IMG/VR virus record: IMGVR_UViG_2706794664_000003
Length of the DNA: 14,378 bases
Reading direction: 5' to 3' (one strand)
Source of the DNA: a virus
Taxonomy: Duplodnaviria; Heunggongvirae; Uroviricota; Caudoviricetes
Shown here: piece by piece, positions 1 to 14,378 of the stretch
How the letters are laid out: the number at the start of each line of letters is the position of its first letter
Numbering within the stretch: the stretch's first letter is position 1
Position numbers and translations under genes: made by a program
The notes under the pieces: generated by a model
What the model was told of the DNA's origin: nothing
Database searches by the model: none
What the model saw: the letters and a program-made list of their open reading frames with translations, nothing else

Positions 1-59
1 CCGGAAACAAGTGAGCGTTTCCGGATTCTTACACAGCCACTGGATCGGTCAACTGATCC

Positions 60-1216
60 TTAACTGATCGGCATTACACCACCGGGACGCGGATTCATAT
101 CTTCCAGGTCGCGGCAGTCATTGGAAGAGTAAATTCCCCAGTTGATCCCGGTGGCGTAGGCTTCAAAACGGGACTTCATATCCCCGCGCAGTAACGCCCC
201 GGCGTTAAATTTGGCGTAATAAACGCCCTGCTTACTTTTTCGTACCAGTCCGGTGTTGATCCGCTGTTCGATGCGGGTCAGATACGGCACCAGTGAATAG
301 TTGATAAATCCCAGCCCCAGCTCTTCGATATTGTTGAAGGTGGCGCGATCGGTGTTCTGCACCATGTGCAACGGCACCCGGAACAGACGACAGATTTCTT
401 CCAGCTGAAACTTGCGGGTTTCCAGGAACTGACTGTCCTCGGCGTTCAGCGCCATCGACTTCCAGTCCAGCCCCATTTCCAGAATCATCGGGCGGTGAGC
501 ATTGCCAAGCCCCGTGTGACACTCCTCAAAATCTTTCTTCAGACGCTCGTAAGCATCCGGCGTGAGCTTTTGTTCCGTACGCAACACACCGGATGTCACC
601 GCACCATTACTAAACAACCTGGCACCGTGCTCCTCGGTTGCCGCTGCCAGTGAAATGGCCTCACGCGCATACGCAATGGGATTCAGCCCGACAAGTCCAT
701 CCAGCGTCAGGGTGCGCACATGCCAGATTTCATTCTGGGTCAACACATCCACGGAACCATCCGGAAACGTCACCTGATAAACCGGCTGCCACTGGCTGTT
801 CAGCTTCGGTTCCACACAGCCCGGATCTATCGGAAGAAGCTCCACCACTTCTCCCAGTGCCTTTACCTTGTAGGCGTAAAAATTCCCCCGTAGACACAGG
901 CAGACAATAACCAGCTCCCAGAATTCCTGCGGTGTCATGTAGCCATTAGGTTTTGCCGAAACCAACTTATGCAGTCGTTCATCCACCGCCCGTGTTTTCA
1001 GGGTACCGCTGATTTTGTAGAGACTGCAGGGCAGCATACCAACAGACTCTGCCAGCACCCTGACGCAAGAATAGACCGCCGTCAGGCGCATGGCCCGCTG
1101 GCTACTGATCCGCTTTCCGGTATAGGTGTCGTATGACAGCCCGATAGCATCAGCAGTTCTGCTGGCGTGGTCACCGGCACATCGCTTTTTCGTTGAAATA
1201 ATCCCGAAAAGAACAC
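60..1216 (-). CDS. phage portal protein (HK97 family), reading frame interrupted near the N-terminus
   Basis: The 60..1307 ORF carries portal-like sequence from about residue 60 on (AMRLTAVYSCVRVLAESVGMLP...). Its first ~60 residues are Cys/Arg/Trp-rich and overlap the upstream small ORF; that start is TTG. A GTG at 1216-1214 sits 6 nt after a GGAGG (1227-1223), overlaps the upstream TAG (TAGTG) and opens a 44-codon frame ([26 protein letters not shown]...) that stops at 1084-1082. Joining the two frames needs one extra base somewhere in about 1100-1145. Confidence 0.7.
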
Positions 1217-1398
1217 TATTTACCTCCGCCGACAGACTGCCGTGTACGGTCGAGATATCGCGCCACCAGCCACGACCAGAACAGGCACAGCGCCCCGGCA
1301 ACAACAAAACCCGCCGGGGGATAAATCAGCCAGGCACCATACGCCAGCAAAAGCGCACCCAGCACGCCCACCAGAGGCGCGAGAATCAGCATGATCAT
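1216..1398 (-). CDS. small hydrophobic protein (two predicted transmembrane segments) between terminase and portal
   Basis: 60-aa [66 protein letters not shown] at 1398 is preceded by GAGGT and lies 11 nt after the terminase stop; its stop overlaps the proposed portal GTG. Confidence 0.5.
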
Positions 1399-1409
1399 AA
1401 TTACCTCAG

Positions 1410-3143
1410 TTAAAGCGAGCGGATCCCGTAGGACTCAATGTGGTCAGACAGCGTGTCTTCTTTCTCGTACAGCATGGCTCTGCCAACCGCCATAATCAGC
1501 GCAACTGCACCATCGATTTTGTTTTCCGCCTGCTCTTTGACGGGTTTCACCACATCATCGTTACCCGGCATGTTTTTGCCGACCACGTTGCCGATACACC
1601 AGGTCATGATGGGATTGCCGTCATGATGAAAACGTCCCGATTCAATCGCTGCTTCCAGCTCTTTCATCGGATCGGACATATTGGTGAAGTTCTGGACGAT
1701 AGTGACGGGATTCAGGTCTTCATCAGCAAGGTCATGTGACAACCCGGTCGCCCCGAAGGGGTCGATGGGTGACTCACTGACCGGGCTGATTTTGTTCGCC
1801 GCTTTGGCCTCCTCGAGGATGTAGCGATAATCCACCTCCGCACCATCGGTAACGGTCAGAACGCCCATTTCCACCCATTTCTGAAAGCGTTCGGCTGTCC
1901 GTCGATCTTCATTTTTCTCGACGCTGTACACCGTGTCATACGGTACCCAGAAACGCGGGGCCACACTGTAGTAATGCGTTTTACCGTCAATCTCGCGGGT
2001 ATAAAGTCGCGCCATGCTGTTCATATCCAGCTTACGCGCCAGGTCAAAGGCCAGAATGCACGGCTGCCCCTCGAACTGCTCAAGGGTCAGTGATTTATCC
2101 TCGCAGCTCTGCCAGCTCACCAAGTTGAAATACGCCGAACGCGCCGACACCCAGATATTGAGGTGTTTTGTTTTAAAGACGTTTGCCAGACGGGCGTTAT
2201 TTTTCGCACGCTGCTGCTGACTTAACAAAAATTCGCGATAAACCGACACGCCAATATTTGGATTGGCTTTTTCCAGCACCTGCGGGCCGGTCCAGTCGTC
2301 ACCTTCATCAACGGTATAGATGATCCCGAACAGTTCATCGTTAGGCACCGAGCCGTTGAGCATCTCGATGACTTCCCGCCGCTTGTCGTAGCACGGCCCC
2401 TCAATGTTGTACCCGGCGGTGGTGATGGCCCACATCAGTGGCTGACGTCGCGCCCCCATCCCGGTAAGCATTGTGGTATAAAGCGCATCGGTGGCATGCT
2501 CGTGATATTCATCAACCACGGCACAGTGGGGTGATGAACCATCACCTGGGTTGCCGATCAGCGGTTCAAACCGCGCGCCATCCTCCGGACGGTTCATGTT
2601 TGAGGCGTTAACCTCAATCCCGAACGCTTCCGTCAGCATGGGTGTGCGTTTACACATCAGTCGCGCCGGGCGAAAGACTTCCCACGCCTGTTTCTCTGTC
2701 GTGGCACCGGAATACACTTCCGCGCCAAACTCGTTATCACAGGCAAAACAATACAGGGCAACACCGGCAGAGATTGCTGATTTGCCGTTCTTACGGGGGA
2801 TTTCGGTGTACACCTCCCGGAAGCGGCGCAACCGGGTGCCTTTATTGACCCAGCCAAACGCACAGCAGATCACAAATAGCTGCCACGGCTCCAGCGTGAT
2901 GGGCATCCGTTTGAATGCCCACTCCCCCTTGGTGTGCGGCAACAGCTGAATAAATTTCGCGGCCCGTTCAGCCAGGTCCTTGTCGAAGCGGTAACGAAAC
3001 GACTTACTTTTTTCCGCCATCAGGTCATCAAGATGGCGCTGGCAGGCCTGAATCACAAACTGGCAGGCAACAATCTTTCCGCGCACGACATCCCGGGCAT
3101 ACTGATTTGCAGCATTTACGTTGGGGTAAGATTTCCGGCTCAT
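1410..3143 (-). CDS. terL: terminase large subunit
   Basis: 577-aa intact ORF; position after the small subunit and before the portal; ATG at 3143-3141 overlaps the upstream TGA (ATGA). Family call is from overall resemblance to phage large terminases. Confidence 0.85.
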
Positions 3144-3561
3144 GATTCGATAATTTTCAGAAACGGGTTAGTGGCTTTCTTCTGCCCCGCCAGGCCAATC
3201 AGACGCTGGCGGCTGCTGGGGTCGAGTCCGAGCATTGCCCCCGTGCTGCTCATCTCGGACTCCTGTTCTTTTTTGGCGGTCAGCTCCGGATTTTTGACCC
3301 TGCCGCCCATTGCACCGGTGATGGTGTTGCCCTGTATGGCAATATTTTTCACGGCACGTCGCCAGAACTCATAGGCCACGCACCACCGCTCAAGTACCGC
3401 CAGGTCAGTCACGCACAGCAGGCCCTGACCGCAGAGTTCTTTGGTTGTCAGTTGCCACATGATCGTGGCGAGAGGGAGATCTTCTTCAGCGAACCACTCT
3501 GGTGGCTCAACACCTTTGATGGGCGTAAAAACAGGTTCATCTTTGTTCAGGGCTCGCTTGC
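3140..3561 (-). CDS. terminase small subunit (P27-family-like), 5' end lost in assembly gap
   Basis: Readable part starts at the gap edge with [23 protein letters not shown]..., resembling the N-terminal region of P27-type small terminases; stop overlaps the terL start. Confidence 0.65.
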
Positions 3562-3674
3562 NNNNNNNNNNNNNNNNNNNNNNNNNNNNNNNNNNNNNNN
3601 NNNNNNNNNNNNNNNNNNNNNNNNNNNNNNNNNNNNNNNNNNNNNNNNNNNNNNNNNNNNNNNNNNNNNNNNNN
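3562..3674. other. assembly gap (113 N)
   Basis: Run of n characters; frames cannot be carried across it. Confidence 1.
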
Positions 3675-3966
3675 GGTTGCTGTCTGCGTCTGTTCCGCCA
3701 TGCGCTTTCGGGATGATGTGGTCGACGGTTTTCGCCTCGCTCACCACACCGACACGCAGACACAACTGACACAGACCTTTATCGCGCTTCAGAATACGGG
3801 CACGAATCACCGTCCATTTTGAGCCATAGCCACGCTGGTGGCGGCTCAGTCCGCGCTGGTGCTGCACCCAGCCTTCACCGCGATGTTTATCGCAGTAACC
3901 CGAACTGTCTGTGGTTGTACCTGCACATCCACGCTTACGGCAGGCACGTGGGATTAGTGATGGCAT
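3675..3966 (-). CDS. HNH endonuclease (terminase-associated), 3' end lost in assembly gap
   Basis: ATG at 3966 preceded by GAGGT; Cys-rich N-terminus (CRKRGC...CDKH) and DHIIPKAHGGTDADSN motif typical of HNH nucleases; sits immediately upstream of the small terminase. Confidence 0.75.
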
Positions 3967-4008
3967 AAATACCTCATACCCTGCGAAATGTTTACCACGA
4001 TAAAAAGG

Positions 4009-4473
4009 CTACTTAATGCACTGAGTGCGGATATACTCCTGTGCCCCTTCCAGTTGCATCTGCATCGTCATCAGCCGCTCTCTGAGGGTGAAATAATCCC
4101 GTTCAGCGGTGTCTGCCAGTCGGGGGCTGGTTGCATTATCCACGCCGGAGGCGGTGGTGGCTTCACGCACTGACTGACAGACTGCTTTGATGTGCAACCG
4201 ACGACGACCAGCGGCAACATCAGCGCGCAGAGTTTCATTTTCAGCTTTCGCATCAGCTAACTCCTTCGTGTATTTAGCATCGAGTGCATTAACATCACGC
4301 TGTCTCTGCTGCATGTCAGTAATGGTTGCGTTCGCCAGCTTCAGTTCTCTTGCGTTTTTGTCGCGCTGCTCTTTGTAGGTAATGGCGTTATCACGGTAAT
4401 GATTAACAGCCCATGACAGGCGGACGATGATGCAGATAACCAGAGCGGAGATAATCGCGGTGACTCTGCTCAT
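4009..4473 (-). CDS. Rz: i-spanin Rz
   Basis: [34 protein letters not shown]... closely matches lambda Rz as recalled; start taken at the second in-frame ATG (4473), overlapping the endolysin TGA (ATGA). Confidence 0.85.
4071..4253 (-). CDS. Rz1: o-spanin Rz1 (lipoprotein) embedded in Rz in the +1 frame
   Basis: 60-aa [55 protein letters not shown]... with lipobox LVVVGC and a proline run; fully inside Rz. Confidence 0.8.
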
Positions 4474-4967
4474 TGCTGCCCCCACAAACAGACTTCACGC
4501 TCAATCTCACGACGGGTCATCAGCCCTTTCCATTGCTTACCGCCAGCATATGTCCAGCGACATAGCTGGTCACATGCGCCTTTGATATAGCCCTGGTTTA
4601 TTTTGCGAAGAAGCGTCGATGTTCTGAAATTGCCAGCGCCCACGTTGTAAACGAACGAGTAAAGAGCGCCGCGCGTTGTTTCCGGTATATCGACTTTGAT
4701 GTACGGGTTAATTTGTCTGGCGACAGTGGCAAGGTCTTTATTCAGGAGGGCTTTGCATTCTGCTTCGGTATACGTTTTACCGAGCATGATGTCTTTTCCG
4801 GTGTGTCCGTGACATACAGTCCATACACCAATGATATCTTTGTATGGTATGTAGCTGACACCTTCCAGACCATCGTTACCACCTGGGCCAGTGATTAACA
4901 CAGATGCTATAGCAACAGCCCCACCACCAATAGCAGCTGCAACAGCCTTGCGTAATGATGGCGACAT
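4470..4967 (-). CDS. R: SAR endolysin (phage lysozyme, P21 R-like)
   Basis: 165 aa; N-terminal Gly/Ala-rich weakly hydrophobic segment ([20 protein letters not shown]) typical of signal-anchor-release endolysins; closely resembles P21 lysozyme as recalled. Confidence 0.85.
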
Positions 4968-5182
4968 TATTCACCTCTCGCAGCCTTACGCTTGTCTTCT
5001 CTTATTTTGAAATACAGATTTGTCAGATAAGTCAGAAGCCCCAGAAGCAGACTTCCCAGCACACCAATCGCAGCCCACTGTGATGGACTGACCTGATCCA
5101 ACCACTGCAAAAACCAGTAGCCGGCACTGCCGGCGGAGGTGCCGTAGGCAATGCCTGTTGATATTTTTTCCATCTGATACAT
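4967..5182 (-). CDS. S: pinholin (P21 S-like) with dual-start motif
   Basis: 71 aa [30 protein letters not shown]...; two in-frame Met (1 and 4); two hydrophobic segments; stop overlaps the endolysin start (TAATG). Confidence 0.85.
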
Positions 5183-5213
5183 ATCCCGCCCCCCGACAGA
5201 CCTGTGCTATCGG

Positions 5214-5248
5214 AAAGAAAAAAGGCCATCAGCAAAACTCTGATGGCC
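5214..5248 (-). terminator. intrinsic terminator candidate 30 nt upstream of the holin start
   Basis: 9-bp stem GGCCATCAG/CTGATGGCC (5224-5232 / 5240-5248) with 7-nt loop, followed on the minus strand by TTTTTTCTTTCC. Confidence 0.5.
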
Positions 5249-5862
5249 TGAATCACCTTTACCAATATTGTATGAAAAAACACGCACGACTAATTGACAA
5301 TAATTTTCATTTCCATTAAAAAAGATCGCGTAGCATTCTTAATTCATGAGGAACTTTACCCGCCAGCAATCTGAGTAGCGAAAGCTGTTCATCCCCAATG
5401 TTTTTGCTGGCGGGTCCTTTTTTCTACGGTCCTCCTCCCCGGAGGGGGGCATTTCATTATTTTTCTAATCGTTACTGGTGAGAAGGCGGAAGAAAAAGCC
5501 AGTTCTTCGCCCCTAAATAACAGCATGATTCCAGTCCATGCAAAATCTGATTTCCAGCTCACACATACCGAGCGCTGTACAAAAAACCGCCAGCCAAGGC
5601 AGTTAAGAGTGTGTTCCCGGGGTTTGCTTAGAATATTTTGTAAGTTGTCCGAAGAGATATTTACAACACCAGAATGATGAATCATCAGTCCCCTGCCAGA
5701 GGTTCACTACGTAACCTGACCGACAATGCACCATTCTGGTGCTGAAAAAAGAGCACTGGAACTGCAACAAAACAACATCACAGAACAGGAGATGGTAAGG
5801 AGTCAGACATTCCCACACAATATTGTGTCAGTGCAAATAACAACCTTCGTCTCAAATCTCGC

Positions 5863-5937
<75 letters not shown>

Positions 5938-5940
5938 ATA

Positions 5941-6016
<76 letters not shown>

Positions 6017-6018
6017 GC

Positions 6019-6095
6019 TGGCCCACCACCGAGGACTCGAACCTCGCACCGTCAACTTAGAAGGTTGATGCTCTATCCGGATGAGCTAGTGGTGG
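6019..6095 (-). tRNA. tRNA-Arg (anticodon TCT)
   Basis: 77 nt; acceptor CCACCAC/GTGGTGG, anticodon stem TCAAC/GTTGA, loop CTTCTAA, T stem CGAGG/CCTCG, CCA. Confidence 0.8.
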
Positions 6096-6096
6096 T

Positions 6097-6173
6097 TGGT
6101 GGCCCTTGCTGGACTTGAACCAGCGACCTGGCGATTATGAGTCGCTCGCTCTGACCAACTGAGCTAAAGGGCC
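6097..6173 (-). tRNA. tRNA with CAT anticodon (Ile2-type or Met)
   Basis: 77 nt; acceptor GGCCCTT/AAGGGCC, anticodon loop CTCATAA, T stem GCTGG/CCAGC, CCA; resembles E. coli ileX-type tRNA as recalled; first anticodon-stem pair is A-C. Confidence 0.65.
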
Positions 6174-6261
6174 GGAGGCAGAATAATAACCATATGTCAT
6201 CACATCTGCAAACTCATCTGACCACCAGCACGTTTAACGTCCTGTGCCGTTTTTCAGGTAT

Positions 6262-6283
6262 AAAAAAACCCGCATAAAGCGGG
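6262..6283 (-). terminator. intrinsic terminator candidate between the Q-like gene and the tRNA cluster
   Basis: Hairpin CCCGC-loop-GCGGG (6269-6283) followed on the minus strand by seven T (6268-6262), about 80 nt after the Q-like stop. Confidence 0.55.
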
Positions 6284-6362
6284 CTCTTTCAAATGTCCAT
6301 GTCTGCTATTCGCCTCGCGGTACAGCTTTGCGAAGCGTACAAGAATTGAAGCAGTTTTTACG

Positions 6363-6917
6363 TCAAAAAGCAATAACTTTTTTCTCTATACCAAAAGCCA
6401 TAACCATTGGTTTGTACAAAATAAATTCTGCCACCTTTAGCCAATGCTCAATGCGTCTTTCACAGGTTCTTAAACTCCATTTCGGGTGTGCATCATTCAG
6501 CAGTTCAGCCATTTTGCGTTTGGTCATCCCCCGCCCCTCATACCGTTGCCGAAGGACGCTAATCAATCCTGGATGCTCTGCCAGCACCTCACTTATGACC
6601 CGATCAATACATAACGCCTCTGCATCAGTACAATGCGCCAGCCAGCTCTTTTGCTTACCGTTAATCATATCCCGCAAAAAAGCCTCAAGTTCAGACTTGT
6701 TCAGACCTGCTTTTTTCATCCTCCGGAGCGCCTCGTTAATTGCCGTTTTTGTCAGCTTTTTAGAGGTCAACATCAGGTTAAACATATTCCCCGTCTTACC
6801 GCCACCAATATACGACCAGCGCCCCCACATACGTAGTTTTCCCTGAATCCAGACACTTTCCAGCGTGGTGAGACGAAGGTGTTCTCCGCTTTTTCCTGTA
6901 TTCGTTGGGTAAATCAT
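6363..6917 (-). CDS. putative late-gene antiterminator (Q-like)
   Basis: 184 aa from the ATG at 6917 (AGGAGG 7 nt upstream; ATGA overlap with the ybcO-like stop). Call rests mainly on position, last gene before the terminator/tRNA/lysis block; family resemblance is only a loose impression. Confidence 0.45.
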   Translation of the reverse strand: MIYPTNTGKSGEHLRLTTLESVWIQGKLRMWGRWSYIGGGKTGNMFNLMLTSKKLTKTAINEALRRMKKAGLNKSELEAFLRDMINGKQKSWLAHCTDAEALCIDRVISEVLAEHPGLISVLRQRYEGRGMTKRKMAELLNDAHPKWSLRTCERRIEHWLKVAEFILYKPMVMAFGIEKKVIAF

Positions 6918-7204
6918 AAATATCCCTCCTTTCTCCAGATTTCTTGTGTGCGAAAAACACCTTCTGCATGCATCAGGCGTAATTCTTCTTTGGTGTAATC
7001 GCTGGTTTTTACCCGCCCGTCGATTAAATCGTGGCACGAGCTACAGGCAATCGCTGCCTGCATATCGTGTGGCTTTATCGCTGTTCCGCACGTTCCCGCC
7101 AGTCGGTAATGCGCCAGCACAGACGTTTCCGGATCGTGATTGCAGTAGCCAGGAATTCTGACGGTGCACATCTGCCCCCGCGCCGCTTTACGTAAATCCA
7201 CCAT
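6914..7204 (-). CDS. ybcO: YbcO-like protein (DUF1364, putative zinc-binding nuclease)
   Basis: 96 aa MVDLRKAARGQMCTVRIPGYCNHDPETSVLAHYRLAGTCG...ACSSCHD resembles DLP12 YbcO as recalled; conserved Cys/His pattern. Confidence 0.7.
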   Translation of the reverse strand: MVDLRKAARGQMCTVRIPGYCNHDPETSVLAHYRLAGTCGTAIKPHDMQAAIACSSCHDLIDGRVKTSDYTKEELRLMHAEGVFRTQEIWRKEGYL

Positions 7205-7803
7205 TACGCAAACTCCAGCAGCTGCGCGGCCACATTTTCGACTTGTTCCGGAGAGGAAAATTTACGGAACAGAATCCAGTTCCACAGCACATTCAGAACA
7301 GATTTATAAACCTGCTGAAACTCGGTTTCGTCCATATTCGCAAACGCGATAGATTTCGCCCGACACCCACGGCTACCGTCCGGATAAAAATGCTCGGTGT
7401 AAAATCCGGCCTGAATGGCTACCCACTCGCGGAAAGCCTCAAACGACTTTAGCAATGCCGTATCACTGGTTCTGCGTGTCGCAACTGTATTCAGATATTG
7501 CTCTGCGGCTTCGCTCAGAGCTGGCGTATGTTCCCGGCCTACTGATTCACACAGGTAATCAACGAAACCGGACACCAGTTTTCGTTCGCGAGGCGTGATC
7601 GCCCCACCGACCGGAGTCCAGTAATCGAAACCCAGTTGCAGGAGTTTGAAAAAACGCTTGTGGAATGCGTAGTTACACACACGCTTAAAGTCTGCGTGTA
7701 TCCACTCACCTATTTTGATTTGATGCAGAAAATCGCAACTCTCCGGCGTCGCCGGGAGAAGTAATCCGGAAGAGGTTTGTTTGACCAGTTGTATATGTGC
7801 CAT
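7204..7803 (-). CDS. nin-region protein, possibly DUF1367 family
   Basis: 199 aa from the ATG at 7803 (GGAGA upstream); the longer ORF begins with TTG at 7845. Adjacent to the ybcO-like gene, as DUF1367/DUF1364 pairs usually are. Confidence 0.4.
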   Translation of the reverse strand: MAHIQLVKQTSSGLLLPATPESCDFLHQIKIGEWIHADFKRVCNYAFHKRFFKLLQLGFDYWTPVGGAITPRERKLVSGFVDYLCESVGREHTPALSEAAEQYLNTVATRRTSDTALLKSFEAFREWVAIQAGFYTEHFYPDGSRGCRAKSIAFANMDETEFQQVYKSVLNVLWNWILFRKFSSPEQVENVAAQLLEFA

Positions 7804-7841
7804 CGGCTTTCTCCGGTGGCACGGTGTTACACAGCAGGAGT

Positions 7842-8129
7842 TCAATCCTGCTCAAGATTGTAGATGAGTTTATTCTTCAGCAAAAGCAGAAAACCAGCCT
7901 TAAAACCAATCTCTTTCAAAACCCGTAATGATGTGACAAATTCGTCCTCACGCAAAATAAAACCGTCCGTCAGAAGTCCATTACAAAAATAAAATAACAC
8001 AGCACCGCTCTTCCTTTGTTGAGATTGCAAACATCTAATGCGGCAATGGCTGACAATCGCTCCATTCTCAACGCGCACAGCATAGAGGCCATTTTCACTA
8101 AAAATTTCACGCAATTCTTCGATTTTCAT
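7842..8129 (-). CDS. hypothetical protein on an AT-rich segment
   Basis: 95-aa ORF MKIEELREIFSENGLYAVRVENGAIVSHCRIRC... with GGAAGGA upstream of the ATG; surrounding DNA is visibly AT-richer than flanking phage genes. Confidence 0.4.
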   Translation of the reverse strand: MKIEELREIFSENGLYAVRVENGAIVSHCRIRCLQSQQRKSGAVLFYFCNGLLTDGFILREDEFVTSLRVLKEIGFKAGFLLLLKNKLIYNLEQD

Positions 8130-8250
8130 CTTCAGAATCCTTCCAGATAAATAGCTCTCCCCTGTTCGGGGTCCATCCCTCTTCTCCCTGCGCGCTACTT
8201 AAGTGAGTCGATTCTATCTGCGAAGGTGCGCGAATCAAATTCACCGGAAA

Positions 8251-8303
8251 TAAACAACAAAAAACCCGCCGAAACGCTGAGAGATCACAGCGATGGGCGG
8301 GTT
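8251..8303 (-). terminator. intrinsic terminator candidate downstream of hok
   Basis: Two-tier hairpin (outer 8263-8270 / 8296-8303, inner CGCTG/CAGCG) followed on the minus strand by TTTTGTTGTTT. Confidence 0.45.
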
Positions 8304-8378
8304 AAGTGCGGGTGCGTTGAGGATGCCTGACACATCAGAGGTGGGCGGGGATGGGATCAGCTCCCCGCCCGGTCACTC

Positions 8379-8534
8379 TTACTTCCTGGATTCGTAGTCT
8401 ACGAAGACAGCGACCTCCGTCTGGCCGGTTCGGATTCGTACCTCACAGAGGTCTTTCCTCGTTACCAGTGCCGTCACTATGACGGTTAAACAGATGACGA
8501 TCAGGGCGATTAACATCGCCTTTTGCTGCTTCAT
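8379..8534 (-). CDS. hok: Hok/Gef-family type I toxin
   Basis: 51 aa MKQQKAMLIALIVICLTVIVTALVTRKDLCEVRIRTGQTEVAVFVDYESRK; single transmembrane helix and conserved CEVRIRTGQTEVA motif; near-identical to Hok/Gef toxins as recalled. Confidence 0.8.
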   Translation of the reverse strand: MKQQKAMLIALIVICLTVIVTALVTRKDLCEVRIRTGQTEVAVFVDYESRK

Positions 8535-8591
8535 AGCCTGCTTCTCCTTGCCTTTCGGCATGTAAGAGGCTAACCTACATGTGCAAAGCAT
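8379..8591 (-). CDS. mok: mok-like reading frame (in-frame upstream extension of hok)
   Basis: 70-aa ORF from the ATG at 8591 continuing in frame into hok, the arrangement recalled for chromosomal mok/hok loci. Confidence 0.5.
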   Translation of the reverse strand: MLCTCRLASYMPKGKEKQAMKQQKAMLIALIVICLTVIVTALVTRKDLCEVRIRTGQTEVAVFVDYESRK

Positions 8592-8761
8592 GAAATTGGC
8601 CTCAGATTAATGTTAAGCGTCTTGCCGGACGCGTAATGTTAACTGGGGCTTTTCTCTATCTGCCTTTTGGTGTTCATGCCTGAAGCAGATAGCCTCAAGC
8701 ACCCGCAGTCATTCTACTTACCTCGCCAATATGAAATCAATCAGAAAGGTGCCCCATAAAA

Positions 8762-14378: not shown

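Follow-up and report, generated by a model that had tools for sequence, protein, structure and literature searches.

The phage nearest to the locus reported here is the Stx2e phage phiP27. Its genes are arranged in the order HNH endonuclease, cos, small terminase, large terminase, the membrane protein L37 and the portal protein L38 (NP_543090.1), and the GTG start codon of the portal gene overlaps the stop codon of the gene for L37, a membrane protein of 60 residues. Among the analogues described, beeE (b1151) of the cryptic prophage e14 in Escherichia coli K-12 comes nearest, a dead gene fragment of the same portal family that follows ymfR. In the part of the study of Shigella genome decay on which we draw (Hawkey et al. 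2020, PMC7373316), IS4 is one of five insertion sequence families that have expanded in Shigella, and at least 5% of the coding sequences are described as pseudogenised through insertion sequences, nonsense mutations or frameshift indels, with fixation within lineages being possible. Prophage regions resembling phiP27 have been reported in genomes of Shigella sonnei (PMC5447701, PMC6128377).

The DNA analysed in this study is a stretch of 14,378 nucleotides from a virus of the Caudoviricetes (IMG/VR record IMGVR_UViG_2706794664_000003), and we refer to this whole stretch as the window. At one of its ends, the window shows the same gene order as phiP27. On the minus strand, an HNH endonuclease gene (3966-3547) heads the order and is followed by a P27-type small terminase gene, a large terminase gene, a ymfR-like gene and the portal gene. 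The large terminase gene (1410..3143) is intact and encodes 577 residues, the length of the annotated E. coli homolog, with the Pfam domains TerL_ATPase and TerL_nuclease. The start region of the small terminase gene lies under a mask of 113 N bases at 3562-3674, between the HNH and small terminase genes, and the annotated cos of phiP27 falls in the same interval. The ymfR-like gene (1216..1398, minus strand) is an intact gene for a small membrane protein of 60 residues; the same gene precedes the portal gene in phiP27 (L37), in E. coli prophages and in e14 of K-12, and its exact sequence carries the name 'protein YmfR [Shigella sonnei]'.

The TAG stop codon of the ymfR-like gene (1218-1216) shares its last base with the GTG start codon of the portal gene (1216-1214), forming TAGTG, and a Shine-Dalgarno sequence GGAGG (1223..1227) is located six bases 5' of this GTG, all on the minus strand. 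The original prediction had drawn attention to this well-spaced GGAGG and to the coupling with the upstream stop, and both are present at the positions just given. It had also held that the frame opened by the GTG begins like a portal protein and that a longer reading frame opened by a TTG does not, and the portal starts of phiP27, the E. coli prophages and e14 agree with this view. Every base in the arrangement of stop codon, GTG and Shine-Dalgarno sequence is matched in phiP27, in three E. coli prophages and in e14 of K-12, where this arrangement is annotated as the portal start; the GTG is the annotated start in all intact relatives, and GGAGG is invariant in two DNA alignments (A1 and A2) of the window with these relatives. 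The conservation of this layout in five relatives indicates that the arrangement at the portal start is more than a product of chance. In the E. coli prophages, which are approximately 89-94% identical to this stretch, ymfR is followed by a coding sequence for a 413-residue 'phage portal protein' that opens on the last base of the ymfR stop codon, and no E. coli genome exceeded 94% identity over the portal gene. For this reason an origin of the window outside S. sonnei was considered, and it was dismissed because S. sonnei chromosomes match at 100%. The junction between ymfR and the portal gene, and the N-terminus encoded there, are the same in e14 as in the window.

The observation that the start and the body of the portal gene lie in separate frames, both on the minus strand, is real. 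From the GTG at 1216-1214, the window encodes codons 1-21 of the portal gene in the ancestral frame (1154..1216), with an N-terminal motif conserved in 104 full-length homologs. After the site of a one-base deletion (1153..1154), the GTG frame runs on as an out-of-frame tail (LMLSGCHTTPIPESGSVASGPCA, 1082..1153), in which nothing conserved is encoded, and terminates at the TGA at 1084-1082. The GTG frame is 44 codons long, as had been predicted; the start coordinate of 1084 given with that prediction marks where the stop codon opens, and this codon extends to 1082. The 44-residue product had no Pfam match, and no called gene with exactly this sequence is on record. The ancestral portal codons 22-338 occupy 77..1153 and, seen from the GTG, have moved into the -1 frame. 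The same -1 frame holds the long ORF, which runs mechanically from a TTG (1305..1307) to a TAA (62-60), encodes 415 residues and contains the Phage_portal domain at its residues 77-403. The TTG lies within the ymfR-like gene, and the first 30 or so residues of the long ORF, rich in Cys, Arg and Trp, are the ymfR-like gene read in another frame. No called gene on record corresponds exactly to the 415-residue product, and the database search found the TTG extension in no homolog, including the 104 full-length ones. The GTG is the true ancestral portal start, and the TTG extension is spurious.

Compared with its intact relatives, the window is short of exactly one G at 1154/1153, where CTGGCT has become CTGCT. 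That is, the ancestral sequence GAA CTG GCT GAT GCT reads GAACTGCTGATGCT in the window. In alignments A1 and A2, all five intact relatives (phiP27, the three E. coli prophages and K-12 e14) have one more base in the same column, and the only gap is that between GAACT-GCTGATGCT in the window and GAGCTGGCGGA(G/T)GCT in the relatives. The original prediction was right that one added base would join the two frames; the alignments move the site from the interval 1100-1145, where it had been placed, to 1154/1153. When the G is restored, GAA CTG GCT GAT GCT encodes ELADA, as in BeeE of K-12, and the neighbouring differences from the relatives are synonymous or conservative. In a scan of metagenome contigs, one contig (L042) was found that reads exactly GAACTGGCTGATGCT, with the missing G present, which means that the inferred ancestral sequence occurs in nature. 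This contig (ERZ1026846 NODE-968, positions 9308-9348) belongs to a phage or prophage that is 82% identical overall and carries the local synonymous variants of the window plus the G, which suggests that short portal segments are exchanged in a mosaic fashion among these phages. In the GTDB species-representative genomes, the junction had no match either with or without the extra base.

We then consider the protein that the joined frames would encode. Over residues 1-380, the repaired protein shares 97.1% identity with the phiP27 portal and approximately 91% with those of SfIV, SfI and ST64B, in each case in one frame. The match of the long ORF to Phage_portal (PF04860) scores 358.8 bits against a cutoff of 39.1 (profile positions 2-321 of 321, E=3.3e-107; the domain lies in the part encoded by 77..1153), and the match of the repaired protein to TIGR01537 (portal_HK97) scores 263.7 bits against a cutoff of 112.05 (profile positions 3-343 of 343). 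The alignment to HK97-family portals that the original prediction had proposed as a check thus runs in a single frame and passes the family model. A database search with the repaired protein returned hundreds of full-length portals at 100% query coverage. All 104 full-length homologs, which have 395-420 residues in one frame, are ungapped across the join, and the motif MFF.G.F...PVTTPAELA...GL(S/T)YDTYTGK is continuous in them; none starts at the internal ATG at 1091 or has the TTG 1307 extension. Compared with the gene of E. coli A36, the repaired gene shows 46 synonymous and 8 nonsynonymous codon differences, with a synonymous bias before the join (4 to 1, in codons 1-21) as well as just after it (2 to 1). 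This bias indicates that both pieces evolved under selection in the joined frame. Taken together, one added base joins both frames into a canonical HK97-family portal. The gene as it stands is not the single frame of about 400-415 codons seen in the family, being shifted at codon 22 and truncated at codon 338. The usual order of terminase, portal, prohead protease and major capsid protein is likewise incomplete: the two terminase genes are upstream, but the protease and capsid genes are absent. The portal gene of the window accordingly descends from the HK97 portal family but has ceased to belong to a working module. For a gene that is truncated and has no capsid gene beside it, assembly into a dodecameric ring at one capsid vertex is a moot point.

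The original prediction had explained the missing base as an under-called one, that is, an error of assembly or base calling in a genome that really has an intact portal 5' end. Single-base deletions are indeed a common type of error, and such errors exist in these very data. Three Shigella sonnei assemblies (L010, GCA_040188945.1; L014, GCA_052712815.1; L016, GCA_040188935.1) show 2-3 scattered one-base gaps against the window, which leave their small and large terminase genes in pieces. These gaps have the appearance of real base-calling errors and can be used as a positive control. The portal junction is free of them. Its 161 bp, deletion included, are identical in all ten independent S. 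sonnei assemblies compared, the three error-prone ones among them, and the remaining seven are 100% identical to the window over 3561 bases. From the deletion follows a 343-residue product, which gene callers start at the internal ATG (1089..1091, minus strand; the ancestral Met43). At least 1000 contigs, in 1695 blocks of the assembly collection, carry this product; the 24 blocks with the longest contigs were read, so that rare isolates with an intact allele could lie among the rest. All named members of this cluster among those listed are labelled S. sonnei, and these names served to identify the organism. Partial forms from draft contigs share this internal Met as their first residue or begin further downstream at another Met. 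The deleted base belonged to a GG dinucleotide rather than to a homopolymer run, and no homopolymer in the overlap zone exceeds A5.

Systematic under-calling in the window was considered and rejected: against FDAARGOS_944, which is 99.3% identical, the indels are few, and in both of the homopolymer runs that differ, the window is longer and not shorter. The correctness of the sequence was judged here by agreement among assemblies rather than by read pile-ups. On these grounds the explanation by an under-called base is already largely refuted, and we consider it very improbable. The frame is intact and conserved in the relatives, and the lesion is reproduced across independent assemblies of the same lineage, as is the case for a real pseudogene.

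The two frames might still be joined in vivo by programmed -1 ribosomal frameshifting or by transcriptional slippage, so that the full N-terminus would still be made. At any point from 1216 to 1085, a -1 shift would be enough to join the two open frames, and a stretch A_AAA_AG is present at 1190-1186. However, no heptamer of the type X_XXY_YYZ is found in this overlap zone (1216 to 1085), which contains no run beyond A5, and a shift at the A-run would swap out 12 conserved residues. All intact relatives have the same A5 run and use one frame, and the arrangement in two frames is not conserved. Even a portal protein restored in this way would lack its last 75 codons and all of its partner genes. 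We reject this possibility as extremely improbable.

The loss of the last 75 codons is due to a second lesion, which the original prediction had missed. The first 76 bases of the window (1..76) match the ends of IS4 in E. coli genomes; that is, window 76-1 is the terminal part of an IS4 inserted after codon 338 of the portal gene. At the boundary, GGTGGTG of the portal gene is followed directly by TAATGCCGATCAGTTAAGG of the IS4 terminal repeat, and homology to intact portals ends at window 77. IS4 provides the codons for VMPIS and the TAA stop codon (62-60), and the portal sequence accordingly ends in NPRPGG followed by VMPIS. As a result, the gene is cut after codon 338 of 413, and five IS4-derived residues stand in place of the lost 75. 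In complete S. sonnei chromosomes, IS4 runs on from the edge of the window and is split by a second insertion sequence, and its far end abuts the host gene bamE. Within 10 kb beyond IS4 in these chromosomes, no portal 3' end and no protease, capsid or tail gene was found, which indicates that the whole morphogenesis module downstream of portal codon 338 has been lost from the prophage. Every S. sonnei assembly read here carries the deletion as well as the IS4 lesion.

It may also be asked whether the ATG at 1091 is a legitimate start, giving a functional, N-terminally shortened portal-like protein that interferes, for example, with related incoming phages. Such a protein would keep nearly the whole core covered by the Pfam and TIGR01537 profiles, which begin at about residue 39-45 of the ancestral protein, and its sequence is uniform over very many isolates. 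On the other hand, no full-length homolog uses this start, no good Shine-Dalgarno sequence precedes it, and the C-terminal 75 residues are replaced by the IS4-derived ones; the uniformity would be expected anyway in a young clonal species. Taken comprehensively, we judge this reading to be very unlikely, at about the level of the under-called base. An extension of the same idea is that the remnant has been kept as a defence, the fragment from ATG 1091 acting as a decoy that poisons head assembly or packaging of incoming phages of the phiP27, SfI or SfIV type. This is based solely on the intactness of the genes and site from HNH through cos and the small terminase to the large terminase and on the uniformity of the allele, both of which are expected in a young clonal species, and we give it equally little credence.

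We therefore think, with high confidence, that the locus is the 5' part of a doubly inactivated HK97-family portal pseudogene in the remnant of a phiP27-like S. sonnei prophage, and that the sequence is correct as given. The lesion in the 5' part is the loss of one G of the GG at codon 22 (window 1154/1153). From the GTG, ribosomes would read 21 correct codons and 23 wrong ones and would halt at the TGA, yielding the 44-residue peptide, and translation from the ATG at 1091 would give a protein without either end of the portal. The 3' lesion combines the insertion of IS4 after codon 338 with the loss of all downstream head and tail genes. It seems probable that no functional portal protein is made and that the lesions represent neutral decay.

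The original prediction had grouped the portal gene with two other interrupted genes of the window as signs of under-calling, and neither of these supports that view. The YdaT-like gene (12502-12081, minus strand) is one base short at 12465 compared with FDAARGOS_944 (GGGC-AACAG in the window, GGGCTAACAG in FDAARGOS_944), which causes a frameshift at about codon 13 in a non-homopolymer context. The exact 101-residue fragment is found in 1969 blocks, including those of S. sonnei 53G and S. flexneri 8401; this lesion is a real, older allele shared between the two species. In the replication initiator gene (YdaU-like, 11341-12003), which contains a poly-Glu tract, the frame changes near 11480-11550. 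Compared with FDAARGOS_944, this gene is rearranged over a short patch (11544-11550), and its T-run at 11686 has 9 bases instead of 6; S. sonnei 53G also has a shortened ORF, of 224 residues, at the initiator locus. The 3' end of the initiator gene and the start of ydaV are under a mask of 252 N bases (11037-11288), where relatives have 242 bases.

Several further features were observed in the rest of the window. Compared with complete S. sonnei chromosomes, the window combines two prophage remnants of this species in a mosaic: positions 1-6273 match a remnant adjacent to bamE (99.9-100% identity), positions 6103-14378 match a remnant between modC and ybhA (99.5-99.98%), and the 171 bp shared by both mark the crossover at 6103-6273. 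In GCA_040188895.1, the one assembly in which both remnants were located, they are about 2 Mb apart; in the remaining complete chromosomes that were sampled, the 10-kb flank of the portal gene contains another early region. The mosaic arose either by recombination between the remnants in the source strain or because the contig is chimeric across the short repeat. The portal junction is unaffected by this join, being located 5 kb within the portion of the window that shows 100% identity to complete genomes.

Two genomes labelled E. coli, FDAARGOS_944 (L005, NZ_CP065613.1) and FDAARGOS_943 (H26, NZ_CP065615.1), carry a 99.3%-identical copy of 4223-14290 at ybhA-modC, which in FDAARGOS_943 contains insertions of IS600 and IS1A. 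Both the YdaT gene and the initiator gene of FDAARGOS_944 are intact, and its late module differs from that of the window, being a terminase module of the PBSX type. At window 5444, a G-run has 6 bases compared with 5 in FDAARGOS_944 (CCTCCCCGGAGGGGGGCATTT); the sequence at this position, which separates the lysis genes from those for late regulation, resembles a stem-loop or terminator. A piece of about 290 bp (13562-13857) matches several places per S. sonnei locus and adjoins transposase genes of the IS3 family, and it looks like the end or a fragment of an insertion sequence inside the early region.

These results, whose value is chiefly that of a negative finding, mean that the sequence of the window can be trusted at the portal junction, and that the frameshift should neither be 'repaired' nor be cited as a sign of poor assembly quality. 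They also illustrate that agreement across assemblies can tell real pseudogenes from base-calling errors without recourse to reads. Public annotation already lists the gene for S. sonnei, under the names 'portal protein' or 'phage portal protein, partial'. Prophage decay in S. sonnei is well known; the present analysis documents one more pair of lesions of this kind, made up of an indel and an insertion of IS4, and pins the ancestor of the remnant to a phiP27-like phage.

In comparison with the known systems, the locus is an ordinary one, typical of Shigella genome decay. In phiP27, the extra G is present and the 413-residue portal gene is followed by the protease, capsid and tail genes, whereas the window has the deletion and the IS4 cut and lacks a downstream module. 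The beeE gene of e14 is dead for another reason: its frame is preserved across the join, and a different lesion cuts it short after about 135 codons, whereas the S. sonnei gene is damaged at codons 22 and 338. Of the routes of decay described for Shigella in PMC7373316, a frameshift indel and an IS4 insertion both occur at this locus; that study, in the part on which we draw, deals with the whole gene complement and does not single out this prophage gene.

Follow-up and report, generated by a model that had tools for sequence, protein, structure and literature searches.

In the window, a 14,378-nucleotide stretch of a virus of the Caudoviricetes (IMG/VR record IMGVR_UViG_2706794664_000003), we identified a hok/mok/sok type I toxin-antitoxin module that belongs to the hokW-sokW (prophage) subtype and is complete and very likely intact and functional. 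We put the probability of this reading, which rests on sequence analysis, at roughly 85%, and we consider the module probably active. Every sequence element of such a locus was found, together with the complementarities between them and homology to loci that have been tested. The module itself is already known: its sequence is identical to RefSeq entries, and it is a hokW-sokW-type locus of a lambdoid prophage of E. coli/Shigella. The interval 8251-8700 given for it in the original prediction was slightly short, as the predicted hok transcript starts at 8704 and its candidate promoter reaches 8740. The RefSeq entries carry the hok CDS only, to which the present analysis adds a fully delimited annotation of mok, Sok, tac, ucb, dcb, fbi and the road-block hairpin.

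The toxin gene lies on the minus strand at 8379..8534, where a Hok-family toxin had been predicted, and encodes 51 amino acids behind an SD sequence, AAGGAG, at 8549-8544. Its product matched Pfam PF01848 (HOK_GEF) with 81.1 bits against a cut-off of 22 (E = 4e-23), covering the full 42-position profile, and the starts of both hokW and hokC map to 8534. The window Hok is 98% identical to HokW (50/51 residues), 90% to K-12 HokD, 78% to HokC and only 43% to R1 Hok. The region upstream matched Rfam RF01794 on the minus strand (8704..8529) at 117 bits (gathering score 59, E = 1.2e-26). Scanning the whole window against Rfam at E <= 0.1 returned this hok leader and four tRNAs and nothing else; matches to Plastid-ycf2 were rejected as the antisense strands of the tRNAs. 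Together with the folding scores of the hok mRNA and of Sok given below, these matches place the features of the window well beyond chance.

An in-frame, mok-like extension of hok had been proposed to start at 8591, and it was confirmed as a 70-codon frame in the list of open reading frames (8379..8591, minus strand). The mokW and mokC starts align at 8591, the mok SD GAGG lies at 8603-8600, and the mok ATG stands 57 nt upstream of the hok ATG. An out-of-frame mok was considered as a hallmark of the family and rejected: mok is in frame (57 nt) in the window, in hokC, in hokW and in the R1-type plasmid locus, and the offset is 58 nt in hokB. For authentic R1, coordinates published in NAR imply a mok-hok offset of 58 nt, which puts mok out of frame. 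An in-frame mok extension is normal and not diagnostic; all that matters is that mok is translated up to the hok SD.

The antisense gene was located on the plus strand. The plus-strand promoter suggested earlier is present at 8548..8576, with TTGCCT as the -35 box (8548-8553), a 17-nt spacer and TAACCT as the -10 box (8571-8576), and both hexamers are identical to those of sokW in phage 933W. We placed the ends of Sok by alignment with 933W, phage HannyBb and K-12 hokC, followed by coordinate mapping. The annotated sokW maps to 8583-8653 and the annotated sokC to 8583-8659, in support of the antisense RNA that had been expected on the plus strand at around 8580-8650. The predicted Sok RNA of the window (8583..8659, plus strand; likely 3' end at 8653-8659) begins 7 nt after the TAACCT box. 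It folds at -30.2 kcal/mol (z = -5.0) into a 9-nt 5' tail, GCAAAGCAU, a long stem-loop and a U-rich 3' end, and the short hairpin previously noticed at 8616-8631 (GCGTC/GACGC, located at 8617-8632) is the tip of this stem-loop. In published work on sokW, the “pro-less” primers YO-421/422 turn TAGGTTA, on the hok strand, into CCGGCTC (PMC8621323). Their target is exactly the -10 box that is identical in the window, and mutating that box abolished the antitoxin activity of sokW (PMC8621323).

If the Rfam label “sok antitoxin” were taken at face value, the antitoxin RNA would instead lie on the minus strand at 8704..8529, where RF01794 matched. We rejected this reading as scarcely credible. In K-12 hokC, K-12 hokB and 933W, for which sokC, sokB and sokW have been annotated independently, the RF01794 match falls on the strand that does not carry the sok RNA and spans the region from the mRNA 5' end to the hok AUG, and the tested sokW promoter is on the other strand. 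Because the match is opposite to the annotated sok RNAs in these three loci, the model represents the hok mRNA leader. A match to RF01794 is strong evidence for the locus and uninformative on the strand of the antitoxin, and automatic annotation from it (“sok”) puts the antitoxin on the wrong strand.

With Sok assigned to the plus strand, the hok mRNA gene occupies the minus strand from 8740 to 8259 and comprises, in order, a promoter, tac, ucb, the mok SD and ATG, dcb, hok, a road-block hairpin, fbi and a terminator. The full-length hok mRNA is predicted to be about 446 nt long (8259..8704), with its +1 at 8704, where position 1 of the Rfam model and the R1-type +1 both align. The regulatory elements were defined following Le Rhun et al. 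(PMC9841398) and Faridani et al. (PMC1635323). The translational activator element tac, GGGUGCUUGAGG, is located at 8693..8704 and pairs with fbi in the full-length RNA and with ucb in the 5' fragment. The ucb, or anti-SD, box, AAAAGCCCCAG, is located at 8643..8653 and pairs with the mok SD in the full-length RNA and with tac in a 145-nt 5' fragment. The Sok-target hairpin (8566..8603, minus strand; -12.4 kcal/mol), delimited from the Rfam alignment and from folds, is built from the mok SD arm GAGGC (8603-8599), the loop CUUUGCA (8588-8582) and dcb, AGCCUC (8571-8566).

At the 3' end, both of the hairpins first noted below hok are present, and the one at 8251-8303 is a terminator, as was assumed. 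We delimited it as a Rho-independent terminator at 8259..8303, with the stem ACCCGCC/GGCGGGU (8303..8264) and a U run (8263..8259). The GC hairpin at 8343..8370, GGGCGGGG/CCCCGCCC, forms in the full-length fold; the part of the original prediction that counted it as a terminator did not hold. Because the order of hok stop codon, GC hairpin, fbi and terminator is the same in the R1-type plasmid locus, we interpret it as the road-block stem-loop of the processed (truncated) hok mRNA, the 3' stem-loop of which has been described as a road-block to 3' exonucleases (PMC1635323, PMC9841398). Between the two hairpins lies the fold-back inhibition (fbi) box, CCUCAACGCACCC (8310..8322, minus strand), which pairs with tac in the minimum free energy (MFE) fold; a box of the fbi form occurred in 90 of the 109 relatives in the viral-contig sample. 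A consensus scan called no terminators in the region, including the hairpin at 8303-8259, a miss explained by a loop longer than the 8-nt limit of the scan. The loop of the window's terminator contains an insertion of about 25 nt with a mini-stem of its own, seen in four sampled loci including the window; the relatives carry a TTCG tetraloop.

The pairings proposed for the hok mRNA were examined by folding. The full-length RNA folded at -189.6 kcal/mol (z = -8.4) into the closed form, in which tac (8704-8693) pairs with 8322-8310 through 12 bp and one bulge and the mok SD (8603-8600) pairs with ucb (8648-8645). The tac/fbi duplex reached -21.5 kcal/mol, compared with -15.1 +/- 2.3 kcal/mol for shuffled tails, and only 4 of 1000 shuffles attained this value. 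The MFE structure of the 145-nt 5' fragment was the open form, in which tac and ucb form a stem, the Sok body a hairpin, and SD and dcb the target hairpin with the loop CUUUGCA, and short nascent fragments formed a metastable tac hairpin. These are the states described for hok mRNA in the literature: the full-length RNA has tac paired with fbi and the mok SD masked by ucb, the truncated RNA has tac paired with ucb and the mok SD with dcb, and the nascent transcript carries a metastable 5' hairpin, with the Sok 5' tail making the first contact with the target loop (PMC9841398, PMC1635323).

The open form was also supported by covariation among relatives. Across 54 leaders it was 91.5% paired, compared with 50% or less in slid controls, and the tac/ucb helix alone was 99.5% paired across the 54 sequences. 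Thirteen of its pairs had changed on both sides, compared with 2.8 +/- 1.1 in shuffles (0/500). When 3'-truncated transcripts were folded by ViennaRNA MFE, no switch to the open form was seen, and the ucb/SD pairing and the 5' metastable hairpin were kept; thermodynamic prediction alone therefore does not demonstrate the switch.

We infer the transcription, processing, toxicity and biological role of the window locus from these elements and from its tested relatives, as experiments on hokW-sokW (PMC8621323) and on R1 (PMC9841398, PMC1635323) have addressed Hok toxicity, protection by Sok, cleavage of the duplex by RNase III and 3' processing of the hok mRNA. A weak minus-strand promoter would give rise to the hok mRNA of about 446 nt, in which fbi at the 3' end would hold the 5' tac and ucb would mask the mok ribosome-binding site; we propose that the full-length RNA is for these reasons stable, untranslated and invisible to Sok. 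Slow trimming from the 3' end up to the road-block hairpin would remove fbi, after which the 5' end would refold, with tac pairing with ucb and the mok SD with dcb, both opening mok to translation and creating the Sok target hairpin. Translation of hok would require translation of mok. Sok, a presumably short and unstable RNA transcribed from the plus strand (8583 to about 8655), would dock its 5' tail on the target loop at 8588-8582 and cover the mok SD and AUG, leading to cleavage by RNase III. Once Sok synthesis stopped, Hok would be made and would depolarise the inner membrane, as happens in Sp5 upon prophage induction.

The genomic setting of the module is that of a lambdoid prophage. Two E. 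coli chromosomes contain the 531-nt region with 100% identity and name its ORF “type I toxin-antitoxin system toxin HokD”, and the identical sequence occurs in several independent genomes, namely FDAARGOS_943, FDAARGOS_944, ECMA0423, S. flexneri SFBU1023 and two IMG/VR contigs. The prophages of S. flexneri SFBU1023 and E. coli ECMA0423, in which the leader is identical as well, match large parts of the window at 99-99.8%. Copies with 90-92% identity were found in most of 5,426 complete E. coli genomes, with a median of two and at most nine places in a genome. In the RefSeq twin, the gene order runs from cI-like/Cro-like genes through YdaT, the replication genes and QueH to hok, and then through DUF1367, YbcO, a Q-like antiterminator and four tRNAs to holin and lysozyme. 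The hok gene thus lies between QueH and DUF1367 in the nin region and is co-directional with the early-right (cro-to-Q) operon of a lambdoid prophage. A consensus terminator scan with a loop limit of 8 nt found no terminator between QueH and hok. Because the locus lies co-directionally inside this operon, transcription that reads through the operon upon prophage induction and meets the sok promoter head-on could plausibly act as the trigger, although this is speculation.

Whether the module is active or a decayed relic was left undecided in the original prediction. We compared it with relatives in a viral-contig sample of 109 loci, a seven-motif check of 176 loci and a CDS-anchored sample of 62 unique relatives. 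The last was used for variability, as a leader-anchored sample is biased for leader variability. The window has all seven motifs (1111111) and falls in a class of 107 of the 176 loci; K-12 hokD scored 0000011. The 70-codon mok/hok frame was kept in 93 of the 109 viral-contig relatives. In the CDS-anchored sample, ucb, the mok SD, dcb and fbi were nearly invariant (entropy <= 0.09 bits), and the invariance of tac is in part forced by the filter of that sample. No disabling change was found in the hok and mok genes, in the four boxes (tac, ucb, dcb, fbi) or in the promoter of sok, and the fold-back pairing elements that were to be looked for, the tac, ucb, dcb and fbi boxes, are as in 933W. With every regulatory box intact, the evidence leans towards an active locus.

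Two private changes, one in the promoter spacer and the other the insertion in the terminator loop, nevertheless leave some doubt on activity. The candidate hok promoter found by a promoter scan (8711..8740, minus strand) consists of TTGATT (8740-8735) and TAGAAT (8716-8711) separated by 18 nt. The TAGAAT box is kept in all relatives, and the -35 box differs from that of the closest relatives because 10 bp have been deleted between GGTAA repeats in the spacer, a rare allele found in 3 of about 200 sampled loci. The deletion has displaced the relatives' TTGGCG box to 7 bp from the -10 box, and TTGATT stands in its place at a suboptimal distance. The locus might on these grounds be a silent relic whose hok mRNA is no longer usefully made or properly terminated, with Sok alone expressed and no toxin for it to control. 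Inactivated hok loci are indeed common: K-12 hokC carries IS186 19 bp past its stop codon, K-12 hokD has no leader, and the mok/hok frame was truncated in 14 of the 109 sampled loci. However, TTGATT together with TAGAAT matches the consensus at 9 of 12 positions, and thereby equals or betters the hexamers of the relatives, whose -35 boxes match at 3-4 of 6. Read-through from the upstream QueH, with no terminator found between by the scan, could also supply transcripts, and the identical sequence has been retained in several independent genomes. Taking these points with the lack of disabling changes, we consider decay unlikely and retain an intact, probably active module as our reading.

A separate observation concerns the loop with which Sok is predicted to make contact. 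Positions 8585-8588 in the target loop, which lie in the complement of Sok nucleotides 1-6, made up four of the five positions with the highest entropy anywhere in the transcript (CDS-anchored sample). The target hairpin occurred in at least 17 alleles, all of similar stability (-9.5 to -13.5 kcal/mol), and was present in 17/17 alleles. A YUNR U-turn in the loop was dropped as a criterion; the window has UUUG, and the loop of the MFE structure contained YUNR in only 10 of 17 alleles.

We assessed co-residence of different copies in the genome collection; no genome identifier recurred among the listed IMG/VR contigs. A scan for the ucb...dcb pattern in one genome per species returned 89 stretches from across Enterobacterales, and a genome often had several of them. 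We then aligned 17 within-genome pairs of close paralogues pairwise (pooled hok CDS divergence 3.0%; some pairs are not independent of each other). Divergence amounted to 42-44% in the 8 nt that follow the mok ATG, 2.0% in the Sok body and in the dcb-hok region, and 4.6% at hok third-codon positions (odds ratio 16). No loop allele was shared within any of the 17 close pairs, nor within any of 34 pairs when distant ones were included, and loop divergence recurred in prophages of Shigella/E. coli and in Pseudocitrobacter, Photorhabdus, Rouxiella, Serratia, Ewingella and Erwinia. Three alleles coexist in S. flexneri SFBU1023, namely those of the window and of 933W and one more, and the three Sok tails are GCAAAG, GUUCAG and GUGAGA. 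Predicted energies were -15.9 to -17.6 kcal/mol for the cognate tail-target duplexes and -2.1 to -8.8 kcal/mol for the non-cognate ones, in which no more than 2-3 of the first 6 nt matched.

One possible explanation, for and against which we see even odds, is that the 6-8 nt target loop and Sok 5' end (8582-8589) form a hypervariable specificity determinant that is kept different between co-resident copies, so that each Sok silences its own hok only. This reading is drawn from sequence divergence and duplex energies, and by this reading the hokW/hokD prophage family has at least eight such “specificities”, one of them carried by the window. The pattern fits selection for orthogonal Sok/hok pairs, comparable to the Sib/Ibs type I paralogues, in which antisense RNAs tell cognate from non-cognate targets through short divergent recognition segments (PMC2943612). 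Sib/Ibs loci likewise occur as several co-resident copies, but they belong to an unrelated toxin and RNA family, and discrimination is experimental there and deduced from sequence for hok/sok. We did not find the diversification of hok/sok loops described in the open literature, including a review of toxin-antitoxin cross-talk and the survey of Fozo et al.; older subscription papers from the Gerdes laboratory may cover it. If selection against cross-talk were indeed at work, it would account for the ability of genomes to harbour as many as nine hok loci and would provide a simple sequence rule to predict which copies cross-protect. We regard this recognition-loop diversification as a modest lead, and there is little new in the window locus itself.

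Among known systems, the plasmid-borne R1 hok/sok (parB) locus has the same order of tac, ucb, mok SD, target hairpin, dcb, hok, GC road-block hairpin, fbi and terminator. Its mok comprises 70-71 codons and starts 19 codons before hok, and it scored 87 bits with RF01794. The tac and fbi boxes of R1 are GGCGCUU and AAGCGCC, and those of the window are GGGUGCUU and AA(C)GCACCC, a compensatory change with C-G in R1 and U-A in the window. The role of the R1 locus is post-segregational killing, whereas the window locus is borne on a prophage.

The chromosomal hokC (gef)/mokC/sokC locus of E. coli has a collinear leader, mok in frame 57 nt before hok and a sokC start corresponding to 8583, and in K-12 it scored 118 bits with the Rfam model. 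However, the Sok stem-loop of hokC is 18 nt shorter, the extended form being common to the window, 933W and HannyBb, and its fbi and terminator are missing, cut off by IS186. K-12 hokD (relF) of the Qin prophage, the source of the RefSeq product name, is closer in its protein, resides in a lambdoid prophage and has an fbi-like box. It directly follows relBE and lacks tac, ucb, mok and sok, whereas the window has all of these and its upstream gene is QueH, not relE; the relBE-hokD relic architecture was not found in the window. Since the window has the leader, mok and sok that K-12 hokD lacks, the name “hokD” follows from the similarity of the protein and not from the architecture of the locus, and it is somewhat misleading here.

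The closest characterised relative is hokW-mokW-sokW of the Stx2 phages 933W and Sp5 of E. coli O157:H7, with 92% DNA identity over 8724..8300 (80% of the query). The two loci share the mok start and frame, the sok -35 and -10 hexamers, the tac, ucb, dcb and fbi boxes and a prophage-borne setting. They differ in the Sok 5' tail/target loop, which is GCAAAGCAUGA in the window and GUUCAGCAUGG in 933W (7/11 positions match), in the Mok substitutions N3C and V11M, and in E50R, the sole change in Hok (1/51). The sequence upstream of the hok -10 box also differs, as does the position in the phage genome, and the homology with 933W ends right after fbi, without the ACCCGCC terminator hairpin. Experiments by Takada et al. 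established hokW-sokW as a functional type I toxin-antitoxin system, in which HokW is toxic and sokW RNA expressed from its own promoter protects (PMC8621323). This protection depends in part on RNase III and Hfq, and after mitomycin C the locus brought about faster lysis and doubled phage release (PMC8621323).

Variability along the transcript was highest in the hok target loop (positions 8582-8589 of the window), the loop of the hok mRNA that is contacted first by the 5' tail of Sok and to which the first 6-8 nt of Sok are complementary. Among 34 pairs of hok/sok copies residing in the same genome (loci L220-L299 and L128-L190 of our comparison), none had identical target loops, and across 17 close paralogue pairs the loop had diverged by 44%, compared with 4.6% at third-codon positions of hok. 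Because the loop differs in every pair and its divergence is in such excess, these sequences suggest that Sok/hok pairs have been selected not to cross-react.

The Rfam model RF01794, named "sok antitoxin (CssrC)", represents the leader of the hok mRNA from the tac box, its 5' box, to the hok AUG, and matches the window at 8529-8704 on the minus strand. Its matches therefore do not fall on the strand that encodes the actual Sok RNA but on the other one. Among the loci compared with the window (L004, L006, L002 and L127), this was the case in all those with an independent Sok annotation.

In the hok promoter spacer (8717-8735), 10 bp (CGGTAGTTAA, between GGTAA repeats) are deleted relative to the closest relatives, which makes the TTGGCG -35 box of those relatives unusable; it is replaced by TTGATT at a distance of 18 bp. 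This deletion allele is rare, being found in only 3 of the approximately 200 sampled loci. In the hok terminator hairpin, an insertion of approximately 25 nt (8271-8296), shared by four sampled loci including the window, occupies the place of the TTCG tetraloop of the relatives and folds into its own mini-stem (CGCUG/CAGCG). Directly past this terminator, a second promoter-like site (8211-8238, minus strand; TTGATT-16-TAGAAT), whose hexamers match those of the hok promoter exactly, lies upstream of a 95-aa ORF (8129..7842) that had no Pfam match.

The viral-contig population from IMG/VR also holds decayed versions of the module (for example, L023, L089 and L096). Copies of the K-12 hokD type, fused to relE and leaderless, accounted for 6 of 176 loci, and the mok/hok frame ended after 25 codons in 14 of 109.

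Immediately upstream of hok, the minus strand encodes the epoxyqueuosine reductase QueH (8762-9448; Pfam, 220 bits). Four tRNA genes (Met/Ile-CAT, Arg-TCT, Thr-TGT and Gly-TCC) are clustered on the same strand at 5863-6173, downstream of a Q-like antiterminator. The combination of phage tRNAs and a tRNA-modification enzyme in one prophage may be of interest.

Two N-masked runs, at 3562-3674 (113 bases) and 11037-11288 (252 bases), break up the regions of the small terminase/HNH and of the replication genes. A match to IS600-family (IS3-like) sequence was located at 13567-13857. Because this same sequence is placed elsewhere in two prophages related to this one, those of S. flexneri SFBU1023 and E. 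coli ECMA0423, where it adjoins the equivalent of position 7437, the comparison indicates movement of the IS within this prophage lineage.

The approximately 680 bp that separate the tRNA cluster from the holin gene (5183-5862) contained only unconvincing ORFs and no Rfam match, and the RefSeq twin, an E. coli chromosome identical to the window across the hok region, has no annotated gene there. Stx phages have their stx genes at this position.
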